From IMG/VR virus record IMGVR_UViG_3300050821_000645: a stretch of DNA of 64,000 bases; one strand, 5' to 3'. The position numbers were made by a program, and so were the translations under genes. Shown here in pieces: positions 1-64,000 of this stretch. Every line of letters begins with the position of its first letter. Positions within the stretch are counted from its first letter, which is position 1. Under the pieces are notes generated by a model, which was not told the DNA's origin, ran no database searches, and saw nothing but the letters and a program-made list of their open reading frames with translations. The DNA comes from a virus.

Positions 1-35
1 CTGAGCCGCCCCCGACGCATTTGTGGACGTTCTAG

Positions 36-617
36 ATGCCAGCAGTCGCCGGGTCGCAATGGAACGAGCGCAGCATAGGGCGCGCTATCTTCGAGCAGGC
101 GTTTACGCGCAAGCACGTCGTGCTGCTGCCGAATTCGTACTTCACGGGGTATGAGACCGACCTGCTGATAGTGCGCAACGACCTGCGCCTGGTCGACATC
201 GAGATCAAGCGCAGCCGCAGCGACTTCAGGGCTGACCAGCACAAAGATAAGTGGTGGAAATACGGCCCTTACGCACCTGATCCCAGCGGCGCACAGATGC
301 CATGGGGTACTGGACCTCGGATGGTACCCAGCAAGGAGCGCCGGGAGTGGCCAATCAGGATCTGGAAGCACTACTATGCGCTGCCTGCCGAGATATGGAC
401 CCCAGAGCTAGAGGCCGAGATCAGCCCCAAGTCGGGCATCATGCTGCTCAAGGAGCGGTACACCGAGACCCAGCTCAAGGAGTGGGAGGTCAAGCAGGCG
501 GTGAACCTGCGCATCCACCGGCAGGCTAAGCCCAACAAGGACGCCAAGCCTATAGATGCGGCCAGCGCCATTGACGTTGCGCGGCTGTGCAACACCCGTA
601 TGTGGGCTGTGCTATGA
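36..617 (+). CDS. PD-(D/E)XK family nuclease-like protein
   Basis: 193-aa ORF; segment ...GYETDLLIVRNDLRLVDIEIKRS fits the D...(D/E)xK nuclease core; first complete ORF in window. Confidence 0.5.
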   Translation: MPAVAGSQWNERSIGRAIFEQAFTRKHVVLLPNSYFTGYETDLLIVRNDLRLVDIEIKRSRSDFRADQHKDKWWKYGPYAPDPSGAQMPWGTGPRMVPSKERREWPIRIWKHYYALPAEIWTPELEAEISPKSGIMLLKERYTETQLKEWEVKQAVNLRIHRQAKPNKDAKPIDAASAIDVARLCNTRMWAVL

Positions 618-781
618 TAGACGTAAGGTGACAGAAAACGACTGGACGAACATACTCAAGATACAGCCCAAGCAAGGGCAGAGAATACTTGCGTGGATGC
701 CTGATGACCAGAAGGTGATAGTCACCTATGACCGGTACAAGTACTTGTGCTGGGGGATCACTCACTGGAAGAATATGCCGA

Positions 782-1111
782 ATGAGCAACGACAATCACA
801 AATTAGCTAGAGAATGCGGGCCAGGCTGGAATGACCTGATTGGACCCATCGTCATCCGCGCTGACGAGACAGGCGCGACCATTGTGCAGATCAAGGAGAA
901 GTTCGGAATGCTCAGGATCTATCTGGGCCCCGGAGACGTCGACTGCGACGAGCTGCTTGACATGATCGACAAGGCCGAGATGGAGAGCGCGACCACGTGC
1001 GAGATGTGCGGCAAGCCTGGCGTTACCATGGCCACGGGCAGCAACGGGCACTGGCTGAAGACACTTTGCAAAGAACACGGAACTGAACTGGGCTACCGGA
1101 GAACCAAATGA
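782..1111 (+). CDS. hypothetical Cys-containing protein (CEMCGK motif)
   Basis: ORF 728..1111 with likely start at internal Met (MSNDNHK); upstream part overlaps previous ORFs. Confidence 0.4.
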   Translation: MSNDNHKLARECGPGWNDLIGPIVIRADETGATIVQIKEKFGMLRIYLGPGDVDCDELLDMIDKAEMESATTCEMCGKPGVTMATGSNGHWLKTLCKEHGTELGYRRTK

Positions 1112-1560
1112 TTCCAGCGGCTTACATTGAAAACCTCAAGAGCAACTATGATGGCAAATGGGTCGGCGACGCCCGCAACCGGTTTGCTGACAAGGACGGC
1201 AAGATCACGTACGTCCAGTCAGGCAAGGACATTAAGGGGCAGTCATTCGAGCGAGTGCTGGGCGACGTCGGCTTCCTGCTGGAGCTGACCCCGCAAGAGG
1301 GACGCGGCGCGAAGCGACTGGAGTTCAGGGACAGCCCGGCGCGTACCCAAGACTGGGAGGACGTGCTGTACGGCATGATTGAGGGTAGGACGAACGTAGA
1401 AGCCCTAGGCGTGGCGCGCGTGACAAAGGTGTCTTCGAATGGCCGGGGCCAGGTGATAACCCTGTGGGGGGCCGCCCTGGACGCCGCATTAGACGATCTG
1501 GGGTACCCGGACATCTGCCGGAAGGAGTTCACCGTGGAGAACGGCTTTGGGCCTGGATGA
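1108..1560 (+). CDS. hypothetical protein
   Basis: 150-aa ORF; ATGA start/stop overlap with upstream gene suggests translational coupling. Confidence 0.45.
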   Translation: MIPAAYIENLKSNYDGKWVGDARNRFADKDGKITYVQSGKDIKGQSFERVLGDVGFLLELTPQEGRGAKRLEFRDSPARTQDWEDVLYGMIEGRTNVEALGVARVTKVSSNGRGQVITLWGAALDAALDDLGYPDICRKEFTVENGFGPG

Positions 1561-1771
1561 CACGACTGAGTGGGGGCTGGCATGCTACGAGCTGCTGGCC
1601 GGTGGCATGGTGATTGTGGCGGTTTCGTACATTATCTGGTACTTCGTCGAATACTGGAAGCACGGGCCCGGTTAGCGAGTATGCTACAATAGGCATTCCC
1701 GCCAAGGCTGACGTTCGGCAGCCAAGACGACGCCGGGCTGGTATCCCCACCACGCCCGGCAATTTTAAGTG

Positions 1772-1799
1772 TTGACAGGCATGGGAAAGCGCGTATAGT
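1772..1799 (+). promoter_or_regulatory. sigma70-like promoter (TTGACA-16-TATAGT)
   Basis: TTGACA at 1772-1777 and TATAGT at 1794-1799 in the 268-bp gap upstream of gene 1828; an extended -10-like gtatgctacaat sits at 1679-1690. Confidence 0.4.
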
Positions 1800-1827
1800 T
1801 GATCCCAGGCAACAACTGGAGAGTGAA

Positions 1828-2199
1828 ATGAGTGATTCCTTCGACAAGATCGACAACGACGAGCTTCGTGCCGCCATCGGGCGCTTCAGCGTCTTCCTGC
1901 GCAATGACTACACCAAGAATGGCGACGAGTACAGCCTGAAGCAGCCCGACGCCTGGGTGCCGGACGCTCCTGGCAAGAACGTGGTCCGCATCCTGCACAC
2001 GGGTCGCGGCGGTTCCGGTGGCAGCAGCTACTGCTTCATCGTGCTCAGGGACTTCGAGAAGGGCGGCAAGCTCTGGCGGAAGGGCGACATTCTGATGGCA
2101 GCTGGCTATAAGGCCCCAGCCTGGAACGCGGCGCGCGGCAACGTCATAGACGACAACTACGGTAACGCCACCTGGGCTGGCCCGGGATACCTGCGATGA
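1828..2199 (+). CDS. hypothetical protein
   Basis: 123-aa ORF preceded by GGAGAG RBS-like sequence. Confidence 0.45.
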   Translation: MSDSFDKIDNDELRAAIGRFSVFLRNDYTKNGDEYSLKQPDAWVPDAPGKNVVRILHTGRGGSGGSSYCFIVLRDFEKGGKLWRKGDILMAAGYKAPAWNAARGNVIDDNYGNATWAGPGYLR

Positions 2200-2523
2200 G
2201 CATCGTTCAGGAGATTGTGCTTCATCAGGTCCTCATGGAGGGTCCTCAGATCGAGGATCCACGTAAGCGGGAGCGATACATAGACGAAACCATTAACGCC
2301 ATGACCAACGTCGAGCTGCTGGAGCGCATCAGCAATGCCATTGAGGCATCCAAGGGGTTTGACCCATGACCTGGGTCCTTATGGTGTTCATGCAGTTCCC
2401 GGACGGACACCGGGAGCTGCGCGGGTGGAGCGAGTACCCGACGGCTCAGGCGTGCTATAATGCTTTACCTGAACCCAAACCTGACGCTAGCCCTCTGCGG
2501 CTGGTGAAGTGCGTGCGACAACC

Positions 2524-3000
2524 ATGAGCGGCAAAGTATTCGTCATCAGCGACACGCACTTCGGGCACAAGCGCATCATCGAGTTCGAGAAGACCGCGCG
2601 CCCGTTTGCGACCATAGAGGAGCACGACCGTGAGCTGGTACAGCGCTGGAACGCGGTGGTCGACAAGAAGGACACGGTGTGGCACCTAGGTGACGTCTTC
2701 TTCGGCCGGGACGGGCACAAGGTGCTGGCCGAGCTGAATGGCTACAAGAAACTGGTGCTCGGCAACCATGACCATTACCCATTGGCTGTGTATCAGCAGT
2801 ACTTCGGCAAGATATTCGGGGCCGCTGAGTACCGTAACTGCATCTTAACGCACGTGCCCGTGCACACCTGCCAGATGTACAGGTATACGAAGAACATTCA
2901 CGGGCACATGCACAGCAGATCGACCGGTGACCCGAGGTACGTATGCGTCTCCGCCGAGCACACCGGGCTCGCCCCTGTGCTGATGGGGAGCGTGCTATGA
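2524..3000 (+). CDS. metallophosphoesterase (calcineurin-like Ser/Thr phosphatase family)
   Basis: motifs VFVISDTHFGH, WHLGDVF, LVLGNHD, HGHMH match the metallophosphoesterase signature (D-x-H...GD...GNH[DE]...H...GH-x-H); start taken at ATG 2524 rather than GTG 2509. Confidence 0.8.
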   Translation: MSGKVFVISDTHFGHKRIIEFEKTARPFATIEEHDRELVQRWNAVVDKKDTVWHLGDVFFGRDGHKVLAELNGYKKLVLGNHDHYPLAVYQQYFGKIFGAAEYRNCILTHVPVHTCQMYRYTKNIHGHMHSRSTGDPRYVCVSAEHTGLAPVLMGSVL

Positions 3001-3212
3001 TGTTCACATCGAGAGCACGAGCACTGTCGGAGATGGCGCTAGCGCTGTGGGCCATGGAGAATGACTCTTGGTCACTGGTGCGGCCTACGCCGGAAGAGTT
3101 CCAGGCGTATACGCTGATTGAGGCTGTTGTGAGGCACAATAAGCAGCGCGATAAGGATGAGCTGTGGAAGTGGTTGAAGGAGTCCGCCGAGGGGCGTGGC
3201 GCGTTTACCTAA
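2996..3212 (+). CDS. hypothetical protein
   Basis: 71-aa ORF starting ATGATG, overlapping stop of phosphoesterase gene. Confidence 0.35.
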
Positions 3213-3223
3213 AGGAGATTCGA

Positions 3224-3511
3224 GTGAGATATCTGCCATTGTTTACTGCATTTGCAATGCTGTTCTGCGCCATCGCATACGGTGCCGAGCCCATCCAGCC
3301 CATCTTCGTGCCCGTGATCGTGGAGTACAAGGGCGGTTCGTTCCAGTCTGTGCGCTTATCAGGCGACGAGTGGTTCGACAATCTACGAGACTGCAAGAAC
3401 GCCGCCGACAAGCAGGCGATGAGCGTAATCGAGAGCGACACCGGGGACATCAGCGTCAAGGTGGCGTGCCTGCCAGTGCCCAGCAAGAACCCTCAGGTGG
3501 ACGCGAAGTGA
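3224..3511 (+). CDS. hypothetical secreted/membrane protein (N-terminal signal-peptide-like segment)
   Basis: GTG start after AAAGGAG RBS; N-terminus RYLPLFTAFAMLFCAIAYGAEP looks like a signal peptide. Confidence 0.4.
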   Translation: MRYLPLFTAFAMLFCAIAYGAEPIQPIFVPVIVEYKGGSFQSVRLSGDEWFDNLRDCKNAADKQAMSVIESDTGDISVKVACLPVPSKNPQVDAK

Positions 3512-4251
3512 ACACCAGGGACAGCTATAAGCGCCGGGTGGCGCGCCTGGAGAAGTACCTGGCTGCGTCACAGCAGGAGCGCGCCAATCTCGCGATTGAG
3601 CACGCCAAGGTGCGCAAGCACTACCAGGATGTGGTCGCCAAACACATCGCCAACGAGCGACGCGGAGACCAGTTGCTACTGGAGGATCGTTTCAAGATCC
3701 AGGAGCTGGAGCAGCAGGTCGGGTCGCAGCATGTGCAGCTGTGTAACGCCCTAGAGGACGTCAAGGTTGCGCAGCTGAATGTGCAGACGTACTCCAAGTC
3801 GTTGGAGCAGTGCCGGGCGGAGCGCAGGCAAGCACGTCTGGAATGCGCCGCCGCTGCGTCAATGGTGGACGAGCTGCAAGAGCGGTTGCATATTGCCGAG
3901 CAGCGCCTGAGCTATCGCATCTACCAGGGACTGGCTAGGTGGTGCACCAAGACCGGCGCCAAACTGCGCCTGAGGCGTCTCGCTATCATCGAGGGAATCA
4001 AGGCACGGCTGCTGGTGCTGCGCCTGAATAAGCCCCGGGTCGAGGCTATGCGCGAGGCAGGCTACATCCCCGAGAAGCTGGTGAAGGTCGCCCTGGACTA
4101 CTGGCAGCACGACAAGGAGCGTATGGCGCAGGAAGAGTACATACGCGAAGTGCATAGCGGCAGCAGAGATGGTAAGGAATGGCAGCGTTCCGTGGTTGTG
4201 CCTAAACCTAGCATGTGGCGTAAGCTGATGATACTGATCGGGAGGGCATGA
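3508..4251 (+). CDS. hypothetical coiled-coil protein
   Basis: about 247 aa from GTG 3508 (GTGA overlap with upstream stop); long heptad-like Q/E/R/L-rich stretch. Confidence 0.4.
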   Translation: MNTRDSYKRRVARLEKYLAASQQERANLAIEHAKVRKHYQDVVAKHIANERRGDQLLLEDRFKIQELEQQVGSQHVQLCNALEDVKVAQLNVQTYSKSLEQCRAERRQARLECAAAASMVDELQERLHIAEQRLSYRIYQGLARWCTKTGAKLRLRRLAIIEGIKARLLVLRLNKPRVEAMREAGYIPEKLVKVALDYWQHDKERMAQEEYIREVHSGSRDGKEWQRSVVVPKPSMWRKLMILIGRA

Positions 4252-4445
4252 TAATGACGAAGATGCAAAAGCGACGCGCGGCAGCGGATCGCCTGGAGCA
4301 GGCTGCGCAGGGACTGATTGCGCAGGCTTACATACTATGCTCACCAGATGGGCACAATATCCACGCCCGGCAGCGTAACAGCGCTGAGCTACTTAAGCGT
4401 GCCCGTCAATACGCCAATGCCGTGGCCGCTGTGAGGAGATCGTGA
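4248..4445 (+). CDS. hypothetical protein
   Basis: 65-aa ORF, ATGA overlap coupling. Confidence 0.35.
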   Translation: MIMTKMQKRRAAADRLEQAAQGLIAQAYILCSPDGHNIHARQRNSAELLKRARQYANAVAAVRRS

Positions 4446-4636
4446 CCGAACCAGTGTTCTATCAGGAGTCGATTGAGCGCCATGCACCGGCAGTCCTAAG
4501 CTGCCTGGCGAGGATGGTTAACGGTCTGATGCTGGAGATCGCCAAGGGGGCTAAGATTGATCCAGCGTTGCGAGCAGAACTGGGGAATGCAGTGGGTCTA
4601 ATCATGAAGGCCACGAAGGATCCCAGGTGCCCTTGA
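4442..4636 (+). CDS. hypothetical protein
   Basis: 64-aa ORF, GTGA overlap coupling. Confidence 0.35.
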   Translation: MTEPVFYQESIERHAPAVLSCLARMVNGLMLEIAKGAKIDPALRAELGNAVGLIMKATKDPRCP

Positions 4637-4718
4637 CGCATTGCAGCACAAAATAATGCTTGCATCATCCATTGGAGGCGCGTAGAGTTCATCTCAGGCA
4701 GCAACCAGGAGATGAGAG

Positions 4719-4910
4719 ATGAACCAGAACGAGATACTTGAGGTGGAGATCCGCAACGTGTACGGCAAGGGCTTGCTGTACCCCGTGAACAACGTTGCGA
4801 AGCTGTTCGCCAAGCTGCTGGACGTCAAGACCTTCAGCAAGCAGCAGATCGAGGACATCAAGTCCCTGGGCTACGTGGTAGGCCAGGTTCGCATGGAGGT
4901 GGTGCTGTGA
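4719..4910 (+). CDS. hypothetical protein
   Basis: 63-aa ORF with AGGAGATGAGAGATG RBS/start context. Confidence 0.4.
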   Translation: MNQNEILEVEIRNVYGKGLLYPVNNVAKLFAKLLDVKTFSKQQIEDIKSLGYVVGQVRMEVVL

Positions 4911-6367
4911 GCCGCGTCTGGTCCGTTCAGCAGAGCGCGATATTCGACTTCGCCACCAGCGGCACCGGTAACGCGGTGATCGAGGCTGTGGCTGGCGCTG
5001 GCAAATCAACCACGGTCGTCGAGGCCATCCGGCAGGTAATCGCGAAGTTCCCCGGGATGTCCACCCTGTTCCTGGCGTTCGGCAAGCGGAATGCGGACGA
5101 CCTGAAGGCGAAGGGCGTGAACGCACGCACCTTCCACAGCCTGTGCTTCAACCCGGTGCTGCGCGCCAAGAAGCTGCGCGAGGTCACCGCCAGCAAGACC
5201 CGGGACATGATCGACGCCCGCTTCGGGGATAAGGAGGCCCGCATGTACGGCCCCTTCCTGCTGAAGCTGATCGGGCTAGGCAAGAACGCGGGCATCGGCT
5301 GCCTGCTGCCGGACATCGAGCAGAGCTGGGTCGACCTTGCTGACCACCACAACCTGGAGCTGGATCACGAGGACGCTGACTTCCACACCGCGATCCGGTA
5401 CGCCTCGGAGCTGCTGACGGCCTCCAATGCGGCCCCGGCGGTCGACTTCGACGACCTGCTGTACCTCGCGGTGAAGGACGGCATCAGTCTGCAGAAGTAC
5501 GACTTCATCGTCGTCGACGAGTACCAGGACACGAACAGCATCCAGGTAGCGATCCTGCGCAAGATCATGCACGCCAAGACCAGGCTGCTGCTGGTTGGCG
5601 ACCGGGCGCAGGCCATCTTCGGGTTCCGTGGCGCTGAGTCCGAGAGCATGGATAAGGCCGTGACCGAGTTCGGCGCCATCCAGCTGCCGCTGACCGTGAC
5701 CTACCGGTGCCCGACTGCGGTCGTGAAGCACGCGCACCAGTGGGTGCAGCACATCGAGGCAGCCCCGGGTGCGATTGAGGGCTCCGTGGAGTCCCTGGGG
5801 GACGCCTGGAGCGTTAAGCAGTTCGTAGCCAACGACCTGGTTATCTGCCGCACCACGGCCCCCTTGATAGGTGTGGCGTACAAGATGCTGAAGGCCCGCA
5901 TCCCTGTGCAGATTCTGGGCAAGGACATAGGCGATGGCCTGAAGTCCCTCATCAAGCGCATGAACGCCAAGGGCATCCCGGCGCTGGAGGCCAAGATCCA
6001 GTCATGGCGCGCCCGCGAGGTCGAGAAGGCCCGAGCTAAGAAGGACGACGCCAAGATGGAGCAGGTGCGCGACAAAGCGGATTGCATATTGTTTCTGATC
6101 GACACCCTGCCTGAGACCGAGCGCACCGTGCCCGCTCTGGTAGAGGTCATCGACGGCTTGTTTGCGGACAAAAAGAACGTCACCGTTCTCAGCACAATCC
6201 ATAAGGCGAAGGGATCCGAGGCTAAGACCGTGTACTGGCTGAATAGCTCCAAGTGCCCGGCGCAGTGGGCGAAGCAGCAGTGGCAGAGGGAGCAGGAGAG
6301 AAATTTGTGCTACGTGGCGACCACCAGGGCACAAGAAAAGCTTGTGCTTATCGAGGAGGAAGCGTGA
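4907..6367 (+). CDS. UvrD/Rep-like SF1 DNA helicase
   Basis: Walker A AVAGAGKSTT, motif II VVDEYQDTN, C-terminal TIHKAKGSEAKTVYWL (motif VI-like); 486 aa. Confidence 0.85.
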   Translation: MSRVWSVQQSAIFDFATSGTGNAVIEAVAGAGKSTTVVEAIRQVIAKFPGMSTLFLAFGKRNADDLKAKGVNARTFHSLCFNPVLRAKKLREVTASKTRDMIDARFGDKEARMYGPFLLKLIGLGKNAGIGCLLPDIEQSWVDLADHHNLELDHEDADFHTAIRYASELLTASNAAPAVDFDDLLYLAVKDGISLQKYDFIVVDEYQDTNSIQVAILRKIMHAKTRLLLVGDRAQAIFGFRGAESESMDKAVTEFGAIQLPLTVTYRCPTAVVKHAHQWVQHIEAAPGAIEGSVESLGDAWSVKQFVANDLVICRTTAPLIGVAYKMLKARIPVQILGKDIGDGLKSLIKRMNAKGIPALEAKIQSWRAREVEKARAKKDDAKMEQVRDKADCILFLIDTLPETERTVPALVEVIDGLFADKKNVTVLSTIHKAKGSEAKTVYWLNSSKCPAQWAKQQWQREQERNLCYVATTRAQEKLVLIEEEA

Positions 6368-6627
6368 TGACTAGCCACCAAAAGAGAAGACGTACAGCAT
6401 GGTTGCGGCAGAACAAGAAGTGTTATTGGTGCGATTGTGAGCTTGCGTGGCGGGATGTGACGTCGGACCATAGATGGCCCAGGGGTAGTAACCTTAGGGG
6501 GCAGCCGTCCCCTCCAGAGCAGCGCAACATCGTGGCATCGTGCTTCGCGTGCAACCAGGATATGGGCCACAAGTGGGTCAAAATAAAAAGTATCTGGGGG
6601 CTTGCAAGGATGCCTGATAGGGCGTAA
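6367..6627 (+). CDS. HNH endonuclease (free-standing, homing-type)
   Basis: CYWCDC...DH...N...CFACN arrangement (two CxxC pairs flanking His/Asn) typical of HNH; ATG overlaps helicase stop. Confidence 0.6.
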   Translation: MTSHQKRRRTAWLRQNKKCYWCDCELAWRDVTSDHRWPRGSNLRGQPSPPEQRNIVASCFACNQDMGHKWVKIKSIWGLARMPDRA

Positions 6628-6662
6628 GCTTCACCCATCGATTAAACCAACGACTGAGGAGA

Positions 6663-6998
6663 ATGATAATGGCTAAATTCAACGGCGACGTACGGCCCCT
6701 TTCCAATAACCCCGCGTACATGGGCGTGATCTTCGAGGGCGAGATCGACCAGGCTATTGCGCAGGCCCGTGCGGCGCAGGACCATGGCCTGGCTGAGCAG
6801 TTCGTCCCCAAGGGCATGAACCGCAATCGGGCAGCCTTGCTACAGCACCTGAATCTCCTGGGGCTGCCTAAGGCCCCGGCAATTGTCGACGACGACATCC
6901 AGGAGCCGCCCGGCAAGTACACGGTCGAATACGCCCAGAGCCGGGGATGGCTCAATGGCCCGGCCAAGTTGGCGATGGAGCTGGATCCCAGCAACTAG
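6663..6998 (+). CDS. hypothetical protein
   Basis: 111-aa ORF with GAGGAG RBS. Confidence 0.4.
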   Translation: MIMAKFNGDVRPLSNNPAYMGVIFEGEIDQAIAQARAAQDHGLAEQFVPKGMNRNRAALLQHLNLLGLPKAPAIVDDDIQEPPGKYTVEYAQSRGWLNGPAKLAMELDPSN

Positions 6999-7092
6999 GA
7001 GGATGATGTGAGCGCGCTGACAATTTTCGGGTACCTGGTTGCGGCGTTCGCAGCTGTCGTGGTATGCTACGTTTCCATCAGAGGAGAGTGAT

Positions 7093-7293
7093 ATGAAGTT
7101 TCAGATCCGCAGAGAGCGCAATCAGTTCGACCCCAGGATGTCGATGTACAACGTATACGACGCTGATAAGTTTAAGGAGGGCACTGCCAGGGGATACCTG
7201 GGTGGGTTCGCATCGGTAGGGGCAGCTCAGTTGTTCATTGAATCGCATCGCACACAGCCATTGTCTGAGCTGGTTGCGGAGGTAGAGGTGTGA
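7093..7293 (+). CDS. hypothetical protein
   Basis: ORF 7039..7293 with probable start at MKFQIRR after GAGGAGAG RBS. Confidence 0.4.
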   Translation: MKFQIRRERNQFDPRMSMYNVYDADKFKEGTARGYLGGFASVGAAQLFIESHRTQPLSELVAEVEV

Positions 7294-7478
7294 CTGAGGG
7301 TCTGCCGTTGTACGGGCACCATCCGCTACCAGGGCGGTGCCGGTACTCTGTGCGCCCGCACTTGGTGGAGGACTGGCATCAGTGCCGCAAGAGGCCGATG
7401 GCGATGAGCTGGTACTGCTGGCAGCATGACCCCCGTGAGCTGGAGCGGCAAGGTGGAGAGCTGAGGAGGAAGCGATGA
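7290..7478 (+). CDS. hypothetical protein
   Basis: 62-aa ORF, GTGA coupling overlap. Confidence 0.3.
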   Translation: MTEGLPLYGHHPLPGRCRYSVRPHLVEDWHQCRKRPMAMSWYCWQHDPRELERQGGELRRKR

Positions 7479-8014
7479 AGATTGAATTGCCTTTCGAGTT
7501 GAACGTGCAAGTGTGGAAGGCCACGCTGCACTACCGCGACGTGCGCGAGGTGTGCCCAGAGTGCAACGGCGACAAGTTCGTGACCGTTGTGCAGGGTAAT
7601 GGTGAGCAGTTCCAGCTCCCATGCAAGGGATGCGATGGCGATATCCTGACCCCGCCGCGCGGGTACGTGACACGCCAGGAGAGCGACTACATCCCGGTCA
7701 GCTTCACCCCGAGACGCTGGGGCATGTACGACACTGACCCGTGGTACTCGGAGTCATCGCCTGATGACAGCAGCTACACGCAGACGAACGCCAAGGATCT
7801 GTTCGCAGGCTTCATGGAGTGCAACGACCACTGCAAGCAACTGAACGTCGAGCGGGATGCGCGGCAGAAGGATCGTGAGTACCAGCACCTGATGCACAAG
7901 CGAGAGGACTACGCATGGTCGGTGCACTACTGGCGCAACAAGCGTAACTCATTGCGCAAGGAGCTGGAGTGGATCGACAATCGTCTGAAGCAGATCAAGG
8001 AGCGAGCGAAGTGA
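7475..8014 (+). CDS. zinc-ribbon protein
   Basis: CPECNGDKF...CKGCDG (two CxxC pairs); 179 aa. Confidence 0.45.
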   Translation: MKIELPFELNVQVWKATLHYRDVREVCPECNGDKFVTVVQGNGEQFQLPCKGCDGDILTPPRGYVTRQESDYIPVSFTPRRWGMYDTDPWYSESSPDDSSYTQTNAKDLFAGFMECNDHCKQLNVERDARQKDREYQHLMHKREDYAWSVHYWRNKRNSLRKELEWIDNRLKQIKERAK

Positions 8015-8355
8015 TGTCGCCAGTCGAGAGGCTGCGCAGAGCCAGCACCGGGCAAGGCGGTGTGTACCGTCTTTGCAAGCAGGCTGCTGACTACATCGAG
8101 CTGCTGGAGCGTCAGCTGCATCCTCAAGAGCACGCTAATGCGCTTGCGGATCTATTGAGAGCACAAAAGCGTGTCGAGTTTCTAGAAGGGCAGCTGCGCA
8201 TCGAGCAGGATGAGCGCAAGTCCCTGGAGGGCAGGTATGCTATCATCGATGCACGGTACAAGCAGGTCGAGGAGCGCTGGCACAAGCTGATGGAGCGTAA
8301 GGATCTGCAGTGCGGTAACCGCGTAGACTGGGAAGCACCGGAGAAGGTTCGATGA
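8014..8355 (+). CDS. hypothetical coiled-coil protein
   Basis: internal Met start overlapping upstream stop; ORF track 7969..8355. Confidence 0.4.
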   Translation: MSPVERLRRASTGQGGVYRLCKQAADYIELLERQLHPQEHANALADLLRAQKRVEFLEGQLRIEQDERKSLEGRYAIIDARYKQVEERWHKLMERKDLQCGNRVDWEAPEKVR

Positions 8356-8825
8356 GCTTCAAGGTCGAGCACTTCCAGGGTCACTGGTTTGACGAGGGGC
8401 TGGTGTTCGCTACGCGAGACGAAGCTATGGCCTACTCGCGACACAAAGGTCTGATTCCCAGCCGGGTGGTAGCTGCGACGCGCGAGTCTACCATGCAGGC
8501 TGGGATTTTGGCAGACCTGCCGGTTAACTATACCTTCAAGGACGGCAAGCTGGCGCCGTATAAGACGCCTACCAAGGCATCTATGAGCTGGGAGGAGTAC
8601 ATGCTGGCGGGAGGGCATGGGATGCCGCTGAAGATACCTACAGTGCCTGAGTGGCAGGTCCCTGAATCGGTGCCAGTTATGATCCCACCAAGGCCGCTGT
8701 GCGACGGATGCGGGCAAGAGATCGACCCAGACTGTTGCGGCTGTGGTGACCCACCCGAGTCACACAGCGTGTGGAGTGGGCACCCATTCATCCCCATGGG
8801 CTGCGACTGCTATCGTGCGTCATGA
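8352..8825 (+). CDS. hypothetical Cys-rich protein
   Basis: 157-aa ORF; C-terminal CDGCGQEIDPDCCGCGD cluster. Confidence 0.4.
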   Translation: MSFKVEHFQGHWFDEGLVFATRDEAMAYSRHKGLIPSRVVAATRESTMQAGILADLPVNYTFKDGKLAPYKTPTKASMSWEEYMLAGGHGMPLKIPTVPEWQVPESVPVMIPPRPLCDGCGQEIDPDCCGCGDPPESHSVWSGHPFIPMGCDCYRAS

Positions 8826-9247
8826 TTCCCGTCGTATCTCTTGGGGCGGGGCACCGTTCCCAGGACGTGTGGAGGTGCGAGCAATGCGGCGTAACGAAGC
8901 CCGCAACGTGGCGTGGGGCAGGCGGGCGCCTGTATCATCGCAGGAGCAAGTACTGCGGCGGGATCTGCCGGGGGAATGCGATGAGGGGCAAGGCGAACCC
9001 GGCGTACACGACAGGCGCACGCACAGCCCCCAGGACGGGCAGAACACGCAAGGCCATGACGACGTGGCAGGTTACCGAGATCGAGCGCTGGATGCGCTTA
9101 CGGGACCGCACAGCGCAGCAGCTGGCGGACATGATCGGTGTCACCAGGAGGGCGGTGCACAAGCGGAAGGCGGCCATTGCTGCGAGGCAGCATGCGAAAG
9201 TTGTTGACAGCTCCACTGAAGCGCCTATGATGGGCGCCAGGCAGTAA
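8822..9247 (+). CDS. putative DNA-binding protein (C-terminal HTH-like segment)
   Basis: internal Met start (MIPVVSL) overlapping upstream stop; N-terminal CEQCG...CGGIC zinc-finger-like segment and TAQQLADMIGVTRRAVHKR helix-turn-helix-like segment. Confidence 0.4.
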   Translation: MIPVVSLGAGHRSQDVWRCEQCGVTKPATWRGAGGRLYHRRSKYCGGICRGNAMRGKANPAYTTGARTAPRTGRTRKAMTTWQVTEIERWMRLRDRTAQQLADMIGVTRRAVHKRKAAIAARQHAKVVDSSTEAPMMGARQ

Positions 9248-9260
9248 CAGGAGAGATGAG

Positions 9261-9500
9261 ATGAGCTACGTAATCGTTCGCAAGTCGCCCGCCACTGGCC
9301 GGGTGATGTTTCTGACAGAGTCCCGGTCAGCTGGTGTCAGCTTCGAGGCCCCTGGTAACTCAGTGACCGGCGTAGGGGTGAGCAACCTCAAGACCTGGAA
9401 GACACCCTCTGGCCCGTACCGATGGTTGAAGGAGCGCCCGGACATGATGCGCGCGTACGGCGCCGTTGGCATGGTGCTCGAAGTGGTGGAGCAGTCATGA
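9261..9500 (+). CDS. hypothetical protein
   Basis: 79-aa ORF with AGGAGAGATGAGATG context. Confidence 0.4.
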   Translation: MSYVIVRKSPATGRVMFLTESRSAGVSFEAPGNSVTGVGVSNLKTWKTPSGPYRWLKERPDMMRAYGAVGMVLEVVEQS

Positions 9501-9561
9501 ACCTCCGCGAACTGAACCGCTGGGTCAACGCCGCCGAGTCCTGGCTTGACCGGGTGCTGTC

Positions 9562-9759
9562 ATGATCGCCAACGAGAAGCACTCCAAGGCGCTGGTCAAC
9601 CTGGTGCAGGAGATCGGTATGTCCGAGGTGCTGAACATCCTGGCCGCGCACTGCGCGCACAGGCATGAGTGGTTTTATGCCAATGGTAGCCCTAATGCGG
9701 CAATTTGGCATCGCACAGGGGAAGCCCTGTCCGAGGCAGCTGACGAGGTGGCGATATGA
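9562..9759 (+). CDS. hypothetical protein
   Basis: 65-aa ORF. Confidence 0.3.
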   Translation: MIANEKHSKALVNLVQEIGMSEVLNILAAHCAHRHEWFYANGSPNAAIWHRTGEALSEAADEVAI

Positions 9760-10013
9760 CCCCAATGAAGCAAGAGGCCGCCGACTGGCAGGCCCGGCAC
9801 GACGCAGCCGCTAAGGACGCCAACGAGCGCCGACTGAGGCTGAACCAGATGTTCGGTGTGTCACTCAGCAACTACGACCTGGGGCACGCCAGGGGCCTAA
9901 GGGAGGGCCGTGACTCCTCCAACGCTTACGAGCAAGACTTCGCGTACCAGCACGAGGAGTACACGCGTGGGTACTGGGACGGTTACAAGCAAGGCGTCAA
10001 GGAGCAGAAATGA
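9756..10013 (+). CDS. hypothetical protein
   Basis: 85-aa ORF, ATGA coupling. Confidence 0.35.
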   Translation: MTPMKQEAADWQARHDAAAKDANERRLRLNQMFGVSLSNYDLGHARGLREGRDSSNAYEQDFAYQHEEYTRGYWDGYKQGVKEQK

Positions 10014-10285
10014 AGATCAAGTGCGGGCCCACGCAGGCCGAGATCGACAAGCGTGCGCACTCCGCTGCGCTGCGCAAGTGGGCCATTGGGCAGTGGCACG
10101 ACTTCTATCCAATATGGCCACGCCAGGTGGCCAAGGGTGACTGCCGGTGCTTTGAGTGGATAGAGCGCCGCTGGGTGCCGCAGGCCGAGCTTAACGAGCA
10201 ATGGCGGTTCGATGCAGATATCCGACAGTGGCGTGGCGATGCGCACTGGCAGTATAGGGTCAAGCATAGCAAGCTGGGTGGGTGA
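10010..10285 (+). CDS. hypothetical protein
   Basis: 91-aa ORF, ATGA coupling. Confidence 0.35.
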   Translation: MKIKCGPTQAEIDKRAHSAALRKWAIGQWHDFYPIWPRQVAKGDCRCFEWIERRWVPQAELNEQWRFDADIRQWRGDAHWQYRVKHSKLGG

Positions 10286-10503
10286 CTGCAGCGCCGCACC
10301 CGGAAGCGGGCTGGCAACTGGAGCAGATACCATGGGCGGTCTGCGGTGAAGGTTTCCAGCCTGCGGATCTAATGTGCTATACTGGTGATCCCAGTTAGCC
10401 TCAGGGCATACCCGATGGAACCACCGTTCTCTACCTCAACGCGCGTGATCGTGCTGCTGCTTGTGCTGATAATAGTCGTCAAGACGTTCGTGGGTAACCA
10501 CCT

Positions 10504-10716
10504 GTGAGCTACGATGAGGGTAGCGGCATCATTCAAGGTCCGTTCAAGGGCTGTGACTGCGTTAGCCATCACCAGCATGGGCCGCGCGGAATCGCTGGTT
10601 GCCCGGAATGCAATCCGCCCCGTCCATTCAGCGCGGTGTGCCGCAAGTGCGGCAAAGAGGACTGGCATGAGAATCCGGTAGAGGGCTTGTACTTCTGCGG
10701 GTACGGATGCACATGA
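10504..10716 (+). CDS. hypothetical Cys-rich protein
   Basis: 70-aa ORF with CPECN...CRKCG...CGYGC. Confidence 0.35.
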   Translation: MSYDEGSGIIQGPFKGCDCVSHHQHGPRGIAGCPECNPPRPFSAVCRKCGKEDWHENPVEGLYFCGYGCT

Positions 10717-10961
10717 GCGACCCCATGTTCTTCTGGACACACGGCCCATGGATTACCCGAGACATGAAGCGGTGTGTGCTCGCCGACGAGTACGAGAAGC
10801 TACTGAAGCACTGCGAGGCATTAGAGCGCGCAGGTGATGTGATCGCGCACGAGCTGACTTACACTGGGCACAAGGCTGAGCTGCAGCCATGGTGGGATCT
10901 TGCGAAGCGCCGTGGCGGTCACTGCTACGTGTGCAGCGGGGAGCCGGTTGGCAATGAGTGA
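10707..10961 (+). CDS. hypothetical protein
   Basis: 84-aa ORF. Confidence 0.35.
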   Translation: MHMSDPMFFWTHGPWITRDMKRCVLADEYEKLLKHCEALERAGDVIAHELTYTGHKAELQPWWDLAKRRGGHCYVCSGEPVGNE

Positions 10962-11124
10962 ACAACCTGAGTGCGAGTACTGCGGCGAGGACGGCACCGC
11001 CCGCTTCGAGGGTTTCAGTGTGTGCCAGGAGTGCGACACCAATCTGCGCCGGGCAGAGCGCGTCAGGCAAGCGCTAGATGATTCGTCATGGTTCGGGCAG
11101 CATGGGCAGGATCTAGATGAGTGA
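10954..11124 (+). CDS. zinc-ribbon protein
   Basis: internal Met start; CEYCG...CQEC. Confidence 0.35.
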   Translation: MSEQPECEYCGEDGTARFEGFSVCQECDTNLRRAERVRQALDDSSWFGQHGQDLDE

Positions 11125-11746
11125 TGAAGACGAAAACGCAGCAGGCATAAGCGACAACAGCCGCCGGTCCCGTGAGCAGCGCATAGCCGACTTCCTGGGC
11201 GTGGCCGGGCTGACGCTGAACGACATCATGAAGCCCATCCGTGAGGCCCCGCTTGTCGAGAGCGACGTGGTCACGGATGCTCACCGGGAGCTGGTGATCG
11301 ACCTCAAGGCGTCTGGCTGCAGCAACGAGGGCGTGGCCAAGTTCTTCAACATCAGCCTACAGAAGTGCCAGCGCCTATTCGACTGGGAGCTGACCAACGG
11401 CAGGCAGCTGCGCACGACCTCCGTGGTCCGTGGCCTGAGCGTGAACGCCATCCAGCTTGGGGATACCAGCGCACAGATCGGGTACCTCAAGAACCAGCCC
11501 CAGGAAGAGTGGGGCACCAAGCACAGCCAGAAGAACATCGAGGACGCGCCCCCTCACGAGGAGGAGCTGCAGCGCCTCAGTCAGAACGAGGCATTCATTG
11601 CGGGCATCACCGCCGGTCTGAGCGTAGATACCACCAAGTTCAAGAAGGCAGAGCCCAGGCCCCCTGCGGCATCCAAGGTGGCGACCAAGAAGCAGATCGG
11701 GTACAATACTGGGACAGTTCGCAAACCAAAAGGAGATCAGATATGA
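11117..11746 (+). CDS. hypothetical protein
   Basis: 209-aa ORF, acidic N-terminus. Confidence 0.45.
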   Translation: MSDEDENAAGISDNSRRSREQRIADFLGVAGLTLNDIMKPIREAPLVESDVVTDAHRELVIDLKASGCSNEGVAKFFNISLQKCQRLFDWELTNGRQLRTTSVVRGLSVNAIQLGDTSAQIGYLKNQPQEEWGTKHSQKNIEDAPPHEEELQRLSQNEAFIAGITAGLSVDTTKFKKAEPRPPAASKVATKKQIGYNTGTVRKPKGDQI

Positions 11747-12174
11747 ACAGATACCATACGGCTTTAGGTACTGGTGACGGCATCGAAGCCGGGCTAATGC
11801 GTCTCATTCCAGAGGAAGAGAATCACGGGCACTGGGTGCTGTACAAGGACGCGCAAGCTGAGATCAGCAAGTCGCATAAGAGTGCGGCATTTGCTTCTGT
11901 AGACCAGCTTGAGACGGAGTTCAAGCGTGGTTATGGTTTTGGGAAACAGGATGGTGCCAGAGAGGTAGCACAAGCTGCACAGGTAGCTGAGGACAGTAGT
12001 GACCGCAAGCGACTGCTGAACGAGCTGTACCACGACCGTGCGCGGCTGGAGCGTGCGGTTAAGGATGCGGTTGATCTGTGCGAGACCGCGATGCAGCTGG
12101 AGGAGACTACTCGCGATGACAGCGAGTACGTGCTCGGGTTGCTGCAGCAGTTCGTGGACACGCACAAGGCATGA
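11744..12174 (+). CDS. hypothetical protein
   Basis: ORF 11365..12174 trimmed to Met at MNRYHTALG following AAAAGGAGATCAGAT RBS. Confidence 0.4.
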
Positions 12175-12503
12175 GCGAGCCCCTGCTCACGGTGCTGTTC
12201 GATGGCGAGCCCATGCTCGAAGTGCTGGATGATGGGACCCATCGCACCGTGAGCGCGGGGGTGAACCAGGCCCGGATCAACGGATCCAAGCTGGATGTCG
12301 TCAACAAGCTGGGTAAGGAGCTGGTCGACCTGCGGCAGCAGCTGAAGTGTGCTACAATAAACCCTTACCGTGACGCTGCGCTATTGAAGCCAGCTGAGGT
12401 CATGAAAGAGATTCCTCGAAAGCACCGTGGCGCTCTCAGGGCGGCAGAGGTCGAGGCCGTACTGACAGCGATACACACAATTGCGAAGAGGAGCATTCAA
12501 TGA
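12171..12503 (+). CDS. hypothetical protein
   Basis: 110-aa ORF, ATGA coupling. Confidence 0.4.
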   Translation: MSEPLLTVLFDGEPMLEVLDDGTHRTVSAGVNQARINGSKLDVVNKLGKELVDLRQQLKCATINPYRDAALLKPAEVMKEIPRKHRGALRAAEVEAVLTAIHTIAKRSIQ

Positions 12504-12802
12504 GCACAGAGAACATCGACGGCGGCAAGCAGCCGTACCCGACAGACGAGAACGGCAGCTTCGAGGTGGCGCAGCCCAAGACCAGCCTGCCTAAGGTGTT
12601 CGCCATCCTGCTGGCGGTCAAGACCGTGCACCAGCAGGCCCCCACTGATGGGGAGCGTGTCGAGCTGCTGCAGTCCGTGATCCAGGGGCTGCTGGAGGTC
12701 CTGGACGCGAGCGGCGTAAAGCCAGACATGCAGGTGTTCGGGGCAACTGTGCTCGGCCTGTCTGCCATCCTGGCGGATGCTGGCGACAGGATCGGCGGCT
12801 GA
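12500..12802 (+). CDS. hypothetical protein
   Basis: 100-aa ORF, ATGA coupling. Confidence 0.4.
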   Translation: MSTENIDGGKQPYPTDENGSFEVAQPKTSLPKVFAILLAVKTVHQQAPTDGERVELLQSVIQGLLEVLDASGVKPDMQVFGATVLGLSAILADAGDRIGG

Positions 12803-13089
12803 TGAGCATCGACGTACAGGCCAGCAGGGACGCTGGCTTCAATGTGGAGTACATGCCCCCACCTCCGCCCGACTACCGGGCCACGCTTGAGCGCATATAC
12901 CATGTGCTCAGGGGTACGCAGACCGCATTGGCGAACCATGGCATGATAGCCGACCACCTGCGGGAGGCGGTGTACGAGGGCTGCATCAACGGTCTGGTGA
13001 CGCATCTTGCCGACATCGGGATCCAGGAGAGCCGTGTGGGCGTGATCCTGCACGCCGTCGACATTCAACGAGGGGTGATGGGCGTATGA
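12802..13089 (+). CDS. hypothetical protein
   Basis: 95-aa ORF. Confidence 0.4.
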   Translation: MSIDVQASRDAGFNVEYMPPPPPDYRATLERIYHVLRGTQTALANHGMIADHLREAVYEGCINGLVTHLADIGIQESRVGVILHAVDIQRGVMGV

Positions 13090-13165
13090 GGCGCATCTGG
13101 CCGGTCATAGTCGACAGCGCGCTGCTGGCTGTGGTAGGCTGGTTCCTGGTTACGTTACTGAGGAG

Positions 13166-13360
13166 TTGCCTGAGATGAGGAATGGATGGTTCGTGTTTGT
13201 TTACAACCCTAGTAATGGGGCGCGGTTCGCGATCACGGATGGCGTGAGCGAGCCTGTTATGGTGTTCAACACCTACGACGAAGCCAGGGATGCGGCCAGG
13301 CACACCCTGTTCGGTGAGACAGGGCACTACGAGATATACTCGACGGAGAGCGAGCAGTGA
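13166..13360 (+). CDS. hypothetical protein
   Basis: 64-aa ORF (start may be ATG 13175). Confidence 0.35.
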   Translation: MPEMRNGWFVFVYNPSNGARFAITDGVSEPVMVFNTYDEARDAARHTLFGETGHYEIYSTESEQ

Positions 13361-13668
13361 CAGCTATACAGCGATGGTTCTTCATTGATGATTCGCCGTA
13401 CCAGTCTGATGAGGACGATGCAGAGTTCATTACCCGTCACCATAAGGAAGAGTGGTGTAAAGCCAAGGACGTCGCAGAGCTTGAGAAGCTGCTAACGGCG
13501 TATATAGGAACAATCAAGGAGCTGAGATCAGCGAACGTTGCCCTGGCAATGGAGAGCCACAACAAGAGCATCGAGATCGAGCACCTGAAGCAGCACGTCG
13601 AGTCTATGGATGATGATGTTAATAATCTAACGTTGGACAGTGCATACGCGAAGGCGTGCGGATGCTAA
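13357..13668 (+). CDS. hypothetical protein
   Basis: 103-aa ORF. Confidence 0.4.
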   Translation: MTAIQRWFFIDDSPYQSDEDDAEFITRHHKEEWCKAKDVAELEKLLTAYIGTIKELRSANVALAMESHNKSIEIEHLKQHVESMDDDVNNLTLDSAYAKACGC

Positions 13669-14102
13669 CCCCCCAGGACGCGATCTACTACATCGGGCAG
13701 CGCTTTAACTGCCGCCAAGGCTACCCGGCTGGCAGCATTGACCAGGAGGGCTTGCACCGGTACGTGACCCTGGTAGCAAATGGTAAGGACGGTACCCGTG
13801 GTGCTGTGCTCATCAACGCGATGTCAGAGATAGCCGAGCGCATGAAGTTCCAGGTCACCGGGCGACCAGTGCTGCACTGGCGGTTCACGACCAAGGTCGA
13901 CGACTACGCCTACAGGGGGCAGCTGGTCACCCGTGTGTACATCGAGCAGTGCGACGACTATGGTAGACTAAGGGATGACAAGTGGTTACCGCCGTTTCCG
14001 CGACTCGCGTACAGCAGACCACACACGGCGCTGATAGAGCTTAGACCAGAGGCGAAAGCTGTTGTGTTTCCAGTACTTAAACCAGGACCAGAGGTGGCAT
14101 GA
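13656..14102 (+). CDS. hypothetical protein
   Basis: 148-aa ORF. Confidence 0.4.
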   Translation: MRMLTPQDAIYYIGQRFNCRQGYPAGSIDQEGLHRYVTLVANGKDGTRGAVLINAMSEIAERMKFQVTGRPVLHWRFTTKVDDYAYRGQLVTRVYIEQCDDYGRLRDDKWLPPFPRLAYSRPHTALIELRPEAKAVVFPVLKPGPEVA

Positions 14103-14356
14103 TGAGGACGCGAGTTCGTGAGTACTACAATTTCAGGCTGTGTAGGCCCCAGCTGCAGGTGCAGGGCTGGAAGGTGAACGAAAGCTTCTGGTGCGCTGGC
14201 AAGATGACAATATTGGAGCCCCACTGGGACAACCTGGGGCAGGAGTTCGACGTCGAGGACTACGAGAAGGCACGCCGTAACGCGTACCAGTATAGCCTAC
14301 CGGTGCTTGACTCAAAGGATCACGTGGTGTTCGAGGACGGCAAGGTAATATCATGA
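14099..14356 (+). CDS. hypothetical protein
   Basis: 85-aa ORF, ATGA coupling. Confidence 0.35.
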   Translation: MMRTRVREYYNFRLCRPQLQVQGWKVNESFWCAGKMTILEPHWDNLGQEFDVEDYEKARRNAYQYSLPVLDSKDHVVFEDGKVIS

Positions 14357-14772
14357 GCTTCAACAAGTTATACAACACCAAGAACCCCAACCAGGGCCCT
14401 GAGAAGCGAGTGCTGTGCCTGTGCTCAGCTGGCCTATTACGCAGCCCTACTGTGGCCTGGGTGCTAGGTAATGCGCCGTACGACTACAACACGCGCGCAG
14501 CTGGTACGAGTCACGAGTTCGCACTGGTGGGCGTGGACGAGTACCTGATATGCTGGGCCGACGAGATAGTGTGCGTTAGCTCACAGATCCACGAGAGGTT
14601 ACTTGCATATTGCAAGGAACACGAGATCGACCTGAGTGGCACACCAGTGGTTGTGCTGGACATCCCTGACATCTATCAGCGGCGTGCGCCCAAGCTGGTG
14701 GCGCTCATCGAGAAGCAGTACCAGGAGTACCAGCATGCTGAGCCCGAGATGATTGCGAGAGAGGCGCAATGA
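14353..14772 (+). CDS. low-molecular-weight protein-tyrosine phosphatase / ArsC-like phosphatase
   Basis: P-loop RVLCLCSAGLLRSP matches the C-X5-R-S/T signature (compare VLFVCLGNICRSP of LMW-PTPs); 139 aa. Confidence 0.6.
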   Translation: MSFNKLYNTKNPNQGPEKRVLCLCSAGLLRSPTVAWVLGNAPYDYNTRAAGTSHEFALVGVDEYLICWADEIVCVSSQIHERLLAYCKEHEIDLSGTPVVVLDIPDIYQRRAPKLVALIEKQYQEYQHAEPEMIAREAQ

Positions 14773-15056
14773 GCGAGGGATTAACGGATACCCAGATACT
14801 GGATGGCGTGATAGCCGAGCTGAAGTGGCATGTGCAGTACATGCAGCCCCTTAGCCCGCTGGCGGCCCGTGAGTGGCTGGACGAGATCCATAAGGATCGG
14901 TACCCGTTGCGGCTGGCGCACGGCATGCTGCAGTCACCATACAAGAAGGGCGGCCCGTACGACGGTGACGTGTACTGGATGGGAGATGACGGGTTCCACG
15001 TGAAACAGACTGAGCGACGCGGTGACGATGATGAGTGCAAGCATCAGACGTCCTAG
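14769..15056 (+). CDS. hypothetical protein (position compatible with a small terminase subunit, unproven)
   Basis: 95-aa ORF immediately upstream of and overlapping the large-terminase gene. Confidence 0.35.
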   Translation: MSEGLTDTQILDGVIAELKWHVQYMQPLSPLAAREWLDEIHKDRYPLRLAHGMLQSPYKKGGPYDGDVYWMGDDGFHVKQTERRGDDDECKHQTS

Positions 15057-16600
15057 AGATAGCGCTACGCCAAGGGTTTACCCGTGACCAAGCAGCCGCA
15101 GCCCTTAGATCCCTTGACGACAGCCAGGTCACCAGGCTCGCCTGGGCGTGCCGATGGGCAGAGACCAGGCACGAGCACCAGGTCGTTCCAGCGGACGTGG
15201 ATGGGACGCCCTGGTCCGTGTGGCTCATTCTTGGTGGAAGAGGTGCGGGAAAGACTCGTGTTGGTGCCGAGTGGATCGGTATGGGCGCCGCCACAACGGG
15301 CAAGGACAGGAATGGCAAGCACTTCCGTGGCCTTGTGGCTGCTCCTACATCGAACGACCTACGGAACACCTGCTTCGAGGGCGAATCCGGCCTAATCAGC
15401 ATCATACCGACGTCGCTGGTTAAGGACTACAACATCAGCCAGCACAAGATCACGCTGCATAACGGCAGCATCTTGGGAGGTATAAGTGCAGAGAAATCAA
15501 CAAGATTCAGAGGACCCCAGTGGCACAAAGCATGGTGCGATGAGCTTGCGGCTTGGGGTGATAACGGGCGAGATCCGCAGGACGCATGGGATACCATGGC
15601 GCTGTCTGTCCGGCTCGGTGATGACACACGCATCCTGGCGACGACTACTCCTCGCCCTCTACCACACATCAAGTCCCTACTCAATGATAAATCTACGGTG
15701 GTCACCACTGCGTCAACGTACGTCAACCTTAGCAACCTCTCCGGCGAGTTCGCTAAGCGTATCCTCAAGTACGAGGGTACCAAGATCGGCCGACAGGAGA
15801 TCCATGCCGAGCTGATAGATAGCGAGGAGGGCGGGATTGTGCAGCGCAGTCAACTGCGCAAGTGGCCGTCCGATAAGCCGTTCCCAGAGTTACACTACAT
15901 CGTCATGAGCTTAGACACTGCCTTCAGTGAGGAGAGCTATGACGAGAAGACCAAGGAGACCGACCCGAGCGCGTGCAGCGTCTGGGGTGGGTTTATCCAC
16001 CAGGGCAAGCCGGGCATCATGCTGCTCGACTGCTGGGCAGAGAAGCTTGGCTTCCCAGACCTAGTGGACACCGTCATCAAGGAGAAGGCGATCAAGTACG
16101 GTAAGATCGACGCACCACTGGTGAAGATGCCGATGATAAACGGCAGGCGGCAGACGCCAACCCGGCAGGGCAAGAAGATCGATCTCATCGTGATCGAGGA
16201 GAAGGCCAGCGGTAAGTCGTTGATCCAGCAGCTGGCAAAGGAGAAGATACTGACATGGCCCTACAACCCAGGTAAGGCTAGTAAGCTCACCAGGCTGCAT
16301 GTGGTATCATACTTGCCTGCCCGTGGAACTATCTGGATACCCGAGTCTGTCCAGAACCCGGGGCAGTTCACCACCTGGGCCGAGCCATTGCTTGAGCAGC
16401 TATGCAGCTACTCGGGTGAGGGCACGACGCTGCACGATGACCTGCTGGATACAACCACGCAGGCATGGCGCGTCATCGAGGACCAGTGGCTACGCGAGGC
16501 AGAGGCCCGCCTGGCCAAGCAGCGCCTCGCCCAGCACTCTGGCGAGGACGACACCGGTCGCATCCCACGAACCGCTCCCACGAACCCCTACGGCGTTTAA
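15035..16600 (+). CDS. terminase large subunit
   Basis: 521 aa; Walker A-like GGRGAGKTRVGAEW near N-terminus, acidic ATPase/nuclease-type motifs downstream; immediately precedes portal gene. Confidence 0.8.
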   Translation: MQASDVLEIALRQGFTRDQAAAALRSLDDSQVTRLAWACRWAETRHEHQVVPADVDGTPWSVWLILGGRGAGKTRVGAEWIGMGAATTGKDRNGKHFRGLVAAPTSNDLRNTCFEGESGLISIIPTSLVKDYNISQHKITLHNGSILGGISAEKSTRFRGPQWHKAWCDELAAWGDNGRDPQDAWDTMALSVRLGDDTRILATTTPRPLPHIKSLLNDKSTVVTTASTYVNLSNLSGEFAKRILKYEGTKIGRQEIHAELIDSEEGGIVQRSQLRKWPSDKPFPELHYIVMSLDTAFSEESYDEKTKETDPSACSVWGGFIHQGKPGIMLLDCWAEKLGFPDLVDTVIKEKAIKYGKIDAPLVKMPMINGRRQTPTRQGKKIDLIVIEEKASGKSLIQQLAKEKILTWPYNPGKASKLTRLHVVSYLPARGTIWIPESVQNPGQFTTWAEPLLEQLCSYSGEGTTLHDDLLDTTTQAWRVIEDQWLREAEARLAKQRLAQHSGEDDTGRIPRTAPTNPYGV

Positions 16601-19258
16601 ATGGCATCCAAGAAAACAATCAAGAAGCGTCGTAAGGCTAATCGCGGTGCTGCGCCCAATGGGTACGAGTCTCGTGACCTGAGTGCCATGAACCCGGACA
16701 ACCCTGACGCACCAGAGGCGCCGGATGTTGCCGAGGATGCGCGCGAGGAGAGCGTCGGCATCACCCCTGATGACGCCAGCACCAAGGAGATGCCTGACGG
16801 TGGAGCGATCATCACGCTGTCGGATGCCAAGGACACCAAGAAGTCGCTGGAGTTCTACGACAACCTTGCTGAGGACATGGACGAGTCCATGCTCAACAAG
16901 ATCGCCACCGACCTCGACGACCTGATCGATAAGGACATCGAGGCCCGTAAGCAGCGCGACCAGCAGTACGAGGAGGGCCTGAAGCGCACCGGTCTGGGTA
17001 ATGACGCCCCCGGCGGCGCAACCTTCGAGGGCGCATCCAAGGTAGTGCACCCGCTACTCCTGGAGGTCCACATCGACTTCGCGGCCCGCAGCATCAAGGA
17101 GCTGTGGCCAGCCGAGGGCCCGGTGAAGGACAAGATCGTTGGCCAGGTGACATCCAAGAAGGAGTCTAAGGCCAAGCGCAAGGTCCAGTACATGAACTGG
17201 ATGCTCACCGAGAAGTTACCCAGCGTCAGGTACGAGCTGGAGCAGATCCTGACCCAGGTGCCGTTTGGCGTGGCGTACTCCAAGTGGTGGCAGGACCAGC
17301 GCCGCAAGACCCCGGTGCACGAGCCCGTGTGGATGGACGAGATCATTCTGCCGTACGGCGCCACGGACTACTACAAGTCCGACCGTAAGACGCACGTCCT
17401 CAAGATCAACGAGTTCACGTTCAATGACCGTGTGCGCAGCGGCATGTACCGCGACATCAGCGCAACTAAGATCGTCACCACGCCAGACAAGACACTGGCC
17501 GAGCAGGCTAACGACAAGATCGAGGGCAAGGAACAGTCCAGCTACAACGAGGACGGGCTGCGCACCATATACGAGGTCGATGTACAGTACCTGCTGCCGG
17601 ATGACGAGCGAGGGATAACCGATGTCGATGACACTGAAGAAGGCCCGTCTCCTTACCTCATCACTATTGACGAGAGCAGCAAGAAGGTTCTCTCGATATA
17701 CCGGAACTGGGATGAGAGTGACGTTAACCGTGACGCACTGGTGCATACAATCGCTTGGCCGTTCCTTCCGTGGCGCGGTGCGATGCCTCTTGGTACCCCT
17801 CAGATCCTTGGTGGAATCGCCGCTGCGGCTACTGGTGCCCTTCGTGCTCTGCTTGACAGTGCCCATATTAATAATTTTCCTGGTGGCATGCACCTTAAGA
17901 GTGGCCCTGTGGGGGGTCAGTCTGTTCGCATCGCAGCTGGTCAGACGAATGAGATAGAGGGCGGGGTGATGCAGGACGACATCCGTAAGGCTTTCATGCC
18001 TACGCCTGTCAACCCCACGTCACCGACTCTGTTCGAGCTGCTTGGCTTCCTGGTCGACGCCGGGCACGAGCTTGTCAAGACCACCATGGACGAGGCGAAC
18101 GACAACGCCAACGTACCGGTTGGCACGACCATGGCCCGCATCGAGCAGGGCATGGTTGTATTCAGCGCGATACACAGCCGGTTGCACAACGCAATGGGCA
18201 AGTGGCTCAAGGTGCTGCACCGTCTGCTCGCTACCTACCTGGACGACAAGCAGGTGCTGGAGGAGACCGGGGAGCAGATGTGCTTCAAGGATGACTTCGA
18301 CAGCCCGAACGACGTCATCCCGGTAAGTGACCCAGAGATCTTCAGCGAGCTGCAGCGCATCAGCCAGATGCAAGCAATCGCCCAGCGGGCCACGCTGCGC
18401 CCAGACCTGTACGACTCTCACAAGGTCGAGCAGGGCATCCTCAAGATGATGAAGGTTAAGGATCCCGAGCAGTACCTCAAGCCAGAGCCAGCGCCCAAGG
18501 CCGAGCATGCGATCAACGAGAACATCGCCGCCGCGCTTGGTCAGCCGATAACTGCATTCCCAGACCAGGACCATCTGGCGCACATCCAGTGCCATCTTGC
18601 GTTCATCGAGGACCCGATGTTCGGCGCCAACCCGCTGATGGCGCCCCAGGCCATACCCGCTATCCTGCAGAACGTGAAGGAGCACATGCTGTTCTACTAC
18701 GGGATGCAGATATTCGCGACAGCCCAGGGTGCGCTCAAGAAGGGTGACCTCAATGAGCTGCGTGCGATTAATGACCCGGCGGTCAAGAGCGCATTCGACC
18801 AGCTGCTGGCGGCAGCCAGTCAGCACACGCACCCGCAGATGCAGAAGGACTTCTCTGGCGTGCCAGCTGTCATCTCCAAGGCGCAGGCCATGCTCAAGCA
18901 GTTCACGCCGCCGACGCCCATGGATCCGAGCGTGGTTGCCCAGCAGAAGGTTCAGGCCGACAGCCAGAACAACCAGGCCAAGAACCAGACCGCTGCGCAG
19001 GCGCTGCAGCAGAAGGCCCAGGTCGATGCGCAGACGCTTGCCCTCAAGCAGGCTGAGCTAGCGCAGAACGCCACACTGGCGGATGGCACCAATCAGACCA
19101 AGCTGCAGGTAGCATCTGGCAGCGACCAGACCAAGATCCAGACCACGACCGAAGATAATAACACCGCAATGGAAATTGCGGCTGCCGAGATCGAGGCTGG
19201 CAAGAAGAGCAATGTCACCGATGGCAAGGGCATCGGCGGCAAGCCCCGTATTTCGTAA
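16601..19258 (+). CDS. portal protein (long form with Q/A-rich C-terminal extension)
   Basis: 885 aa directly after terminase; size and position typical of a portal; C-terminal 150 aa is a Gln/Ala/Lys-rich predicted helical tail. Confidence 0.65.
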   Translation: MASKKTIKKRRKANRGAAPNGYESRDLSAMNPDNPDAPEAPDVAEDAREESVGITPDDASTKEMPDGGAIITLSDAKDTKKSLEFYDNLAEDMDESMLNKIATDLDDLIDKDIEARKQRDQQYEEGLKRTGLGNDAPGGATFEGASKVVHPLLLEVHIDFAARSIKELWPAEGPVKDKIVGQVTSKKESKAKRKVQYMNWMLTEKLPSVRYELEQILTQVPFGVAYSKWWQDQRRKTPVHEPVWMDEIILPYGATDYYKSDRKTHVLKINEFTFNDRVRSGMYRDISATKIVTTPDKTLAEQANDKIEGKEQSSYNEDGLRTIYEVDVQYLLPDDERGITDVDDTEEGPSPYLITIDESSKKVLSIYRNWDESDVNRDALVHTIAWPFLPWRGAMPLGTPQILGGIAAAATGALRALLDSAHINNFPGGMHLKSGPVGGQSVRIAAGQTNEIEGGVMQDDIRKAFMPTPVNPTSPTLFELLGFLVDAGHELVKTTMDEANDNANVPVGTTMARIEQGMVVFSAIHSRLHNAMGKWLKVLHRLLATYLDDKQVLEETGEQMCFKDDFDSPNDVIPVSDPEIFSELQRISQMQAIAQRATLRPDLYDSHKVEQGILKMMKVKDPEQYLKPEPAPKAEHAINENIAAALGQPITAFPDQDHLAHIQCHLAFIEDPMFGANPLMAPQAIPAILQNVKEHMLFYYGMQIFATAQGALKKGDLNELRAINDPAVKSAFDQLLAAASQHTHPQMQKDFSGVPAVISKAQAMLKQFTPPTPMDPSVVAQQKVQADSQNNQAKNQTAAQALQQKAQVDAQTLALKQAELAQNATLADGTNQTKLQVASGSDQTKIQTTTEDNNTAMEIAAAEIEAGKKSNVTDGKGIGGKPRIS

Positions 19259-19454
19259 TCACAGGAGACCACAGTGTCCAACGTAGCAGACCGAGAGAAT
19301 AACCCCAACAAGGGCAAGTCAGAGACCACCGACAGCAAACTGATCGGGCCCCGTCAAGAGTACCGTCGCACCGGGCGCGCACCAGACGCCGCTGACGCGT
19401 TCGCGACCGGCAAGGGTGGCGAAGGCAAGCCCAGCACACCGTACCGGTACTGAT

Positions 19455-19727
19455 ATGCTGGAGTACACGACCGGCGGCTGCGGAGCCGTTAGCGCAGCGG
19501 CAGCGCTCACGCGCCTCACGCCAGTCAACCAGGGATGGAGCTGCCCGAAGTGTGGCAGCGCTCACGCGCCTCACGTGCAGACCTGCCCGCAGAGCAGCTG
19601 GGGACATAACTACCCGCTGCCGCCAGCGTGCTCGCCGTACACGGTAACGTGCGGCAGTCAGCAGGCGCAGGCGCTGTGCGGCTCCGCTGAGATGAGCCAC
19701 CAAGGGGTAATCGGCAGTGCCAAGTAG
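19455..19727 (+). CDS. hypothetical Cys-rich protein
   Basis: CPKCGSAH...CPQ...C; internal Met start. Confidence 0.35.
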   Translation: MLEYTTGGCGAVSAAAALTRLTPVNQGWSCPKCGSAHAPHVQTCPQSSWGHNYPLPPACSPYTVTCGSQQAQALCGSAEMSHQGVIGSAK

Positions 19728-19902
19728 CAGTAAGCAGCAGGCGAAGACGATGCGCGCCATAGCGCACGGCTGGCAGCCGACGGGTGCCGCAGCCAAGATC
19801 CCGGTGAGCGTCGCCAAGGACTTCGAGGCAGCTGACAAGAAGGTCGGCAAGTACGAACACAAAGCAAAGGGCGGCAAATGCAGCACACCACATCCATGGT
19901 AG
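19717..19902 (+). CDS. hypothetical basic protein
   Basis: 61-aa Lys-rich ORF. Confidence 0.35.
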   Translation: MPSSSKQQAKTMRAIAHGWQPTGAAAKIPVSVAKDFEAADKKVGKYEHKAKGGKCSTPHPW

Positions 19903-20080
19903 AGCGTTCCTATGCTGAGAAGCGTGCGACGCTGATCCAGTACTTGCTGGTTAAGGTCCAGGAGAGCGACTGGCACGGTGTGTCAGATGCCGCCAACGAC
20001 CTGCGCGTGCTCGAAGCCGCGCAGTATGCTACAATGGCGTGATGAACGAGAAGACTACCTACGACGAATACGAAGGCTTG

Positions 20081-20271
20081 TGATCGCCGATATCCTCAAG
20101 GAGCTGGATAAGCTCTCTCAGCGCGCCCTGACAGAGTGCGCTCAGCCTATCAGTAGCAAGATCCAGTACGAGGCCGGACGCCGCATAGGTCTAGTGCAGG
20201 GTATCCAGCGGGCCAGGCAGGCTATCATCGACCTCAACTCGCGCGACGAAGACAAGGACAAGGACCTGTGA
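20081..20271 (+). CDS. hypothetical protein
   Basis: ORF 19978..20271 trimmed to GTG after GAAGG; the upstream part of the ORF reads through a promoter-like motif. Confidence 0.3.
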
Positions 20272-20308
20272 AACGACTGATCGATAAGCATCTGGCTGGG
20301 CTGGGTAC

Positions 20309-20500
20309 ATGAAGGAGCAGTACCTGGGGATGGATATCTTCGAGGCGCTGCACCTAGCTATTAGTAACGGTGACCAACTACGCGTGGTTCATAGGAAGCA
20401 CGGCACCGCGCCGACACAGCACATGCGGTACGCGGAGCAGCCAGATGAGACAGTGATCCAGGTAGAGGTCCACGACAACAAGGTGACGAAGGTACTATGA
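20309..20500 (+). CDS. hypothetical protein
   Basis: 63-aa ORF. Confidence 0.35.
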   Translation: MKEQYLGMDIFEALHLAISNGDQLRVVHRKHGTAPTQHMRYAEQPDETVIQVEVHDNKVTKVL

Positions 20501-20697
20501 GCGAGAACGAGAATGTTGGGGCCGTAGGGGCCGAGCCAGTAATGCCCCCGAAGAAGGTCGCATCCAGCCCGGGTAGCCAGTGGGCTACCGGAAAGCGCAC
20601 CAATGTCAAAGGATTCGACAAGACGCCCGGGTTCTCCCGGGGCTGTCGTGTGACCAAACGCACAGTTTCAACAACCAGCGAGAAAACCGCCAAATGA
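20497..20697 (+). CDS. hypothetical protein
   Basis: 66-aa ORF. Confidence 0.35.
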   Translation: MSENENVGAVGAEPVMPPKKVASSPGSQWATGKRTNVKGFDKTPGFSRGCRVTKRTVSTTSEKTAK

Positions 20698-21143
20698 CGT
20701 CACTTGCCAAGATGAAGCTACCCGAGAAGATCCTCGACCAGACGCTGGATGACGCATTCCCGGCGGTAGACCCGGGCGAGGTGCCGTTCGGCAGTCTGGT
20801 GCTGATCCAGATCAAGCGCCCCCCGTTCAAGACGAAGGGCGGCATCCTGCTTGGCGAGGGCAGCCAGCAGACCGAGTACGACAACACGAAGGTGGCCAAG
20901 GTGCTAGCTCTTGGACCGCTGTGCTTCAAGAGCCGCGAGACCGGCCAGGACTGGCCCGAGGGCAAGTGGTTCCAGGTTGGCGACTACGTGCGCATGAGCC
21001 AGCACAACGCGACCACGTGGACCGTGCCTATGGCGGGCACGCGAGGCATCGGCATCGAGGAGCGCGTAGTCCTGGGTTACATGGATGAGCTGCACGTGCG
21101 CGGCCTAGTCCAGGATCCGCTGGCGACCCAAGCATTCTTTTAG
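20694..21143 (+). CDS. GroES-like co-chaperonin (Cpn10 / T4 gp31-type)
   Basis: segment LVLIQIKRPPFKTKGGILLGEGSQQ...KVAKVLALG...QVGDYVRM parallels GroES RVIVKR...ETKSAGGIVL...GEVVAVG...KVGDIVIF; about 149 aa with C-terminal extension. Confidence 0.55.
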   Translation: MTSLAKMKLPEKILDQTLDDAFPAVDPGEVPFGSLVLIQIKRPPFKTKGGILLGEGSQQTEYDNTKVAKVLALGPLCFKSRETGQDWPEGKWFQVGDYVRMSQHNATTWTVPMAGTRGIGIEERVVLGYMDELHVRGLVQDPLATQAFF

Positions 21144-21321
21144 GGGCTGTGGTATACTCCCCTGGCAATGACGAAACATAGCCTACGTACAGCCAGCGGA
21201 GGTAGTTATGCATCCAGGGACCAAAGATCCCAGTTGATTACGCGGTGACGAACCGCTCCCGGGGGAAGGAACCGGGCTCGCTTGCGCCGTCGTGCTATAA
21301 CGGAAGCTCCAGAGGAGTGAC

Positions 21322-21567
21322 ATGAAGACCGACATAGTGCACGGGCTGATTAGCTCGTACAACGTACGCGGGTGCCGGTGCGCTGAGTGTAAGGACACCA
21401 GGCGTAGGTACTCGCAGATCTTTCGGGACAGGCAGAAGGCTAAGCGGCTGCGGGCCCGAGCCGATGCCCTCAAGTCACCGCTGCAACTCCTCAAGGAAAC
21501 ATGGCAACAGTCAACGCCTTCTTCTCGAAGTGGATCAACTATCTCAACGGTAGCCCGTATTTCGTAA
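21322..21567 (+). CDS. hypothetical protein (CxxC motif)
   Basis: 81-aa ORF; overlaps next ORF by 66 nt so one boundary is uncertain. Confidence 0.35.
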   Translation: MKTDIVHGLISSYNVRGCRCAECKDTRRRYSQIFRDRQKAKRLRARADALKSPLQLLKETWQQSTPSSRSGSTISTVARIS

Positions 21568-21803
21568 GCTTTCAGGTCCATTGCTGGATCACTTGCACGC
21601 TGGTGTACCACCTCGGCAAGGCATTCCCCAGGGGACTCCTTCCGTTCGCCGCAGGCTTTACGCTGCTCACCGCGTGGAAGGAGTTCTACTGGGACCATAA
21701 GAACGAGCCCAATCACAGCGCCTGGCCGCAGGGCGTCACCGACTGGGGCAGCTACACATTCGGCACGCTACTCGCGCTGCTATTCACGTACACTGGAACC
21801 TAA
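21501..21803 (+). CDS. hypothetical membrane protein
   Basis: 100 aa with two or three hydrophobic helices. Confidence 0.4.
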   Translation: MATVNAFFSKWINYLNGSPYFVSFQVHCWITCTLVYHLGKAFPRGLLPFAAGFTLLTAWKEFYWDHKNEPNHSAWPQGVTDWGSYTFGTLLALLFTYTGT

Positions 21804-22376
21804 TTGAGCAATATCAACGTCCCCGTCGATCAATCAACCCTGGCCGCGCTTCTCGTGCAGGCCGGGTACACCGTTACACCGCCCGCCGTCGTTGTGACGC
21901 CGCCCCCCACGACCGTGCCCAACTCCATCATCTATGATGGTCAGCTGAGGTGGCCAGGAGACTGGTCTGGCAATGGGGTGAACATCGATTACGCTAACAC
22001 CACGCTGCTGCCCGGCAAAACGGTGGCCTCCATCCTTAATGTGAACGCGTACGGGTACTGGCTGCCATACATCCTGCACCTGCAGACCTCGCAGTTCACC
22101 AAGCTGGTGCTTACGCTTCGCCCTGCTGTGCCAGGCGCGCACTTCGGGCTGGTTACGTATACGAGCACGGGCAGTGCCACTGATGTCACCGTGGGCAGCC
22201 TGGACACGCTGGATGCGTATCAGACAGAATTCGTGATGGCGAGCGATGTGGTAACATACACCGTACCGTTGACAGCCGTTAAGAGCCAGAACATCGACCT
22301 CTACAAGATCCTGGTGCAGGACAAGAGCGGCACCAAGGGCACAACCTGGGCCGTCCAGGATGCACGATTCGTTTGA
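21804..22376 (+). CDS. hypothetical protein (Thr/Pro/Val-rich N-terminus)
   Basis: 190-aa ORF with non-ATG (TTG) start in the track; start uncertain. Confidence 0.35.
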   Translation: MSNINVPVDQSTLAALLVQAGYTVTPPAVVVTPPPTTVPNSIIYDGQLRWPGDWSGNGVNIDYANTTLLPGKTVASILNVNAYGYWLPYILHLQTSQFTKLVLTLRPAVPGAHFGLVTYTSTGSATDVTVGSLDTLDAYQTEFVMASDVVTYTVPLTAVKSQNIDLYKILVQDKSGTKGTTWAVQDARFV

Positions 22377-22429
22377 ACCCTGGGCCGATCTTAGGATAGG
22401 TCCACAGTACGCCTCGGCACGCGTCTAAA

Positions 22430-22500
22430 CGGCCACGACAGGCCGCCAGCTGGGCGGTACAGCGCCTCCAAAGCGCATGACGGGTGGTTCGATTCCATCG
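22430..22500 (+). tRNA. tRNA-like element, Trp-type (anticodon CCA), noncanonical D-arm
   Basis: acceptor AGGCCGC/GCGGCCT (7 bp), G73, 3' CCA, T-arm GGTGG-TTCGATT-CCATC, anticodon loop CTCCAAA identical to canonical tRNA-Trp with U33/A37; D-arm region is only about 11-12 nt so the cloverleaf is incomplete. Confidence 0.5.
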
Positions 22501-22507
22501 CGGCCTG

Positions 22508-22583
22508 CCACTTCTATTGCGACGTAGCTCAGCAGCAGAGCAGGTGGTTCATACCCACAAGGTCGTGAGTGCAACTCTCACCG
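22508..22583 (+). ncRNA. second tRNA-like / pseudo-tRNA element (anticodon loop TTCATAC, CAT)
   Basis: TAGCTCAGC D-arm (GCTC/GAGC stem), perfect T-stem GTGAG/CTCAC, but acceptor stem pairs only with a bulge and T-loop is TGCAACT; degenerate. Confidence 0.25.
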
Positions 22584-22725
22584 TTCGCTTCCACTTCGGA
22601 CTTAAGTGTCACGACACACGGTGTGTATCCGCGAATAGGGTGAGAGGCCCTGTACACCTTTCATGCCGCCCGTTCGGGCGCACTGCCACCCATCCGGGTG
22701 AGCTATCGCAACCACAAGGACAATC

Positions 22726-23724
22726 ATGCCACGCATCGTAGAGAACGACGGCGACGAAGACGCCGACGACCAGGTACAGACCAATGAAGAGCACGTAGAG
22801 CTGGAGCAAGAGCCCCAGGCGCGAGCTGAACCAGAGATCGAGGTGCTTGAGGAGGGTGACGAACCCCAGGGCGACCAGCGCATCGCGCAGTCAGACGACG
22901 ACGAGCCCCAGCAATCACGCCGCCGCGAGACAGCCGCCGAGCGCCGTCAGCGCGCCAAGGAGGCCAAGATACGCGACAAGCGTGAGCTTGACTTCCAGAA
23001 GCGGGAGCTAGACCGGCTGCAGCGCACCGTGCACGAGCTTACCCAGGGTCAAGTTGTGACGCGGTTAACAGAATTGGATAATCGTCTTGCATCGGCCCAG
23101 GCTGAGGTATCTCAGTGGGAGAAGGTCAAGGCGATGGCGATCTCGAAGCACGAGGGAGCTGATGCCGTTGCCGCAGACAACTTCCTGAATGCGGCACGGG
23201 ACAAGGCCAACCAGGCCATCTGGGAGAAGCAGCAGGTAACCGAGCAGGCTAGGCAGGTGCAGCAGGTGCCAGTCCGGCAAGAGGTCCCGTTCCAGGGTCT
23301 GATGCAGGAGTTCCTGGATGCCAATGAGTGGTATGATCCTAAAGGTGTCGATGAGGATTCCTTGATCGTCAAGGCCATCGACAATGCAGTGGCGCAGAAG
23401 TACAAGCCCACTGACCCCGCCTACTGGAGAGAGCTGCAGAAGCGCGTCGACGCCCGATTCGGGCAGGAGCGCCAGCAATCCCGCAACGACGACTCTGATG
23501 AGGACGACGTGGACGAACCAGTAGTGAGACGGCGCAGCCCCCCTGTGAGCGGCAGCAGCCGCAGCAACTCCGCAGCAAGCGGCGGGCAGCAGCAGATCAG
23601 GCTCAGCCCTGAGCGAGTACAAGCCATGAAAGACGCGGGCCTCTGGGATGATCCCAAGGTGCGCCAGCGTATGGCCAAGAAGTACTCGGAGTACGACAGA
23701 AACAACCCGCAACGGCGAGCCTAA
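22726..23724 (+). CDS. scaffolding protein (putative)
   Basis: 332 aa, highly acidic N-terminus, long coiled-coil, basic C-terminus; sits between portal and capsid genes. Confidence 0.5.
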   Translation: MPRIVENDGDEDADDQVQTNEEHVELEQEPQARAEPEIEVLEEGDEPQGDQRIAQSDDDEPQQSRRRETAAERRQRAKEAKIRDKRELDFQKRELDRLQRTVHELTQGQVVTRLTELDNRLASAQAEVSQWEKVKAMAISKHEGADAVAADNFLNAARDKANQAIWEKQQVTEQARQVQQVPVRQEVPFQGLMQEFLDANEWYDPKGVDEDSLIVKAIDNAVAQKYKPTDPAYWRELQKRVDARFGQERQQSRNDDSDEDDVDEPVVRRRSPPVSGSSRSNSAASGGQQQIRLSPERVQAMKDAGLWDDPKVRQRMAKKYSEYDRNNPQRRA

Positions 23725-23734
23725 GGAGCACACC

Positions 23735-24277
23735 ATGCAAGACCAACGTTTAAGTAAGCAGACCGTCAACACGCGCAAATCACGAGCCAGCCAGACACGG
23801 CAGGTTACAGAGGACCGAGAGATGACGGACGCAGATCGGCTGGAACTATTCCGGGCGGCCCACGCACAGTCGGCGCTGCCAGACATTCCGCCTATACCCG
23901 GATTCCATGTTGTTTGGCTAGCGTCAAACAACCCGCGTGACTCGCTGCAGATGCGGCACCGGATGGGCTACGTACCCATTACCAACGAGGATGTGAAGGG
24001 CTTTGAGTTCGTCGCCGACAAGGGTGGCGCAACCGATGGCCTGATTCGCGTCAACGAGATGGTTGCGTACAAGCTCCCGATGTCTCTCTACAACCTGTAC
24101 ATGCAGGACAATCACCACCACAAGCCAGCAATGGAAGAGACCAAACTGACCGATACGGTCACGAATCTCCGCCAGCAAGCGCAGCGTAGCGGTGCCAACG
24201 TGGACGAAGGGGATGGAGTCGAAGCGCTCCGACAACTGGACTCTGTGCCAGTCCCCGACTTCTCCGAGGAATTCTAG
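23735..24277 (+). CDS. hypothetical head-module protein
   Basis: ORF 23648..24277 trimmed to Met MQDQRLSK. Confidence 0.4.
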   Translation: MQDQRLSKQTVNTRKSRASQTRQVTEDREMTDADRLELFRAAHAQSALPDIPPIPGFHVVWLASNNPRDSLQMRHRMGYVPITNEDVKGFEFVADKGGATDGLIRVNEMVAYKLPMSLYNLYMQDNHHHKPAMEETKLTDTVTNLRQQAQRSGANVDEGDGVEALRQLDSVPVPDFSEEF

Positions 24278-24333
24278 CCTCGTCGAGACCTGGGGACTCA
24301 CAGGGACTCTCATAACCCTGTAAGGAACCCTCA

Positions 24334-24990
24334 ATGTCCCTCACCGCCCTTCCCTCTGGATTGGTGCCAGCGTATCACCCGTCGGGTCAGATTCGCAGCA
24401 TCCTCCACCCCGGCGTCCTCCAGCCGGGAACTAACGTCGCGATCCTCAAAGGTCAGGCCGTTAAGTTGCTCATCGGAACCGGTGCCACCGTCAATGGTGT
24501 CACGATTCCCGCTGGCCAGGTCTACCTGGCTCCCGTAACCGCTGCAGCCGACCCCGTTTACGGTGTGTTCGCGGGCTGCGAGTACCAGGACGCCACTGGC
24601 TTTTTCCAGGAGTCTAACTTCTGGCCCGCCAGTCAGGTGTGCTTCCCCAATACGGTTGTCACTGCCCTGGTATGGCAAGACCCCGCCATCGAGTACACCA
24701 TCCAGACTGATGGCACCTCGTTTGGTGTGACCACGACCCTCGGAGACGGCTTCCCGCGCTTCGATGGCCGCGAGGGCCCGATCACGAACTTCGCCTCTGG
24801 CAGCACCACGACTGGTCTGTCTCAGTGCACGTTCGGCGCATCCGGCCTTGTAGCTACGACCGTCCAGGGTCAGCTGCAGATCACCAAGGTCGACCCGACC
24901 GTTCTCAACCAAACCGCAGGCGACACGTTCCTGCAGCTCCAGGTTCGCATCGCGCGTCCCCAGACTGCGGCTCCGTTCGTCTCGATCTAA
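24334..24990 (+). CDS. virion structural protein (head decoration or capsid-associated, putative)
   Basis: 218-aa ORF immediately upstream of capsid gene; Thr/Gly/Val-rich beta-type composition. Confidence 0.45.
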   Translation: MSLTALPSGLVPAYHPSGQIRSILHPGVLQPGTNVAILKGQAVKLLIGTGATVNGVTIPAGQVYLAPVTAAADPVYGVFAGCEYQDATGFFQESNFWPASQVCFPNTVVTALVWQDPAIEYTIQTDGTSFGVTTTLGDGFPRFDGREGPITNFASGSTTTGLSQCTFGASGLVATTVQGQLQITKVDPTVLNQTAGDTFLQLQVRIARPQTAAPFVSI

Positions 24991-25002
24991 GGAGTCATGT
25001 AA

Positions 25003-25920
25003 ATGGCAGTCCCAATGCGAAGTACTGACTTCCGCAACATCGTTGAGCCTATCCTCAACGAGGAGTTTGATGGAGTCTATGAGCAGCGCGCCGACGAATG
25101 GAACCAGGTGTTCAAGCAGGTTACTGGTATCCCGCGCAGCTTCCACGAAGAGCCCGTTCTGTACGGCTTCTCTGCAGCCCCGCTGCTCCCCGACGGCCAG
25201 CCCGTCACCTACCAGGCTGGCGGACAACTGTTCGTCTACCGGTACTTCTACCAGGTGTATGGTCTCGCCTTCGCGCTGACCAAGGTCCTCGTTGAAGACG
25301 GTGACCATATCCGCATCGGTCAGACGTACTCCCGCCATCTGGCGCAGTCGCTGATCGAGACCAAGGAAACGCTGTGCGCTAACATCATCAACCGGGCCTT
25401 CAACAGCTCGTTTGTGTTCGGTGACGGTGTCTCCCTCATCAATGCGGCTCACCCGATCCAGAACGCTGGCTCGTTCAGCAACATCCTGGCCACAGCGGCT
25501 GCGCTCTCGCAGACGTCGCTCGAACAGATCCTCATCCAGATTCGCAACGCGGTTGACAACAACGGCAAGCGCATCCGGCTTGAGCCCAAGAAGCTCGTCG
25601 TCAACCCGTCGAACGTGTTCCAGTCCGAGGTGCTCCTCAAGAGCGTGCTCCGCACCGGCACCACGAACAACGACATCAACCCGATCAAGTCCATGGGCTT
25701 GCTCTCGGGTGGCCAAGCCAACCTGAGCCGCCTCACGTCGAATACCGCCTGGTTCGTCCAGACGGATGCCCCGGAAGGTCTAAAATTGGTGCAGCGTAGG
25801 GCTTTACAAAAGTCCATGGAAGGAGACTTCGAGACGGATTCCATGCGCTATAAAGCCACGGAACGTTACGCTGTAGGCGCAACCGACCCGCGCTGTCTCT
25901 TCGGAACCCCGGGGCTCTAA
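25003..25920 (+). CDS. major capsid protein (putative)
   Basis: 305 aa, strong AAGGAG RBS, follows scaffold, followed by terminator-like repeats; composition typical of an HK97-fold coat protein. Confidence 0.55.
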   Translation: MAVPMRSTDFRNIVEPILNEEFDGVYEQRADEWNQVFKQVTGIPRSFHEEPVLYGFSAAPLLPDGQPVTYQAGGQLFVYRYFYQVYGLAFALTKVLVEDGDHIRIGQTYSRHLAQSLIETKETLCANIINRAFNSSFVFGDGVSLINAAHPIQNAGSFSNILATAAALSQTSLEQILIQIRNAVDNNGKRIRLEPKKLVVNPSNVFQSEVLLKSVLRTGTTNNDINPIKSMGLLSGGQANLSRLTSNTAWFVQTDAPEGLKLVQRRALQKSMEGDFETDSMRYKATERYAVGATDPRCLFGTPGL

Positions 25921-25929
25921 CCCCAACTC

Positions 25930-25978
25930 GACAGGCTATAGCTTGTAATTCTACGCAGGATTACAGGCTATAGCTTGT
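25930..25978 (+). repeat. two copies of 16-bp ACAGGCTATAGCTTGT (contains palindrome AGCTATAGCT) after capsid gene; putative terminator/regulatory element
   Basis: copies at 25930-25945 and 25963-25978, 33 bp apart, in the 136-bp gap between capsid gene and next gene. Confidence 0.5.
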
Positions 25979-26056
25979 TTTAATTCGATCAACTCAGGTG
26001 AGCAGTCGTCGACCCCGGAAGGCGCAGTGACAGCACGACACCAGGAGCAAATGTAA

Positions 26057-27319
26057 ATGCGTACTTCTCTCAATGGTCCCGTTGTCCTGTTTGGAAATGA
26101 CAACCCGCAACAGATTGCTGATACTGATTCTGGCCCGAACGTCGACTACCAGTCGAACGCTCTTCTCGATTCCCGTTACGTCTCCCAGGTAACCGCCGCT
26201 GGCGAGGGCGCCCAGGCTGGCATTCTCGCGTGGCATAACCCGGTGGAGGCTGAGGTGCTCAGCGCTATCCCGCAGGCTGCCTCTAACACAGTGCTCGCAG
26301 CGGCTCAGGCCCCGGCGGCGCTTGCCTTCTTCACCCTCGCGTCCGCGAACGCCACCGGCATCGCGGTCAACATTCCGCTGATTCCCTTCGGCCAGGCGAT
26401 TCAGCCCGGTGCGCAGGGCCTTGTGAACGTCATCGCGCTCGACTTCGGTTTCGCGATTGGCACGACCACGACCGCTGCAGCGACCGCCAACGTGCTAACC
26501 CTGACGGGGCCGACGCCCGGTGGTTACACGGGCACGGCGACGTATGCCTCCCGCTTCTTCTACCCCGGGCAACGTATTCTGGTGCCCGGCGCCGGTAACG
26601 TGGCTGGCACTCTCCCGCTTTCCACTGTTGTGCTCGCCACCGACCGCTACGCCGCCCCCGGGCAGGTGCTCGCGGCCACTGGCACTGTGCTCATGGCGAA
26701 CCCCGCCCTCGCGGTTGCCACCAACGTCGGCATTGGCACCTCTGACCAGGAGTACGGCGTCGCCGTTAAGCCGGTTGTGAAGGCTGGCGCCATCCGCGTG
26801 TACGACCCGGCGCAAATGGTTGCCCGCAATGTCACCCTCACCGCTGGCTCTACGACCGCATCCGGTAACGCCATCGTGCGCGGGTTCGACATCTACGAGC
26901 AGCCGATGTCCGAGGTCATCCCGATCCCGACCACGGCGACCACGAACAGCGGCAAGAAGGCGTTCGCGTACGTCAGCTCCGTGCAGGTTCAGGCTGGTGG
27001 CGTGACCACTGGCAACGTCTCTGTGGGAACGGGTACCGCTATCGGCATTCCGGTGCGCGTTGACTTGTTCGAGAACCTTGCGATCTTCGTGAACAACGTG
27101 CAAATCGTGGGCTCCGCTGGATCGCTCCCCGCCAATCTCGTGACCGCCGACCAGACGCCGACTGCCACCAGCTCCACGGGCGACGTGCGCGGCACGTACA
27201 TCCCTGGCACGCTGAACGGCACCGCGCGCACTGTGATCTTCCACCAGGCTCCCATCCACCAGGCCAAGGTCTCCACCAATATCGACTTCCGTGGGCTTAT
27301 CGGCGTTGTGCAGGCGTAA
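26057..27319 (+). CDS. virion structural protein (Ala/Gly/Thr-rich)
   Basis: 420 aa; AGGAG RBS; beta-rich low-charge composition typical of tail or capsid accessory proteins. Confidence 0.5.
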   Translation: MRTSLNGPVVLFGNDNPQQIADTDSGPNVDYQSNALLDSRYVSQVTAAGEGAQAGILAWHNPVEAEVLSAIPQAASNTVLAAAQAPAALAFFTLASANATGIAVNIPLIPFGQAIQPGAQGLVNVIALDFGFAIGTTTTAAATANVLTLTGPTPGGYTGTATYASRFFYPGQRILVPGAGNVAGTLPLSTVVLATDRYAAPGQVLAATGTVLMANPALAVATNVGIGTSDQEYGVAVKPVVKAGAIRVYDPAQMVARNVTLTAGSTTASGNAIVRGFDIYEQPMSEVIPIPTTATTNSGKKAFAYVSSVQVQAGGVTTGNVSVGTGTAIGIPVRVDLFENLAIFVNNVQIVGSAGSLPANLVTADQTPTATSSTGDVRGTYIPGTLNGTARTVIFHQAPIHQAKVSTNIDFRGLIGVVQA

Positions 27320-27325
27320 GCCAGC

Positions 27326-27667
27326 ATGAAGCTCAGCTCTAACAACATCGTCGTCACCGGGGTGGCTGCTTCGCCTCCTATCCCGGTTGACACGCGATCA
27401 AATCCGGTCAATGTCTGGGGCTCGGTCATAGACGGCGGGGTGTCAACGTACGCTATTCAGTACACGACCTCTGATGTGTTCGCGGCTGGCTACAACCCGG
27501 CTACTGATCCGATGTGGACCGCCGATCCAGGCGCACCGACCACTGGCTCTAAGCCTTACAATCTCACCGGCCTTGGGGCTACCGCGATCCGCTTGAACGT
27601 TACCACTGGCCCGGCCACGGTAACGCTGGGTCCGGTCTTCCAAAGCGACAGCACACAGGGAGCCTAA
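27326..27667 (+). CDS. virion structural protein (small)
   Basis: 113-aa ORF. Confidence 0.4.
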   Translation: MKLSSNNIVVTGVAASPPIPVDTRSNPVNVWGSVIDGGVSTYAIQYTTSDVFAAGYNPATDPMWTADPGAPTTGSKPYNLTGLGATAIRLNVTTGPATVTLGPVFQSDSTQGA

Positions 27668-27669
27668 CA

Positions 27670-28965
27670 GTGGCCGTCAAGTACGTATCAGATTTCAGTT
27701 TCCCGTCGGAGTTTGGCTTTCACAAGCCCAGCTCTCAGTCCTCTGGCAAGGGGGTTGCTAAAGGGATGGGGGCCTATCACACGCCCAAGGCTGGTCCCTC
27801 TGTTGTCACCGGGCACTCCAGTGGCAAAGGCGGCGGCAAGTTCCACTCAGGCTCGGTGCCTAAGTTCGCCAAGGGCGGCCTGGCGCGAGTTCCGGCTGTC
27901 GGCAAGGGTGGGAACGAGAACAAGGGCATCGGCAAGACGGCCGAGCACTTCCAGAAAATCAGTGACAAACGATCTCCGTCCGCTACGCGTTCCGAGAAGT
28001 CCAGCGGTGTCCAGAAGCCTGCCTTCAAGAGCGGCGGACACGCCACGACCCCGCAGCGCTTCAAGAAGGGCGGTCATGCGACCACGCCGCAGCGCTATAA
28101 GGAAGGCGGGTCCACGCTTCACGAGAGTGGCTGCAAGTGCAACTACTGCTCCGGTGGAATGGCCAAGAAAGAAGGCGGCAGCATCAAAACAGCTGCGGCT
28201 CCTGTGAAGATGGGGCAGAAGACGTCATGGAACAAGGACGACGCCACCTCCCCGGGCAGCTTCAAGCGCACCCCGCCTGGCGCTAAGACCACTAATAAGC
28301 AGGCCGCTAACTCGAAGTTCGACGCCGAGGGCCGTGACACGGCACCAGCTACTGAGCAATCAGGCAACGTCGAGCGCATGAGCGGATGGTCAGACTTCTC
28401 CGAGGGCGGCACCGTGCACCCCAGGCTGAAGAACTTGCGCGAGTACGCTCACGCCAAGAAGGGCGGATCCGTGAAGGCGACGCGCACCGAGATCAAGAGC
28501 GGCACCGCCGCGAAGACCGGCAAGGTGGTCAACTCCAGCCCCCAGGGTCGTAACGAGCACTACGAGCACGAGGCCGGGACGCCTGGCAGTGCGGAGCCGC
28601 GCGGCGACTACCACGAGATCGAGAGTGGATCGGCGGCTGCCATGGGCGGATTCGCTCGCGGCAACAGCCACAAGAAGAACGCAGCCATCCACGCCAAGTC
28701 AGATCACAAGGCGATGGGTGCCATGGGTGCCCTAGCCGGTGCCCTAAGCCAGCCACAGCCCTCTGCGCCGCCGATGGGCGGGCCCCCTCCCGGTGCACCC
28801 CCGATGGGCGGGCCGCCTCCTGGCGCTCCTCCTATGGGCCCCAGGCCGATGGGCGGACCTCCCCCGATGGGTGGTGGGATGCCGATGGGCGGCGGAATGC
28901 CAGGCGGTATGCCGCACGCTGATGGCGGAGCAATTCACGTAATCCATCATCACGTACAGCACTAG
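27670..28965 (+). CDS. low-complexity KGG-repeat / PPMGG-repeat protein (putative internal virion protein)
   Basis: 431 aa; tandem GGHATTPQR(F/Y)K(K/E)GG repeats; C-terminus PPMGGPPPGAPPMGGPPPGAPPMGPRPMGGPPPMGGGMPMGGGMPGGMPHADGG. Confidence 0.5.
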   Translation: MAVKYVSDFSFPSEFGFHKPSSQSSGKGVAKGMGAYHTPKAGPSVVTGHSSGKGGGKFHSGSVPKFAKGGLARVPAVGKGGNENKGIGKTAEHFQKISDKRSPSATRSEKSSGVQKPAFKSGGHATTPQRFKKGGHATTPQRYKEGGSTLHESGCKCNYCSGGMAKKEGGSIKTAAAPVKMGQKTSWNKDDATSPGSFKRTPPGAKTTNKQAANSKFDAEGRDTAPATEQSGNVERMSGWSDFSEGGTVHPRLKNLREYAHAKKGGSVKATRTEIKSGTAAKTGKVVNSSPQGRNEHYEHEAGTPGSAEPRGDYHEIESGSAAAMGGFARGNSHKKNAAIHAKSDHKAMGAMGALAGALSQPQPSAPPMGGPPPGAPPMGGPPPGAPPMGPRPMGGPPPMGGGMPMGGGMPGGMPHADGGAIHVIHHHVQH

Positions 28966-29018
28966 GCGCGCAGGCGCCTAAGGCCAGCCTTTAGGGCCAG
29001 CCGCGCAAAGGAACCTCA

Positions 29019-30032
29019 ATGGCTCTCAGCACGACTGGAACAGTAAACACTACGGCATGGGACACCCGCACGGTAATCGACCGGGCGTACGGTGCCCTTG
29101 GCCTTTTGCCGAATCAGATTGTTGGTGAGAAGATATCCATTGCCCAGGACCTGCTTGGCATCACTCTTGCCGATATGGTAAACACAGCGAACCCGTTGTG
29201 GTGCCTGGATCGCATCCTTGTGACCCCTGTCCTCGGGCAGCGCATCTACCCGATGCCGGTCGGCACGAACGACATCAATCGTGCGTTCTATCGCAGCTCC
29301 TTCAACATCACCCCGGCGACGTTCACTAACACGAGCGCTGCGTACACCTTTGACTTCGGTGCGGGCAATGACACCGCCGTATCGATGTGGTCGATCACGT
29401 GGTCAGGCACCCCGGTGCCGCTCACCTTCCAGGCCAGCGAGGACCAGATCACCTGGAACCTGGTGCACCTCACGAACAACTTCACACTAGGCACGGGGGG
29501 CACGCAGTACTACGACATGGGCATCCAGGCCGCTCAGCGGTACTGGCGTGTGATCCCGACCGTGGTCGTGCCACCTAACACGCTAAGCATCAGCGCCGCC
29601 TCCCTGTTCAACACCCCGAATGACATCGAGATGTACAGGATGAATAAAGACGACTACTGGAACATGACCAACAAGTCATTCCTGGGTCGTCCGCTGCAGT
29701 ACTGGGTCAACCGGACGCTGCAAACCGAGCTGCATATGTGGCCACAACCCGACCAGAACACGGTCAGCAATGTGGTATTCTATATCTGGCGTGAGCGCAT
29801 GATAATGGACATCGGCAGTCTGCAGCAGCAGCTGGAGATCCCGACGCGCTGGTTCTGGACAATAATCATGGTGCTTGCCGACGCGCTCGCCATGTGCACC
29901 CCTGACGCAGACCCAGCCCGCATCGCCATGGTGCAGGCACGCCTGCCTGGCATGCTTAAGACGCTGTGGACCTCGGAGCGCGATCGCAGCCCCTTCAAGA
30001 TGCAGGTCGGCATTGGGGTGTATACGCGATGA
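29019..30032 (+). CDS. virion structural protein
   Basis: 337-aa ORF, Trp/Thr/Asn-rich. Confidence 0.45.
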   Translation: MALSTTGTVNTTAWDTRTVIDRAYGALGLLPNQIVGEKISIAQDLLGITLADMVNTANPLWCLDRILVTPVLGQRIYPMPVGTNDINRAFYRSSFNITPATFTNTSAAYTFDFGAGNDTAVSMWSITWSGTPVPLTFQASEDQITWNLVHLTNNFTLGTGGTQYYDMGIQAAQRYWRVIPTVVVPPNTLSISAASLFNTPNDIEMYRMNKDDYWNMTNKSFLGRPLQYWVNRTLQTELHMWPQPDQNTVSNVVFYIWRERMIMDIGSLQQQLEIPTRWFWTIIMVLADALAMCTPDADPARIAMVQARLPGMLKTLWTSERDRSPFKMQVGIGVYTR

Positions 30033-30403
30033 GCGAGTACATCAGCACCAATGGGCGTACCCGCATCGCCATCGGTATATGCGGGCGCTGCTCGCTGAAG
30101 TTCGCGCTCGACGACTTGAGCCCAGACATCAACTATCCCGGCCTGCTGGTGTGCGGGAACCCTGGCACCGTCAACGGCAAAGGCTTATGGAGCGGCGGCA
30201 GTGGCTGCTCAGACGCCATTGACCCGTACCGTCTGCCGCCGCACGAGACCGAGGACATCACACTCGATATGCCGCGCCCCGACACCAAGTTCCCGCTTCC
30301 AGGCTACGTCACCGTGGCCCCTGGTGACCCCAATTGGCCCACGAACACTTTCCTTGGCGGACAGGGTGCTGTCCAGCAACCACCCGCCGGTAACACGAAC
30401 TAG
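30029..30403 (+). CDS. virion structural protein (small)
   Basis: ATGA overlap start; ORF 29966..30403 trimmed. Confidence 0.4.
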   Translation: MSEYISTNGRTRIAIGICGRCSLKFALDDLSPDINYPGLLVCGNPGTVNGKGLWSGGSGCSDAIDPYRLPPHETEDITLDMPRPDTKFPLPGYVTVAPGDPNWPTNTFLGGQGAVQQPPAGNTN

Positions 30404-30411
30404 GATTCTAC

Positions 30412-30744
30412 ATGCAAAGCGTTACAATCGTCAGCCCCAAGGTATCACGCGCAATCGGCACCAGCCTCACGCAGGTCGGCGGGTACAGCCCGGCATCCAG
30501 CGCCATAGTGAGCGGCCTGAGTGTAGCCAATACCTCAGCTGGTGCGGTGAACGTCACGATCACTGTGTTTGATGGCACGAATGACACCAATCTCGTGTTC
30601 GCCACACCATGCGCGGTCGGCGACAGCATCCTGCTAGGGGCTGACTGGTTCAAATTCAACCTGGTGGCTGGATGGAGTATACGCGTGAAGTCATCGGTGG
30701 CAGCCAGTGTCGATGCGGCGATGTTCGTGAGCGAGTTCACCTAA
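30412..30744 (+). CDS. virion structural protein (small)
   Basis: 110-aa ORF. Confidence 0.4.
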   Translation: MQSVTIVSPKVSRAIGTSLTQVGGYSPASSAIVSGLSVANTSAGAVNVTITVFDGTNDTNLVFATPCAVGDSILLGADWFKFNLVAGWSIRVKSSVAASVDAAMFVSEFT

Positions 30745-30745
30745 G

Positions 30746-32647
30746 ATGCGTAAGTTCGGGAATGCCATCCAGAACTACTACGGGCAGTTGAATATAACTG
30801 CTGCCGGTGCGACACCCCAGGTGGTGGCCAATGGCTCCGGACTAGTTGTACTGGGTGCTGCCAGCACCGTTGTGACAACTTTTGTTGGTACAGACATCGC
30901 TCAGGTCGTATTGAATTCTGCCGCATCAACCAACAGAAGTGTAATAACATTACAGCAAGCAAGCGTTGCACTAGCAAGAGTTGGTGTAGATGGGTCAAAT
31001 ACACTGCTCAGCGACTCAGCTAATGGAGACCTATGCGTGGTCTCTGCCTCACAAGCTGTGCGCATTGGCACTGCAGCAGGAGGTAGCACAAGAATCCTGC
31101 TTGCAGCTGCAGGCAATGTCACCGTTGCCGCCCCGACTAGTGGCGTTGCCCTTTCGGTTGTTGCTCAAGGCATTGGTACCGGTATTCAGGTTGGGTCAAC
31201 TGGTAACACCACCAATGGTACTCTGGCTATTGGTTTCGACGTCAACGGCAACCAGTTCATCCAGGGACTGACCGCGAGCACTGCGCTCAATCTGGGTAGC
31301 TTCCAGGCTACAGGTACCGTCAACCTGGTGGCCGGTGGCGGAACGCGCGTACAGGTGGCAGCTAACGGTTCTGTTACTGTCAATGCCCCATCATCAGCAG
31401 GGGTTGCGCTGACTGTAGCTGCATTCACTGGCTCTGCGGCAATTCGCGCAAACGGTGATGGCACCACGAACGCACTAGTGGTGGCTGCTGCCGGATCGAA
31501 TGCGATAGCGACGTTCGACAGCACAAACGCCACTGGCGGCTTCATAACGATCACGCAAAGCGGCACCCAGCAGGGGTTCCTTGGTAACTCTGCTGCTCTA
31601 GATAGCGGCACGCTGAACGATATAACGCTGCGCTCCGCCAATGCCATCGGGTTATCAACTGGCGGCGCCAACCGGCGTATGACAATCAGTAGTACGGGCA
31701 ACGTTACCCACCTAGCGCCCAGCTCTGGCGTCGCGGTAACGGTCACCGGATTCGCAGGCGCTGCCACGGCATTGCAGATCAATGGCGGTAATGCTGCTGG
31801 ATCTAATGGCCTTCAAATATCTGGTGGGTTCACTGGATCAGGCACCACTGGTCTTGTGGTAATAAGTGACGTCAACAACACCAATGGAGCAAATTTTCAG
31901 ATAACAGGTAATGGCGCCACCACACCAACCAAAACGCTTCGAGTATTGAGTGGTATATTTCAGATACTAAATAGCGCGTACTCAGCTAACTTAATGCAGC
32001 TTAATGATAGCGCAGCCGCCACGTTCGGCTCCCCAACCGGCGGCCTGCAAACAGCTGGCACACTCAATGCGCAGGGCCTGTTCATCAACGGCGTCGCGGT
32101 CACCGCTGGTACCGGTGCTGGCGGTGTGTCATCTATAACCGGAACCGCCAACCAGATCGCAGCCAGTGCGTCTACTGGCGCCGTTACTCTAAGCTTTGCC
32201 GCCAATGGCGTTATCATACCGGCGCCATCAAGCGGCGTGGCGCTTACCGTTAACGGCATCTCTGGTACCCATAGCACACAGATAGCAGATTCAGCTACCA
32301 ACAAGTTCAATGCTGGCTTCCTGGAAATCCCGCAGAACAGCCAGAGCACAGCATACACTCTCGTGCTTTCTGACTCCGGTAAGCACATCTACCATCCGAG
32401 TGCAGACACCACCGCTCGCACCTGGACAATCCCGGCTAACGCCAGCGTTCCGTTCCCGATAGGCACCGCTGTCACGTTCGACAACGACACAAGCGCCGGG
32501 GTCATTACGCTAGCTATTACGACGGATACATTAGTGTGGTTGCCCAGTGGTACGGCCGGTTCACGCTCTATTGCCGCTGGCGGGCAAGCCACAGCACTCA
32601 AAGTCACAGCAACCCGGTGGCACCTGACCGGGGTAGGAATAACCTAG
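30746..32647 (+). CDS. tail fibre protein with four internal about 90-aa repeats
   Basis: 633 aa; repeat anchors APTSGVALSV / APSSAGVALTV / APSSGVAVTV / APSSGVALTV; C-terminal domain similar to C-terminus of ORF 35256..36473. Confidence 0.55.
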   Translation: MRKFGNAIQNYYGQLNITAAGATPQVVANGSGLVVLGAASTVVTTFVGTDIAQVVLNSAASTNRSVITLQQASVALARVGVDGSNTLLSDSANGDLCVVSASQAVRIGTAAGGSTRILLAAAGNVTVAAPTSGVALSVVAQGIGTGIQVGSTGNTTNGTLAIGFDVNGNQFIQGLTASTALNLGSFQATGTVNLVAGGGTRVQVAANGSVTVNAPSSAGVALTVAAFTGSAAIRANGDGTTNALVVAAAGSNAIATFDSTNATGGFITITQSGTQQGFLGNSAALDSGTLNDITLRSANAIGLSTGGANRRMTISSTGNVTHLAPSSGVAVTVTGFAGAATALQINGGNAAGSNGLQISGGFTGSGTTGLVVISDVNNTNGANFQITGNGATTPTKTLRVLSGIFQILNSAYSANLMQLNDSAAATFGSPTGGLQTAGTLNAQGLFINGVAVTAGTGAGGVSSITGTANQIAASASTGAVTLSFAANGVIIPAPSSGVALTVNGISGTHSTQIADSATNKFNAGFLEIPQNSQSTAYTLVLSDSGKHIYHPSADTTARTWTIPANASVPFPIGTAVTFDNDTSAGVITLAITTDTLVWLPSGTAGSRSIAAGGQATALKVTATRWHLTGVGIT

Positions 32648-32652
32648 TGGGC

Positions 32653-33267
32653 ATGCAGCAGTTACTGTTCGGCGACGCTGGCTTTGTCCCTGTGGTGCAC
32701 ACATACAACACGGTTACCGCTGGATCCACGGAGACTGTCCCAGCAGGCGCCAGTTTTATGACAGTGGAGTGCTGGGGAGGCGGAGGCGGCGGCGGGTGGG
32801 ACACCGGATCCGTCAACGGTGCAGGCGGCGGCGGCGGCGGGTATTCGTCAAGCGCAGGAATCGCTGTCTCCGGCGGCCAGACTTTGACGTATCAGATAAG
32901 CAATAATGGCGGCGCGAACAGTGGCACCGGGGCCACCTCGGTTGGAACGTCAGGTCAGACAGGCATTGCATCCAATGTGACAGGCAACGGCGCATTGAGC
33001 GCAGTGGTGCCGTCCACAGCAGGAGGATTCGGCGGTGCCACGCTGCTGGCCGGGGCAGGCGGCGCCGCGAGCGGAGGCAGCACCACCAACACCACCGGCG
33101 CAACGGGGTCTAACAGTCCCACTGGCACCGGCGGAGCTGGCGCCAACGGCGGAGCCGGAGGCACTGCTCCCGGCGGAGCGGGCGTCTCCCCTGGCGGCGG
33201 CGGAGCCGGAGGCACGTCGGGTGGCGGCAACGGCGCACAGGCGCAAGTGCGATTTACTTACACATGA
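32653..33267 (+). CDS. glycine-rich tail protein
   Basis: TVECWGGGGGGGW and long GGxGG tracts; glycine-rich domain of the kind seen in phage tail fibre proteins; ATG 32653 after fibre gene stop. Confidence 0.5.
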   Translation: MQQLLFGDAGFVPVVHTYNTVTAGSTETVPAGASFMTVECWGGGGGGGWDTGSVNGAGGGGGGYSSSAGIAVSGGQTLTYQISNNGGANSGTGATSVGTSGQTGIASNVTGNGALSAVVPSTAGGFGGATLLAGAGGAASGGSTTNTTGATGSNSPTGTGGAGANGGAGGTAPGGAGVSPGGGGAGGTSGGGNGAQAQVRFTYT

Positions 33268-33285
33268 TTCACACAAGGAAAGACA

Positions 33286-33525
33286 ATGGCTAATTCTATC
33301 GTGATTTTCACTGAAGAGGGTATCAAGCGCGTCGTCGCGGGTCTCGCCGAGCTTCCCGCGAAGTTATCGCATGAGCTGCTGAACGACATCGAGTCGCAGT
33401 TGTCACTTGTCAAGAGCGACGTCAAGCGCTACGTAGCAATGGTCGAGGAGCACCTGGCGCCCCACAAGGCCGCAGTGCCCGCAGTGCCGGTTGCGCCTGT
33501 CGAGCAAGAGCGCGTAATAGCGTGA
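33286..33525 (+). CDS. hypothetical protein
   Basis: 79-aa ORF upstream of endolysin. Confidence 0.35.
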   Translation: MANSIVIFTEEGIKRVVAGLAELPAKLSHELLNDIESQLSLVKSDVKRYVAMVEEHLAPHKAAVPAVPVAPVEQERVIA

Positions 33526-34070
33526 GCTACGACGCCTTCAATAAAGCCTTCAACGACGTCATCGGTCTTGAGGGCAAGTTCACCAACGACGAGCACGACC
33601 CTGGCAACTGGACCGGCGGCGCAGTCGGCAAGGGTGAGCTGAAGGGCACGATGTACGGCGTCAGTGCCGCCGCGTACCCGACACTGGACATCGCTGGCCT
33701 CGGGTTACCACAGGTCAAGCAAATATACCGGGAAGACTTCTGGGGAAAATTGCGCTGCGACACGCTGCCTGATGCAATAGCTGGGGCCCTCTTCAAGGAG
33801 GGCGTAAACCTCGGGGTCACTGGTGCCGCTAAGGCGTTCCAGCGCAGCCTGAAGGTCACCGCTGATGGGAATATAGGGCAGCTGACCACGGGCATTGCGA
33901 CCTCCAGCCCACCGAAGGAAGTGCTCTGCAACTTCCTTACCGAGTGCGCATACGAGTACACGCAGATGAGCAATTTCAGTAAGTACGGTAAGGGCTGGCT
34001 GTCGCGCGTCATCAAGACCGCTGTCGAGGCGCAACTAACCGCGCAGGAACTTGGGAGCATGAAGCCATGA
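33522..34070 (+). CDS. endolysin, glycoside hydrolase family 108 N-terminal domain with C-terminal peptidoglycan-binding-like domain
   Basis: N-terminus FNDVIGLEGKFTNDEHDPGNWTGGAVGKGELKGTMYGVS matches the GH108 signature (EGG...D..DPGG.T..GI). Confidence 0.75.
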   Translation: MSYDAFNKAFNDVIGLEGKFTNDEHDPGNWTGGAVGKGELKGTMYGVSAAAYPTLDIAGLGLPQVKQIYREDFWGKLRCDTLPDAIAGALFKEGVNLGVTGAAKAFQRSLKVTADGNIGQLTTGIATSSPPKEVLCNFLTECAYEYTQMSNFSKYGKGWLSRVIKTAVEAQLTAQELGSMKP

Positions 34071-34426
34071 GTGTCGACGTAGCAGGCGTTGGAGCCATAG
34101 CAACCGCCGCCGAGAAGGTACTGGGGATGATATTCCCAGACAAGACCGCCATAGAAACGCAGAAGATGGCGGCTGCCTTCGCGCTCATCCAGAACCAGAC
34201 CAACATCGACAACACTGAGGCGGCGTCAAGCGACCCGCTGCAGCACTGGCGTGGCGGACTTGGTTGGGTGTGCGTGCTAGCGTACCTCAATAACTTCATC
34301 CTGGTGCCATGGGCTACGGCGTTTGGCGCCCATGTGCCGGTACTGGACTTCGCCCCGCTGGCTACCCTCACCGCCGGTATGCTGGGACTCGGCGGCATGC
34401 ACGTGTACGAGCAAACACAAAAATGA
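34067..34426 (+). CDS. holin-like membrane protein
   Basis: 119 aa with two or three hydrophobic segments (LGWVCVLAYLNNFILVPWATAF; LATLTAGMLGLGG) directly after endolysin with ATGA coupling. Confidence 0.5.
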   Translation: MSVDVAGVGAIATAAEKVLGMIFPDKTAIETQKMAAAFALIQNQTNIDNTEAASSDPLQHWRGGLGWVCVLAYLNNFILVPWATAFGAHVPVLDFAPLATLTAGMLGLGGMHVYEQTQK

Positions 34427-34578
34427 TAAACAGACCATCTGTGTGGGTGTGCACCAGCATCGGGACATGCGCCACAAGCTTCATCGATCTTTCTATGCCG
34501 TACCTGCAATTCATTGCCGTGGTGCTCTCAATAGCTGCGGCTCTGAGGGCACTATGGACCAGTCGCAAGGGTAAGTAA
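34424..34578 (+). CDS. small membrane protein (lysis-associated?)
   Basis: about 51 aa, C-terminal TM LQFIAVVLSIAAALRALW; overlaps holin stop. Confidence 0.3.
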
Positions 34579-35256
34579 ATGCCGGTATCGATGACGTTCC
34601 AATCTCTGCAGCAAGATGTGCAAAACTACATCGAGCGTGGAACAGTGCTCGATCCCATAGTATTTGCGCAGCTGCCCGAGCTTATCAATTTTGCAGAGCG
34701 CCGCATCAGCCGCGAGCTGAAGGTGCTTGGATTCGTCGTCGCCGCCACATTCACTTTGCAGCCAAACCTAGCTGTTTACCCCAAGCCAGACCGATGGCGC
34801 AAGCTGCTGTCTCTCAATGTGGGTCAGGCTGCTACCGGCAACAGCGTGCGCTCCCAGGTGTTCCCGCGCAGCTACGAATATATCCGGCAGTACTGGCCTG
34901 ATGACACGCAGACCAACACCACGGTGTTCGGTGTCGCCGCGCCCCCCAAGTTTTACGCCGAGTACAACTACCAGAACATCATTGTTGCCCCGACCCCTGA
35001 TGCAGCGTACCCGGCGGAGATCGTGTACTACGAGGAGCCCGCGCTACTCGACGCCACCAACAACACTAACTGGATTACCCAGTACGCCCCCAACCTGCTG
35101 CTGTACTCGTCACTACTGGAGTGCATGCCATTCATCAAGCAGGACGCGCGCACGGCCACGTGGCAGGGTATGTACGACCGCGCCGCAGCTGTGCTCGACT
35201 CAGAGTCGAAGGACGGCATCATGGACCGTAACGCGCAACCCAGGACCGAAACCTAA
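34579..35256 (+). CDS. virion/tail structural protein
   Basis: 225-aa ORF. Confidence 0.45.
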   Translation: MPVSMTFQSLQQDVQNYIERGTVLDPIVFAQLPELINFAERRISRELKVLGFVVAATFTLQPNLAVYPKPDRWRKLLSLNVGQAATGNSVRSQVFPRSYEYIRQYWPDDTQTNTTVFGVAAPPKFYAEYNYQNIIVAPTPDAAYPAEIVYYEEPALLDATNNTNWITQYAPNLLLYSSLLECMPFIKQDARTATWQGMYDRAAAVLDSESKDGIMDRNAQPRTET

Positions 35257-36473
35257 TGACCTCATTCACGAACATCTTCACCGGGGCACTGGTTGCGCCA
35301 GCTCTGGCTGCGTACAACAACATCACTCTCACCGCGCCGCTCACCCTGGTGTGGCCGCTTGAGACCGCGCCCAATAGCAACCTGGCGACGCCGCTCATCG
35401 ACATTGCCCTGGGTAGCGTAGCCGCAAGCCTGACACTACCTCCAGCTAACCAGGTGGGCGTTGGCACGTTCGTGATCGTCAACAATCTGTCCGCTTTCAC
35501 GCAGACCGTGTTCGGCAACACCGGGGTAGCTCTGGCGACACTGGCGGCTGGTTCTGTGTTCTTCTTCTACCTGCAGAATAACACCACCGTAGCCGGTACA
35601 TGGTTCGCGTTCCAGTACGGCGCAGCGGTCTCCAACCCGAGCGTGGCAGCGCTTGCTGGTCCTGGATTGCGGGCTGTGGGGTCGACGCTTGGTCAGGACA
35701 TCGTCGTCGTCACGCTGAACAGCAACTTCGCCATAGGCAACAACAACCAGACGCAGCTGCTCAACTGGAACGGCGGATCTGGCACGTTCACGTTGCCGCT
35801 GGCTGCCACTGTTGGCGCTAACTGGTACATCCAGGTGCGCAACTCAGGCACCGGGGTGCTGTCGATAGCTAACTCTGGCTCTGACGTCATCAACGGCGCC
35901 ACGCCGCTGAGCATGAACCCTGGCGACAGCGCGTTCATCGTCACCGACGGATCGACATGGTACACCATCGGGCTTGGCCCGAATATCACGGGCGGCTTCA
36001 ACTACGTCACCATCAGCCTGACAGGTGTTAGCGGCAACTACGTGCTCACCGGCACCCAGCTGAACCAGATAGGGTACCGGTTCACGGGTGTGCCGACCGG
36101 CAACGTCACCGTGATCGTACCCAACACGAAGCAGGAATACTGGGTCAACAACCAGACCACGGGTGCCTTTACGTTCGGCATCGGCACAGCGGCTCAGGTT
36201 TCACCGCCGCTGCTCGCGCAGAATTCGAACGCGATCTTCTACAGCGACGGAGCGAACGTCTCCATCGCCACGCCTGCTAGCGCGATCACCGCCGTGCCCG
36301 TGCTTATATCGCAGGGCGGCACCGGGGCCACCACGGCTGGTGGTGCGCTCGTCAACCTCGGCGGTACCTCTGATGGTATCGCGGTGTTTACCGCTGTGAA
36401 CAACGCTGGCGCGCAGGCAGCTATTGGTGCGTCTTCGGTCGCGGATGCGTACATCTTTGGGATGATTAACTAA
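35256..36473 (+). CDS. tail fibre-like protein (paralogous C-terminal domain to 30746..32647)
   Basis: 405 aa; C-terminal TFTLPLAATVGANWYIQVRNSGTGVLSIANSGSDVINGATP resembles RTWTIPANASVPFPIGTAVTFDNDTSAGVITLAITTDTLVWLPSGTAGS of the 633-aa fibre. Confidence 0.5.
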   Translation: MTSFTNIFTGALVAPALAAYNNITLTAPLTLVWPLETAPNSNLATPLIDIALGSVAASLTLPPANQVGVGTFVIVNNLSAFTQTVFGNTGVALATLAAGSVFFFYLQNNTTVAGTWFAFQYGAAVSNPSVAALAGPGLRAVGSTLGQDIVVVTLNSNFAIGNNNQTQLLNWNGGSGTFTLPLAATVGANWYIQVRNSGTGVLSIANSGSDVINGATPLSMNPGDSAFIVTDGSTWYTIGLGPNITGGFNYVTISLTGVSGNYVLTGTQLNQIGYRFTGVPTGNVTVIVPNTKQEYWVNNQTTGAFTFGIGTAAQVSPPLLAQNSNAIFYSDGANVSIATPASAITAVPVLISQGGTGATTAGGALVNLGGTSDGIAVFTAVNNAGAQAAIGASSVADAYIFGMIN

Positions 36474-38107
36474 TGCCGATCATACCGCTGCAGTCCGCCC
36501 CAGGGATTCAGCGGGACGGCACAGTGCTGGCCTCGAAGGCGTACACGGACGGGCTATGGTGCCGGTTCCAGCGTGGCCTGCCGCGCAAGATGGGCGGCTA
36601 CAAGGTCATCCAGCCGTTCCTGACCGGCATCGGGCGCGCGATCAATTCGCAGGCACAGACTGGTTACCGGTACATAGATGTCGGCAACCAGACCGGCATC
36701 GATGAGTTTACGATGGACCAATTCGGGGTCACATCGGCCGTGCAGAACCCGAACTTCCCGGCGACAACCAATCCGACCACGGCTGGCGTCAGCCAGAGCC
36801 CGCTTAACAGCTGGCAATTCGAGACCCAGTTCGACAACGCGTCCGGCAACATGCTGCTATTCGCGTTCTGCGGGCAGAACATACTCGACCCCACGAATGC
36901 GGCCAACTTCCCGCTGTACGCGCGCAACGTGTACACGCAGGGTGCGCCGTTCGTGCAGGTGGCTGGCTTCGGCACGGGCAGCGACGGTCACGGCGGCACG
37001 CAGCAGGCTCTATTCCCTAACGGGATCAGCGGTGGCATCGTTAGCCTTGCGCCGTACATGATCGTGTACGGCAACAATGGCTTCTTCGCCTGGTCGGCGC
37101 CAGGTGATCCGACGGACTTCACCGGCATCTCCCAGGGCAGCTTGTTTGTTGGCGCCACCGAGATCACCAACCAGAAGATCATCAAAGGCATCCCCTTGCG
37201 CGGCGGCGGCGGATTCAGCCCTGCTGGCCTGTTCTGGAGCATCGACAGCGTAATACGTGCGACCTTCATCGGGATCACGAACGGCACATGGCAGTTCGAC
37301 CAGCTGACCACGCAAAGCTCTATCCTCAGCGACCGGTGCGTGATCGAGAACGACGGCACCTTCTACTGGGCTGGCACTGACCGTTTCCTGATGTACAACG
37401 GCGTGATCCAGGAGATCCCTAACTCGATGAACCTCAACTGGTTCTACGACAACATCAACATCGCTAACGCAGGCAAGAGCTTCGCCTTCAAGATCCCGCG
37501 CTGGGGAGAGATATGGTGGTGCTACCCGCGCGGCGCTAACACGGAGTGCAGCCATGCGGTGATCTATAATTACCGGGAGAAGTACTGGTACGACACGCCG
37601 CTGCCTACCTTCCTGCGCAGCGCTGGGCTTCACGGCGACAACCTGGTTGGCAACATCATGTGCGACACAACTGGTTACCAGTCGCAGATCACTGGCGGCA
37701 ACAAGACGTACTACAACATGTGGCAGCACGAGAACGGCGTCGACTCGGTGAACGGCACCAGCTTAAATGCTGTGCAGTCGTTCTACACCACGGCACCGAT
37801 CACCGGGCTCACCATTCAGCAGCCGGTCGACACCGCGATGGCAATGGAGATGCTGCAGCCCGACTTCATCCAGACCGGGGACATGCAGGTCACCGTGCTC
37901 AAGCAGAACAATGCACGCGCACCAGTTGTCACCGGCAGTCAGGTCACAATACAGGCCACGCCTGCTAGCCCGCTGAACCAGATCGTGCCCCTGAAGGACA
38001 CCGCAAAGATCCTTCGCGTAAACATCCAGAGCAACACCATCGGCGGCAGCTTCCAGGCTGGTGCGTCCGTGATCGACGTCAACTCCGACGACGGCCGGGA
38101 TACCTGA
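36473..38107 (+). CDS. tail/baseplate structural protein
   Basis: 544-aa ORF, ATGA coupling. Confidence 0.5.
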   Translation: MPIIPLQSAPGIQRDGTVLASKAYTDGLWCRFQRGLPRKMGGYKVIQPFLTGIGRAINSQAQTGYRYIDVGNQTGIDEFTMDQFGVTSAVQNPNFPATTNPTTAGVSQSPLNSWQFETQFDNASGNMLLFAFCGQNILDPTNAANFPLYARNVYTQGAPFVQVAGFGTGSDGHGGTQQALFPNGISGGIVSLAPYMIVYGNNGFFAWSAPGDPTDFTGISQGSLFVGATEITNQKIIKGIPLRGGGGFSPAGLFWSIDSVIRATFIGITNGTWQFDQLTTQSSILSDRCVIENDGTFYWAGTDRFLMYNGVIQEIPNSMNLNWFYDNINIANAGKSFAFKIPRWGEIWWCYPRGANTECSHAVIYNYREKYWYDTPLPTFLRSAGLHGDNLVGNIMCDTTGYQSQITGGNKTYYNMWQHENGVDSVNGTSLNAVQSFYTTAPITGLTIQQPVDTAMAMEMLQPDFIQTGDMQVTVLKQNNARAPVVTGSQVTIQATPASPLNQIVPLKDTAKILRVNIQSNTIGGSFQAGASVIDVNSDDGRDT

Positions 38108-38367
38108 TGCAGACCCCAGATCCGAATGGCATGGACCTTCATACCTGGGCGAATGGCGTCTCCTTGGCGCTGGCGCAGTACTCGACGATATCCAATCTGT
38201 CGGGTGATGACTGGCGCGGCTGGGGGATGATGTTCTTCAACAACCCCGTGCTGGATGCGCTTAACCCCCCTAATCCGTACCAATTCGATGACTGGCGCGA
38301 GTGGGGCGCACGCCTGGGCGAGTCGTTATCGAATGCGCGCGGCTCTCAATCGAAGCTGGTGCCGTAA
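38107..38367 (+). CDS. hypothetical virion-module protein
   Basis: 86-aa ORF. Confidence 0.35.
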   Translation: MQTPDPNGMDLHTWANGVSLALAQYSTISNLSGDDWRGWGMMFFNNPVLDALNPPNPYQFDDWREWGARLGESLSNARGSQSKLVP

Positions 38368-39674
38368 TGCCAGCTCCACGAGAGATGGGTCCGCCTGTCA
38401 ACGCTGCAGCCCAACAGCAGGCTGCTGCGGCGGCTGCTGCCCAGCAAGCAGCCCTGCTCAAGCAGTACACAACCACCGCTGTAAATGACATTAATAGCGG
38501 AAATTACGCCGGGGCTCTACAGGCCGGTATCGACAGCGGGAAATCGTATAATACTAACTACAACTCCATCACGTCAGATCCATTGCTGCAGCAGCTTGAG
38601 GGTGGTGGTGGCGGATTGCAGGCGCTGGATCCATCGTACAAATGGACCCCGCAGGATATCCAGAACTACTACAAAGCTGTTGGACAGAACAGCACATTCA
38701 ACGGCACCAGCGGGCAGAGCCTAGGTAAGAACCCGTACGGCGACTGGGGTAGCGGAGCCGCCGTCAACAACGGGACGGACGCGGCGGCGAACATTGCGCA
38801 ATCTGGCGCAGCCCCAGATATCTCCCGTTTTGCTGGCCAAAGGCCACCCACTTCATTTCTTGATAAATGGGGTGTGCCAATAGTCGCCGCCGCCGCTACC
38901 GCATTAACCGGTGGATTAGGCGCACCAGCTGCGATGGCTGCTCTAGCTGGCGCCGGGACCACGATAGCCGGTAACGCTATCGAGGGCAAGCCAACTACAT
39001 GGGGATCGGTCGGCAAGACACTGGGAGGCGCAGCAATCGGCGCCGGGATTGGCGCTAGCGGCATCATACCGACCGGCGAGGCGTACCTGACAGACGTGTA
39101 CGGCGTCCCTCAGATAGCCGCCAATTCATTAGTGCAGGGCGCAGCCGGTGCCGGGGGCGGCGCTCTTAGTGGCACGCTGTTTGGCGGCGGTGCAGCGAAT
39201 GGCGCTCTGACCGGCGGTCTGGGTGGGGCGGCATCCGGTGCTATTACCGGGGCTATGCAGCAAGCAAACAACCAGGGCACTAGCCCGCTTGCGCTTACGG
39301 CAGGGAATATCGCTGGTGGTATAATAGGTCAAAGAGCTGCTCAGCCGTTCCTGCAGCCGTCCAAGACAGCTTCATCGCCCACCCTACCTGGTCAGGTAGC
39401 GACCCCAGCGTCAACCGCATTGCCTTCACTTCCCGGACAGTCTGGGCCACCGCCAATCGCGGCTCCCGGTGACATGGGATCAACCAACATTGGCTCGTAT
39501 AGCGGCTACGGGTACCAGCCACGACAAGAAGCCAATATGGCTGGCACCAACTGGGCAACCTACGGGCAGGGCCCTGAGCAGCAGTTCTTCCAGCCCGTCG
39601 GACAGCCCCAGACCCCTCCGCCCGCGATGCGCACCACGCAGCAGGCCGGTATTACACCTCAGAACAGCGTTTAG
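38367..39674 (+). CDS. low-complexity internal virion protein (Ala/Gly/Gln-rich)
   Basis: ORF 38301..39674 trimmed to ATG 38367; contains YGQGPEQQFFQ motif shared with next gene. Confidence 0.45.
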   Translation: MPAPREMGPPVNAAAQQQAAAAAAAQQAALLKQYTTTAVNDINSGNYAGALQAGIDSGKSYNTNYNSITSDPLLQQLEGGGGGLQALDPSYKWTPQDIQNYYKAVGQNSTFNGTSGQSLGKNPYGDWGSGAAVNNGTDAAANIAQSGAAPDISRFAGQRPPTSFLDKWGVPIVAAAATALTGGLGAPAAMAALAGAGTTIAGNAIEGKPTTWGSVGKTLGGAAIGAGIGASGIIPTGEAYLTDVYGVPQIAANSLVQGAAGAGGGALSGTLFGGGAANGALTGGLGGAASGAITGAMQQANNQGTSPLALTAGNIAGGIIGQRAAQPFLQPSKTASSPTLPGQVATPASTALPSLPGQSGPPPIAAPGDMGSTNIGSYSGYGYQPRQEANMAGTNWATYGQGPEQQFFQPVGQPQTPPPAMRTTQQAGITPQNSV

Positions 39675-39683
39675 GTACACATC

Positions 39684-40805
39684 ATGTCAGTAGACCCAAG
39701 TTACATGGACTTCAGCGGCGGCGACTCCAGCGGCTACGACCCGACGTCATCCTGGTCATCCCAGTACGCGTCCACGCCAGCTGCGCCCGCACCTAGCGAT
39801 CCAACCGACCCACTGTCACCCATCAGCACATCTGCTGCGCTCAATCAGAGCAAAACCAACCAGCTGGAGGCGCAGCATAACATTAACGCCACTGATGCCG
39901 CCAGTAGTCCCGCTCCGAGCGCTCTTGCGGGCGCTTTATCGTCACTAGGCGGTAAGCAGGGATCTGCGGTGCTGTCAGCGCTCACCGCAATTCTGGGCGC
40001 AGCCGGACACATGAACACAGCCAAGGCCAACGCCACGCTACCCACGATGCCTGGAATGGGCGGACCTCTTGCCGCACTACCTGGTCAGGGTGGATCGACG
40101 GGCTACGGCCCTCCTGGGGGCTACAACTGGCAGAACTACAAGGGGATCACGGGTGCCACCCCAGGCACCGGGTATGCGCCCCGCGTGCAGGCCCCGGCGG
40201 CTCCGCTGTCCTCGTACTACACCTACGGCCAGGGCCCCGAGCAGCAGTTCTTCCAGCAGGTCAATCCGAACGGCGGCCAGATCGCGCCCGTCACGCACAA
40301 GCGCGGCGGCCGGGTGAAGAAGTTCGCCATGGGCGGACCGATGATGCAGCGGCCCGTGATGCCAGCGGCTGGGGGACGTCCGCCTATGCCCCGTGGGCCG
40401 GTGATGGGCGCCCCAATGATGGGAGCGCCGCAAATGGGGGCCCCGGTGACAGGGGCCCCGATGATGGGACCGCAGCATGGTATGCGCCCCGGTGCGCGAC
40501 CATTCGCAGCCGGTGGGGCTCCAGATCGCACCGGGGCGCTGTCAGCCCCCGAGCAGGGGTCTCGATACGTGCAAGGTCCTGGTGATGGCACCAGCGACGA
40601 CATCCCGGCGCGCCTCGCGAATGGCGAGTACGTGCTCTCAGCTGACGTGGTGAGTGGTCTGGGGAATGGGGATAACAGTAGCGGCGCAAAAGTACTTGAC
40701 GGATTTGTCAAGAATCTGCGCACGCACAAAGCTGTGAACGCATCCAGGGGCAGGCTGCCAGCTGATGCTAAGCCGATACATCACTATATGAAGGGCGGAC
40801 GATAA
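39684..40805 (+). CDS. low-complexity internal virion protein (Pro/Gly/Met-rich)
   Basis: 373 aa; repeats GAPMMGAPQMGAPVTGAPMMGP; shares YGQGPEQQFFQ motif. Confidence 0.45.
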   Translation: MSVDPSYMDFSGGDSSGYDPTSSWSSQYASTPAAPAPSDPTDPLSPISTSAALNQSKTNQLEAQHNINATDAASSPAPSALAGALSSLGGKQGSAVLSALTAILGAAGHMNTAKANATLPTMPGMGGPLAALPGQGGSTGYGPPGGYNWQNYKGITGATPGTGYAPRVQAPAAPLSSYYTYGQGPEQQFFQQVNPNGGQIAPVTHKRGGRVKKFAMGGPMMQRPVMPAAGGRPPMPRGPVMGAPMMGAPQMGAPVTGAPMMGPQHGMRPGARPFAAGGAPDRTGALSAPEQGSRYVQGPGDGTSDDIPARLANGEYVLSADVVSGLGNGDNSSGAKVLDGFVKNLRTHKAVNASRGRLPADAKPIHHYMKGGR

Positions 40806-41905
40806 TGGGCGCCACCAGCCAAGGGGCTCTCGGTTTTCTAAGCAATTCTCAGACTCCTGGACAGTCGCAGCAGGAGAGCGAGAGCAGTTCGTCGCTTCCG
40901 AGCTGGTACACAGATTATACGCAGCAGTACCTGAACAGCGTCGCCCAGTGGGCGAACTCTGGGTACCAGGCTTATCAGGGACCTCAAGTTGCTGCGCAGA
41001 GCGGACTGAGCACGGGCGCAGCCAATGCATCAGCCTTGAACGGCGCCTCAGCCAACAGCACCACGCAGGCAGCGCAGAACTTAGTTGGACAGGGGGTAAA
41101 TCAGGTAAAGGCATCCGTGGCCCCAGGGCAGGGCGGCCTGTCGGCTGCATCACCGTACCTCAACAGCGCTGCGGTGCCAACATCGAGCACGGTTCAGAGC
41201 TATATGAACCCGTACAATGCGAACGTTACCAACGCCATCGCTCAGGCCGGTCAGCAGAACTTCCAGAACAACATCATGCCAGCCTTGCAGTCTAGCATCA
41301 TCGGGGCGGGCAATATCACCGGCAACTCCACTGAGGGTGCCAACCTCATACAGAACGCTGCTCTCAATGAGCAGCAGGCCGTCAGCCAGGCTCAGTCTGG
41401 CGCATTACAGCAAGGGTACGCTGGCTCACTTGGGGCCGCTGGTCAGGAGGCGCAGATCCAGGCCGGTCTCGCTGGCACCGCAGGAAACCTTGGCACGCAG
41501 GAGCAGACCGCGCAGCAGAACGCTGGCACGGATGTCATCAACGCTGGTGCGACATCTGCGAATATTGGTGCATCCAATGTGCAGCAACAGATCGCATCTG
41601 AGCAGAACATGAACGCCTTCGGTAATCAGCAGCAGGCCAACACGCAGGCCAATTACGACGCAGCCAAGGCGAACTTCACCGCACAGAATCAGTTCCCGCT
41701 GGTGGCCGCCGGAGCTGAGCAGAGCGCGCTATCTGGGCTGCAGGTACCAAGCACGACCACTAATTATGGGGCGAGCACCGGCACCAATCCGCAGATCCAG
41801 AACTCTCCGCTGCAGAGCGTAACGGGTGCGCTCACTGGGCTGGGTGCTGCTTTCGGGAGTAAACGCGGCGGGCATGTTAAGAGGAAGCGAGGAGCGTTAT
41901 CGTAA
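40805..41905 (+). CDS. low-complexity internal virion protein (Gln/Ala/Asn/Gly-rich)
   Basis: 366-aa ORF. Confidence 0.45.
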   Translation: MGATSQGALGFLSNSQTPGQSQQESESSSSLPSWYTDYTQQYLNSVAQWANSGYQAYQGPQVAAQSGLSTGAANASALNGASANSTTQAAQNLVGQGVNQVKASVAPGQGGLSAASPYLNSAAVPTSSTVQSYMNPYNANVTNAIAQAGQQNFQNNIMPALQSSIIGAGNITGNSTEGANLIQNAALNEQQAVSQAQSGALQQGYAGSLGAAGQEAQIQAGLAGTAGNLGTQEQTAQQNAGTDVINAGATSANIGASNVQQQIASEQNMNAFGNQQQANTQANYDAAKANFTAQNQFPLVAAGAEQSALSGLQVPSTTTNYGASTGTNPQIQNSPLQSVTGALTGLGAAFGSKRGGHVKRKRGALS

Positions 41906-43395
41906 TGGCAGCAGATACAGACAACAATGGCGTCGTTGTAGACGACGAGACCGCTGACCCGAGCGCTAACGATAACGCACCAGACCCATTGCTTGGTGAG
42001 CAGGCTCAGTCGGGTGCTCTCACTATCGGCAGCAAGGCTGACACGCAGTCGCGCGCCAGCAAGTCCCGCCAGGGGCTAGAGAACCTGCAGGGTCAGTATG
42101 GTGCCGTGCAGAAGGGCCTTGAGGGCGCCTACGCGCAGCAGGCTAAGGCGCTGCAGGACGCACGTGACAAGCTTCTCGCCACACCGATGGGGCCGAGTGA
42201 GCAGGAGCAGGCGTACCGGCGTGCGGCTGCGTTCACGCAAACCCCTGGGTTCAATCCTGGTGATGTGAGCACAGCGAACGCGAACAACTTAGCCGCTACT
42301 CGCGAGGCAGAGCTAGCTAAGCAGCAGCTCGCTGCATCGTATGGCATCCAGGGCGCTCAGGCGCAGATCGGGCAGTACGGTGCAATGGGCAGCAGCCTGC
42401 TGCAGCGCATGCGCCTCGCGCAGTCCGACGTTAACAACGCAAGCGGGCAGGCGAACAAGGTCGTAAACCAGGCTCCAAAGACCGTTGGTGCTACTGGTGA
42501 GGTATACAATCCGGCCACAGGTGCGTGGGACTTTCACCCAGAGATCGCGCAGGCGCAGGAGGCGCAGAAGGCGAAGAACGCGCAGGATGCGCAGGCCGCT
42601 AAGTTTGCTGCCGCGCAGCTGTCGGCTGGCAAGATGGACCCGCAGCAGATCGACTTCGCTGCGCAGTGGCTGCATGACAAGGGCACGATGCCTCCAGGAT
42701 ATCAGGCGCGCATGACCAATGGTCAGGTTAACCCCGTGACCAGCGTTATCTATAAGGCCATGCTCGACAAGTTCCCTGGCGAGAGCGCATCAAACATCAT
42801 CGCCAACCAGGGTATGGTCGCAGCCAGCCAGGGAGTGCTTAAGGACTTCGAGAGCGGAGCAACCTCCAAGGACCTCAACAAGCTCAATACCTCCATTCAG
42901 CACATAGATGTCCTGCGACCCGCCATAGCGGCGCTACAAAACGGACCCGTGCCGTTCCTGAACACGATCAAGAACACATGGAACCAGCAGGTTATGGGGT
43001 CACCGGCACCCACCAACTTCAACGGCATACGAGACTTCGTGACCGGAGAAATAAGCAAAGCCGTGCTGCCGAACGGCGGCGGAGAAGCAGAGCGTATGGC
43101 GCTAGCCAAGTCCGCTGCATCTGCGAACAGTAACGACGCACTCAAGGACATCGTTGACAAGTGGCAGAGTCTGCTTGCCGGTAAGACCGAGGCAACTAAG
43201 TTCCAGTGGGACAATGGCACCATGAATAGGTTCGGGGACTTCGATACTAAGTTCCTGATGCCGCGTACCAGGGCAGTGCTGGGACGCAACCCAGCTGCGA
43301 CACCCCCGGCTCGTCCCGGGCAGAAGCCGCCTAGCGGGCTAGCTGCGCGCTACCTACCCGGTGGTGACCTCTACAAAGCACCGGGCACCCCGTAA
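41905..43395 (+). CDS. internal virion / ejection protein (coiled-coil)
   Basis: 496-aa ORF. Confidence 0.45.
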   Translation: MAADTDNNGVVVDDETADPSANDNAPDPLLGEQAQSGALTIGSKADTQSRASKSRQGLENLQGQYGAVQKGLEGAYAQQAKALQDARDKLLATPMGPSEQEQAYRRAAAFTQTPGFNPGDVSTANANNLAATREAELAKQQLAASYGIQGAQAQIGQYGAMGSSLLQRMRLAQSDVNNASGQANKVVNQAPKTVGATGEVYNPATGAWDFHPEIAQAQEAQKAKNAQDAQAAKFAAAQLSAGKMDPQQIDFAAQWLHDKGTMPPGYQARMTNGQVNPVTSVIYKAMLDKFPGESASNIIANQGMVAASQGVLKDFESGATSKDLNKLNTSIQHIDVLRPAIAALQNGPVPFLNTIKNTWNQQVMGSPAPTNFNGIRDFVTGEISKAVLPNGGGEAERMALAKSAASANSNDALKDIVDKWQSLLAGKTEATKFQWDNGTMNRFGDFDTKFLMPRTRAVLGRNPAATPPARPGQKPPSGLAARYLPGGDLYKAPGTP

Positions 43396-45638
43396 TGGCG
43401 ACACAGGAAGACCTGCTGCACGCGCTCGATCTTGCGCACAATGCAGGTGATCGTGCGGCTGCGCAGGACATCGCCATGATGATCCACAACGGCGAGTACG
43501 ACCCCAGCCCTGTGCCCAAGATTCTGCCGCCCGGTGGCGGCAACACATCTGGTAGCCCGCAGAAGACCTTCGAGGGGCACGCCAGTAACCTATCTAGTGG
43601 CAAGGATACACTGCAATTCGGCCCCTTCGACACGCACATCCCGTTACCGGCGTCGACCGCCGACCAGCTCTCCGGTATCGGGTCTGCGTTCCACGACGTC
43701 GGCCAAGGTATCGGGCAGAAGCTTGGGCTGACCAGCTCGCAGGACGTGCACGACACACGCGCCACCGACAAAGAGTTGATGCAGGATCCGAACGGGCGCA
43801 TGGGTAACATCGCAGGCAATGCCGCCATCATGGCGCCTGCCGCAATGATACCTGGGATGCAAGGGATCGCTGGCGCTACCCTTGGTGGGGCTGCCCTGGG
43901 CGCTATGCAGCCCTCAGAGAGCCTCGGCGAGCAGGCCGCCAATACGGGGATAGCTGCAGCCGCCGGGCCATTAGCGCACGTCCTCCCGGCTGCCGGGCAG
44001 GCCATTACGAAGATACCTGGCGTGAAGCCGGTGATGAACTTTGTTGGGGATATGCTCCCGGGCGGGCAGCAACGAGCTGCCTCCCGTCTTGCTACGCAGT
44101 TTGCCGGTGGTCCGCAGCAAGCAGACGCCGCGCGGCTCGCTATCGAGCAGGCCGGGAAGAGTGGTGCGCTGGCAGGCAAGTACGGCATCAACCCCACTAC
44201 TGCCCAGGTCGCGAACAACCCGGGCCTTGCCCAGATGGACCGCACACTGCGCAACAACGGGCGATTCACGACCGCATTCGGTGACAATGACGACGCCAAC
44301 CGGAATGCCATCGACAATATACTAACGGGCATCTCCGGTACCCCAGCTGACCGTTTACGGGCGGGTGCGGCGCGCGACTACCAGGCGCGCACGATGTACG
44401 ACGACGCCTTGAACAACCCTGAGCACTTCGTGCAGCCTCCGAAGCCCTCTGACGCCAGCTTCGGCGAGGCCATGGACACCGCGCAGGGTGGCACACGCAC
44501 GCCCGGCGACAACGCGCCCGCCGCCCCTATGGCTGGTGATACGGTCACCGGCCTGAGCGACATAGGCACGCGGCTGCAGACGCTGCTGCAACGCCCTGCG
44601 ATGCAGGACGCCATGATGAATGCGTCGCGCATTGCCGCGAACTTCGGTAAACCACTGGATGACCGCAATCTGATCCAGCAGATGCATTATGCGAAGATGC
44701 ACCTCGATGACCAGATAGGTGCGTCGATGGCAGCCGGTAAGACGAACGACTACCGGGCGCTGCTCGACACCAAACATGAGTTACTGGGAGTCATGGACGA
44801 CCTCAGCCCAGCTTACGCGCAAGCCCGCGCTAACTTCCAGAGCGCAAGCCGCCCGGTAAACCGCATGGAGCTAGGCGAGGCGCTGCGCCAGAAGTACAGC
44901 CCCGGCCTCGGTGACCAGGGTAGCGTATCGCGCAACCCAGCTACATTCGTGAACGCACTTCGCAATGGTGACCAGACCGCAGCCAGCGCAACTGGATTCG
45001 GTGGTGCGACACTGGAGAACACCCTGCACCCACAGGACATCGACGCACTAAACGCAGCCGCATCCCAGTTGGGGCGTCAGAGCTACGCGCAGAACGCCGG
45101 TAAGGCCATCGGATCGAACACCGGGCAGAACCTGGGGAACGCCAAGGATATGAATTCTATTGGCAACCTGGAGCAAGCGCTGACACCGGAGGGGGCGCGA
45201 GGCGCAGTTGTGTACGCCGCCCTGCATCACCCCGCGCTGCTCCCACTTGGCGTTCTCGGTAGCTTCCAGAGGAACGGCGCGCAGGGCCTACTTGGCAAGG
45301 CCGCGCTTAACCCGCGCGAGATGAGCGCACTGCTGGCCCCCAAGGAGTCGCTGATGAGCAAGTACCTGCCGAGCGGGATCACGTCATCGCCGGTCGTCGG
45401 CGGAACAGCATCCAGTCAGTTGCAGGCGCCAACCGATGACGGCTACGCCGACGGTGGCCAGCCAAAGTACGAGAAGTCAAGCACCTGGGACCTCTTAAAG
45501 CAGGGCTGGAAGGAGCTTACCGGGGACAGCTCACAGCCAGCGCCTAATCCGCCACAAGAGCCGGGCACGCAGGCATCTGGCACGGTTGGCTCAGATTTTG
45601 ACCGCAGGGTGCAGCAGAGCGTTGACGCCCAGTCTTAG
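43395..45638 (+). CDS. large internal virion / ejection protein
   Basis: 747-aa ORF, ATGG overlap coupling. Confidence 0.5.
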   Translation: MATQEDLLHALDLAHNAGDRAAAQDIAMMIHNGEYDPSPVPKILPPGGGNTSGSPQKTFEGHASNLSSGKDTLQFGPFDTHIPLPASTADQLSGIGSAFHDVGQGIGQKLGLTSSQDVHDTRATDKELMQDPNGRMGNIAGNAAIMAPAAMIPGMQGIAGATLGGAALGAMQPSESLGEQAANTGIAAAAGPLAHVLPAAGQAITKIPGVKPVMNFVGDMLPGGQQRAASRLATQFAGGPQQADAARLAIEQAGKSGALAGKYGINPTTAQVANNPGLAQMDRTLRNNGRFTTAFGDNDDANRNAIDNILTGISGTPADRLRAGAARDYQARTMYDDALNNPEHFVQPPKPSDASFGEAMDTAQGGTRTPGDNAPAAPMAGDTVTGLSDIGTRLQTLLQRPAMQDAMMNASRIAANFGKPLDDRNLIQQMHYAKMHLDDQIGASMAAGKTNDYRALLDTKHELLGVMDDLSPAYAQARANFQSASRPVNRMELGEALRQKYSPGLGDQGSVSRNPATFVNALRNGDQTAASATGFGGATLENTLHPQDIDALNAAASQLGRQSYAQNAGKAIGSNTGQNLGNAKDMNSIGNLEQALTPEGARGAVVYAALHHPALLPLGVLGSFQRNGAQGLLGKAALNPREMSALLAPKESLMSKYLPSGITSSPVVGGTASSQLQAPTDDGYADGGQPKYEKSSTWDLLKQGWKELTGDSSQPAPNPPQEPGTQASGTVGSDFDRRVQQSVDAQS

Positions 45639-45756
45639 CTGTGCGCTCCGTGATACAATCCGGTGCACACGAAGCAGATGACGAATAACGCGCCAGCTGC
45701 CACCAGGATGCCTTCTGCGATCTGCATTACCATCTCAATCTCCTCAGGTGTGAACC

Positions 45757-46269
45757 ATGTTCGACAAACTCGTAGATCTACTTGTCGGATGTGTGGATCT
45801 ATTTCGCTTCTGGGTCATTATGGCCCCGTACGAGTCAGGTGTCAAGCTTCGGCTAGGGAAATTCGTTAGGGTACTGGATCCGGGCTGGAACTGGATGATC
45901 CCATTCGGGATAGATCAGTACGAGCACGAGCACGTTGTGCCGCGCACACATGCCCTTACGGCGCAAAGCGTAACACTCAAGGACGGTAAGCAGGTGGGCT
46001 TCGAGGCTGTTATCACGTACAAGGTGCGCGACATCAAAGTGGCACTGCTCGAAGTCGAGAACGCCGATCACGCCATAGCTGATAGCTGCTCAGGTCAGAT
46101 AGCTCACACTATCATGCAGTACACCTGGGATGCTATTGTTAGCACGGATGACTGGAGCGACCGTGTTTTAAAGGCGTGCAGGCAGCGCGGCTTTAAGTTC
46201 GGGCTAGAGATCATCAGCGTGCAGTTCGGCACGCTTGCGCTCATCAAGAACCTGCGGATACTCAAGTAA
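45757..46269 (+). CDS. SPFH / band-7 (stomatin-prohibitin-HflK/C) domain protein
   Basis: FVRVLDPGWNWMIPFGIDQ...QSVTLKDGKQVGFEAVITYKVRDIKVALLEVEN matches SPFH core (G.h.rvvepG.hfiiPf...v.tkDn..v.vdavv.yrv.d). Confidence 0.6.
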   Translation: MFDKLVDLLVGCVDLFRFWVIMAPYESGVKLRLGKFVRVLDPGWNWMIPFGIDQYEHEHVVPRTHALTAQSVTLKDGKQVGFEAVITYKVRDIKVALLEVENADHAIADSCSGQIAHTIMQYTWDAIVSTDDWSDRVLKACRQRGFKFGLEIISVQFGTLALIKNLRILK

Positions 46270-46310
46270 TTGTGGTATACTCCAGTGACCACCACCACAG
46301 GTAGAAATCA

Positions 46311-47120
46311 TTGAGCCAGTTACACGACGCTAAGATCCTTGTGCTCGATATCGAGACCAGTCCCATTGAGGCTTATTGCTGGGCGCTCTGGGATCAGAAC
46401 GTCGGTCTCAATCAGATTAAGGTCGAATGGAGCATACTGAGCTTCGCGGCTAAATGGCTCGGTAAGCCGAAGGTGATCTACGAGGACACCAGCAAAAACG
46501 GCATCGGTAAATTCCGTGACGACAAGAAGCTGCTTATTAAGCTGCACGCGTTGCTCGACGAGGCCGACATAGTTGTCGCGCAGAACGGGCGCCGGTTCGA
46601 CGTCAAGAAGATCAACGCGCGCATGGTGATGGCGGGCCTTAAGCCGTACTCACCGATCCGCATCGTCGACACACTGGAGGCAGCCAAGAAGTACTTTTCA
46701 TTCACCAGCAATAAGCTGGAGTGGGCATCCGAGTGGCTCACCTCGCAGAAGAAGCTAGCGCACAAAGAGTTCCCTGGCTTCGAGCTGTGGAAGGAATGCT
46801 TAGCCGGTAATCCCAAGGCTTGGCGCGTGATGAAGAAGTACAACATCCGCGACGTCACGGCGACCGAGGAGTACTACATCCGCATCCGTCCGTGGATCGC
46901 CAATCACCCGAACATGGGCGTATACTCGGACATCATTGAGCATACGTGCACGAACTGCGCATCCCCCAACCTGCAGTCGCGCGGCAAGCAGCGCCTGCAG
47001 CAGGGGCTATACAACCGGTACCAGTGCCAGGACTGCGGCAAGTGGAGTCGTGGCAAGAACATGCTGCTAGCCATCAATAAACGCAAGGCGTTGCTGACGA
47101 ACATCGGCGACAAATCGTAA
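46311..47120 (+). CDS. RNase H-like (DEDD-type) 3'-5' exonuclease with C-terminal zinc ribbon
   Basis: ILVLDIETSP (Exo I), YNIRDV (Exo III-like), C-terminal CTNC...CQDCG. Confidence 0.55.
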   Translation: MSQLHDAKILVLDIETSPIEAYCWALWDQNVGLNQIKVEWSILSFAAKWLGKPKVIYEDTSKNGIGKFRDDKKLLIKLHALLDEADIVVAQNGRRFDVKKINARMVMAGLKPYSPIRIVDTLEAAKKYFSFTSNKLEWASEWLTSQKKLAHKEFPGFELWKECLAGNPKAWRVMKKYNIRDVTATEEYYIRIRPWIANHPNMGVYSDIIEHTCTNCASPNLQSRGKQRLQQGLYNRYQCQDCGKWSRGKNMLLAINKRKALLTNIGDKS

Positions 47121-50100
47121 ATGGATCAGAACCCGTATAACACAGAAGACAAGCCGGTAGATATCAGCGGTGCGTTGTCGCGCCTCGGGCATGTGCTGTA
47201 CACGCCGCAGGGCGGGGACCCGCGCACGCTGGCTAAGGTCGAACTTGGGCGGATGGGCGGAGATCTTGATGCAGCAAAGTCGGTGGGGCACGCACTTCTC
47301 GCAAAGAGCGCAGCCGGTTACGAGGCCATGGGCAGCCCGTTGGGATCCAATGAGCACGTGGACGAGACCGCAGCCCTACTGGGGCCAAAGTCCATCAGCC
47401 CCGAGGGGCAGTCATCCGTGCAGCGCCTCATGGATAACCTGGGGTCCGTCGGGAAGGCGACAGGAATAAGCGACCTCGCGCACTCGCTGAGCAGTAAGTA
47501 CAATGCGATGCAAGGCGCCGCAGAGCCGCTGATCCAAAAGTACGCCGGTATCCCGGCAGCAGCTGCCGCGCATGCTGCCTTCGAGACCGCCCCGCAGGCG
47601 GCTATTCCCGGGCTGGGAGAAGAGAGGGCCGCCGCTGGAGCCGCCGCTGATGTTGCGCGCACCCTGGGGCCGAGTGACCGCATACGCCAGGTCGCCGCTG
47701 ATTACATGAAGAGCGCCGGTCTGCCGCACGTGCCGCCGGGCGCTCCACTGAAGGTAGATCCTAATCGTGCCAGCGCCATCGCGCAAGCATTCGACGCGAT
47801 GCCTCACGCCCCCAATGACCCCAAGGTGGCGGCGTCGTATGATGCGATGATTAAGGAGACGATGGCGCAGTACCAGGCCATGAAGGCATCTGGCTTCCGG
47901 GCTGAGTTCATGCCACAGGGTCAGAACCCGTACCCGAAGATCAGCGACACGCTGCACGACATCCAGCAGAATAATCACATGTTTGTGTTCCCGACGGAGA
48001 GCGGCTTCGGCAGCGGCGACCTTGGCGGCAACCCGTTGCTGCAGCAGTCTGGTGAGAGTTTCAACGGCGTACCTGCGACGAACAACGACATATTCCGTGC
48101 GGTGCACGACTACTTCGGGCACGCTAAGGAGGGCAACACCTTCAGGGCGAACGGCGAAGAGACCGCGTGGGCCAATCACGCAGCGATGTACTCCCCTGCA
48201 GCCCGGCCAGCTATGACCACCGAAACCCGTGGCCAGAATAGCTGGGTGAACTTCGGTCCACATGGTGAGGCCAACCGAACTACTAGCGGCGCAGATACGG
48301 TGTACGCCCCACAGAAGATTGGGTTATTGCCTGATGAGTTCAGTCAGGCACCGCCAAGTCCGTATGACATCCTGGCGCAGTACCACGCAGATAACGGCGG
48401 GTCTACCTATCACCCTGGCACGAGCAACATACCTGATACCGGGTACTCCGTCAGTCTACATCCCGGCCGCGCCACAGTGATGGGCACCCCGCCAACGGGC
48501 CGCAACCTGAGCGACTACGTGCAGGCCAATCAGGACGCATTCGACAAGGATCCTGGCGCGCACCTCGGTACCTGGCATGACAAGGACGACTCCGGGATGC
48601 ACTACCTGGATGTGTCGCACGTCGACCCCAACCTGGATAGCGCCATGGAGAAGGCAAAGGGCGCCAACCAGAAGGCGATATTCGATTTGGGCGGCAAGCA
48701 AGAGATCCCTAACCCGCACTACGACCCCACGACTGATACTCAGGGTGCGCCCCAGGATGATAACCCGCTGGCTGCTGTAAGTCCCCTCAGGTTCACGGCA
48801 ACAGATCCCGGTAGAGTGCACCTAAACTCGCTCCCGGAGGCCCTGGAGCGCGAAGGAGAGGCCGCCAGACGCGACGCAGCCGATAGGCCGCCACCAGAAC
48901 CAATCCTCGACCTGAACGGCCCACTGCCGCCTCCTAATGCGTCCTACATAGGCAGCCAGGCATTCGCCGAGGGCGGAGAGGTGGGAGTGCTAGGGGATGC
49001 GCTCGCAACCGCCGCCCGGCTGCCGACACCGGCTGCGTTGAAGGCGAAATACGCAGACAATCCGCAGGCTATCCAGAACTTCCACGACTGGGCCAAAAAT
49101 ACTGCCGTCTCTTACACTAATGGCGAGCCTATACCGGTGTACCACAACACCGACGCGTTGAACGACTTCTCTGCCTTCAGGCCGTACCGTGGCGACATCG
49201 GCAGCCACTTTGGTACCAAGGGGCAGGCCAACATGCGCGGCGCCGCTGTACAGGGGCGCGTGCCGCCCGCTGTCGAGGAATCATCGCGCACTACCGGAGA
49301 CCTTAATCCGGTGCCCAAGAATCAGGTATCTGGTCAGCGCACTATACCCGCGTACCTTAGCATCCAGAACCCGTTGCGCACCCCAGATCTTGGGGAGTGG
49401 GGCCACGACCAGCTGAAGCAGTACCTGCTAGGAGAGGGAGAGCACGGCGCAGATGAAAATGCCATGTACCCAGCAGAGGCTGCTGGTATAGACCCAAAGG
49501 CCGTCGCAGCCACACAGAACAACCACCAGCTGCGCAAGGTGCTGCAGGATCACGGCTACGACGGCATCGTGTACGCTAACAATGGCGAACCCGACATGCC
49601 GCCTGCGATCCAGCTGGCGCGGCAGGATGCGGAGCAGAAGCGGCAGGCGTTCTTGCAAGACCCAGCCAACAAGCCGTACTGGGATACAGTTACTGGCGCC
49701 AATACCGCATCTCGCGGCGCGGGAGATATGGATGCGGCGGCGGCTCAATTTCCAGAGCAGCATGCGCAGTACCAGGCACTTGCTGGGCAATATCACTTGG
49801 CAGACGAAGCATACCGCCGTTTCATGCACTCAGCTGGCGACAACCCGGCCGACTCATACGTCGCATTCGACCCGTCTCAGGTGAAGTCCGCTGTCGGCAA
49901 CACGGGCGAGTTCGATCCCGGTACGCAGGACATCAATCACGCAGCCGGTGGTGAAGTGCGCAGCTACGCGGATGGCGGCGGGGTTGAGGGAGCTGGTTTG
50001 ATCGGTGACGCCATACAGCAGGTATCACATCTGCCTTTGACGGCTACGGCTGCTGAGGCCGCGCCTCTCGCGGAGCACGTCGCTCAGTATGGCGGGGCCA

Positions 50101-51536
50101 CCTACAGCCCGTCCACAGGGGCCCTGCATCGCTCTGGTAGCGTGACATCAGACCCCGAGTCTACCGTTGCGCTTGACCACGCACCAGACCCAGATGAGAT
50201 CCACGACTTCATGATGCAGAACCAGCATGTGCTAGGTGAAGATCCGCAGGCTGTGCTGCACATCACCAGCGACGACAATGGTAATCACTTCATACGCACT
50301 GGCACTCACGCGCCCGAGATGCCGCAAGACCCAGAGAGCATGGAGCCTTCGGAGCTAATAGACAAGTACCTTCAGTCTGGCTTAAGCTCGAAGCACCCTA
50401 TGGCCAGCGAGGCTGACTACAGCGCTCGCCCCAGTACTCCGTGGACTGCAGGTCAGCAGACAGTGGTGAACCCGAAACGGAATGCGTTCCCTGGAGTGTA
50501 CGGAGATCCACGCCAGGTGATCGCAGACGCGGCAGCGAAAGTTGGTCCTGAAGATCCTCTAATGCAGCGATTGTTTGGAGTATCACGTGCCGATCTCTCA
50601 GACTTGTCTCTGTCCAGGCAGGGAAATGAACTTGGGGTTCTGCCAGGGGAAAAGCAGAATCCACAAGGAGCAGCATCAGCTCGCGACGTAATGACTCCGC
50701 AGAACGAGCAACGCCTAATTGACGTTCTCGGCGAAGCTCGCAAGGCACCTGGTCTGTATCAGGGGATGACGGGTTGGTACGCAATGGATCCTCTGTTTCA
50801 GCACTTCGTTAAGGAGTTCGGCCCCGATGAGGCGATCGCACGATACAAGCAGTTTAATACACTGAGCGGAATGGCATCACCAGGATCTGACGTCGGTTCA
50901 GAGATCGCTCGTGGGTCAACTGCGAATGCGCTGCACACGCAGGGGCGCTTCAATGACTTCGTACGCTACGGGGGTGGGGTGGAGGATTCAGGTTCATCCG
51001 GTCGGCCTGCCGACATGGCGGACCTTCCAGGTCATGTCTATCATAGGAGTCAAGCGCTTCCCATGCAGCAGTACCTGGAGAGCGGTGAGATGCAGATGAA
51101 GTCACCTAAGGTGCCTATGTACATCGCAGCCAGCGGCGTTCCAGAAACTGGCTTTCAGACGTCGACTCCGGTTGGGGACGCTCACTGGGCCCGTGCAGTA
51201 GGGCTTGCTGACACCAGGAACATGCGCACACTAAAGGGGCAGGAAATAGTTCCAGGTTCCTCCGTGAGCACTCCAGAGATGCAAACTCTTGCGCCATGGT
51301 GGCGTGATCGAGTGGCGGGTCCTGCTGGTCTTGAAAGTGTTCCTGCTCAGGCTCTGGCGTGGGGCGCGTTCTCTCCACAAACCGGGGTAAAATCTGCGAT
51401 AGGAGCACCAAAGCTAGAGATCCTATCCACACAAATAGGTAAGCTGGCAGATCGCTTAGGAATATCACCGGAGGAGGCCCGTGACCGGGTCGTGCGCGGT
51501 GAAGCTGGAGCTTTCAGCGCTGGCGGCGTGGTGTAG
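47121..51536 (+). CDS. giant virion-associated protein (1,471 aa), function unknown
   Basis: largest ORF in window, last gene of the + structural block, ATGG coupling to upstream gene; no catalytic motif recognised by eye. Confidence 0.6.
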   Translation: MDQNPYNTEDKPVDISGALSRLGHVLYTPQGGDPRTLAKVELGRMGGDLDAAKSVGHALLAKSAAGYEAMGSPLGSNEHVDETAALLGPKSISPEGQSSVQRLMDNLGSVGKATGISDLAHSLSSKYNAMQGAAEPLIQKYAGIPAAAAAHAAFETAPQAAIPGLGEERAAAGAAADVARTLGPSDRIRQVAADYMKSAGLPHVPPGAPLKVDPNRASAIAQAFDAMPHAPNDPKVAASYDAMIKETMAQYQAMKASGFRAEFMPQGQNPYPKISDTLHDIQQNNHMFVFPTESGFGSGDLGGNPLLQQSGESFNGVPATNNDIFRAVHDYFGHAKEGNTFRANGEETAWANHAAMYSPAARPAMTTETRGQNSWVNFGPHGEANRTTSGADTVYAPQKIGLLPDEFSQAPPSPYDILAQYHADNGGSTYHPGTSNIPDTGYSVSLHPGRATVMGTPPTGRNLSDYVQANQDAFDKDPGAHLGTWHDKDDSGMHYLDVSHVDPNLDSAMEKAKGANQKAIFDLGGKQEIPNPHYDPTTDTQGAPQDDNPLAAVSPLRFTATDPGRVHLNSLPEALEREGEAARRDAADRPPPEPILDLNGPLPPPNASYIGSQAFAEGGEVGVLGDALATAARLPTPAALKAKYADNPQAIQNFHDWAKNTAVSYTNGEPIPVYHNTDALNDFSAFRPYRGDIGSHFGTKGQANMRGAAVQGRVPPAVEESSRTTGDLNPVPKNQVSGQRTIPAYLSIQNPLRTPDLGEWGHDQLKQYLLGEGEHGADENAMYPAEAAGIDPKAVAATQNNHQLRKVLQDHGYDGIVYANNGEPDMPPAIQLARQDAEQKRQAFLQDPANKPYWDTVTGANTASRGAGDMDAAAAQFPEQHAQYQALAGQYHLADEAYRRFMHSAGDNPADSYVAFDPSQVKSAVGNTGEFDPGTQDINHAAGGEVRSYADGGGVEGAGLIGDAIQQVSHLPLTATAAEAAPLAEHVAQYGGATYSPSTGALHRSGSVTSDPESTVALDHAPDPDEIHDFMMQNQHVLGEDPQAVLHITSDDNGNHFIRTGTHAPEMPQDPESMEPSELIDKYLQSGLSSKHPMASEADYSARPSTPWTAGQQTVVNPKRNAFPGVYGDPRQVIADAAAKVGPEDPLMQRLFGVSRADLSDLSLSRQGNELGVLPGEKQNPQGAASARDVMTPQNEQRLIDVLGEARKAPGLYQGMTGWYAMDPLFQHFVKEFGPDEAIARYKQFNTLSGMASPGSDVGSEIARGSTANALHTQGRFNDFVRYGGGVEDSGSSGRPADMADLPGHVYHRSQALPMQQYLESGEMQMKSPKVPMYIAASGVPETGFQTSTPVGDAHWARAVGLADTRNMRTLKGQEIVPGSSVSTPEMQTLAPWWRDRVAGPAGLESVPAQALAWGAFSPQTGVKSAIGAPKLEILSTQIGKLADRLGISPEEARDRVVRGEAGAFSAGGVV

Positions 51537-52379
51537 CATCACCTTGCCGCTACCCACGTGCGCCCAGAAGCGGCTCACGTACGTATCGTGGTACAGCTTA
51601 AGAACGTCGTAGTAATGCTCCCAGGCGAACTCACGGAACCATCCACTGGTGATGCTGGTGCAGACCTTCTCCAGCGCAATCAGGAAGCTTGCGCGTGGGT
51701 AGATCTTGTTACGGTACGGGATCTGGCTGCGCTCCAGCGCGAGGACGTACGCCTCCTCCAGCACCGCATTCAGCTGCAGACCTATCGGCAGCTGCTCAAA
51801 CATCAGACGGCTGGTAAGCACCTCTGACCCTGGCGGCTTGAAGTACTCATATGCGGGCCGATCCTGGTGCTTCATAACCATGTGAATGCTGTCGTGATCG
51901 TACACGTACTTGACGACCGGACTGAAGAACTCAGCCTTCGACACACTCAGCTTGGGGTGCGCGTAATCCAGCGCCTCTGCTGTGCGCGCCTCTAGGAGCG
52001 TCAGGTACTTGTCTGGTACGGTAACGCCCATGCTGCGCATCAGCCGGATGTCGTCCATGGTCTTCAGGAAGTGCTTGCTGTTCTTCTTGAAGCGATGAGA
52101 CATCTTCAGCGCCAGCAACAGCTCGATTGGCGCCACGGTGCTGTCACCGCACAGGTTAACGATCATCTCAGCAGTCGAACCAGGCCACGTGATCTCAAAC
52201 TCGACAACGCGCACCTTGTTCTTGAGGACGTACTTCTTGCCACCGTCAGTGGGGTAGCACGGAGATCCTGGTTCTACCAGCTTAAGCATCTCCTTGTACG
52301 AGCCGACAAGATCCAGGTCCCTCGGGATCCTGTCCAGCTCCGTGTACGTCCGCAAGGCTTGGCTGCCGATGACTACCAT
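51465..52379 (-). CDS. candidate minimal nucleotidyltransferase (AbiEii/MenT-like MNT fold)
   Basis: N-terminus VVIGSQALRTYTELDRIPRDLDLVG fits hG[GS]-x(9-14)-[DE]h[DE]h and resembles DUF1814 motifs (KGGTAL / RxSxDhD); VVEFEI could supply the third acidic residue; 3' end overlaps 72 nt of the convergent giant gene. Confidence 0.35.
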   Translation of the reverse strand: MVVIGSQALRTYTELDRIPRDLDLVGSYKEMLKLVEPGSPCYPTDGGKKYVLKNKVRVVEFEITWPGSTAEMIVNLCGDSTVAPIELLLALKMSHRFKKNSKHFLKTMDDIRLMRSMGVTVPDKYLTLLEARTAEALDYAHPKLSVSKAEFFSPVVKYVYDHDSIHMVMKHQDRPAYEYFKPPGSEVLTSRLMFEQLPIGLQLNAVLEEAYVLALERSQIPYRNKIYPRASFLIALEKVCTSITSGWFREFAWEHYYDVLKLYHDTYVSRFWAHVGSGKVMLHHAASAESSSFTAHDPVTGLLR

Positions 52380-52568
52380 TTAGCAGCTGCTGCCGTCCCA
52401 GTTTTCGCGTGCCTCATCCTCGGTGTACAGGTCTATGCCATTCAACGAGAACGGCAAGCTGTAGTCGTCAGCGAACTCTTCGGCTTCCTTCACCGCAGCG
52501 CCAATGGCTTCGATCTTCTCGACAAGCGCCTTCACGGCTTCCTGCTTAGTCAGTCTTGGGGTCGTCAA
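52380..52568 (-). CDS. small acidic protein immediately upstream of the NTase-like gene
   Basis: track ORF 52380..52625; probable TTG start 52568 after AAGGAG; stop abuts NTase start codon. Confidence 0.3.
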   Translation of the reverse strand: MTTPRLTKQEAVKALVEKIEAIGAAVKEAEEFADDYSLPFSLNGIDLYTEDEARENWDGSSC

Positions 52569-52860
52569 CTTCGTCTCCTTTTGGTTGGGGAACAATGCAT
52601 TTGAAATTGTAGTTGTCGTGCGCACGGTCGAACGACACCTCCAGCTCGCACCCGGCGGGCAACGCCTGCAGCGCTGATACCGGCACTGATAGGATGTGAT
52701 CCTCCTGCTGGTACGCGATCACGGCGAGCACGTTGCGCATGTCACGGATTGACTTCTCCAGGCTCTCGTAGTCGGATATCATCTGCTCCATGCCGGGCCA
52801 TACCTTGCGCGATGGCACGTCGATGCGCCGGGCAACGCGATCAGGGCTGCTGCGGGTCAT
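52546..52860 (-). CDS. hypothetical protein
   Basis: 104-aa ORF. Confidence 0.35.
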   Translation of the reverse strand: MTRSSPDRVARRIDVPSRKVWPGMEQMISDYESLEKSIRDMRNVLAVIAYQQEDHILSVPVSALQALPAGCELEVSFDRAHDNYNFKCIVPQPKGDEVDDPKTD

Positions 52861-53099
52861 ATGGACACCTTGTCTTCTAGGCCGAGGTACTCGATCAACG
52901 CCTTGCGATTCGCCAGATACGCCTCTCGCTTGTCGTGGAAGTCACGGTCAGCGATTTCACTGAAGTCAGAATAGTCGACGAAGGCAGACTCGAATCCCTC
53001 CTTCTCGATGGCGTCGTATATCCTGATCGCATCACGCGGCTTCACTTGCGCACCCGGCGCTTCTGCGGGACCGCGCACAGGTACCGCGCACCAAGCCAC
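52857..53099 (-). CDS. hypothetical protein
   Basis: 80-aa ORF. Confidence 0.35.
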   Translation of the reverse strand: MAWCAVPVRGPAEAPGAQVKPRDAIRIYDAIEKEGFESAFVDYSDFSEIADRDFHDKREAYLANRKALIEYLGLEDKVSI

Positions 53100-53132
53100 T
53101 CCAGGGCTGCGCGAAGCTTCTCGTTGTGTGAC

Positions 53133-53393
53133 TCACTCATGCCGTTCTCCTTTGAAATTACAGGTAGCACACTTGACTCGCGCCATCGCTGGATGGCCTG
53201 ATGTATAGACCCCGGTGTCATACAGGTTTCCGTGGCTACATTGGGGGCACTTAAGCCCATTCAGGAATTGCTCTGGATTTGCCACGCGATCACGGACAGC
53301 ATCCCAGTACTGCTTGCGTTGCAAGTTCCACTGGCTTAGTGACACCAGTTCTGGTCCTGTGTGCACCGCGAACAGCTTCGAGTATTCTGTCAT
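53133..53393 (-). CDS. zinc-ribbon protein
   Basis: CPQCSHG...CATCN; track ORF 53133..53471 trimmed to MTEYSK. Confidence 0.4.
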   Translation of the reverse strand: MTEYSKLFAVHTGPELVSLSQWNLQRKQYWDAVRDRVANPEQFLNGLKCPQCSHGNLYDTGVYTSGHPAMARVKCATCNFKGERHE

Positions 53394-53510
53394 GCTCGTC
53401 TCCTCCATTGAAGTCGTCCTCAACCTGCTTATGCGCCTGCTGCACCACCGTCCTCGCAATGAGATCCACATCCCATGCGATTACGAGCAGTAGCGCCAGA
53501 GCCAACAATT

Positions 53511-53987
53511 TCATTGTACCACACTATCCCGGGTGTGCTGCTTCGGTGTTAGGTGCCCGTACTTGTCCTTAATCTTGACCATGATGGCCTCCATCTCGGC
53601 GTACACCGGGTTCAGGTCGATGCCGTTGGCGGGGCGGTCGTCGACGATGTTCTTCAGGTGGTGCGTCTCGATAAGGATGTTGATGCACGCCTGAGCGTTC
53701 GCCAGGTGCGGTGTGCCGTCGCTGTCGTACCACTCACCCTCCCAGTACCGGTCGATGTGCCTGGCCAGCGCAGATACGTACACGCTGGCACGTGCGCCGC
53801 CCCCGCGCCAGTTCCAGGCGCCGTACTTGACGTTGCCAAGGAAGTGCGCAATCGCCTGGTACGCCTTTACGATGGGGCTGACGAGGTGCAGCGGCAGCTT
53901 CGTGATCCCGATGGCGTCCTTGGGGTTGGTGTCCTTAGTGACAAGCACACGATCATTCATAAGTTCCCGCTCACGAGTAAGCGTCAC
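53511..53987 (-). CDS. hypothetical protein in nucleotide-metabolism operon
   Basis: 158 aa; KYGAWNWRGGG...RH...GEWYDSDG...HH motifs; 4-nt overlap with downstream DUF4406 gene. Confidence 0.4.
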   Translation of the reverse strand: MTLTRERELMNDRVLVTKDTNPKDAIGITKLPLHLVSPIVKAYQAIAHFLGNVKYGAWNWRGGGARASVYVSALARHIDRYWEGEWYDSDGTPHLANAQACINILIETHHLKNIVDDRPANGIDLNPVYAEMEAIMVKIKDKYGHLTPKQHTRDSVVQ

Positions 53988-54430
53988 CCTATCATCTCCG
54001 TGTAGATGATGCTGAGAACGTCCTCGCGGTCGATGTCGGTCACCGGCTCGTAGGGTCCATTGTACTCAAGGAACTCGAAGTCTTGGCTCTGCAGGAGACC
54101 TACGAACGACTCCAGGCGTGCGCCGCGCGACTTGTACCAATCGGGTTGCAGGTAGATGATGCCCTGCACCTGGTCAGCAATCAGCTTTACGTCGCGCGCC
54201 AGGAAGTCGGCCCACGTCTTCTGGCCGCCGCTGGTGCCGGTACCGGGTGCGCCGTCGGCAGACTTGAGGGCGGCGCCCTTATCCTCTTCATCGTCCAACT
54301 CGGCCGGGCTGACGATATCGAACCCGCGATCACGCAGATCCTTGGCGGCGGCGAAGAACGCCGGAAAATTGAACTGCGGAATGCCGGACATCGGCCCAGC
54401 CAAATAGTAAGTTGTCATTTCGTCTCCCAT
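53984..54430 (-). CDS. DUF4406 / nucleoside 2-deoxyribosyltransferase-like protein
   Basis: N-terminus TTYYLAGPMSGIPQFNFPAFFAAAKDLRDRGFDIVSPAEL matches the DUF4406 hallmark (YLAGPMTG...N.P.F..AA..LR..G..V..PAE). Confidence 0.5.
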   Translation of the reverse strand: MGDEMTTYYLAGPMSGIPQFNFPAFFAAAKDLRDRGFDIVSPAELDDEEDKGAALKSADGAPGTGTSGGQKTWADFLARDVKLIADQVQGIIYLQPDWYKSRGARLESFVGLLQSQDFEFLEYNGPYEPVTDIDREDVLSIIYTEMIG

Positions 54431-54771
54431 GCGCGCTTACCGCGCCGTGCTTCGATCTTTTCAACATTGGCTTCCATCACGGAATCCATCTCTAGTCCGT
54501 AGTGCGATGCAATGCGGCAAGTGTAGTGTAGCACATCTCCCAGCTCCAGCAGCAGCTTGTTCCGATCCAGTGGCCCATCCCCACGGATCTCCTTCTTGAC
54601 GCGCTCCGTGATTGCGCCTGTGCCCTTGCGGATCTCTGCGATCACCTCGTCTACCTCGCCAGACAGCCCCAGCGTCATCACAGCCAGCTCCCTGACCGCA
54701 TCCTGCTCGCTGCCTACCTTACGCGTCCAGCCAGCCTCTACCCATTTCGCAAACTCATTCAATGTCATCAC
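54415..54771 (-). CDS. MazG-like nucleotide pyrophosphohydrolase
   Basis: LGLSGEVDEV...ELGDVLHYTCRIASHYGLEMDSVMEANVEKI matches MazG helices (EE.GE...E.GDvLw..). Confidence 0.7.
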   Translation of the reverse strand: MMTLNEFAKWVEAGWTRKVGSEQDAVRELAVMTLGLSGEVDEVIAEIRKGTGAITERVKKEIRGDGPLDRNKLLLELGDVLHYTCRIASHYGLEMDSVMEANVEKIEARRGKRAWETK

Positions 54772-55190
54772 ACCACTCCTGATGTCAGTAACTCGCGCTC
54801 CCAGTCGACAGTACCCAGCTCGGGCAGCAGCTCCGGGATCGCTTTGAGAGCCGCCTGATAAAAAAGTGAGAACTCGTGCTGGTCCATCTTGCCCCAGCTG
54901 ATCGACTTAGGCTTCAGCGCAACACGGTCTCCGCTCAGCCGAATCTCGTCCACGTACCCTGCCTGGATAGTGATCGCGAACCTCAGCGCTTCCTGGGATA
55001 GGTAGCGTTGCTGGTTCTGGAACACCAGGTTTAGCAAACCGAAGAATAGCCGATGATGGCGCGGGTTGCGGTCGCGGTGCATCTTAACCCTCAGAACCTC
55101 TCCGGTGCCGTAGAAGTTGAGGGCCTCCTTGGATGCGTCATCGACCGGAGCTAGGCCACCAATCGTGCGCACAAAGTAGTGGTCGCTCAT
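54768..55190 (-). CDS. hypothetical protein
   Basis: 140-aa ORF. Confidence 0.4.
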   Translation of the reverse strand: MSDHYFVRTIGGLAPVDDASKEALNFYGTGEVLRVKMHRDRNPRHHRLFFGLLNLVFQNQQRYLSQEALRFAITIQAGYVDEIRLSGDRVALKPKSISWGKMDQHEFSLFYQAALKAIPELLPELGTVDWERELLTSGVV

Positions 55191-55192
55191 GG

Positions 55193-55417
55193 TTAAAAAC
55201 CTTTAACCTTGCTAATTTCGTCTGCTGCATCCATCAGCAGGCCACGTATCTGCTCGTGCTCGGTCCCGCGCAATCGCTCGGCTGTGCTATACAGCGACGA
55301 AATAAGGTTCTTGCGGCGCGCTTTCACGCACCGGCATGCGAACCTGTTGCCGCTGCCGCACTCTTGACAATCTGTATAGCTACTCACTTCACTTTGACTC
55401 CTGCTCCGTGCACTCAC
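55193..55417 (-). CDS. small zinc-finger protein
   Basis: CQECGSGNRFACRC. Confidence 0.35.
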   Translation of the reverse strand: MSARSRSQSEVSSYTDCQECGSGNRFACRCVKARRKNLISSLYSTAERLRGTEHEQIRGLLMDAADEISKVKGF

Positions 55418-55655
55418 TGGTGTCTATGAAACCATCACCGCATCGCCTGATGTACGCCGTTCCGCCGTCTACAGCGAATGACCATGTGGTCTCACCAGGC
55501 ACATCCACCAGCTTATCATCCACCCACCTGCGGCGCTGCGCTGGCTTGACGGCGCAGTAGTGCACCTGGAAATCGTGCCGGTGGCGACTCTCTATCTCTG
55601 TGCCGCAGTGTACGCACTTAGCGCTATTGCGTATGATACGCGGGAGTTCGCTCAC
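55389..55655 (-). CDS. zinc-ribbon protein
   Basis: CVHCG...C...C; GTG start overlapping NAMPT-like stop (track ORF 55389..55715). Confidence 0.35.
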   Translation of the reverse strand: MSELPRIIRNSAKCVHCGTEIESRHRHDFQVHYCAVKPAQRRRWVDDKLVDVPGETTWSFAVDGGTAYIRRCGDGFIDTSECTEQESK

Positions 55656-57145
55656 CGCCGCAGCCTTCCACGGATGTCTGCCAGCGTGTGCTTCTTCTTG
55701 AACTTGCCGTTGCACCAGACCTCCTCCAGGAGGTTGCCGGTCATCTGGTCTGAATCTTTGCGCAGGCCATCGATCAGGTGCAGCTTCCCAGGGGCGTCGA
55801 CGAACTCGGCCACAGCAAGCCGTCCACGGGCGCTGCGCTTGACCCCGTCATCTGTCACCGGGTCCTTGAATAGCTCGTGCTCTACGCCGTTTACCTGCGC
55901 CCAGGTAGCCTTCATCGCGAACCCAAAGGTATCCCGGGTGACGTACTGGTAGTTGTAGCTACCCACACCGAATACCACGTTCGTGGACGCGAATCCCTTG
56001 GCCTTTAGCCGCTCGCAGATCTGCGCCGCCCGGTCGCGGTTAATGCTGTCCCCGTAAATCGCGCCGATGTGCTGATCCAGGACTTTGTACCCAGCCTCAT
56101 TAACGGTGCCGCCGAAGATGTTCCACAGGGTCTCGACAACCCCCGCGTACCGGGCGTCGCGCTCCGGCCGAAAGTCGGCTGTCATGATCTCCGGCTTCTC
56201 GGTGCCGCACAGGATGTCGACCGGGTCTCCGCTGTCCGGCCTTATCACAAGCTTACCATTGCGCGCCAGAATACGATACTTGAGCTGCGGCAGGATGTAC
56301 GCCAGCACCTTCCACAGGTCCCAGGTGTCGCTGACCACGCTCAGGATTCCTGACGGGTACACGTCGAGCAGCCGCTCGAAAGTAGCTAGCTCTCCATCCT
56401 GACCACCCGCGCACATAACGCTGTGCTCGGTAGCGGCTACGCTACCACCGAGACCAGGTTGCCCATAGTAATACCGCTCAAGTAGCTGTATTGCTGGTAC
56501 GGTGTCGGTGCCGGTGAAGCTGAGCAGATGTCCTGCTCCACTGAGAGCCGCATCCTCTGGGCCAGACATGCCCCGAAAGCTGAAGTCGTGGCCCTGCCAA
56601 TTGATGAAGCCAGGATCGCCTCCAGTTCGCTGAGCATATAACTCAAGGGTCTTGCGGAAAGCGTGAGCTGTTGTTGCGCTTGTGCAGGCTTTCCAGAGGA
56701 CGTTGGAGAGGATGGTCTCGAAGTAGTTGGTAACCCAGAAGAACTCAGGAATTGTGTTCTCCACTGTGAACATAGGCACCCGGAGAGGGACGCGAGTTCC
56801 TTCTGGGAGAGCCTTAAATCGCAGTGGGATATATCCCAGGTCATGGAGATCTGCGATGTGCTGGGTGCCGATATTGTTTGGCCCGAGACCGGAGTCGAGC
56901 ATACGCTGGTATCGCTTACAAACGGCCCCTCGCTGCTTTCCGAAGAAAGTCTCGTTAGCCAGCTCTTGGAAATAGGCTGCGAGAAAATATTGCAGCCCGA
57001 AGAACACAACCTCATTAACGCCTGGTACTCGGCTCGCCCTAGGGGTGAAGTTGGAGTAGACATACTCTGTTCCTTGGGGGTACTGACGACGATGGTCAGC
57101 CTTGTAAAAGTCGAACAGCGAAATAAGGTCAAACATTTTCAGCAT
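55652..57145 (-). CDS. NAMPT-family phosphoribosyltransferase (NadV-like; candidate Namat of NARP1)
   Basis: 497 aa; N-terminus MFDLISLFDFYKADHRRQYPQGTEYVYSNFTPR matches the NAMPT signature (TDSYK.TH..QYP..T..VYSYFE.R). Confidence 0.8.
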   Translation of the reverse strand: MLKMFDLISLFDFYKADHRRQYPQGTEYVYSNFTPRASRVPGVNEVVFFGLQYFLAAYFQELANETFFGKQRGAVCKRYQRMLDSGLGPNNIGTQHIADLHDLGYIPLRFKALPEGTRVPLRVPMFTVENTIPEFFWVTNYFETILSNVLWKACTSATTAHAFRKTLELYAQRTGGDPGFINWQGHDFSFRGMSGPEDAALSGAGHLLSFTGTDTVPAIQLLERYYYGQPGLGGSVAATEHSVMCAGGQDGELATFERLLDVYPSGILSVVSDTWDLWKVLAYILPQLKYRILARNGKLVIRPDSGDPVDILCGTEKPEIMTADFRPERDARYAGVVETLWNIFGGTVNEAGYKVLDQHIGAIYGDSINRDRAAQICERLKAKGFASTNVVFGVGSYNYQYVTRDTFGFAMKATWAQVNGVEHELFKDPVTDDGVKRSARGRLAVAEFVDAPGKLHLIDGLRKDSDQMTGNLLEEVWCNGKFKKKHTLADIRGRLRR

Positions 57146-57998
57146 CCTTCAGTATCTTATCGATCACGGGCTGCAATGATACCACATACAGTCTATTGGG
57201 GTCATGCACGGTGCCGGTGATATCATTACGCTGCCAGCTGTCGGTGGTCATGATTAGCTCATACTTGGGGTGTATCGCATTCAGGCCCTTCGAGAAGATG
57301 CCGTGCGATACCCACAGAGCCAGCTCGCTGTCCTTAGCGTATGGATCCTTCACGAACTCCTCAGCCAGCAGGTTGAATGTGCCGCCGCCGTCGCAGATGT
57401 CATCTATGACCACATACGATCCAGGTCCCGGTAATGGTGGCATCTTAAAGCCGGTGAACTTACCGGTGGCGAAGTCTCGTGTCTTCTCGCACACGATCAC
57501 CGGGTTACGGATCTGTGCGGCATCGGCCGTATCCTGCGCCCGTCCGATAGCCCCATGGTCGGGTGCGATGATGTACGCGTCGCCTGGCGCTGGTGATGGA
57601 TCAATCACCAGATCGCGAGGCATGAAGTTGCGCTTGATACGCAGCCCGGCGAAGTGCACCGATGAATGTAAGTCGAAGGTGTATAAGTTGTTCACGTATT
57701 GCCCGAGCATGCGCCCGATCATCTCTCGCGTGACCGGTGTACGGTAGTCGGTGCGGTCCTGACGGGCCCCGGGGAAGTACGGGCAGAACAACCACACCTT
57801 GCGGTTCTTCGTGTGACCCTGGTAGTACAGCGCATTCAGTACGCACATAGCCAGGCCGACGTCGTTCCAGGTGCGCGGCTTGAGAAACAGCAGAGCATCC
57901 CCGAAGTTCTCTGGGATGCGTGCGTGCGGCTCGCCTCCCGGAAAGAAAAAAGTCTCAATGCCGCTGGCTGCGTAGTTGTCGCTGTCGATGACCTTCAT
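57129..57998 (-). CDS. ribose-phosphate pyrophosphokinase (Prs) homologue (candidate Adps of NARP1)
   Basis: 289 aa; PRTase loop YVVIDDICDGGGTF; overlaps NAMPT-like gene by 17 nt. Confidence 0.75.
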   Translation of the reverse strand: MKVIDSDNYAASGIETFFFPGGEPHARIPENFGDALLFLKPRTWNDVGLAMCVLNALYYQGHTKNRKVWLFCPYFPGARQDRTDYRTPVTREMIGRMLGQYVNNLYTFDLHSSVHFAGLRIKRNFMPRDLVIDPSPAPGDAYIIAPDHGAIGRAQDTADAAQIRNPVIVCEKTRDFATGKFTGFKMPPLPGPGSYVVIDDICDGGGTFNLLAEEFVKDPYAKDSELALWVSHGIFSKGLNAIHPKYELIMTTDSWQRNDITGTVHDPNRLYVVSLQPVIDKILKDAENV

Positions 57999-58624
57999 TT
58001 CATCATCCTGTGGTAGATCGACCGAAGGTTCTCTACGTCGGCGATATTGTGCCGCTCGACGGACTCCCAGTCCCCGGCGTCAATAGCCGTACCGACGTCA
58101 GCCCCGGTGATGTCGTCCTCACGTGGGATGCCGAGTACGCGCTCCAGCTCGACCTGCTTGATGTACCCACGGTACCCCATCCACTCCTTCATCGGGTCGA
58201 AGTACCCGTCACGCTGGCTCAGCGCCGCCCTGATAGCGGTCGGAACAGGAACCCGGTTAATGACCATTCGCTGCATCAGGAAGCGCAGATCGAACTCGCC
58301 GTTAAAGGCCACCAGTTGCCCCCTGCCTTGGTCTGTGAACGCCAGCGCCACGGCGTGCAGCATCCCAAGCTCGTCGTCGCCGTACACACACTTCACCGAA
58401 TTGGTGCCAACGGCCCACGCAAAGCTCGCCAGTCGGCCATACGTCCCGTCTAATGACGTCTGCTCAACAGCGGCGAGCTGCGCCGCCGGGGCCTTCTCCT
58501 TCCACCAGGCAGCCAGTGTCTCAGCCTTGGAGATGTTGCCAGGGGGCTGCACGGACGCCTTCAGCCGCGCGATCACCGCAGGGTCACTGGTGCGCCTAGT
58601 CTCGCAGTCGAAGAAGATACTCAC
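57995..58624 (-). CDS. DEDD-type 3'-5' exonuclease (RNase H-like)
   Basis: SIFFDCETR (Exo I), YHRMMK C-terminal region (Exo III-like); 209 aa; 4-nt overlap with Prs-like gene. Confidence 0.55.
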   Translation of the reverse strand: MSIFFDCETRRTSDPAVIARLKASVQPPGNISKAETLAAWWKEKAPAAQLAAVEQTSLDGTYGRLASFAWAVGTNSVKCVYGDDELGMLHAVALAFTDQGRGQLVAFNGEFDLRFLMQRMVINRVPVPTAIRAALSQRDGYFDPMKEWMGYRGYIKQVELERVLGIPREDDITGADVGTAIDAGDWESVERHNIADVENLRSIYHRMMK

Positions 58625-59118
58625 GCCTGCGCCTTCAGGGACTTCAGGTACTGGTTGACGTTGCGCAGCGTTATCCGGTGCTGAGCGCTGGGCTTACGCT
58701 CTACCCACTCACATTCTACTGCATCGAAGTACTTCATGCTGTTGCGGTCCACAAACACAAGTCTGTACCCGTCCTGGCCGAAGAAATCATCAGGCTCGAT
58801 GGTGAAATCAGGTACCTCAGACCTGCTCCAGATTGCCCTAAATCCACGGCGATTGAACCATGGATCCAGTGCGCACTGCCCGGCCGCGCATCCAATGGTC
58901 CCGCAGGGCGTCTTGCGCAACCAGTCAGACATGTCGAAGTGCTTCTCGATCTGGTGCTTACTAAGGTTGCGCAGCACGTGCCGCACACGCTCCCAGCGCT
59001 CGATCTGCTCTTCGCGCGTCAGCTCTACGAAAAGCCTGCTGTCCTCTATACGGGGGCGGCCACGTCCGCGTTGCGGGATAACCGCAACTGGTGTGAGGTT
59101 GATTGTCTGCATTGTCAT
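58621..59118 (-). CDS. hypothetical protein with N-terminal GRGRPR (AT-hook-like) motif
   Basis: 165-aa ORF. Confidence 0.4.
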   Translation of the reverse strand: MTMQTINLTPVAVIPQRGRGRPRIEDSRLFVELTREEQIERWERVRHVLRNLSKHQIEKHFDMSDWLRKTPCGTIGCAAGQCALDPWFNRRGFRAIWSRSEVPDFTIEPDDFFGQDGYRLVFVDRNSMKYFDAVECEWVERKPSAQHRITLRNVNQYLKSLKAQA

Positions 59119-59140
59119 CTCAAAAATCTCCTGTGTCAGT

Positions 59141-59470
59141 TTAGCAGCGTTTCCACTGCGCTCTATCGTACGTTCGTCTCTTGTGACAAGTCGGGCAGAC
59201 TATATCACACTTTGGAATCTCAGCCATCATCCGCCTTGGATGACAACCTTTGGAAATCAGATCCGACATTCTGTGTTGGCTCTCTGCGCCAATACCCTCA
59301 CGGTGGTCGAACTCAAATGGCGTATCAGGATCAGGAGGCTCACCACAATCAACACACGGACTAGCGGAAAGAATCAACGCCCGCAACTTGCGGTTGAAGG
59401 CGTTGTGCCGATTGGCTCTAGCGCGAGACTTCTCGCGTTGCTCCACCTGGTTGTCCATGTAGTAGCTCAT
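59141..59470 (-). CDS. HNH endonuclease
   Basis: CVDCGE...FEFDHR...N...CPTCH. Confidence 0.65.
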   Translation of the reverse strand: MSYYMDNQVEQREKSRARANRHNAFNRKLRALILSASPCVDCGEPPDPDTPFEFDHREGIGAESQHRMSDLISKGCHPRRMMAEIPKCDIVCPTCHKRRTYDRAQWKRC

Positions 59471-59481
59471 AAGTCACTGAT

Positions 59482-60141
59482 TTAGAAGGGGATATCGTCA
59501 TCAAAGTCCTGCGCCTGGTTGACGTTCTCCGCAGCCTTCTGCGCGTCGACCTTCTTGATGCGGACCTCGACCTTCTTCTGCAGCCACTCCGGGAGCTTCT
59601 CCCATGCCGCCTGGTCGTGACTGTCCGGGCTGTACGCAACCAAGCCATTGGGACCTGTCGGCTTGCCCAGTGCTGGGTTGGCGGTTATCTTGTCCTTCTG
59701 CTCCTGGATGAGCCCGAACGCGCCCTGGATCTTCGCCCGCACCTTGCCGTCGCGTCCCTCTTCGTGGACGATGGAGAGCTGACACAGCTTACCCAGGATG
59801 GAGGTGACCTCGAATGCCTCTTCCTCTTCCTTGGTGAACGGACGACCGCGCCAGCCTTCGAGGAAGGGACGGAAGTTGCTCTTCTCGCTGATCGAGAGCG
59901 TGAAGAACGTGCCGATGGTTGAGGACCCCTCATGGGTCTGACCATTCTTCTCCCACTTCACTTTCACACCCGGGATTTCGAACCTGATGTAGATCTGGTC
60001 CTTGTCAGGGTACTTCGGGTTGCCGGACGGCTGAACCCCGAGATGCACGATCTCCGTGCAAATCGCCATATGCACACCAGCTGGGACCTGCTCGAAATCC
60101 TTCCCGCCCTTCGCTGATGCCTTGATACTTGTGAACGCCAT
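59482..60141 (-). CDS. single-stranded DNA-binding protein (phage SSB-like)
   Basis: 219 aa ending in acidic tail QDFDDDIPF, the canonical SSB C-terminal partner-binding tip. Confidence 0.65.
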   Translation of the reverse strand: MAFTSIKASAKGGKDFEQVPAGVHMAICTEIVHLGVQPSGNPKYPDKDQIYIRFEIPGVKVKWEKNGQTHEGSSTIGTFFTLSISEKSNFRPFLEGWRGRPFTKEEEEAFEVTSILGKLCQLSIVHEEGRDGKVRAKIQGAFGLIQEQKDKITANPALGKPTGPNGLVAYSPDSHDQAAWEKLPEWLQKKVEVRIKKVDAQKAAENVNQAQDFDDDIPF

Positions 60142-60290
60142 TAAATTATCCTTGAGTTGAGTTGATTAGTAGCTGCAGTTACCAGGAACTCGGCGTACCC
60201 GGGATCTTCGTCCAGCATCTGCTGCTCCAACAATTCCTGTTGAGCCCAGGCGGTATCCAGATCCCAGTCGTCCGTATCCTGCGGCTCCAT
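60141..60290 (-). CDS. small acidic protein
   Basis: about 50 aa (MEPQDTDDWDLDTAW...) from track ORF 60141..60416 trimmed at internal Met. Confidence 0.3.
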   Translation of the reverse strand: MEPQDTDDWDLDTAWAQQELLEQQMLDEDPGYAEFLVTAATNQLNSRII

Positions 60291-60490
60291 TATAGCACAC
60301 TCTCGTGACATGGCACGATCCAGGCGACTGCTGTTATCAAGGACACCATGGCAATAATCATGGTGACGATGACGCCAGGCGCACCGAATCGCTTCTCCGC
60401 CTGAAGTACGATGCATACCAGTAACACGGCAAATGCAGTGACTAGCGACATTCCGCCAATCAGGAACAAGAACACTTGTAGGTGACAGTT
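60290..60490 (-). CDS. small membrane protein (two TM helices)
   Basis: track ORF 60290..60571 trimmed to MNCHLQVFLFLIGGMSLV. Confidence 0.35.
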   Translation of the reverse strand, partial: NCHLQVFLFLIGGMSLVTAFAVLLVCIVLQAEKRFGAPGVIVTMIIAMVSLITAVAWIVPCHESVL

Positions 60491-60494
60491 CATG

Positions 60495-61133
60495 CTAGCT
60501 CTCCAGTGGGTCTGTTTGGTGGTCATCATTCTGGAATGCACCCACCGCGTTCCATCTGCGCCGGATGCCATCGATGCTGCGTGCCGTCAGGCTGATGGTG
60601 CCGTATTGCAGTTCCATGTCGCGCGCCAGTTCCTCGCGCTTCGCCCGCTCCCTCTCCTTGGCCCAGCTGCGCTCCTCCGTGGTGTACGTGGTCAGCACCC
60701 CACCGAAGCCCTTGATAGCGACATACCGTCCCGTGGGGTCAGCGGCACCAAACACCATCGGCGATGGCAGTTTCTCGTACTCCTCGAACTCGTCGTCGTT
60801 CTCGACGGCGGCGCTATCCGGGTCGACGTAACCCTTCACATCCAGCCGGTCGGCGAACATCTGCGCCATGCGCACGCCCTTCGCGAAATCCTTGTGCACG
60901 AGCACCATGTACCGGTACACCAAGCAGTCGTCCTGGAAGGTGACATCGAGCACTGGCGCGAACGGCGCGACCATGTACTCGTAGTCGCCCAGGTCATGCA
61001 TGTGCTCACGGATGTACGCGAACGCGGCCTGCTCCAGCTTGCTACACCGGAAGAAGCGCTGCGCGGCGATGAGGTAGTCGCTGTAGTTGGTGCCCTCGTA
61101 GTTCGCCATCTCTCGCCATGGGGTCAGTTTCAT
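60495..61133 (-). CDS. hypothetical protein
   Basis: 212-aa ORF with GGAGATATCTATG RBS/start. Confidence 0.45.
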   Translation of the reverse strand: MKLTPWREMANYEGTNYSDYLIAAQRFFRCSKLEQAAFAYIREHMHDLGDYEYMVAPFAPVLDVTFQDDCLVYRYMVLVHKDFAKGVRMAQMFADRLDVKGYVDPDSAAVENDDEFEEYEKLPSPMVFGAADPTGRYVAIKGFGGVLTTYTTEERSWAKERERAKREELARDMELQYGTISLTARSIDGIRRRWNAVGAFQNDDHQTDPLES

Positions 61134-61142
61134 AGATATCTC

Positions 61143-61370
61143 CTAGCAGCTCATCATGATGTGCACGTTGTCGGCGCACTCGGCGCACGTAACGCGGATC
61201 TGGGCACCGGCCTGCGCCGGGTCATCGGCGGCGCGCAGCCTCCACGGCGACCTGATGCCGGTCGGGTTGGCGCGGTTGGCGAAGTCCTCGGCCTGGGCGT
61301 CGGTCCATTCGCTGGGGACGCACACCTGCATATCGATCAGGCCGCGCCGGGTTATCATGGCTTCGCTCAT
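61143..61370 (-). CDS. hypothetical protein
   Basis: 76 aa from internal Met MSEAMITRRG of track ORF 61143..61499. Confidence 0.35.
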   Translation of the reverse strand: MSEAMITRRGLIDMQVCVPSEWTDAQAEDFANRANPTGIRSPWRLRAADDPAQAGAQIRVTCAECADNVHIMMSC

Positions 61371-61549
61371 AGCGGCAGCACCTTGGCCTTGACCGCGCCG
61401 AAGCGCACCATCGCCCGCTGGCTCTTGTTGGCTGCTGCCTTGGGCCCCAGGCTGGCGGCAAGCTGCAGGGGGTTGATGGTCAGCTCGACCGTTCGCCATG
61501 TGCCGTTGATGCGGATCACATGGTTGGTTGTTACCTTTGTCTCACTCAT
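61367..61549 (-). CDS. hypothetical protein (first gene of the minus-strand operon)
   Basis: MSETKVTTNHVIRINGTW...; GGAGAGTGATATG RBS/start context. Confidence 0.4.
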   Translation of the reverse strand: MSETKVTTNHVIRINGTWRTVELTINPLQLAASLGPKAAANKSQRAMVRFGAVKAKVLPL

Positions 61550-61616
61550 ATCACTCTCCGTTGGTTGTTCGACGGGCGCTATAGTTTCACGTTTTTTCAG
61601 TGCTGTCAACAAATAT

Positions 61617-61637
61617 AATCGTGTTAAATTTCACAAG
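61617..61637 (+). repeat. 21-bp direct repeat copy 1 (AATCGTGTTAAATTTCACAAG), putative operator/iteron
   Basis: exact second copy at 61772-61792; internal imperfect dyad GTG-N8-CAC around AAATTT. Confidence 0.6.
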
Positions 61638-61660
61638 CTATTTGACAGATTAAAATTTGG
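61632..61660 (+). promoter_or_regulatory. sigma70 consensus-like promoter (TTGACA-17-TATACT) reading rightwards
   Basis: TTGACA 61632-61637, 17-nt spacer, TATACT 61655-61660, in AT-rich divergent intergenic region. Confidence 0.5.
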
Positions 61661-61771
61661 CGGCTATACTTTTTGGGTGGGGGGTGGGGGTCATAGTCTT
61701 AGTCTGCTTCCCAAAGGGGGATACCCCTGTGTCTTTTGCCTTTACTGCCTTCCCTGTCAAATTTTGTGCGA

Positions 61772-61792
61772 AATCGTGTTAAATTTCACAAG
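61772..61792 (+). repeat. 21-bp direct repeat copy 2 (AATCGTGTTAAATTTCACAAG)
   Basis: identical to 61617-61637; ends 3 bp before ATG of gene 61795. Confidence 0.6.
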
Positions 61793-61794
61793 AA

Positions 61795-62055
61795 ATGGTA
61801 ATTGCTGTAGATGGGTGTGATATCCTTTGCGGCATGGATGAGAGTGACAAGCAACACGTCGGCGAGGCGCTGCGGCGCATCTGGGCTGTGCACCGGGCTA
61901 AGTACGGCACAGACGTATTCAACGGCATGTGGGCTGGCCTGCAGGGCATGAGCAGGGCAGACTTCGACAGGGCGCTGGTGCACGTGGAGAGGTACTCCAA
62001 GTGGCCCCCGACGCCTGCCACGTTCTGGGCGGCTCTGAAGCAAGGATGGCTGTGA
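61795..62055 (+). CDS. hypothetical protein (first gene of rightward replication operon)
   Basis: 86-aa ORF. Confidence 0.4.
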   Translation: MVIAVDGCDILCGMDESDKQHVGEALRRIWAVHRAKYGTDVFNGMWAGLQGMSRADFDRALVHVERYSKWPPTPATFWAALKQGWL

Positions 62056-62103
62056 GTAGCATTGAGGGGTTGGAGCGTGCCTTGGCATACCTGAGGGCTG
62101 CAT

Positions 62104-62541
62104 ATGCAAATTGACGAGCTACTGACGCGCTTCGATAAGATCAAAAAGTCGGGGCCTAACAAGTGGATTGCCCGCTGCCCGGCGCACGAGGACCGCAGCC
62201 CCTCCTTAGCCATCAAGGAGGGCGACGACGGCGTGGTATTGCTGCACTGCTTCGCGGGGTGCAGCGTCGACGATGTCTGCGGCGCCATAGGTATCAGCCT
62301 GATGGACCTGTTCCCGCCGACCGACAAGCGGGAATGGTCGGGTGACAAGCCGATCAAGTTCGGGACCGTGAAGTTCTCGGCAATCGATGCGTTGCGTTGC
62401 CTGTCGAGCGAGGGCAGCTTACTGGCGGTTGTCGCCGCCGACATGGCCGAAGGCAGGGTGCTGGGCCCAGACCTCACAGAGAGGCTGTACGTCGCCTGCG
62501 AGCGAATAGCGACCGCCCTGGACTACGTGGAGAACACATGA
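62104..62541 (+). CDS. primase zinc-binding domain protein (CHC2-type zinc finger)
   Basis: WIARCPAHEDRSPSLAIKEGDDGVVLLHCFAGC matches CHC2 primase zinc finger (CPFH.D..PS....); only 145 aa, no TOPRIM domain. Confidence 0.55.
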   Translation: MQIDELLTRFDKIKKSGPNKWIARCPAHEDRSPSLAIKEGDDGVVLLHCFAGCSVDDVCGAIGISLMDLFPPTDKREWSGDKPIKFGTVKFSAIDALRCLSSEGSLLAVVAADMAEGRVLGPDLTERLYVACERIATALDYVENT

Positions 62542-63647
62542 CCGACCAGCTGAAGATGGCTGGCATCAGCGTTGGCGGACCGGCGAAGAAGCACCTGGCA
62601 GAGATCGAGGCATCGCAGCGCGCCATAGATGCGGTCGCGGCGGCACGTCGGCACGGCAAGATATTCGTTACCACGCAGGCCGCCGGGGCGAACGACAGCC
62701 CCGAGAAGATCTTGTTCGACGCAGGCAAGCAAACACCGAAGGAGATGATCGATGCTTATTCAGCTAGACGGGCGCATTACGACACTGTGCCACTGGACGT
62801 GGAGGGCAATGTTGTACGTCTCTACAAGGGGCAGTGGACGATTTTCTCGGGATATACAGGGACCGGCAAGACGACGTTTCTTCGTCAGATGGTCTGCCAC
62901 CTTCTCAAGGCAGGCAAGTCAGTATTCGTGGCTACTCTCGAAGCGGATCCCGAGGATTACCTCGTGGAGCTGGCGTCGACCGCTGCCGGTGTCGAAATGG
63001 TGTCAGAGACCCAGCTCGCGGCGTTTCTCGCGGCCTTTGGCGAGCAGATCAAGCTCTGGGGCATCGTGGGAGTTGCGGATCACCGCAAGATCCTGGCGAC
63101 CGTACGTGACCTCGCAAAGCAAGAGGGCGGCCTGGATTACGCTGTTCTAGACAGCCTGATGATGCTCGACATCGAGGAGGACGACATCGACGAGCAGCGC
63201 AAGTTCGCTGGCCTGCTCACAGCCTCCGCGATCACCACCGGGGTGCACATCATACTCGTCGCGCATCCGAAGAAGCCCATGGATGCTGAGGCGCCACCGA
63301 CCGTGCACAACGTCAGCGGCAGCTCGAAGCTGGTGAACCTTGCATTCAACGTGCTCTTCATTCGTCGTGGGCCGCCGGTCGCCGGACAGGACCATAGTAT
63401 CACGCAGATGCAGCTGCATATCCTCAAGCAACGCACGCGTGGCCTGGTGGGCGAGATCACGGGCTGCTTCTACCGGCACCACAACCAGTTCCACCTGGAC
63501 GCATACGCGCAGCAGCCGACGTTTTACATGCTGGCCGAGCATTACCCGGCCAGTGGGCTGACAGAGGACATCCCAGAGCACATACTCAACCGGAATGCGT
63601 TCACCGTGGACCGGGAGACCAGCACCTCGGCGCCCTGGGAAATCTAG
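62538..63647 (+). CDS. DnaB/T7 gp4-like replicative helicase (RecA-fold)
   Basis: Walker A SGYTGTGKTTFL, Walker B-like VLDSLMML, HIILVAHPKK; ATGA coupling to the zinc-finger gene. Confidence 0.65.
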   Translation: MTDQLKMAGISVGGPAKKHLAEIEASQRAIDAVAAARRHGKIFVTTQAAGANDSPEKILFDAGKQTPKEMIDAYSARRAHYDTVPLDVEGNVVRLYKGQWTIFSGYTGTGKTTFLRQMVCHLLKAGKSVFVATLEADPEDYLVELASTAAGVEMVSETQLAAFLAAFGEQIKLWGIVGVADHRKILATVRDLAKQEGGLDYAVLDSLMMLDIEEDDIDEQRKFAGLLTASAITTGVHIILVAHPKKPMDAEAPPTVHNVSGSSKLVNLAFNVLFIRRGPPVAGQDHSITQMQLHILKQRTRGLVGEITGCFYRHHNQFHLDAYAQQPTFYMLAEHYPASGLTEDIPEHILNRNAFTVDRETSTSAPWEI

Positions 63648-63665
63648 TGTGGTATCATAGATGTC

Positions 63666-64000
63666 ATGGCTAAATCTCCAACCCCCGCAGAGAAGGACCG
63701 CATGGACCGCCTCGCCCGATCAGGGTGTGTGGTATGTCGAATACAGCACGGCGCCTACGTGGATGCTGAAATCCAGCATCTCACCGCAGGAGGGCGGCGT
63801 CTTGGTCACCGTCACACCATTCCCCTTTGCGCGTGGCATCACCGAGGCATCTGCGCCGGAAGCATCACCACCCCAGAGATGACCAGGATCTACGGCCCGA
63901 GTTTCGCCAACAGCCGGGCAGAGTTCGAGGGCGCATTCGGCAGTGAAGAGCACCTGCTCGACGAGACAGACAAGTGGTTAGGCGTACCAAGGATCAAACG
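63666..64000 (+). CDS. Ref-like HNH nuclease (partial, runs off window end)
   Basis: frame MAKSPTPAEKDRMDRLARSGCVVCRIQHGAYVDAEIQHLTAGGRRLGHRHTIPLCAWHHRG... shows CxxC...H...H...GH...C..HH typical of P1 Ref-type HNH; no stop before window end. Confidence 0.4.
   Translation, partial: MAKSPTPAEKDRMDRLARSGCVVCRIQHGAYVDAEIQHLTAGGRRLGHRHTIPLCAWHHRGICAGSITTPEMTRIYGPSFANSRAEFEGAFGSEEHLLDETDKWLGVPRIK

What the first reader, a model, noticed from the sequence alone, without database searches (positions are those of the whole stretch)
22377..22725. About 350-bp noncoding spacer before the scaffold gene carrying a tRNA-Trp-like element with an aberrant D-arm plus a degenerate second tRNA-like element
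Seen in sequence: 22430-22500 has a 7-bp acceptor stem, G73, 3' CCA, a canonical T-arm (GGTGG TTCGATT CCATC) and an anticodon loop CTCCAAA identical to tRNA-Trp (anticodon CCA, U33, A37). Only about 11-12 nt lie between acceptor and anticodon stems, so a normal D-arm cannot form.

A second element at 22508-22583 has a TAGCTCAGC D-arm start and a perfect T-stem, but a bulged acceptor stem and an off-consensus T-loop. Downstream there is a 13-bp perfect palindrome ACACACGGTGTGT at about 22606-22618 and a GC hairpin CGCCCGTTCGGGCG at about 22655-22668.

Inference: this is either a functional but unusual phage tRNA (D-arm-reduced), a decaying tRNA cluster, or a tRNA-like structure used as a processing or regulatory signal ahead of the head operon.
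Basis: seen in the sequence. Interest (0 to 1): 0.55.

Follow-up and report, generated by a model that had tools for sequence, protein, structure and literature searches.

The report
Phage tRNA-Trp with miniature D-arm
The spacer before the phage scaffold gene holds two real but structurally unusual tRNA genes: a 71-nt tRNA-Trp with a miniature D-arm and a tRNA-Met-type gene with an altered elbow. They sit in a slot that carries 0 to at least 23 tRNAs in related soil phages, and the miniature D-arm recurs there, so it looks like a working design and not decay.

Summary

**Element 1 (22440-22510)** is a tRNA-Trp(CCA) called by ARAGORN at default settings (0 hits in 2.56 Mb of shuffles). It has a perfect acceptor stem and T-arm, G73 and an encoded CCA. 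Only 14 nt lie where a D-arm normally takes about 19.
- An identical 71-nt copy sits in a phage whose capsid gene is 88% identical.
- The same miniature plan, with different sequence, occurs in another relative's tRNA-Trp and in a tRNA-Asp.
- None of 385 tRNAs from other phage loci is this short.

**Element 2 (22518-22593)** is not degenerate. It passes Rfam tRNA (44 bits) and belongs to a conserved CAU-anticodon family with compensatory changes in 10 of 19 pairs. Its odd T-loop (G55) always co-occurs with a D-loop lacking GG.

The tRNAs occupy a variable slot upstream of a conserved 5'-UTR double hairpin.

**Best reading:** functional, co-transcribed phage tRNAs with a lineage-specific compact architecture.

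**Poorly supported:** decay, attP remnant and an obligatory processing signal.

**Open:** UGA reading by the tRNA-Trp (its top anticodon-stem pair, 27·43, is unpaired) cannot be excluded, but I found no in-frame UGA.

The parts
22377..22725 (+). Whole intergenic spacer between the 190-aa head-module ORF (stop TGA at 22374-22376) and the scaffold-like gene (ATG at 22726). It consists of a leader, two tRNA genes, a non-conserved stretch and a conserved 5'-UTR block.
   Evidence: The spacer is 100% identical in two other samples (L035, L036). No sigma-70-like promoter or intrinsic terminator lies inside it.
22407..22438 (+). 32-nt leader GTACGCCTCGGCACGCGTCTAAACGGCCACGA, directly upstream of the first tRNA. 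It is identical in relative L072, where it precedes tRNA-Met, and recognisable in L130. Role unknown; it could be a processing site or a promoter.
22440..22510 (+). tRNA-Trp(CCA), 71 nt including the encoded CCA, with a compact D-arm.
   Evidence: ARAGORN at default settings (drawing); 0 hits in 40 shuffles. It is 71/71 identical in L128. RF00005 does not reach threshold; the best Rfam match is tRNA-Sec at 24.8 bits.
22447..22460 (+). Compact D region, CA GCU GGGC GGU AC: a 3-pair stem (G·U, C-G, U·G) and a 4-nt loop that keeps GG. It is 14 nt long where a normal D region takes about 19.
   Evidence: Structural parse. The plan matches L129 tRNA-Asp (CA CCA GGGG UGG AG) and L072 tRNA-Trp (U CCCU GUGG AGGG UC).
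22461..22477 (+). Anticodon arm AGCGC CUCCAAA GCGCA: 4 G-C pairs plus an unpaired A27·A43. The anticodon CCA is at 22468-22470, with U33 and A37.
22483..22499 (+). Canonical T-arm GGUGG UUCGAUU CCAUC of the tRNA-Trp.
   Evidence: The same T-arm occurs in 47 otherwise normal-length phage tRNA-Trp genes.
22518..22593 (+). CAU-anticodon tRNA (Met type, possibly Ile2), 76 nt including the encoded CCA. Features: U1·U72, one bulged U in the 3' acceptor strand, U73, anticodon CAT at 22550-22552, D-loop AGCAGCA without GG, and T-loop UGCAACU with G55.
   Evidence: RF00005 at 44.1 bits, E = 4e-6. ARAGORN finds it only in mitochondrial mode. Family alignment with L070, L072 and L130: 10 of 19 pairs have compensatory changes.
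22614..22626 (.). Palindrome ACACACGGTGTGT. It occurs once in the window and is absent from the aligned spacers of the relatives.
22655..22725 (+). Conserved 5'-UTR block of the scaffold gene: CCTTT-ATG, hairpin 1 (22667-22680, CGCCCGTTCGGGCG), hairpin 2 (22687-22700, CACCCATCCGGGTG), then CAACCACAAGGAC with the ribosome-binding site AAGGA (22716-22720). It is present in all 10 relatives compared, including those without tRNAs.
   Evidence: C-G to U-A double changes keep both hairpins.

Best explanation
The spacer carries two genuine, most likely functional phage tRNA genes. They sit in a recombination-prone 'tRNA slot' between a head-module gene and the conserved 5' UTR of the scaffold gene.

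- Both lie on the same strand as the head genes, with no promoter or terminator of their own (shown).
- They are therefore probably transcribed within the head-gene transcript and cut out by RNase P at the 5' end. The 3' end would only need trimming, because CCA is encoded (inferred).
- The first is a tRNA-Trp read by the host TrpRS through anticodon CCA, G73 and A1-U72, and it decodes UGG (inferred).
- Its D-arm is a lineage-specific miniature: a 3-4 bp stem and a 4-nt GG-containing loop that can still dock on the normal T-loop.
- The second is a CAU-anticodon tRNA (Met, or Ile2 if lysidinylated). Its unusual elbow, A18-G19 in the D-loop with U54-G55-C56 in the T-loop, is a co-varying variant and not damage.
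- The likely purpose is to supply the phage with its own Trp and Met/Ile tRNAs. The altered D-arm and elbow may make them poor substrates for host tRNA-targeting nucleases (speculative).
For: **Detection**
- ARAGORN at default settings finds the tRNA-Trp and gives 0 hits in 2.56 Mb of shuffled window sequence.
- RF00005 finds the CAU tRNA at 44.1 bits.

**Conservation beyond neighbouring genes**
- L128 has a 71/71 identical tRNA-Trp, while its scaffold and capsid genes are 77.5% and 87.8% identical in DNA. The flanks also differ.

**Same architecture, different sequence**
- L072 tRNA-Trp shares only about 54% of positions. All 7 acceptor pairs differ but stay paired. It has a 4-bp D-stem, a 4-nt D-loop and a total length of 71 nt, and it passes RF00005 at 31.2 bits.
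- L129 tRNA-Asp has the plan CA-3bp-GGGG-3bp-AG, and L129 tRNA-Ser(UGA) is similar.
- Background: 0 of 385 tRNAs from other phage loci have an anticodon position below 32.

**Other support**
- Identity set: CCA anticodon, G73 and A1-U72 are what bacterial TrpRS uses (own knowledge). All tRNAs in the clade encode CCA.
- CAU family: 10 of 19 pairs carry compensatory double changes.
- Elbow: among the distinct tRNAs ARAGORN detects, G55 goes with a D-loop lacking GG in 6 of 7 clade tRNAs under an automated test, and the seventh's GG lies in the D-stem. Hand inspection, adding the window's own tRNA, gives 8 of 8. All 21 U55 tRNAs keep GG.
- The slot holds 0, 1, 2 or at least 23 tRNAs in relatives.
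Against: - RF00005 does not reach threshold on the tRNA-Trp.
- Nearest-neighbour folding does not favour the cloverleaf for any of the three compact tRNAs; it lies 4-6 kcal/mol above the minimum-free-energy fold. The z-scores are unremarkable.
- In the window copy the minimum-free-energy fold destroys the anticodon hairpin. Its D-stem adds only about 0.7 kcal/mol.
- Only three or four independent compact sequences exist, so the covariation is anecdotal and not statistically tested.
- The identical copy in L128 could reflect recent gene transfer and not selection.
- The window's CAU tRNA has a 1-nt acceptor bulge that its three closest homologues lack, and a lower score (44 against 52-63 bits).
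- There are no expression or aminoacylation data, and the host is unknown.
Confidence: 0.75

Rival explanations
1. UGA-reading tRNA-Trp. The tRNA keeps anticodon CCA. Its unpaired 27·43 (a 4-bp anticodon stem) and remodelled D-arm let it also read UGA, as in the Hirsh suppressor and Blastocrithidia-like tRNA-Trp. The phage would gain stop-codon readthrough or a way to disturb host termination.
For: - 27·43 is unpaired in both compact tRNA-Trp types: A·A in the window and L128, C·A in L072.
- PMC13092985 shows that a 4-bp-stem tRNA-Trp(CCA) raises UGA readthrough about 2.5-fold in E. coli. It also recalls that the D-arm changes A9C and G24A do the same.
- Head and tail genes avoid TGA stops: 5 of 23 against 24 of 32 elsewhere, Fisher p = 1.2e-4.
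Against: - There is no sign of in-frame TGA. Treating TGA as sense gives no gain in coding coverage.
- In-frame extensions after TGA are short, with a median of 14 codons.
- The head genes of relatives that lack the tRNA-Trp use the same TAA/TAG stops.
- 27·43 mismatches are common in this clade whatever the amino acid, 7 of 19 in L129. They occur in 8.9% of bacterial tRNA-Trp genes.
Confidence: 0.12
2. Nuclease-evasion design; this elaborates the best explanation and does not exclude it. The compact D-arm and the A18/G55 elbow were selected because they make the phage tRNAs invisible to host tRNA-cleaving defence or toxin nucleases, while the host tRNAs are destroyed.
For: - Phage tRNAs that escape tRNA-targeting immunity are documented (PMC10264068; PMC11464382).
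- The PARIS nuclease AriB contacts D-loop U16-U17, and a D-loop change found in the T5 tRNA impairs cleavage (PMC12409363).
- Trp and Met each have a single codon, so codon-bias compensation cannot explain these tRNAs.
- The phage also carries a NAMPT-family gene. By my own recall, such genes are used by phages against NAD-depleting defence.
Against: The argument is purely by analogy. No nuclease, host or cleavage data exist. The anticodon loop, the usual target, is fully canonical (CUCCAAA).
Confidence: 0.25
3. Decaying tRNA genes. The tRNA-Trp suffered a roughly 5-nt D-arm deletion and the CAU tRNA an acceptor insertion. Both would be non-functional remnants on their way out.
For: - RF00005 fails on the tRNA-Trp, and ARAGORN's standard mode fails on the CAU tRNA.
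- The D-stem of the window copy is weak.
- Several relatives have lost all tRNAs from the slot.
Against: - The copy in a phage with 12-22% DNA divergence in neighbouring genes is 71/71 identical.
- All other stems are perfect, and the identity nucleotides and CCA are intact.
- The same compact plan occurs in three other tRNAs of different sequence and identity.
- Compensatory changes are seen throughout the CAU family.
Confidence: 0.07
4. tRNA-like processing or regulatory signal. The structures would serve mainly as RNase P/Z cleavage sites that punctuate or stabilise the head-gene mRNA, and not as adaptors in translation.
For: - They are co-oriented and embedded in the head operon, with no promoter or terminator of their own.
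- They lie directly upstream of a conserved structured 5' UTR.
Against: - Close relatives (L071, L121-124, L126-127) have no tRNA in the slot, yet keep the UTR hairpins.
- Slot content varies from 0 to at least 23 tRNAs of many identities.
- The anticodon loop, discriminator and CCA are conserved, which a mere cleavage signal would not need.
Confidence: 0.06
5. attP or integration-site remnant derived from a host tRNA-Trp 3' half.
For: None beyond the presence of a tRNA-like 3' end.
Against: - The gene is full length, with its own matching 5' acceptor strand.
- No GTDB species-representative genome contains the 25-nt T-arm plus acceptor 3' half.
- No integrase domain was found in the 20 ORFs scanned with Pfam, which cover nearly all ORFs of at least 300 aa outside the recognised head genes.
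- The slot behaves as a tRNA array in relatives.
Confidence: 0.01

Closest known systems
Phage-encoded tRNA genes and arrays (for example T4, T5, mycobacteriophage cluster C1; Caulobacter phage GB2A, the nearest cultured relative by terminase, has a tRNA-Val in its head module)
   Same: tRNA genes sit between phage protein genes on the same strand. Their number varies among relatives, and they are presumed to be charged by host synthetases (PMC10264068).
   Different: Here several members have a D region of only 14-16 nt. None of the 385 tRNAs from other phage loci examined has this. Others combine G55 with an A18-type D-loop.
Mammalian mitochondrial type I tRNA, mt-tRNA-Ser(UCN)
   Same: A shortened connector, a small D-loop, retained G18-G19 and T-psi-C motifs, and presumably an L-shape (PMC7609411).
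   Different: The mitochondrial tRNA has a 6-bp anticodon stem and a 3-nt variable loop. The phage tRNA-Trp has a 4-bp stem plus a mismatch and a 5-nt variable loop. It is G+C-rich and of bacterial-virus origin.
tRNA-Pyl
   Same: 0-1 connector nucleotides and a 4-5-nt D-loop (PMC7609411).
   Different: tRNA-Pyl lacks G18-G19 and T-psi-C, has a 6-bp anticodon stem and a CUA anticodon, and needs its own synthetase. None of this applies here.
tRNA-Sec D-arm (6-bp stem, 4-nt loop)
   Same: A 4-nt D-loop. Rfam's tRNA-Sec model is the best, sub-threshold match to the window tRNA-Trp. The L129 tRNA-Thr and tRNA-Met genes of the same clade have exactly a 6-bp stem with a 4-nt loop.
   Different: The acceptor/T arrangement here is 7/5, not 8/5. 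There is no long variable arm, the anticodon is CCA, and the D-stem of the window tRNA has only 3 pairs.
UGA-reading tRNA-Trp(CCA): Hirsh suppressor (G24A), A9C, and Blastocrithidia-like 4-bp anticodon-stem variants
   Same: The CCA anticodon is kept, 27·43 is unpaired, and the D-arm, the region where the classical suppressor mutations lie, is altered (PMC13092985).
   Different: Those have normal-length D-arms. Here I found no in-frame UGA and no link between stop usage and the presence of the tRNA.
Phage T5 tRNA-Lys, which escapes the PARIS nuclease AriB
   Same: A phage tRNA whose sequence differences from the host, including one in the D-loop, block a defence nuclease (PMC11464382; PMC12409363).
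   Different: The T5 tRNA has point differences within a normal cloverleaf. Here the whole D-arm is miniaturised, and no nuclease is known.

Membership tests
tRNA (canonical cloverleaf, Rfam RF00005) | 7-bp acceptor stem, discriminator base and 3' CCA | tested here: met
   tRNA-Trp: 7 of 7 Watson-Crick pairs, G73 and encoded CCA. CAU tRNA: 6 pairs plus U1·U72 and one bulged U, then U73 and CCA.
tRNA (canonical cloverleaf, Rfam RF00005) | T-arm of 5 bp with a 7-nt loop U54-U55-C56-R-A | tested here: met
   tRNA-Trp: GGUGG UUCGAUU CCAUC. The CAU tRNA departs from this with UGCAACU (G55), matched by a D-loop without GG.
tRNA (canonical cloverleaf, Rfam RF00005) | Anticodon arm of 5 bp with a 7-nt loop carrying U33 and a purine at 37 | tested here: inconclusive
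   The loop CUCCAAA is canonical. The stem has 4 pairs plus A27·A43. Such 4-bp stems occur in 5.6% of bacterial tRNAs (PMC13092985).
tRNA (canonical cloverleaf, Rfam RF00005) | D-arm with two connector nucleotides, a 3-4-bp stem and a 7-11-nt loop | tested here: not met
   tRNA-Trp: 14 nt in all, with a 3-pair stem (two of them G·U) and a 4-nt loop. The CAU tRNA has a normal D-arm.
tRNA (canonical cloverleaf, Rfam RF00005) | Score at or above the Rfam gathering threshold (29 bits) | tested here: not met
   tRNA-Trp: no RF00005 match is reported; the best match is tRNA-Sec at 24.8 bits against a threshold of 47. The CAU tRNA scores 44.1 bits and passes. The compact L072 tRNA-Trp scores 31.2 bits and passes.
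tRNA (canonical cloverleaf, Rfam RF00005) | Mature RNA is made, aminoacylated and used on the ribosome | not testable with these tools
   No expression data are available. Conservation is only indirect support.
Bacterial tRNA-Trp (TrpRS identity set, from own knowledge) | Anticodon C34-C35-A36, discriminator G73 and A1-U72 | tested here: met
   All three are present in the window and L128 copy. L072 has CCA and G73 but G1-C72.
UGA-decoding tRNA-Trp(CCA) (Hirsh-type or 4-bp anticodon stem) | 27-43 unpaired with a 7-nt anticodon loop | tested here: met
   A27·A43 in the window, C27·A43 in L072.
UGA-decoding tRNA-Trp(CCA) (Hirsh-type or 4-bp anticodon stem) | In-frame UGA codons, or UGA depletion tied to the presence of the tRNA | tested here: not met
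   Code 4 gives no coding gain, and extensions after TGA are short. Head genes use TAA/TAG in relatives with and without the tRNA-Trp.
Compact-core tRNAs (mt-tRNA-Ser(UCN) / tRNA-Pyl type) | Reduced connector and a small (4-5-nt) D-loop | tested here: met
Compact-core tRNAs (mt-tRNA-Ser(UCN) / tRNA-Pyl type) | 6-bp anticodon stem and 3-nt variable loop | tested here: not met
   The window tRNA has a 4+1 anticodon stem and a 5-nt variable loop. It works like a compact-core tRNA but is not a member of those families.
attP / tRNA-fragment integration site | 3' part of a host tRNA, identical to the host gene, with an integrase nearby | tested here: not met
   The gene is full length. There is no match to its 3' half in GTDB representative genomes. 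No integrase domain was found in 20 ORFs scanned. The host itself is unknown, so identity to the true host tRNA could not be checked.
tRNA pseudogene | Uncompensated stem disruptions and neutral divergence between relatives | tested here: not met
   71/71 identity against 78-88% in flanking genes. The stems are intact. The one caveat is the 1-nt acceptor bulge in the window's CAU tRNA.

The most novel reading that the evidence does not exclude
The miniature D-arm, together with the unpaired 27·43, is an adaptive redesign and not a tolerated oddity. This soil-phage clade would then have evolved its own structural class of tRNAs: compact D-arms, 4-nt D-loops and an A18/G55 elbow. These tRNAs would stay chargeable by host synthetases while being insensitive to host tRNA-targeting nucleases, able to read UGA as Trp in the Hirsh manner, or both.
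Probability: 0.3. Interest if true: 0.8.

Novelty: new variant of a known kind. Interest (0 to 1): 0.6.

Why it matters
Outside mitochondria and the special tRNA-Sec and tRNA-Pyl systems, tRNAs keep a near-invariant D-arm. Standard detectors and textbooks assume this. The 2020 review of non-canonical tRNAs (PMC7609411) does not mention phages at all.

- **A second setting for compact tRNAs.** A clade of bacterial viruses that repeatedly uses a 14-16-nt D region for ordinary amino acids (Trp, Asp, Ser) would show that bacterial synthetases, EF-Tu and ribosomes accept such tRNAs.
- **Missed genes.** ARAGORN and Rfam each missed one of the two genes here, so phage tRNA counts are probably underestimates.
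- **Natural scaffolds.** These tRNAs could serve as starting points for minimal or orthogonal tRNA engineering.
- **A testable link to D-arm effects.** The design touches two active questions: D-arm changes that alter decoding fidelity (UGA reading by tRNA-Trp) and phage tRNAs that escape tRNA-cleaving immunity.

Tried and rejected
- **Cultured phage relatives by DNA.** blastn of the 3.5-kb region against 50,697 phage records found no match.
- **IMG/VR relatives through the scaffold protein**. All but one hit were at most 45% identical. The exception, L136, is 63% identical and is the same contig as L037. The loci contain no tRNAs.
- **The upstream 190-aa ORF** has no relatives in IMG/VR.
- **Exact and patterned DNA searches for the compact tRNA-Trp in IMG/VR** gave nothing, or only a normal tRNA-Trp, one unconvincing tRNA-like sequence and a tRNA-Trp 3' fragment found twice in one contig.
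- **GTDB genomes** have neither the tRNA 3' half nor the scaffold protein, so the host could not be identified.
- **Failed contig look-ups.** P0004 and P0015 were not on record.
- **Single-sequence thermodynamic folding** neither supports nor discriminates the cloverleaf.
- **MAFFT/RNAalifold on the three compact tRNAs** misaligned the middle, so I made the structural comparison by hand in a script.
- **Relaxed ARAGORN thresholds** only added implausible hits inside genes.
- **TGA recoding** was tested and rejected.
- **A search for sigma-70 promoters and intrinsic terminators in the spacer** found none.
Full report
**Observation.**

Element 1 spans 22440-22510:
- acceptor AGGCCGC/GCGGCCU with 7 Watson-Crick pairs, then G73 and an encoded CCA;
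- T-arm GGUGG-UUCGAUU-CCAUC;
- anticodon loop CUCCAAA.

Fourteen nucleotides (22447-22460, CAGCUGGGCGGUAC) lie between the acceptor and anticodon stems, where a normal tRNA has about 19. ARAGORN at default settings calls it tRNA-Trp(CCA), 71 nt, with the anticodon at position 29. It is the only default hit in the 64-kb window, and 40 dinucleotide shuffles of the window (2.56 Mb) gave none. Rfam's general tRNA model does not reach threshold on it. The best match is tRNA-Sec at 24.8 bits, which fits the 4-nt D-loop.

Element 2 spans 22518-22593. Rfam's tRNA model does find it, at 44.1 bits against a gathering score of 29 (E = 4e-6). Standard ARAGORN misses it and only the mitochondrial mode reports it. 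So each detector missed one of the two genes.

**Anatomy of the tRNA-Trp.**
My parse reads: acceptor (7 bp); C-A; D-stem G·U, C-G, U·G; D-loop GGGC; A-C; anticodon stem of four G-C pairs under an unpaired A27·A43; loop CUCCAAA; variable loop UGACG; canonical T-arm; G73; CCA.

The anticodon CCA, G73 and A1-U72 are the nucleotides bacterial TrpRS relies on (own knowledge). The D-loop keeps GG and the T-loop keeps UUC, so the usual elbow contacts remain possible.

**Anatomy of the CAU tRNA.**
The parse is U1·U72, G2-C71, C3-G70, G4-C69, one bulged U, A5-U68, C6-G67, G7-C66. It has a normal 4-bp D-stem with loop AGCAGCA and an anticodon stem of G27·A43 plus 4 pairs. The anticodon loop is UUCAUAC, the T-arm is GUGAG-UGCAACU-CUCAC, and it ends in U73 and CCA.

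**Relatives.**
- The same phage, with a 100% identical spacer, occurs in two other sequencing runs.
- Homologues of the scaffold-like protein form a graded series from 85% to 33% identity. I recovered contigs for several of them.
- The nearest cultured phages infect Caulobacter and share only 44% terminase identity. Their head-gene order is similar, with a tRNA-Val between terminase and portal.

In the uncultured relatives, the interval upstream of the scaffold gene behaves as a variable tRNA slot:

| Locus | Scaffold identity to window | tRNAs in the slot |
|---|---|---|
| L071 | 82% | none |
| L121-124 | 79% | none |
| L126/127 | 74% | none |
| L070 | 85% | Met |
| L038/L040 | about 58% | Met |
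| L130 | 72% | Pro + Met |
| L072/L073 | 77% | Met + Trp |
| L128 | 70% | Met + Trp |
| window | - | Trp + Met |
| L129 | 66% | 2.5-kb array |

In L129, ARAGORN finds 19 tRNAs, Rfam one more, and a T-arm/acceptor scan three further candidates. Every tRNA in the clade encodes its CCA.

**Evidence that the compact tRNA-Trp is maintained.**
- L128 carries a copy identical at 71 of 71 positions, yet its scaffold and capsid genes are only 77.5% and 87.8% identical in DNA. The flanks differ, and there Met precedes Trp. At 12% divergence, zero changes in 71 nt has a probability of about 1e-4 (my arithmetic).
- L072/L073 carry a different tRNA-Trp, also 71 nt. ARAGORN mis-registered it by 4 nt; the correct bounds are 2818-2888. 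All seven acceptor pairs differ from the window's but stay paired. Its D region is U-CCCU-GUGG-AGGG-UC, a 4-bp stem with a 4-nt loop. Its 27·43 is again unpaired (C·A). It passes RF00005 at 31.2 bits.
- In L129, a tRNA-Asp(GUC) of 72 nt has the D region CA-CCA-GGGG-UGG-AG. This is the same 14-nt plan as the window's CA-GCU-GGGC-GGU-AC, and two of its three stem pairs differ from the window's while all three stay paired.
- L129 tRNA-Ser(UGA) has C-GCAU-UGGC-GUGC-UUA.
- Three L129 tRNA-Thr genes and the L129 tRNA-Met use a 6-bp stem with a 4-nt D-loop.
- The 47 IMG/VR phage tRNA-Trp genes that share this exact T-arm show normal-length 5' halves: 44 by the script, and three whose script register was spurious and that I read as normal by eye.

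The compact D-arm is therefore rare in general but recurrent in this clade, across amino-acid identities and with paired changes. That pattern is what selection for a structure predicts, and what decay does not.

**The second element is not degenerate.**
Its homologues in L070, L072 and L130 score 52-63 bits. The four-way alignment shows compensatory double changes in 10 of 19 pairs. The T-loop UGCAAnU (G55 in place of the near-universal U55) is shared by all four.

Within the clade, an automated test on the distinct tRNAs ARAGORN detects found that 6 of 7 G55 tRNAs have a D-loop lacking GG. The seventh (L129 tRNA-Gln) has a GG that lies in the D-stem and not the loop. Inspecting the parsed D-loops by hand, and adding the window's own tRNA, gives 8 of 8. 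These loops mostly carry AG instead. All 21 U55 tRNAs keep GG.

The clearest contrast is within L129: tRNA-Thr(UGU) has CUGG with UUCGACU, and tRNA-Thr(CGU) has CUAG with UGCAAGU. The same pairing of features appears in unrelated IMG/VR phages (L075 Cys, L081 Pro and Lys, L091 Met, L098 Met). I read this as covariation of the tertiary 18-55 contact (inference).

One caveat stands. The window's copy alone has a 1-nt bulge in the acceptor stem, and it is the lowest-scoring of the four. A Met-like element in L037 that both tools miss also seems to have an acceptor bulge (by eye).

Whether the CAU tRNA is elongator Met, an initiator-like species or Ile2 cannot be settled. ATA is 0.79% of codons, as frequent as ATT, which would fit Ile2.

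**The rest of the spacer.**
- A 32-nt leader (22407-22438) is identical in L072 and recognisable in L130. It always lies just upstream of the first tRNA.
- The palindrome at 22614-22626 is not conserved.
The block is present in all ten relatives compared, including those whose whole spacer is only about 75 nt. C-G to U-A double changes preserve both stems.
- This block is the constant 5' UTR of the scaffold gene, and the tRNAs are inserted upstream of it.
- No sigma-70-like promoter or intrinsic terminator lies in the spacer, so co-transcription with the head genes is the simplest reading (inference).

**Mechanism and rivals.**
*Best explanation (0.75).* These are two functional phage tRNA genes processed out of the head-gene transcript. 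The tRNA-Trp is charged by host TrpRS and decodes UGG, and the compact D-arm is a lineage-specific architecture.

*Against it.*
- The RF00005 model fails on the tRNA-Trp.
- The cloverleaf lies 4-6 kcal/mol above the minimum-free-energy fold for all three compact tRNAs.
- The window's D-stem is marginal.
- The number of independent sequences is small.
- There are no expression data.

*UGA reading (0.12).* This is the most interesting rival.
- The classical UGA-suppressing changes in tRNA-Trp(CCA) lie in the D-arm (G24A, A9C). An unpaired 27-43 raises UGA readthrough about 2.5-fold in E. coli (PMC13092985). Both compact tRNA-Trp types have 27·43 unpaired.
- However, reading TGA as sense gives no coding gain, and in-frame extensions after TGA are short.
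- Head and tail genes do avoid TGA stops (5 of 23 against 24 of 32, p = 1.2e-4). But the same head genes end in TAA or TAG in relatives that lack the tRNA-Trp.
- 27·43 mismatches are frequent in this clade whatever the amino acid.

*Nuclease evasion (0.25, not exclusive of the best explanation).* There is precedent in phage tRNAs that escape tRNA-targeting immunity, including a D-loop contact of the PARIS nuclease (PMC10264068, PMC11464382, PMC12409363). Nothing here tests it.

*The remaining rivals.* Pseudogenes (0.07), a pure processing signal (0.06) and an attP remnant (0.01) are disfavoured. The reasons are the conservation, the tRNA-less relatives, the absence of any matching bacterial tRNA 3' half and the lack of an integrase among 20 ORFs scanned.

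**Comparison with known systems.**
As phage-encoded tRNA genes these are ordinary. As structures they are not.
- The nearest analogues of the compact D region are mt-tRNA-Ser(UCN) and tRNA-Pyl. Both have a reduced connector and a small D-loop, but they also have a 6-bp anticodon stem and a 3-nt variable loop, which this tRNA lacks.
- tRNA-Sec shares the 4-nt D-loop, but with a 6-bp stem, an 8/5 acceptor/T arrangement and a long variable arm (PMC7609411).

The window tRNA works like a compact-core tRNA without belonging to any of those families. That 2020 review does not mention phages. My full-text searches found no description of phage tRNAs with shortened D-arms. This is absence within the held library only.

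**Verdict.**
I rate it a new variant of a known kind, with interest 0.6.

The main limitations are the small number of independent compact sequences, the unknown host, and the lack of any RNA-level data.

Noticed in passing
window 22518-22593; also L070 2784-2859, L072 2699-2773, L130 2797-2871, L129 (Thr-CGU, Met, Gln, Leu), and unrelated IMG/VR loci L075, L081, L091, L098: T-loops reading UGCRAnU (G55 in place of U55) co-occur with D-loops that lack GG and mostly carry AG. All 21 U55 tRNAs of the clade keep GG. This looks like covariation of the tertiary 18-55 elbow contact. In L081, other elbow variants (D-loop GC with T-loop UUGG) suggest that 19-56 swaps as well.
   Followed up: partly
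L129 494-2927 (JGI 3300042090, scaffold protein 66% identical): The same slot holds an array of at least 23 tRNA genes, all with encoded CCA. Many are non-canonical, with 6-bp D-stems and 4-nt loops in the three Thr and the Met genes, or compact D-arms in Asp and Ser(UGA). Seven of 19 have 27·43 mismatches. Three candidates (641-715, 1471-1542, 1742-1814) were missed by both ARAGORN and Rfam.
   Followed up: partly
window 22655-22725: A conserved double-hairpin 5' UTR lies directly before the scaffold gene's ribosome-binding site. It is present in all 10 relatives compared, with C-G to U-A compensatory changes, and has no Rfam match. Its role could be mRNA stabilisation, a processing boundary or a regulatory element.
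   Followed up: partly
window 22407-22438: A 32-nt leader is identical between the window and L072 although different tRNAs follow it. It is partly conserved in L130 and absent in L070. It could be a processing site or a promoter for the tRNA cassette.
   Followed up: no
window 15035-51536 compared with the rest: There is a strong stop-codon bias. Packaging, head and tail genes end mostly in TAA or TAG (TGA in 5 of 23), while the other genes end mostly in TGA (24 of 32, often as ATGA overlaps). Fisher p = 1.2e-4. The bias also holds in relatives without the tRNA-Trp.
   Followed up: partly
window 55652-57145 (-), neighbour 57129-57998 (-): The phage encodes a nicotinamide/nicotinate phosphoribosyltransferase-family protein (PF04095 at 1e-39, with a NAMPT N-terminal domain). 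From memory, such NAD-salvage genes help phages counter NAD-depleting defence systems. The overlapping 289-aa neighbour has no Pfam hit.
   Followed up: no
window, all predicted genes: ATA makes up 0.79% of codons, as common as ATT, in a 60% G+C genome. This would fit the CAU tRNA being a lysidine-modified tRNA-Ile2 and not tRNA-Met.
   Followed up: no
L037 about 2665-2741 (same contig as L136): A CAU-anticodon tRNA-like sequence (AGCGGGG...GCGAGTTCGATTCTCGC CCATCGCT ACCA) lies upstream of the scaffold gene. It has an apparent bulged A in the acceptor stem and an odd D region. ARAGORN did not detect it, and an Rfam search at E <= 0.1 reported nothing there.
   Followed up: no
L071 4368-4784, L121 3781-4203, L128 3632-4264: Some relatives have an Endonuclease VII-domain (PF02945) gene inserted right after the capsid gene. 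The window has none there, which suggests a mobile nuclease insertion.
   Followed up: no
window 16600/16601, 21803/21804, 47120/47121: Three gene pairs abut in the same reading frame, separated only by a TAA stop: terminase/portal, the 100-aa/190-aa ORFs, and the 269-aa/1471-aa ORFs. This may well be chance.
   Followed up: no
window 20580-21143: A GroES/Cpn10-like co-chaperonin gene lies in the head module (PHROG 3188 at 8e-9; weak PF00166 in the Logan annotation).
   Followed up: no

Follow-up and report, generated by a model that had tools for sequence, protein, structure and literature searches.

A predicted nucleotidyltransferase family almost confined to phages is encoded with small acidic proteins that share a conserved C-terminal tail

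Results

Gene arrangement at the locus

The window analysed here is the whole 64,000-nt stretch of IMG/VR virus record IMGVR_UViG_3300050821_000645, and the features under study are collected in Table 1. Two genes on its minus strand lie head to tail: the TAA stop of a small gene directly abuts the ATG of the gene for a 304-aa protein, in the same frame. This agrees with the original prediction, made from the DNA letters, of a small open reading frame abutting the start codon of a minimal nucleotidyltransferase. The small frame had been expected to encode about 60-80 aa. It is present and acidic and reaches upstream to a GTG at 52625 (52380..52625, 81 aa from the GTG), but the likely start is the TTG at 52568, 6 nt past an AAGGAG (52580..52575), and the protein would then have the length that gene callers picked on independent contigs. 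The pair closes an early/metabolic operon and adjoins nucleotide-pool and NAD-reconstitution genes.

The 72-nt overlap with the convergent gene had also been noticed earlier, with the suspicion of a frameshift artefact. The overlap itself was confirmed, and one Logan contig shows it at the same length of 72 nt. The identical 304-aa protein is recorded from JGI, Logan and ENA, and together these records make an assembly frameshift unlikely. The overlapped segment encodes the disordered tail of the 304-aa protein. Its closest relatives share this tail, including one whose gene overlaps no convergent gene, and the nearest relative's homologue of the 1471-aa protein stops at the equivalent of residue 1065, short of the overlapped 3' end.

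Table 1. Features of the locus (window positions) and parts of the 304-aa protein (residues)
Feature	Position	Strand	Description
tRNA-Trp(CCA) gene	22440..22510	+	only tRNA in the window, 29 kb from the pair
ART-PolyVal polyvalent-protein gene	47121..51536	+	1471 aa, convergent
Overlap of the 3' ends of the 304-aa and 1471-aa genes	51465..51536		72 nt
Probable nucleotidyltransferase gene	51465..52379	-	304 aa, ATG start, begins MVVIGSQALRTYTELDRIPRDLDLVG
Partner gene	52380..52568	-	62 aa from TTG 52568; phrog_899
Shine-Dalgarno-like AAGGAG	52575..52580	-	6 nt upstream of partner TTG; read from sequence
Pfam DUF7277	residues 1-77		304-aa protein
Pfam DUF7275	residues 88-264		304-aa protein
Pol-beta core and motif III/IV-like helices	residues ~1-135		304-aa protein
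Helical lobe	residues ~136-287		304-aa protein; family-specific
Disordered tail	residues 288-304		304-aa protein

The 304-aa protein is probably an active nucleotidyltransferase

A Pfam scan of the 304-aa protein returned PF23940 with 223 bits and PF23942 with 36 bits (curated cut-off 27 for both), and the protein matched phrog_2141 at 1.5e-92. The minimal nucleotidyltransferase motif of the original prediction was found as hG[GS]-x14-DhDh, and its residues are conserved. In a family alignment of 40 sequences, G5, D21 and D23 were invariant and S6 was kept in at least 90%; the same three residues were also unchanged in relatives of only 25-32% identity. Overall, G5-S6, D21-L-D23-L and E60/E62 were each invariant or at least 90% conserved in the family. 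The AlphaFold (AF2) model, with a pLDDT of 91, adopts the canonical Pol-beta topology: G5-S6 lies at the turn between strand 1 and helix 1, strand 2 carries D21/D23, and strand 5 carries E60/E62. Structure prediction, proposed earlier as a check, thus gave the fold of a Pol-beta/minimal nucleotidyltransferase in which the catalytic residues are intact. In the tail the pLDDT was below 50. On two helices after the sheet, K92 (with H95/R96) and D110 are invariant and 18 residues apart; by residue spacing rather than superposed coordinates, this compares with 15-22 in MenT1, MenT3 and MenT4. The extra lobe carries many invariant polar residues. Fourteen enzyme positions are at least 90% Lys/Arg, while the whole enzyme is not basic, with a median pI of 6.5.

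Foldseek searches with the model placed MenT1 as the best match and also listed CCA- and A-adding enzymes, so that fold similarity to solved Pol-beta superfamily members is present. No match was found in a PDB sequence search by either the single 304-aa protein or the family profile, nor in PADLOC and NCBIfam searches with the enzyme. The motif is short and degenerate, which, together with this missing sequence-level match to solved structures, is what could be said for a chance resemblance in a protein that is no nucleotidyltransferase. We rejected this explanation and regard it as very improbable, in view of the conservation of G5, D21, D23 and S6 across the family alignment. Conserved residues and the predicted fold indicate that the 304-aa protein is a real and probably active nucleotide-transferring enzyme. 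At the level of sequence profiles, the resemblance to DUF1814 (AbiEii/MenT) that had been proposed found no support: the Pfam scan gave no DUF1814/AbiEii match at E <= 0.1, only DUF7277 and DUF7275.

Distribution of the enzyme family

At least 2,262 relatives of the enzyme were found, and 733 of 50,697 phage records (~1.4%) carry it. The carriers include T4-like, Phapecoctavirus, Acinetobacter, Aeromonas and jumbo phages, and are mostly virulent T4-like and jumbo phages. Among 185,579 cellular species genomes, a pattern scan that detects fairly close relatives only picked up five loci. All five are on MAG contigs, one of which is 167 kb long. A BFVD fold search placed DUF7275 proteins in giant eukaryotic viruses as well, an occurrence that speaks for a universal substrate. 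The 4-kb region had no megablast match in INPHARED, indicating a phage without a close sequenced relative, and a search of the available literature for DUF7275/DUF7277, the PHROG identifiers and the partner motifs found nothing relevant. The family is uncharacterised and almost confined to phages.

The small partner proteins share an invariant C-terminal tail

The upstream gene in the window encodes an acidic protein (pI 4.2) whose tail, read from the sequence, is W-D-G-S-S-C followed by the stop. It matched a family HMM with E 2.4e-17, as the sole copy in the window, and phrog_899 at 3.3e-5; 25 of the 28 aligned members matched phrog_899. The proteins of phrog_899 are small and acidic; each has a single long helix and ends in the invariant tail W-x-x-S-S-(x-x)-C. 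Across the family the partners are strongly acidic (median pI 4.3, net charge about -8). The tail is their most conserved feature, with the W, the S and the terminal Cys invariant. Of 161 partner copies, 145 end in Cys, and the tail persists where the remainder of the protein has diverged past HMM detection. Among the best representatives listed, of 1,318, the tail match ends at the last residue or within a few residues of it. The AF2 model of the window partner has a long helix (8-35), a short helix (50-55) and a disordered C-terminus. No Pfam domains were found in the upstream ORFs, and no informative fusions among the longer partner-domain proteins; one of these, of 254 aa, looks like a read-through gene call.

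Partner and enzyme genes are linked in most related loci

The family HMM recovered the 161 partner copies in 73 of 88 related loci. The orientation was strongly biased: 149 copies lay upstream on the same strand as the enzyme, 11 lay downstream, and none was on the opposite strand. The partners form tandem arrays of 1-6 divergent paralogues upstream of one enzyme; 24, 27, 14, 3, 1 and 4 loci carried one, two, three, four, five and six copies, respectively, and the window has one. The tail pattern alone showed the same bias, occurring in 204 of 3,321 same-strand ORFs versus 7 of 4,033 opposite-strand ORFs, and it rescued 5 extra loci, raising those with a partner to 78 of 88. In 33 of 70 loci, no more than 30 nt separate the end of the closest copy from the enzyme start. 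No other neighbouring family occurred in more than 11 loci, and no conserved protease, exporter or further modifying enzyme was found beside the module. Reverse look-ups that started from the partner on independent contigs found the enzyme 10-1,300 nt downstream in 7 of 7 cases, and the two proteins are carried by the same phage groups. Enzyme and partner thus appear to constitute a conserved two-part phage module, common to most related phages. The partnership does not extend to the whole family: no tail-motif ORFs were found within 3 kb of the most distant relatives checked, which come from Streptomyces, Gordonia and Alteromonas phages. These distant members still keep every catalytic and lobe residue.

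RNA genes near the enzyme were also surveyed. As a raw count, 22 of 91 loci had tRNA genes less than 4 kb away, without exception on the same strand; Gordonia phage Cucurbita too has tRNA genes near the enzyme. An RNA ligase lay 0.8-3.6 kb away in three unrelated loci (3 of ~98 within 4 kb). In the window itself, the tRNA-like gene of the original prediction is a real tRNA-Trp(CCA), but the link to the enzyme that had been suggested found no support, and we rejected it there on grounds of distance and strand.

Comparison with known systems

MenT toxins extend the 3' ends of tRNAs with nucleotides, and an Asp, a Lys and another Asp are essential to them (PMC7450476, PMC10435456). MenA1, of 68 aa, is encoded upstream of MenT1 and consists of one long and one short helix with a disordered C-terminus; its first helix alone suffices and its C-terminal part is dispensable. 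The 62-aa partner and MenA1 are alike in outline, as judged from the AF2 model of the former and the published description of the latter. About 135 residues of the enzyme superpose on MenT1 of the MenT1-MenA1 pair (M. tuberculosis Rv0078A/Rv0078B) at 15-16% identity. By contrast with MenT1, the phage enzyme carries ~150 additional residues that form a highly conserved helical lobe, and it has no DUF1814 HMM match, and the phage family differs from MenAT1 in being phage-only, with a multi-copy, strongly acidic partner and an invariant W..SS..C tail. The regulatory Ser of R-x-S-x-D-h-D is replaced by a conserved Pro (R17-x-P19-x-D21-x-D23). As to the AbiEii/DUF1814 toxins (PF08843), which include MenT3/TglT and MenT4, there is no Pfam match to the enzyme; 130-136 of ~290 residues align, whereas the second lobe does not superpose, and no AbiEi/COG5340 antitoxin-kinase was found near the enzyme.

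The antibiotic nucleotidyltransferases ANT(2'')-Ia and LnuA are much smaller than the phage enzyme and have neither a conserved second lobe nor a partner protein, and nothing in the genomic context of the enzyme points to antibiotics. MntA-HepT (type VII TA) and GlnE/GlnD are Pol-beta enzymes that nucleotidylate a hydroxyl of a dedicated partner protein. Their acceptors are Tyr residues of folded enzymes, whereas the candidate acceptor here would be a Ser in the disordered C-terminal tail of a 60-90-aa protein. RlaP (PF10127), found in jumbo phages and bacteria in association with RNA ligase, is likewise a phage-borne Pol-beta enzyme, thought to restore nucleotides at damaged RNA 3' ends (PMC7824862, PMC12776372), and three loci of the present family have an RNA ligase nearby. 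However, the phage enzyme does not match PF10127, its RNA-ligase association is sporadic, and RlaP has no tail-motif partner.

Discussion

Of the readings considered, we tentatively favour a phage-specific two-part module, in which an NTP-using enzyme, most likely with an RNA or tRNA 3' end as acceptor, is gated by a docked partner. The predicted core appears to be built like that of the MenT/AbiEii class, with a G-S turn, a DxD on strand 2 and a third carboxylate on strand 5, followed by helices that bear the invariant Lys and the invariant Asp. The family-specific helical lobe is predicted to pack against this catalytic core. We infer that the enzyme uses an NTP and adds one or more nucleotides to a free hydroxyl; by analogy with the nearest structural relatives, the likeliest acceptor would be the 3' end of a tRNA-type RNA. 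The single partner in the window, probably coupled in translation to the enzyme through the TAA-ATG junction, may dock on it via the long helix and the invariant tail, and the docked partner may gate or direct its activity. Several observations weigh against this picture. Up to six divergent paralogues per genome would be surprising if the partner simply regulated one enzyme, and the invariant tail has more the look of a motif for recognition or of a substrate. Taken whole, the enzyme is not basic, the most distant relatives have no tail-motif ORFs nearby, and the sole tRNA of the window is far away on the other strand.

Alternatively, the small proteins may themselves be the acceptors, an explanation that we consider possible but doubtful. 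Here, an NMP or a larger nucleotide-linked group would be moved to a Ser hydroxyl of the tail, and the array would supply ribosomally made scaffold or carrier proteins for modified effectors. This would resemble the action of MntA on HepT or of GlnE on glutamine synthetase, or a peptide-natural-product cluster in which one modifying enzyme serves several precursor genes. The strict conservation of the tail, its Cys-terminated end in most copies, its position at or near the last residue among the best representatives listed, and its persistence in copies otherwise too divergent for the HMM are all consistent with this role. So are its disorder in the isolated model, as expected of a docking or modification motif, and the several divergent paralogues upstream of a single enzyme; the many invariant polar residues of the extra lobe suggest that the substrate is a specific macromolecule. 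Nevertheless, distant members retain their catalytic and lobe residues where no tail-motif gene is near, so the ancestral acceptor was probably a different one. RNA or small molecules are the substrates of the nearest structural relatives, and the module lacks a conserved protease, exporter or further modifying enzyme at its side. We consider it rather unlikely that the enzyme's real acceptor is the Ser-Ser-(x-x)-Cys tail, with nucleotidylation and possibly further Ser/Cys chemistry producing modified phage effectors.

The original prediction leaned towards a toxin-antitoxin-like pair, and part of that likeness stands: MenT1 is the best structural match, the partner model shares the outline of MenA1, and the stop-start junction permits coupled translation. 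A MenAT1-like toxin-antitoxin, abortive-infection or addiction module, with a tRNA-blocking toxin and a direct-binding antitoxin, is nonetheless improbable. The enzyme has no DUF1814, PADLOC or NCBIfam match, and the family is virtually absent from the cellular genomes scanned for fairly close relatives but common in strictly virulent T4-like and jumbo phages. Partners occur in 1-6 copies and not 1:1, and their invariant element is the very C-terminal part that MenA1 can do without. If the partner were an inhibitor that evolved together with its toxin, a single tail motif would not be expected to persist across such distant phages. Capture of a bacterial toxin-antitoxin or Abi module, also suggested originally, is unlikely because the family is almost absent from the cellular genomes covered by the pattern scan, and it fits poorly with the variable partner number and the conserved tail. 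We consider it just as improbable that the enzyme works alone in RNA-end repair or on small molecules (cf. RlaP, CCA-adding enzymes, ANT/Lnu) and that the small genes are unrelated residents of the same hypervariable region. Large phages commonly encode RlaP and CCA-adding enzymes (PMC7824862, PMC12776372), an RNA ligase or tRNA genes are sometimes close by, and the small proteins are missing beside distant members. By contrast, the linkage is too strong and directional for chance (149 versus 11 copies, none opposite, 7 of 7 reverse look-ups, about half abutting), and the PF10127 match is lacking.

The enzyme family is common and has giant-virus relatives. It occurs in ~1.4% of sequenced phages, and among its carriers are jumbo phages and T4-like coliphage genera that have been studied well. 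A MenT-like core, exclusiveness to phages, and arrays of small acidic Cys-tailed proteins almost always upstream make of a former 'hypothetical protein' a two-component system that can be tested, and the module is present in tractable model phages (Mosigvirus, Phapecoctavirus and Acinetobacter T4-likes). If the enzyme acts on tRNA ends, it would be a new player in the tRNA-centred arms race between phages and defence. If the partner proteins are instead modified by the enzyme, this would be a new kind of phage protein chemistry, and tail nucleotidylation would represent an undescribed protein-modification system across T4-like, Phapecoctavirus and jumbo phages.

The enzyme and its gene

The reading frames of the original prediction are present in the window: the gene of the 304-residue nucleotidyltransferase (hereafter the enzyme) and, directly upstream, a small ORF at 52380..52625 whose TAA is immediately followed, in the same frame, by the ATG of the enzyme gene. 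The start of this small gene needed correction. It is most likely the TTG at 52568, 6 nt past AAGGAG, giving a 62-residue protein (the partner), the same length that gene callers picked on independent contigs. The 72-nt overlap with the convergent gene of a 1,471-residue protein, which stops at 51536, is also there. Whether it might be a frameshift artifact had been left to be checked; an assembly artifact is unlikely because the identical enzyme has entries in JGI, Logan and ENA, and the Logan contig inspected has the same overlap. The overlapped segment encodes the disordered tail of the enzyme in the AlphaFold model (residues 288-304), and this tail is kept in the closest relatives even without an overlapping convergent gene.

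Pfam divides the enzyme into DUF7277 (residues 1-77) and DUF7275 (residues 88-264), and PHROGs places it in phrog_2141; none of the three has an assigned function. The family comprises at least 2,262 matching clusters and is carried by 733 of 50,697 phage records, mainly T4-like coliphages, Acinetobacter, Aeromonas, Pseudomonas, Vibrio and jumbo phages. An alignment of 40 sequences had a mean column identity of 48% and 45 invariant positions. G5, D21, D23, K92, H95, K106, H162, D163, H166, E208, E209, E216 and R217 were still invariant in relatives at 25-32% identity, which came from phages of Streptomyces, Gordonia and Alteromonas.

Confidence in the AlphaFold model is high (pLDDT 91, pTM 0.86). 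It places G5-S6 at the turn between strand 1 and helix 1, D21 and D23 on strand 2 and E60 and E62 on strand 5, which gives the canonical Pol-beta layout. The enzyme is established as a Pol-beta-fold nucleotidyltransferase whose catalytic residues are intact. The solved structures closest to it are those of MenT toxins and small antibiotic transferases, with MenT1 of the MenAT1 complex as the top Foldseek match in the PDB (E 1.1e-3, probability 1.00). K92 and D110 could plausibly correspond to the Lys and Asp that are essential in MenT1, MenT3 and MenT4. The proposed resemblance to DUF1814 (AbiEii/MenT) holds for motifs, IGSxAL resembling GGTAL and R17-x-P-x-D21-x-D23 resembling R-x-S-x-D-h-D, but not for profiles: the scans gave no DUF1814/AbiEii, RlaP, PADLOC or NCBIfam match. 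Because the enzyme failed the profile match, the sole membership test that could be run, we did not file it as DUF1814. Nor is it RlaP. The enzyme resembles the MenT/AbiEii class in fold and, presumably, in mode of action.

A tail-motif family is linked to the enzyme

The partner belongs to phrog_899 (function unknown), which is without a Pfam model. Its copies share an N-terminal amphipathic helix (…TKQEA…I.E…EAE.IADEH.L.F.F), often followed by an AYGMGGxY segment and a variable acidic stretch, and end in W-x-x-S-S-C or W-x-x-S-S-x-x-C, with Cys as the last residue. Invariance in the alignment is limited to the columns of the W, an S and the final C. The proteins are strongly acidic (median pI 4.3, net charge about -8). 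For the partner in the window, the model has a long helix at residues 8-35 (pLDDT 85-95), a short helix at 50-55 and a disordered tail. An exhaustive profile search returned 1,318 cluster representatives, 615 of them at E up to 1e-10; among the best matches listed, the match reaches the last residue or stops a few residues short. Outside its tail, the family appears to be diversifying rapidly. Some phages carry five to seven tandem, highly divergent copies (loci L037 2453..3999, L094 5357..7985 and L090 4406..5746), and in L027 and L010 two serial tail motifs occur within single proteins (…WDSSDC…WDSSDCEY).

A profile was seeded with the partner and two neighbors of homologous enzymes and then iterated across 88 enzyme-encoding loci, 80 from IMG/VR and 8 from other sources. 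It found 161 copies in 73 of the 88 loci, figures that describe the core subfamily since they cover the closest 80 of 166 IMG/VR loci and a handful of others. Cys was the last residue in 145 copies; 149 lay upstream in the same orientation as the enzyme gene, 11 lay downstream, and the opposite strand had none. Loci held one to six tandem copies (the window exactly one, abutting the enzyme gene), and the nearest copy ended within 30 nt of the enzyme start in 33 of 70 loci. Every other gene family near the enzyme was confined to 11 loci or fewer. When the tail was searched as a regular expression, it matched 204 of 3,321 same-strand ORFs versus 7 of 4,033 on the opposite strand, and this search added divergent copies in five loci missed by the profile, one with five in tandem. 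The reverse test started from seven small proteins on independent large contigs, taken from a family-alignment search of a protein database: for all seven, a DUF7277+DUF7275 gene followed in the same orientation after 10-1,300 nt. Genetic coupling of the enzyme to tail-motif proteins is established.

Distribution and gene neighborhood

A pattern scan covering one genome from each of 185,579 species of bacteria and archaea, which reaches fairly close relatives only, found just five loci, all on metagenome-assembled contigs, one of them 167 kb. The enzyme family is established as phage-exclusive. A BFVD structure search placed DUF7275 proteins in phages and in giant eukaryotic viruses, so the family would not be confined to bacterial viruses unless the metagenomic bins hold phage DNA. 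The giant-virus proteins are longer (A0A3G5AJ90, Sylvanvirus, 508 aa; A0A3G5AE53, Satyrvirus, 571 aa).

In the window, the enzyme-partner pair ends a minus-strand early/metabolic block and faces a plus-strand virion block, whose last gene encodes the polyvalent protein. The minus-strand block includes the nucleotide-pool cluster, NinB and the overlapping NAMPT-like and Prs-like genes. In the nearest relative, the polyvalent protein ends at the position matching residue 1065, which makes the C-terminal ~400 residues an extra unannotated module. Only the closest relatives, L001-L005, conserve the 104-residue ORF; it and the phrog_17752 ORF are outside the widely conserved module. The nucleotide-pool genes hint that the phage manipulates dNTP pools or has modified DNA. 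The NAMPT-like/Prs-like pair has the layout expected of the NARP1 phage NAD+ reconstitution pathway (Adps and Namat). A NAMPT/NAPRTase-like gene also lies near the module in the unrelated contigs L093 and L094, with a Prs-like gene in L093.

Features of the window around the enzyme gene, and its tRNA gene
Feature	Position	Strand	Remarks
tRNA-Trp(CCA)	22440..22510	+	sole tRNA in window; 29 kb from enzyme gene, other strand
SPFH/Band_7 gene	45757..46269		before 1,471-aa gene
RNase_H_2-like gene	46311..47120		before 1,471-aa gene
Polyvalent protein, 1,471 aa	47121..51536	+	ART-PolyVal ADP-ribosyltransferase domain, residues 667-931
Enzyme, 304 aa	51465..52379	-	ORF reading; protein start MVVIGSQALRTYTELDRIPRDLDLVG
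104-aa ORF	52546..52860	-	function unknown; overlaps partner gene start by 23 nt
80-aa phrog_17752 ORF	52857..53099	-	function unknown; adjoins 104-aa ORF
Nucleotide-pool cluster	53511..54771	-	MazZ-like dGTP/dATP diphosphohydrolase N-domain protein, DUF4406 (nucleoside 2-deoxyribosyltransferase-like), MazG
NinB/DUF1367	54768..55190		after nucleotide-pool cluster
NAMPT-like protein, 497 aa	55652..57145	-	NCBIfam PRK09198, 5.8e-167
PRPP-synthetase-like protein, 289 aa	57129..57998	-	far under Prs cut-offs; overlaps NAMPT-like gene

Across loci, tRNA genes lay within 4 kb of the enzyme in 22 of 91, always on the same strand (about 19 of 88 with near-identical loci collapsed), and also in Gordonia phage Cucurbita; an RNA ligase lay 0.8-3.6 kb from the enzyme in three unrelated loci. 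These neighbors are hints towards RNA ends. A tRNA-Arg begins 5 nt ahead of the enzyme stop codon in L045 (3566..3640) and the near-identical L046, L049 and L051, and in Ralstonia jumbo phage RsoM2USA nine tRNA genes flank the module. The module-bearing contig L013 carries a tRNA with a CUA anticodon (1819..1892; tRNA-Pyl according to ARAGORN), possibly an amber suppressor.

Possible functions

We tentatively rank first a function in which the acceptor would be an RNA 3'-end of the tRNA type, and the small acidic partners would dock on the enzyme and gate or direct its activity. It is favored because tRNA ends are what the closest functional relatives act on and because distant members work without a partner; the most distant relatives checked had no tail-motif ORFs within 3 kb. 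A universal substrate would also suit an enzyme that is kept in giant viruses and in phages whose hosts differ widely. The partner tail could instead itself be the acceptor, as the invariance of the tail rather than the helix and the multiple copies might suggest, but we consider this doubtful and rank it second. The captured toxin-antitoxin or Abi module of the original prediction, in a classical MenAT1-like form, comes third and seems improbable: the partner outline genuinely resembles MenA1, but phage-only distribution, partner copy number and the conserved C-terminal tail argue against it, whereas MenA1 needs no more than its first helix.

The enzyme is best regarded as representing an uncharacterized family of phage nucleotidyltransferases that has both a second lobe and a partner family of its own; no mention of the Pfam and PHROG identifiers or the partner motifs was found in the literature searched. 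The main new result is the identity of the small upstream protein, a member of a tail-motif family linked to the enzyme.

Follow-up and report, generated by a model that had tools for sequence, protein, structure and literature searches.

Two overlapping genes in the 64,000-nt stretch of viral DNA analyzed here (the window) encode a homologue of ribose-phosphate pyrophosphokinase (Prs) and a member of the NAMPT family, and the question they raise is whether the pair rebuilds NAD+ from ADP-ribose (ADPR) by the NARP1 pathway or belongs to plain PRPP/NMN salvage. NARP1, a published and structurally characterized pathway, is carried by about 4.3% of sequenced phages. A preliminary description of this DNA had preferred NARP1 over plain salvage or NARP2, and all of the sequence-level tests that separate these readings (the Namat clamp, the Adps motifs, the tree, and the lack of an NMNAT gene) pointed the same way. 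We give a probability of about 0.88 to a two-gene NARP1 module in which adps precedes namat and which sits among the early or replication genes of a tailed, uncultured phage of 67.9 kb.

Arrangement of the locus

Three co-oriented, successively overlapping ORFs of 497, 289, and 209 aa were recovered on the minus strand exactly where the preliminary description had placed them (Table 1), and its PRTase-loop string, YVVIDDICDGGGTF, was located at residues 195–208 of the 289-aa Prs-like protein. The genes of the locus are considered real rather than chance ORFs because a protein identical to the 289-aa product is on record on metagenome contigs of 65–68 kb, and 3,339 homologues were found.

Table 1. 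Coordinates of the putative adps–namat locus and its neighbors in the window
Feature	Position	Strand	Basis
adps, predicted ADP-ribose pyrophosphate synthetase, PRPS fold, 289 aa	57129..57998	-	ORF, motifs, tree, AF2 model
namat, predicted nicotinamide ADP-ribose transferase, 494 aa (497 aa from the longest-ORF start, 57145)	55652..57136	-	PDB match, identity, clamp
adps stop/namat start overlap ATGTTTGA, AAGGA box 8 nt upstream of the ATG	57129..57136	-	Junction sequence
DEDD-type exonuclease-like gene, ATGA overlap onto adps (context only)	57995..58624	-	PF10108, PF13482
DUF7695 zinc-ribbon gene, 88 aa, GTGA-coupled to the namat stop codon (context only)	55389..55655	-	PF24749, 51 bits

The 17-nt overlap described earlier between the two genes holds for the longest namat ORF. 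The second ATG is the likelier start, since it is preceded by the AAGGA box, was taken as the start in the gene calls of the source contig, and gives an 8-nt overlap that is kept identically in relatives from three independent contigs. Judged from this junction, adps and namat are translationally coupled, and both enzymes should therefore be made together. A promoter and terminator consensus scan gave counts not above those of shuffled sequence, and the operon boundaries were not obtained from it.

The exonuclease-like gene had been described as following the pair in a three-gene operon. Its 4-nt overlap onto the Prs-like gene was confirmed and it shares the transcription unit, but in the direction of transcription it lies upstream. 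Its product scored above the gathering scores of both PF10108 (DNA_pol_B_exo2) and PF13482 (RNase_H_2) and starts with a DxE motif (FFDCET). As a third NARP1 gene it was rejected: none of the 78 further viral NARP1 loci examined contains it, and it adjoins adps only in the present phage lineage. The DUF7695 ORF directly downstream of namat, which was overlooked by the gene caller of the source contig, was likewise rejected as a NARP1 accessory; close relatives of the DUF7695 gene were present at nine IMG/VR loci, and eight of these had no NARP1 within 6 kb.

Assignment of the two proteins

The 497-aa protein belongs to the NAMPT family, as had been proposed, with matches to PF18127 NAMPT_N (3e-10), PF04095 (1e-39), and NF006629 (556 bits). 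Its two best PDB entries scored 545 bits, for the Namat of Bacillus phage SPbetaL1 (9w5x/9w5w), and 442 bits; NAMPT entries reached 250 bits at most, with 239–250 bits for the listed human, rodent, and Xanthomonas chains. Identity was 51–56% to the Namat proteins of SPbetaL1, FADO, DyoEdafos, and Trina (44–56% across seven Namat proteins) and only 30% to the KVP40-type Nampt.

Residues that distinguish the two clades were compared in the alignment. The clamp helix found only in Namat follows the pattern GS-X-phi-X-phi-X-phi-TRD, in which residues 3 and 7 are aromatic (Lan et al., 2026). This pattern is fitted by G395-S-Y-N-Y-Q-Y-V-T-R-D405 of the present protein; the same columns of the KVP40-type Nampt read GGGLLQQLDRD and lack the aromatic clamp. 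The selectivity-clamp loop of Namat carries a stacking Arg, Lys, or Tyr at the position of SPbetaL1 R40, and here the Arg is conserved as R39 (TPRASR-VPGV) in a loop of the same length as in SPbetaL1. The Nampt-type catalytic core is complete (D12, Y14, F188, R191, D214, H241 in ATEHSV, R302, and D304) by reference to D13, Y15, F189, R192, D215, the catalytic His, R306, and D308 of SPbetaL1 Namat. All NAD+-contacting residues of the latter, including the clamp, are conserved or conservatively replaced (F392 by Y and A362 by S). By these scores, identities, and sequence features, the NAMPT-like protein is a Namat of the Adps-associated clade and not a member of the Nampt/NARP2 clade.

The homology of the 289-aa protein to Prs is distant. 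It scored 75.1 bits on TIGR01251 (cut-off 113) and no more than 54 bits on each of the Prs equivalog models of NCBIfam, whose cut-offs are 296 or more. On TIGR01251, six Adps proteins, comprising four that were assayed or come from assayed systems and the Tourach and Trina homologues, scored 71–124 bits, compared with 423 bits for E. coli Prs (533 on the equivalog model). Failure at the NCBI Prs cut-offs is thus a property that the protein has in common with most validated Adps.

Pairwise scores were 106–125 bits to the DyoEdafos and Tourach Adps versus 44 bits to E. coli Prs. Identities, however, were 23–30% to the Adps of ICP1, a Felix-type phage, SPbetaL1, and FADO and 22–26% to E. coli Prs, and overall similarity alone cannot separate this Adps from a true Prs. 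Two profile tests were discarded for the same purpose: phrog_619 gave E. coli Prs 193 bits and the query 165, and small HMMs trained on four or five validated Adps gave 74–116 bits for the query and 83–107 for E. coli Prs.

Structures of the Adps of Vibrio phage ICP1 are available in the apo, ADPR/ATP, and ADPR-PP/AMP states. The ICP1 residues F18, R87, H121, D161, K185, D212, D213, D216, and F221 are matched by F19, R79, H111, D147, K172, D199, D200, D203, and F208, and the counterparts of I214 and C215 are conserved as well. Most of these catalytic and substrate residues are common to Prs, and those that discriminate are F208 and the x-T-G hairpin. The protein contains the Adps hairpin K172-T-R-D-F-A-T-G179 (KTRDFATG), with strands predicted at 171–174 and 181–185 in the AF2 model, and the motif DDICDGGGTF. 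All eight phage proteins compared, including the query, share the hairpin K-x-R-[DN]-x-x-T-G and a lid Phe matching ICP1 F221; in the PRPS of E. coli and human, the Phe is replaced by L/I and the hairpin reads K-R-R-P/K-x-A-N. The protein differs from ICP1 Adps, to which it is 25–30% identical, in having Leu at the F223 position and a C-terminal extension of about 20 residues in which a helix is predicted. The adenine contact F92 in the regulatory flexible (RF) loop of ICP1 falls in an alignment gap; F92 is not a family-wide feature of Adps, because the assayed DyoEdafos and SPbetaL1 Adps show the same gap.

The AF2 model (pLDDT 83.5) has the PRPS fold, as does ICP1 Adps, with a TM score of 0.78. 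Sequence and fold searches of the PDB returned PRPS entries only, and since the ICP1 Adps structures lay outside the copies searched, the result bears out the PRPS fold without discriminating Adps from Prs. Loss of the PRPS C-terminal alpha11–alpha12 module has been proposed as a hallmark of Adps (Liu et al., 2026). E. coli Prs exceeds the present protein by 26 residues, yet the model of the latter retains a C-terminal strand (270–272) and a 12-residue helix (276–287) resembling the start of that module.

A separation of the Adps clade from cellular Prs has been reported (Osterman et al.). In our neighbor-joining tree, a crude method applied to 35 sequences over 264 columns with 300 bootstraps, canonical Prs split from all Adps and the query at 93%; the canonical Prs were three only (E. 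coli, human, and T. volcanium), two of them partial. The query, its metagenome relatives, and actinophage Adps grouped at 96%, adjoining the assayed DyoEdafos Adps. The motifs and tree support membership of the Prs-like protein in the Adps clade, beside the assayed actinophage Adps.

Related systems and the rest of the genome

The closest characterized relatives are the NARP1 system of Mycobacterium phage DyoEdafos (gp77 Adps and gp79 Namat; cluster L/Lclasvirinae) and the homologues of Tourach and Rhodococcus phage Trina, with 34–39% identity in Adps (106–125 bits) and 52–56% in Namat. DyoEdafos Adps and Namat convert ADPR to NAD+ in vitro. The Adps proteins of this group have DDICDGGGTF, a K-x-R-D-F-x-T-G hairpin, a short RF loop without an equivalent of F92, and a retained short C-terminal strand and helix in common with the query, and the order adps then namat is also the same. 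In DyoEdafos, however, the RyDEP glycosidase gp78 lies between the two genes, while the present phage has no RyDEP anywhere and its two genes overlap by 8 nt. The hosts probably also differ, the terminase of the present phage being closest to those of Caulobacter phages. The NARP1 of SPbetaL1, the founding biochemical and structural reference, is likewise a two-gene operon with adps first. Its Namat is 51% identical to the present Namat, but its Adps is only 23–27% identical and reads DDLSSFGGTF in place of DDICDGGGTF.

NARP2 (KVP40 Nampt and Nmnat) and NadV/Prs salvage draw on the same superfamilies, a type II PRTase (Nampt) and the PRPS fold, but differ from the present locus in the low identity of the KVP40-type Nampt, in the Prs-like protein lying far under the Prs cut-offs, and in Nmnat, which the phage lacks. 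NARP1-AP (Adps-Adpp-Namat; Vibrio phages Gary and Cody) has the same core of Adps and Namat, but its Macro-domain ADPR-1''-phosphate phosphatase is missing from both the operon and the genome studied here.

The lineage of this Adps is large and almost wholly uncultured, with more than 100 metagenome clusters at 46–82% identity and no more than 39% identity to any sequenced phage. At the nucleotide level, the operon matched none of the 50,697 phage records searched. The best matches in a scan of bacterial genomes for a hint of the host were short MAG contigs (45% and 41%), which pointed to no particular host. Among 78 IMG/VR loci carrying a relative of the query Adps, 76 had a Namat homologue, in most cases with the clamp, at a distance of no more than 6 kb; a linkage of 97% has been reported for Adps and Namat (Osterman et al.). 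At one related viral locus, the two proteins are fused in a single ORF of 806 aa.

The reconstructed genome measures 67,937 bp, and the 3,937 bp by which the window falls short of it were recovered and searched. The earlier remark that no NMNAT gene lies nearby was borne out and can be extended to this whole genome by a six-frame search and Pfam analysis of called genes. With E. coli NadR and NadD as queries, six-frame phmmer searches of the whole genome at maximum sensitivity gave best E values of 0.4–1.9, and no Pfam matches to NMNAT, Nudix, PnuC, or Macro were listed for the called genes. In an HxGH scan, the sole match in a plausible gene was DTHFGH of a metallophosphatase (approximately 2509–3000), which is not a nucleotidyltransferase. 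For Adpp and RyDEP, Cody gp176 and DyoEdafos gp78 served as phmmer queries against all six-frame ORFs, again at maximum sensitivity, and the best E value was 2; nor did the genome show a Macro or ARH hydrolase that would release ADPR. By these searches and the Pfam analysis, components of NARP2, NARP3, and NARP1-AP are absent from the genome. The phage also encodes a 1,471-aa ART-PolyVal polyvalent protein with an ADP-ribosyltransferase domain.

Proposed role and alternative readings

The enzyme activities and anti-defense role of the pair are inferred by homology to assayed enzymes. Host NADase defenses such as Thoeris, DSR, SIR2-HerA, SEFIR, and similar systems would cleave NAD+ to ADPR and nicotinamide. 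Adps would then convert ADPR and ATP to ADPR-PP and AMP, and Namat would form NAD+ directly from ADPR-PP and nicotinamide, the pyrophosphate being replaced by nicotinamide. The Namat clamp (R39, Y397, Y401, T403, and D405) would favor ADPR-PP over PRPP. An NMN adenylyltransferase, which the phage does not encode, would be unnecessary for this route.

In plain salvage, the Prs-like enzyme would instead make PRPP, the NAMPT-like enzyme would make NMN, and host NadD or NadR would complete NAD+. The sources and PHROGs annotate both proteins as Prs/NAMPT-type salvage enzymes, Namat enzymes retain PRPP activity in vitro, where they still convert it to NMN, and in overall similarity the Prs-like protein is little further from E. 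coli Prs than from several validated Adps. Nevertheless, this protein falls below all curated Prs thresholds, carries Adps-specific motifs, and groups within the Adps clade; SPbetaL1 Adps gave no measurable product in a control described in the figure legend as ribose-5-phosphate plus ATP; and the PRPP-using phage Nampt enzymes form another clade, 94% of whose members occur alongside a phage NMNAT, a gene missing from this genome. Plain salvage is thus considered unlikely. Marginally less probable still is NARP1 chemistry with a housekeeping role, in which the pair would recycle ADPR and nicotinamide from NAD+-consuming phage or host enzymes such as ART-PolyVal. The phage has its own such protein, many Bacteroidota chromosomes hold clamp-bearing Adps–Namat pairs for which an anti-defense function is not obvious, and bacterial NARP1 is active. 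However, ADP-ribosyltransferases attach ADPR to a target and yield no free ADPR, the genome has no detected hydrolase that would release it, and all phage NARP1 systems tested to date countered NAD+-depleting defenses.

A NARP2-like or NARP3-like pathway would require that an adenylyltransferase or transporter partner had been overlooked, for which the incomplete window and at least two small genes missed by the source-contig gene caller might leave room. We regard this as very improbable: the recovered 3.9 kb was included in the searches, where the best E value for NadR/NadD was 0.4 and no nucleotidyltransferase-type HxGH context appeared, NARP1 and NARP2 are known together in no phage, and NARP3, which pairs a PnuC-like transporter with a bifunctional NadR-like enzyme, involves neither Prs nor Nampt. 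As for NARP1 itself, there is a slim chance that this uncultured Adps lineage differs in substrate range or regulation, because it keeps a PRPS-like C-terminal helix and has a short RF loop without the F92 contact; it might use ribose-5-phosphate as well as ADPR, or other ADPR-derived immune products, or else the product of one of the translationally coupled flanking genes, the exonuclease or the DUF7695 protein, might be a lineage-specific accessory.

The locus is a new and divergent example of the known NARP1 anti-defense system and not a new system; it opens no new question, since earlier publications cover the pathway along with its structures and distribution. Taken jointly, the published clamp motif of Namat and two features of Adps, its lid Phe and x-T-G hairpin, provide a workable sequence rule for calling NARP1, useful where general models fail, since PHROGs are undiscriminating and Pfam and NCBIfam yield only weak, sub-threshold Prs-type matches. 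Lacking Adpp, the phage is, by analogy, expected to be sensitive to aRES-type defense, and it is predicted to resist NAD+ depletion by Thoeris, DSR, and SIR2-type systems.

Gene order and genomic setting

A Logan contig (L012:6029-9965) connects the two ends of the window by way of 3,937 additional bases, so the phage genome, circular or circularly permuted, measures 67,937 bp, of which the window covers 64,000. The bridge codes for Band_7, RNA_ligase, and small ORFs. Structural genes (terminase, capsid, SU10-type adaptor, and lysis genes) occupy the plus strand from about 12 to 51.5 kb, and a single tRNA-Trp (CCA) gene lies inside this region (22440-22510, plus strand). The terminase was closest to those of Caulobacter phages GB2A, RLK, KcrB, and RW (45.5% identity), and no nucleotide-level match was found among 50,697 phage records.

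The Prs-like and NAMPT-like genes sit among small early-type genes in a minus-strand block of about 61.5 to 51.5 kb, whose later genes include DUF1367, MazG, DUF4406, and dGTP_diPhyd_N. All three ORFs of the preliminary description were found at their positions on the minus strand. The Prs-like protein has an identical copy on record, on metagenome contigs of 65–68 kb, and homologues in the thousands; these ORFs are real genes.

Genes at and beside the Prs-like/NAMPT-like pair
Feature	Coordinates	Strand	Characteristics
Exonuclease-like ORF, 209 aa	58624-57995	minus	DNA_pol_B_exo2 and RNase_H_2, both above gathering scores
Prs-like ORF, 289 aa	57998-57129	minus	Distant ribose-phosphate pyrophosphokinase homologue; residues 195-208, YVVIDDICDGGGTF; weak Pfam Pribosyltran and Pribosyltran_N matches
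NAMPT-like ORF, 497 aa (longest ORF)	57145-55652	minus	NAMPT_N and NAPRTase matches; phrog_448 E 9e-192; NF006629 556 bits
DUF7695 zinc-ribbon gene, 88 aa	55389-55655	minus	PF24749, 51 bits; no call by source-contig gene caller
64-aa ORF	55193-55387	minus	CxxC...CxC pattern (DCQECGSGNRFACRC); AGGAG box 10 nt upstream of GTG

The exonuclease had been placed after the pair, but the transcription order is exonuclease, Prs-like, NAMPT-like, so it lies upstream, joined to the Prs-like gene by an ATGA overlap. The 17-nt overlap described within the pair applies to the longest NAMPT-like ORF and not to its second ATG (57136), which serves as the start on the source contig and has an AAGGA box lying 8 nt upstream. 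The resulting 8-nt overlap, ATGTTTGA, is also present in three relatives, each from an independent contig. Downstream, the GTG of the adjoining DUF7695 gene overlaps the namat stop codon as GTGA. The exonuclease and DUF7695 genes are translationally coupled to the pair, and both keep their positions in one related 65.7-kb phage. Neither was retained as a pathway component, since the exonuclease accompanied NARP1 in 0 of 78 other viral loci and, of nine loci that carry close relatives of DUF7695, eight lacked NARP1 in the vicinity; they are probably lineage-specific neighbors. The 64-aa ORF matched no Pfam family, and the equivalent position in the related phage holds a 65-aa PF21825 'Sequestin' protein.

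Just 3′ of the pair, a nucleotide-pool run (53511-54771, minus strand) of MazG pyrophosphatase, DUF4406 (nucleoside deoxyribosyltransferase-like), and dGTP_diPhyd_N (dATP/dGTP diphosphohydrolase N-terminal domain) is kept in the related phage and may serve dNTP pool manipulation or DNA modification. On the plus strand, a 1,471-aa protein (47121-51536) contains an ART-PolyVal ADP-ribosyltransferase domain (PF18760, residues 667-931), a putative NAD+ consumer in a phage with predicted NAD+ rebuilding; a second RNase_H_2-like gene (46311-47120) and a Band_7 gene lie 5′ of it.

Assignment of the two enzymes

The structure of SPbetaL1 Namat has been solved, and its ADPR-PP specificity was shown to come from an adenine clamp that includes loop residue R40; clamp double mutants lost the NAD+ synthesis driven by ADPR-PP and retained PRPP chemistry (Lan et al., PMC12774641). 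The NAMPT-like protein carries G395-S-Y-N-Y-Q-Y-V-T-R-D405 and R39 in a loop of SPbetaL1 length, with complete catalytic-core residues. In the clamp columns, the KVP40-type Nampt of Vibrio phage QD01 (30% identity) has GGGLLQQLDRD. Identity to the Namat proteins of SPbetaL1, FADO, ICP1, wV8 (Felix-type), Tourach, DyoEdafos, and Trina was 44–56%. Among the PDB chains listed as matches, SPbetaL1 Namat (9w5x/9w5w) ranked first with 545 bits, and human, rodent, and Xanthomonas NAMPT scored 239–250 bits. These features point to the protein being Namat.

The Prs-like protein was the harder call. Its overall similarity does not discriminate Adps from Prs: identity was 23–30% to the Adps of SPbetaL1, FADO, ICP1, and wV8 versus 22–26% to E. 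coli Prs, E. coli Prs outscored it against phrog_619, and HMMs from four or five validated Adps scored the two about equally. Four other lines of evidence discriminate, namely curated Prs models, motifs, nearest relatives, and a tree. Against TIGR01251 (cut-off, 113 bits) it scored 75 bits, six comparison Adps 71–124, and E. coli Prs 423; it fell short of every equivalog Prs model by hundreds of bits. The discriminating motifs came from ICP1 Adps structures (PMC13586617). The lid position of ICP1 F221 is Phe in all eight phage proteins, including that of the window, and Leu or Ile in E. coli and human PRPS; the same eight share the catalytic hairpin K-x-R-[DN]-x-x-T-G, which reads K-R-R-P/K-x-A-N in PRPS. 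The DDICDG of the window protein is identical to that of ICP1, Felix-type, and actinophage Adps, and its catalytic Lys (K172) and acceptor residues are conserved.

DyoEdafos gp77 and Tourach gp74 of cluster-L mycobacteriophages matched at 106–125 bits (34–39% identity) and E. coli Prs at 44 bits; DyoEdafos Adps and Namat have been demonstrated to convert ADPR to NAD+ in vitro. In a neighbor-joining tree (35 sequences, 264 columns, 300 bootstraps), the only PRPS included, those of E. coli, human, and Thermoplasma, stood apart from every phage protein (93% support), and the window protein and its metagenome relatives grouped with actinophage Adps (96%). An AlphaFold2 model (pLDDT 83.5) predicted a PRPS fold (TM 0.78 to human PRPS1) with the hairpin at 171–185. 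Two features depart from the ICP1 description: F92 lacks an equivalent, as it does in the Adps of DyoEdafos and SPbetaL1, both of which have been assayed, and the model retains one C-terminal helix (276–287), alpha11-alpha12 loss being a proposed Adps family hallmark. Taken together, the protein is most probably Adps.

Linkage and alternative pathways

A Namat homologue lay within 6 kb of the Adps relative in 76 of 78 IMG/VR loci, usually directly downstream and with the clamp motif, which reproduces the 97% association of Osterman et al. At one locus (L056:5992-8412, IMGVR_UViG_3300049830_000142), one ORF of 806 aa encodes both as a fusion (Adps match, residues 58-277; Namat match, 322-796). 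The phrog_12872 profile (547 positions) has a similar layout, its initial portion matching Adps proteins and its final portion Namat.

By homology, Adps would use ATP to pyrophosphorylate ADPR at its terminal ribose, and Namat would exchange the pyrophosphate for nicotinamide, yielding NAD+, a regeneration that would reverse the damage of NADase effectors. The main rival is PRPP/NMN salvage, with a host adenylyltransferase finishing NAD+; since Namat enzymes do keep some activity on PRPP, we give this rival a probability of a few percent. The preliminary description had seen no NMNAT nearby, and this holds across the reconstructed genome, where a six-frame search with E. coli NadR and NadD at maximum sensitivity for NARP2 and NARP3 gave a best E of 0.4. 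Its NARP1 reading was borne out at the sequence level by the Namat clamp, Adps motifs, tree, linkage, and lack of NMNAT. A housekeeping role for the pair, instead of anti-defense, is a minor possibility.

No Pfam match to adenylyltransferase, Nudix, PnuC, or Macro was listed among the called genes, and RyDEP (DyoEdafos) and Macro phosphatase (Vibrio phage Cody) queries found nothing in the reconstructed genome. The failure to find components of other pathways argues for a plain two-gene NARP1, not NARP2, NARP3, NARP1-AP (with a Macro phosphatase), or a RyDEP-extended form.

A small calcineurin-like metallophosphatase (2509-3000, plus strand; Metallophos 23.3 bits, gathering score 21.5; Metallophos_2 26 bits, just under its 27) contains DTHFGH, the only HxGH match inside a plausible gene. 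It bears no relation to NARP1-AP's Macro-type ADPR-1''-P phosphatase.

Bacterial relatives and standing of the module

The best 80 hits of a scan of bacterial genome contigs were nearly all from Bacteroidota, many on large chromosomal contigs (Cellulophaga, Larkinella, Tenacibaculum, Aquimarina, and Saprospiraceae). Their Adps-like proteins have DDICDGGGTF and a K-x-R-D-V-x-T-G hairpin. A Namat homologue, usually with the clamp motif, lay within 3 kb in 52 of the 80; NARP1-like pairs thus seem to be widespread on Bacteroidota chromosomes. Some relatives have an enlarged Namat: that at L017:5824-8127, from a 439-kb contig, has 767 aa, and that at L059:6780-9197 is an 805-aa stop-to-stop ORF with about 285 residues inserted mid-protein, similar to the insertion in the Namat of Felix-type phages (wV8, 593 aa).

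NARP1, described in 2024, is carried by about 4.3% of the phages sequenced, and structures of its two enzymes are now available. The NARP1 interpretation of the pair is supported and its significance is modest: the pathway itself is already known, and the pair would be a new, rather divergent example of it.
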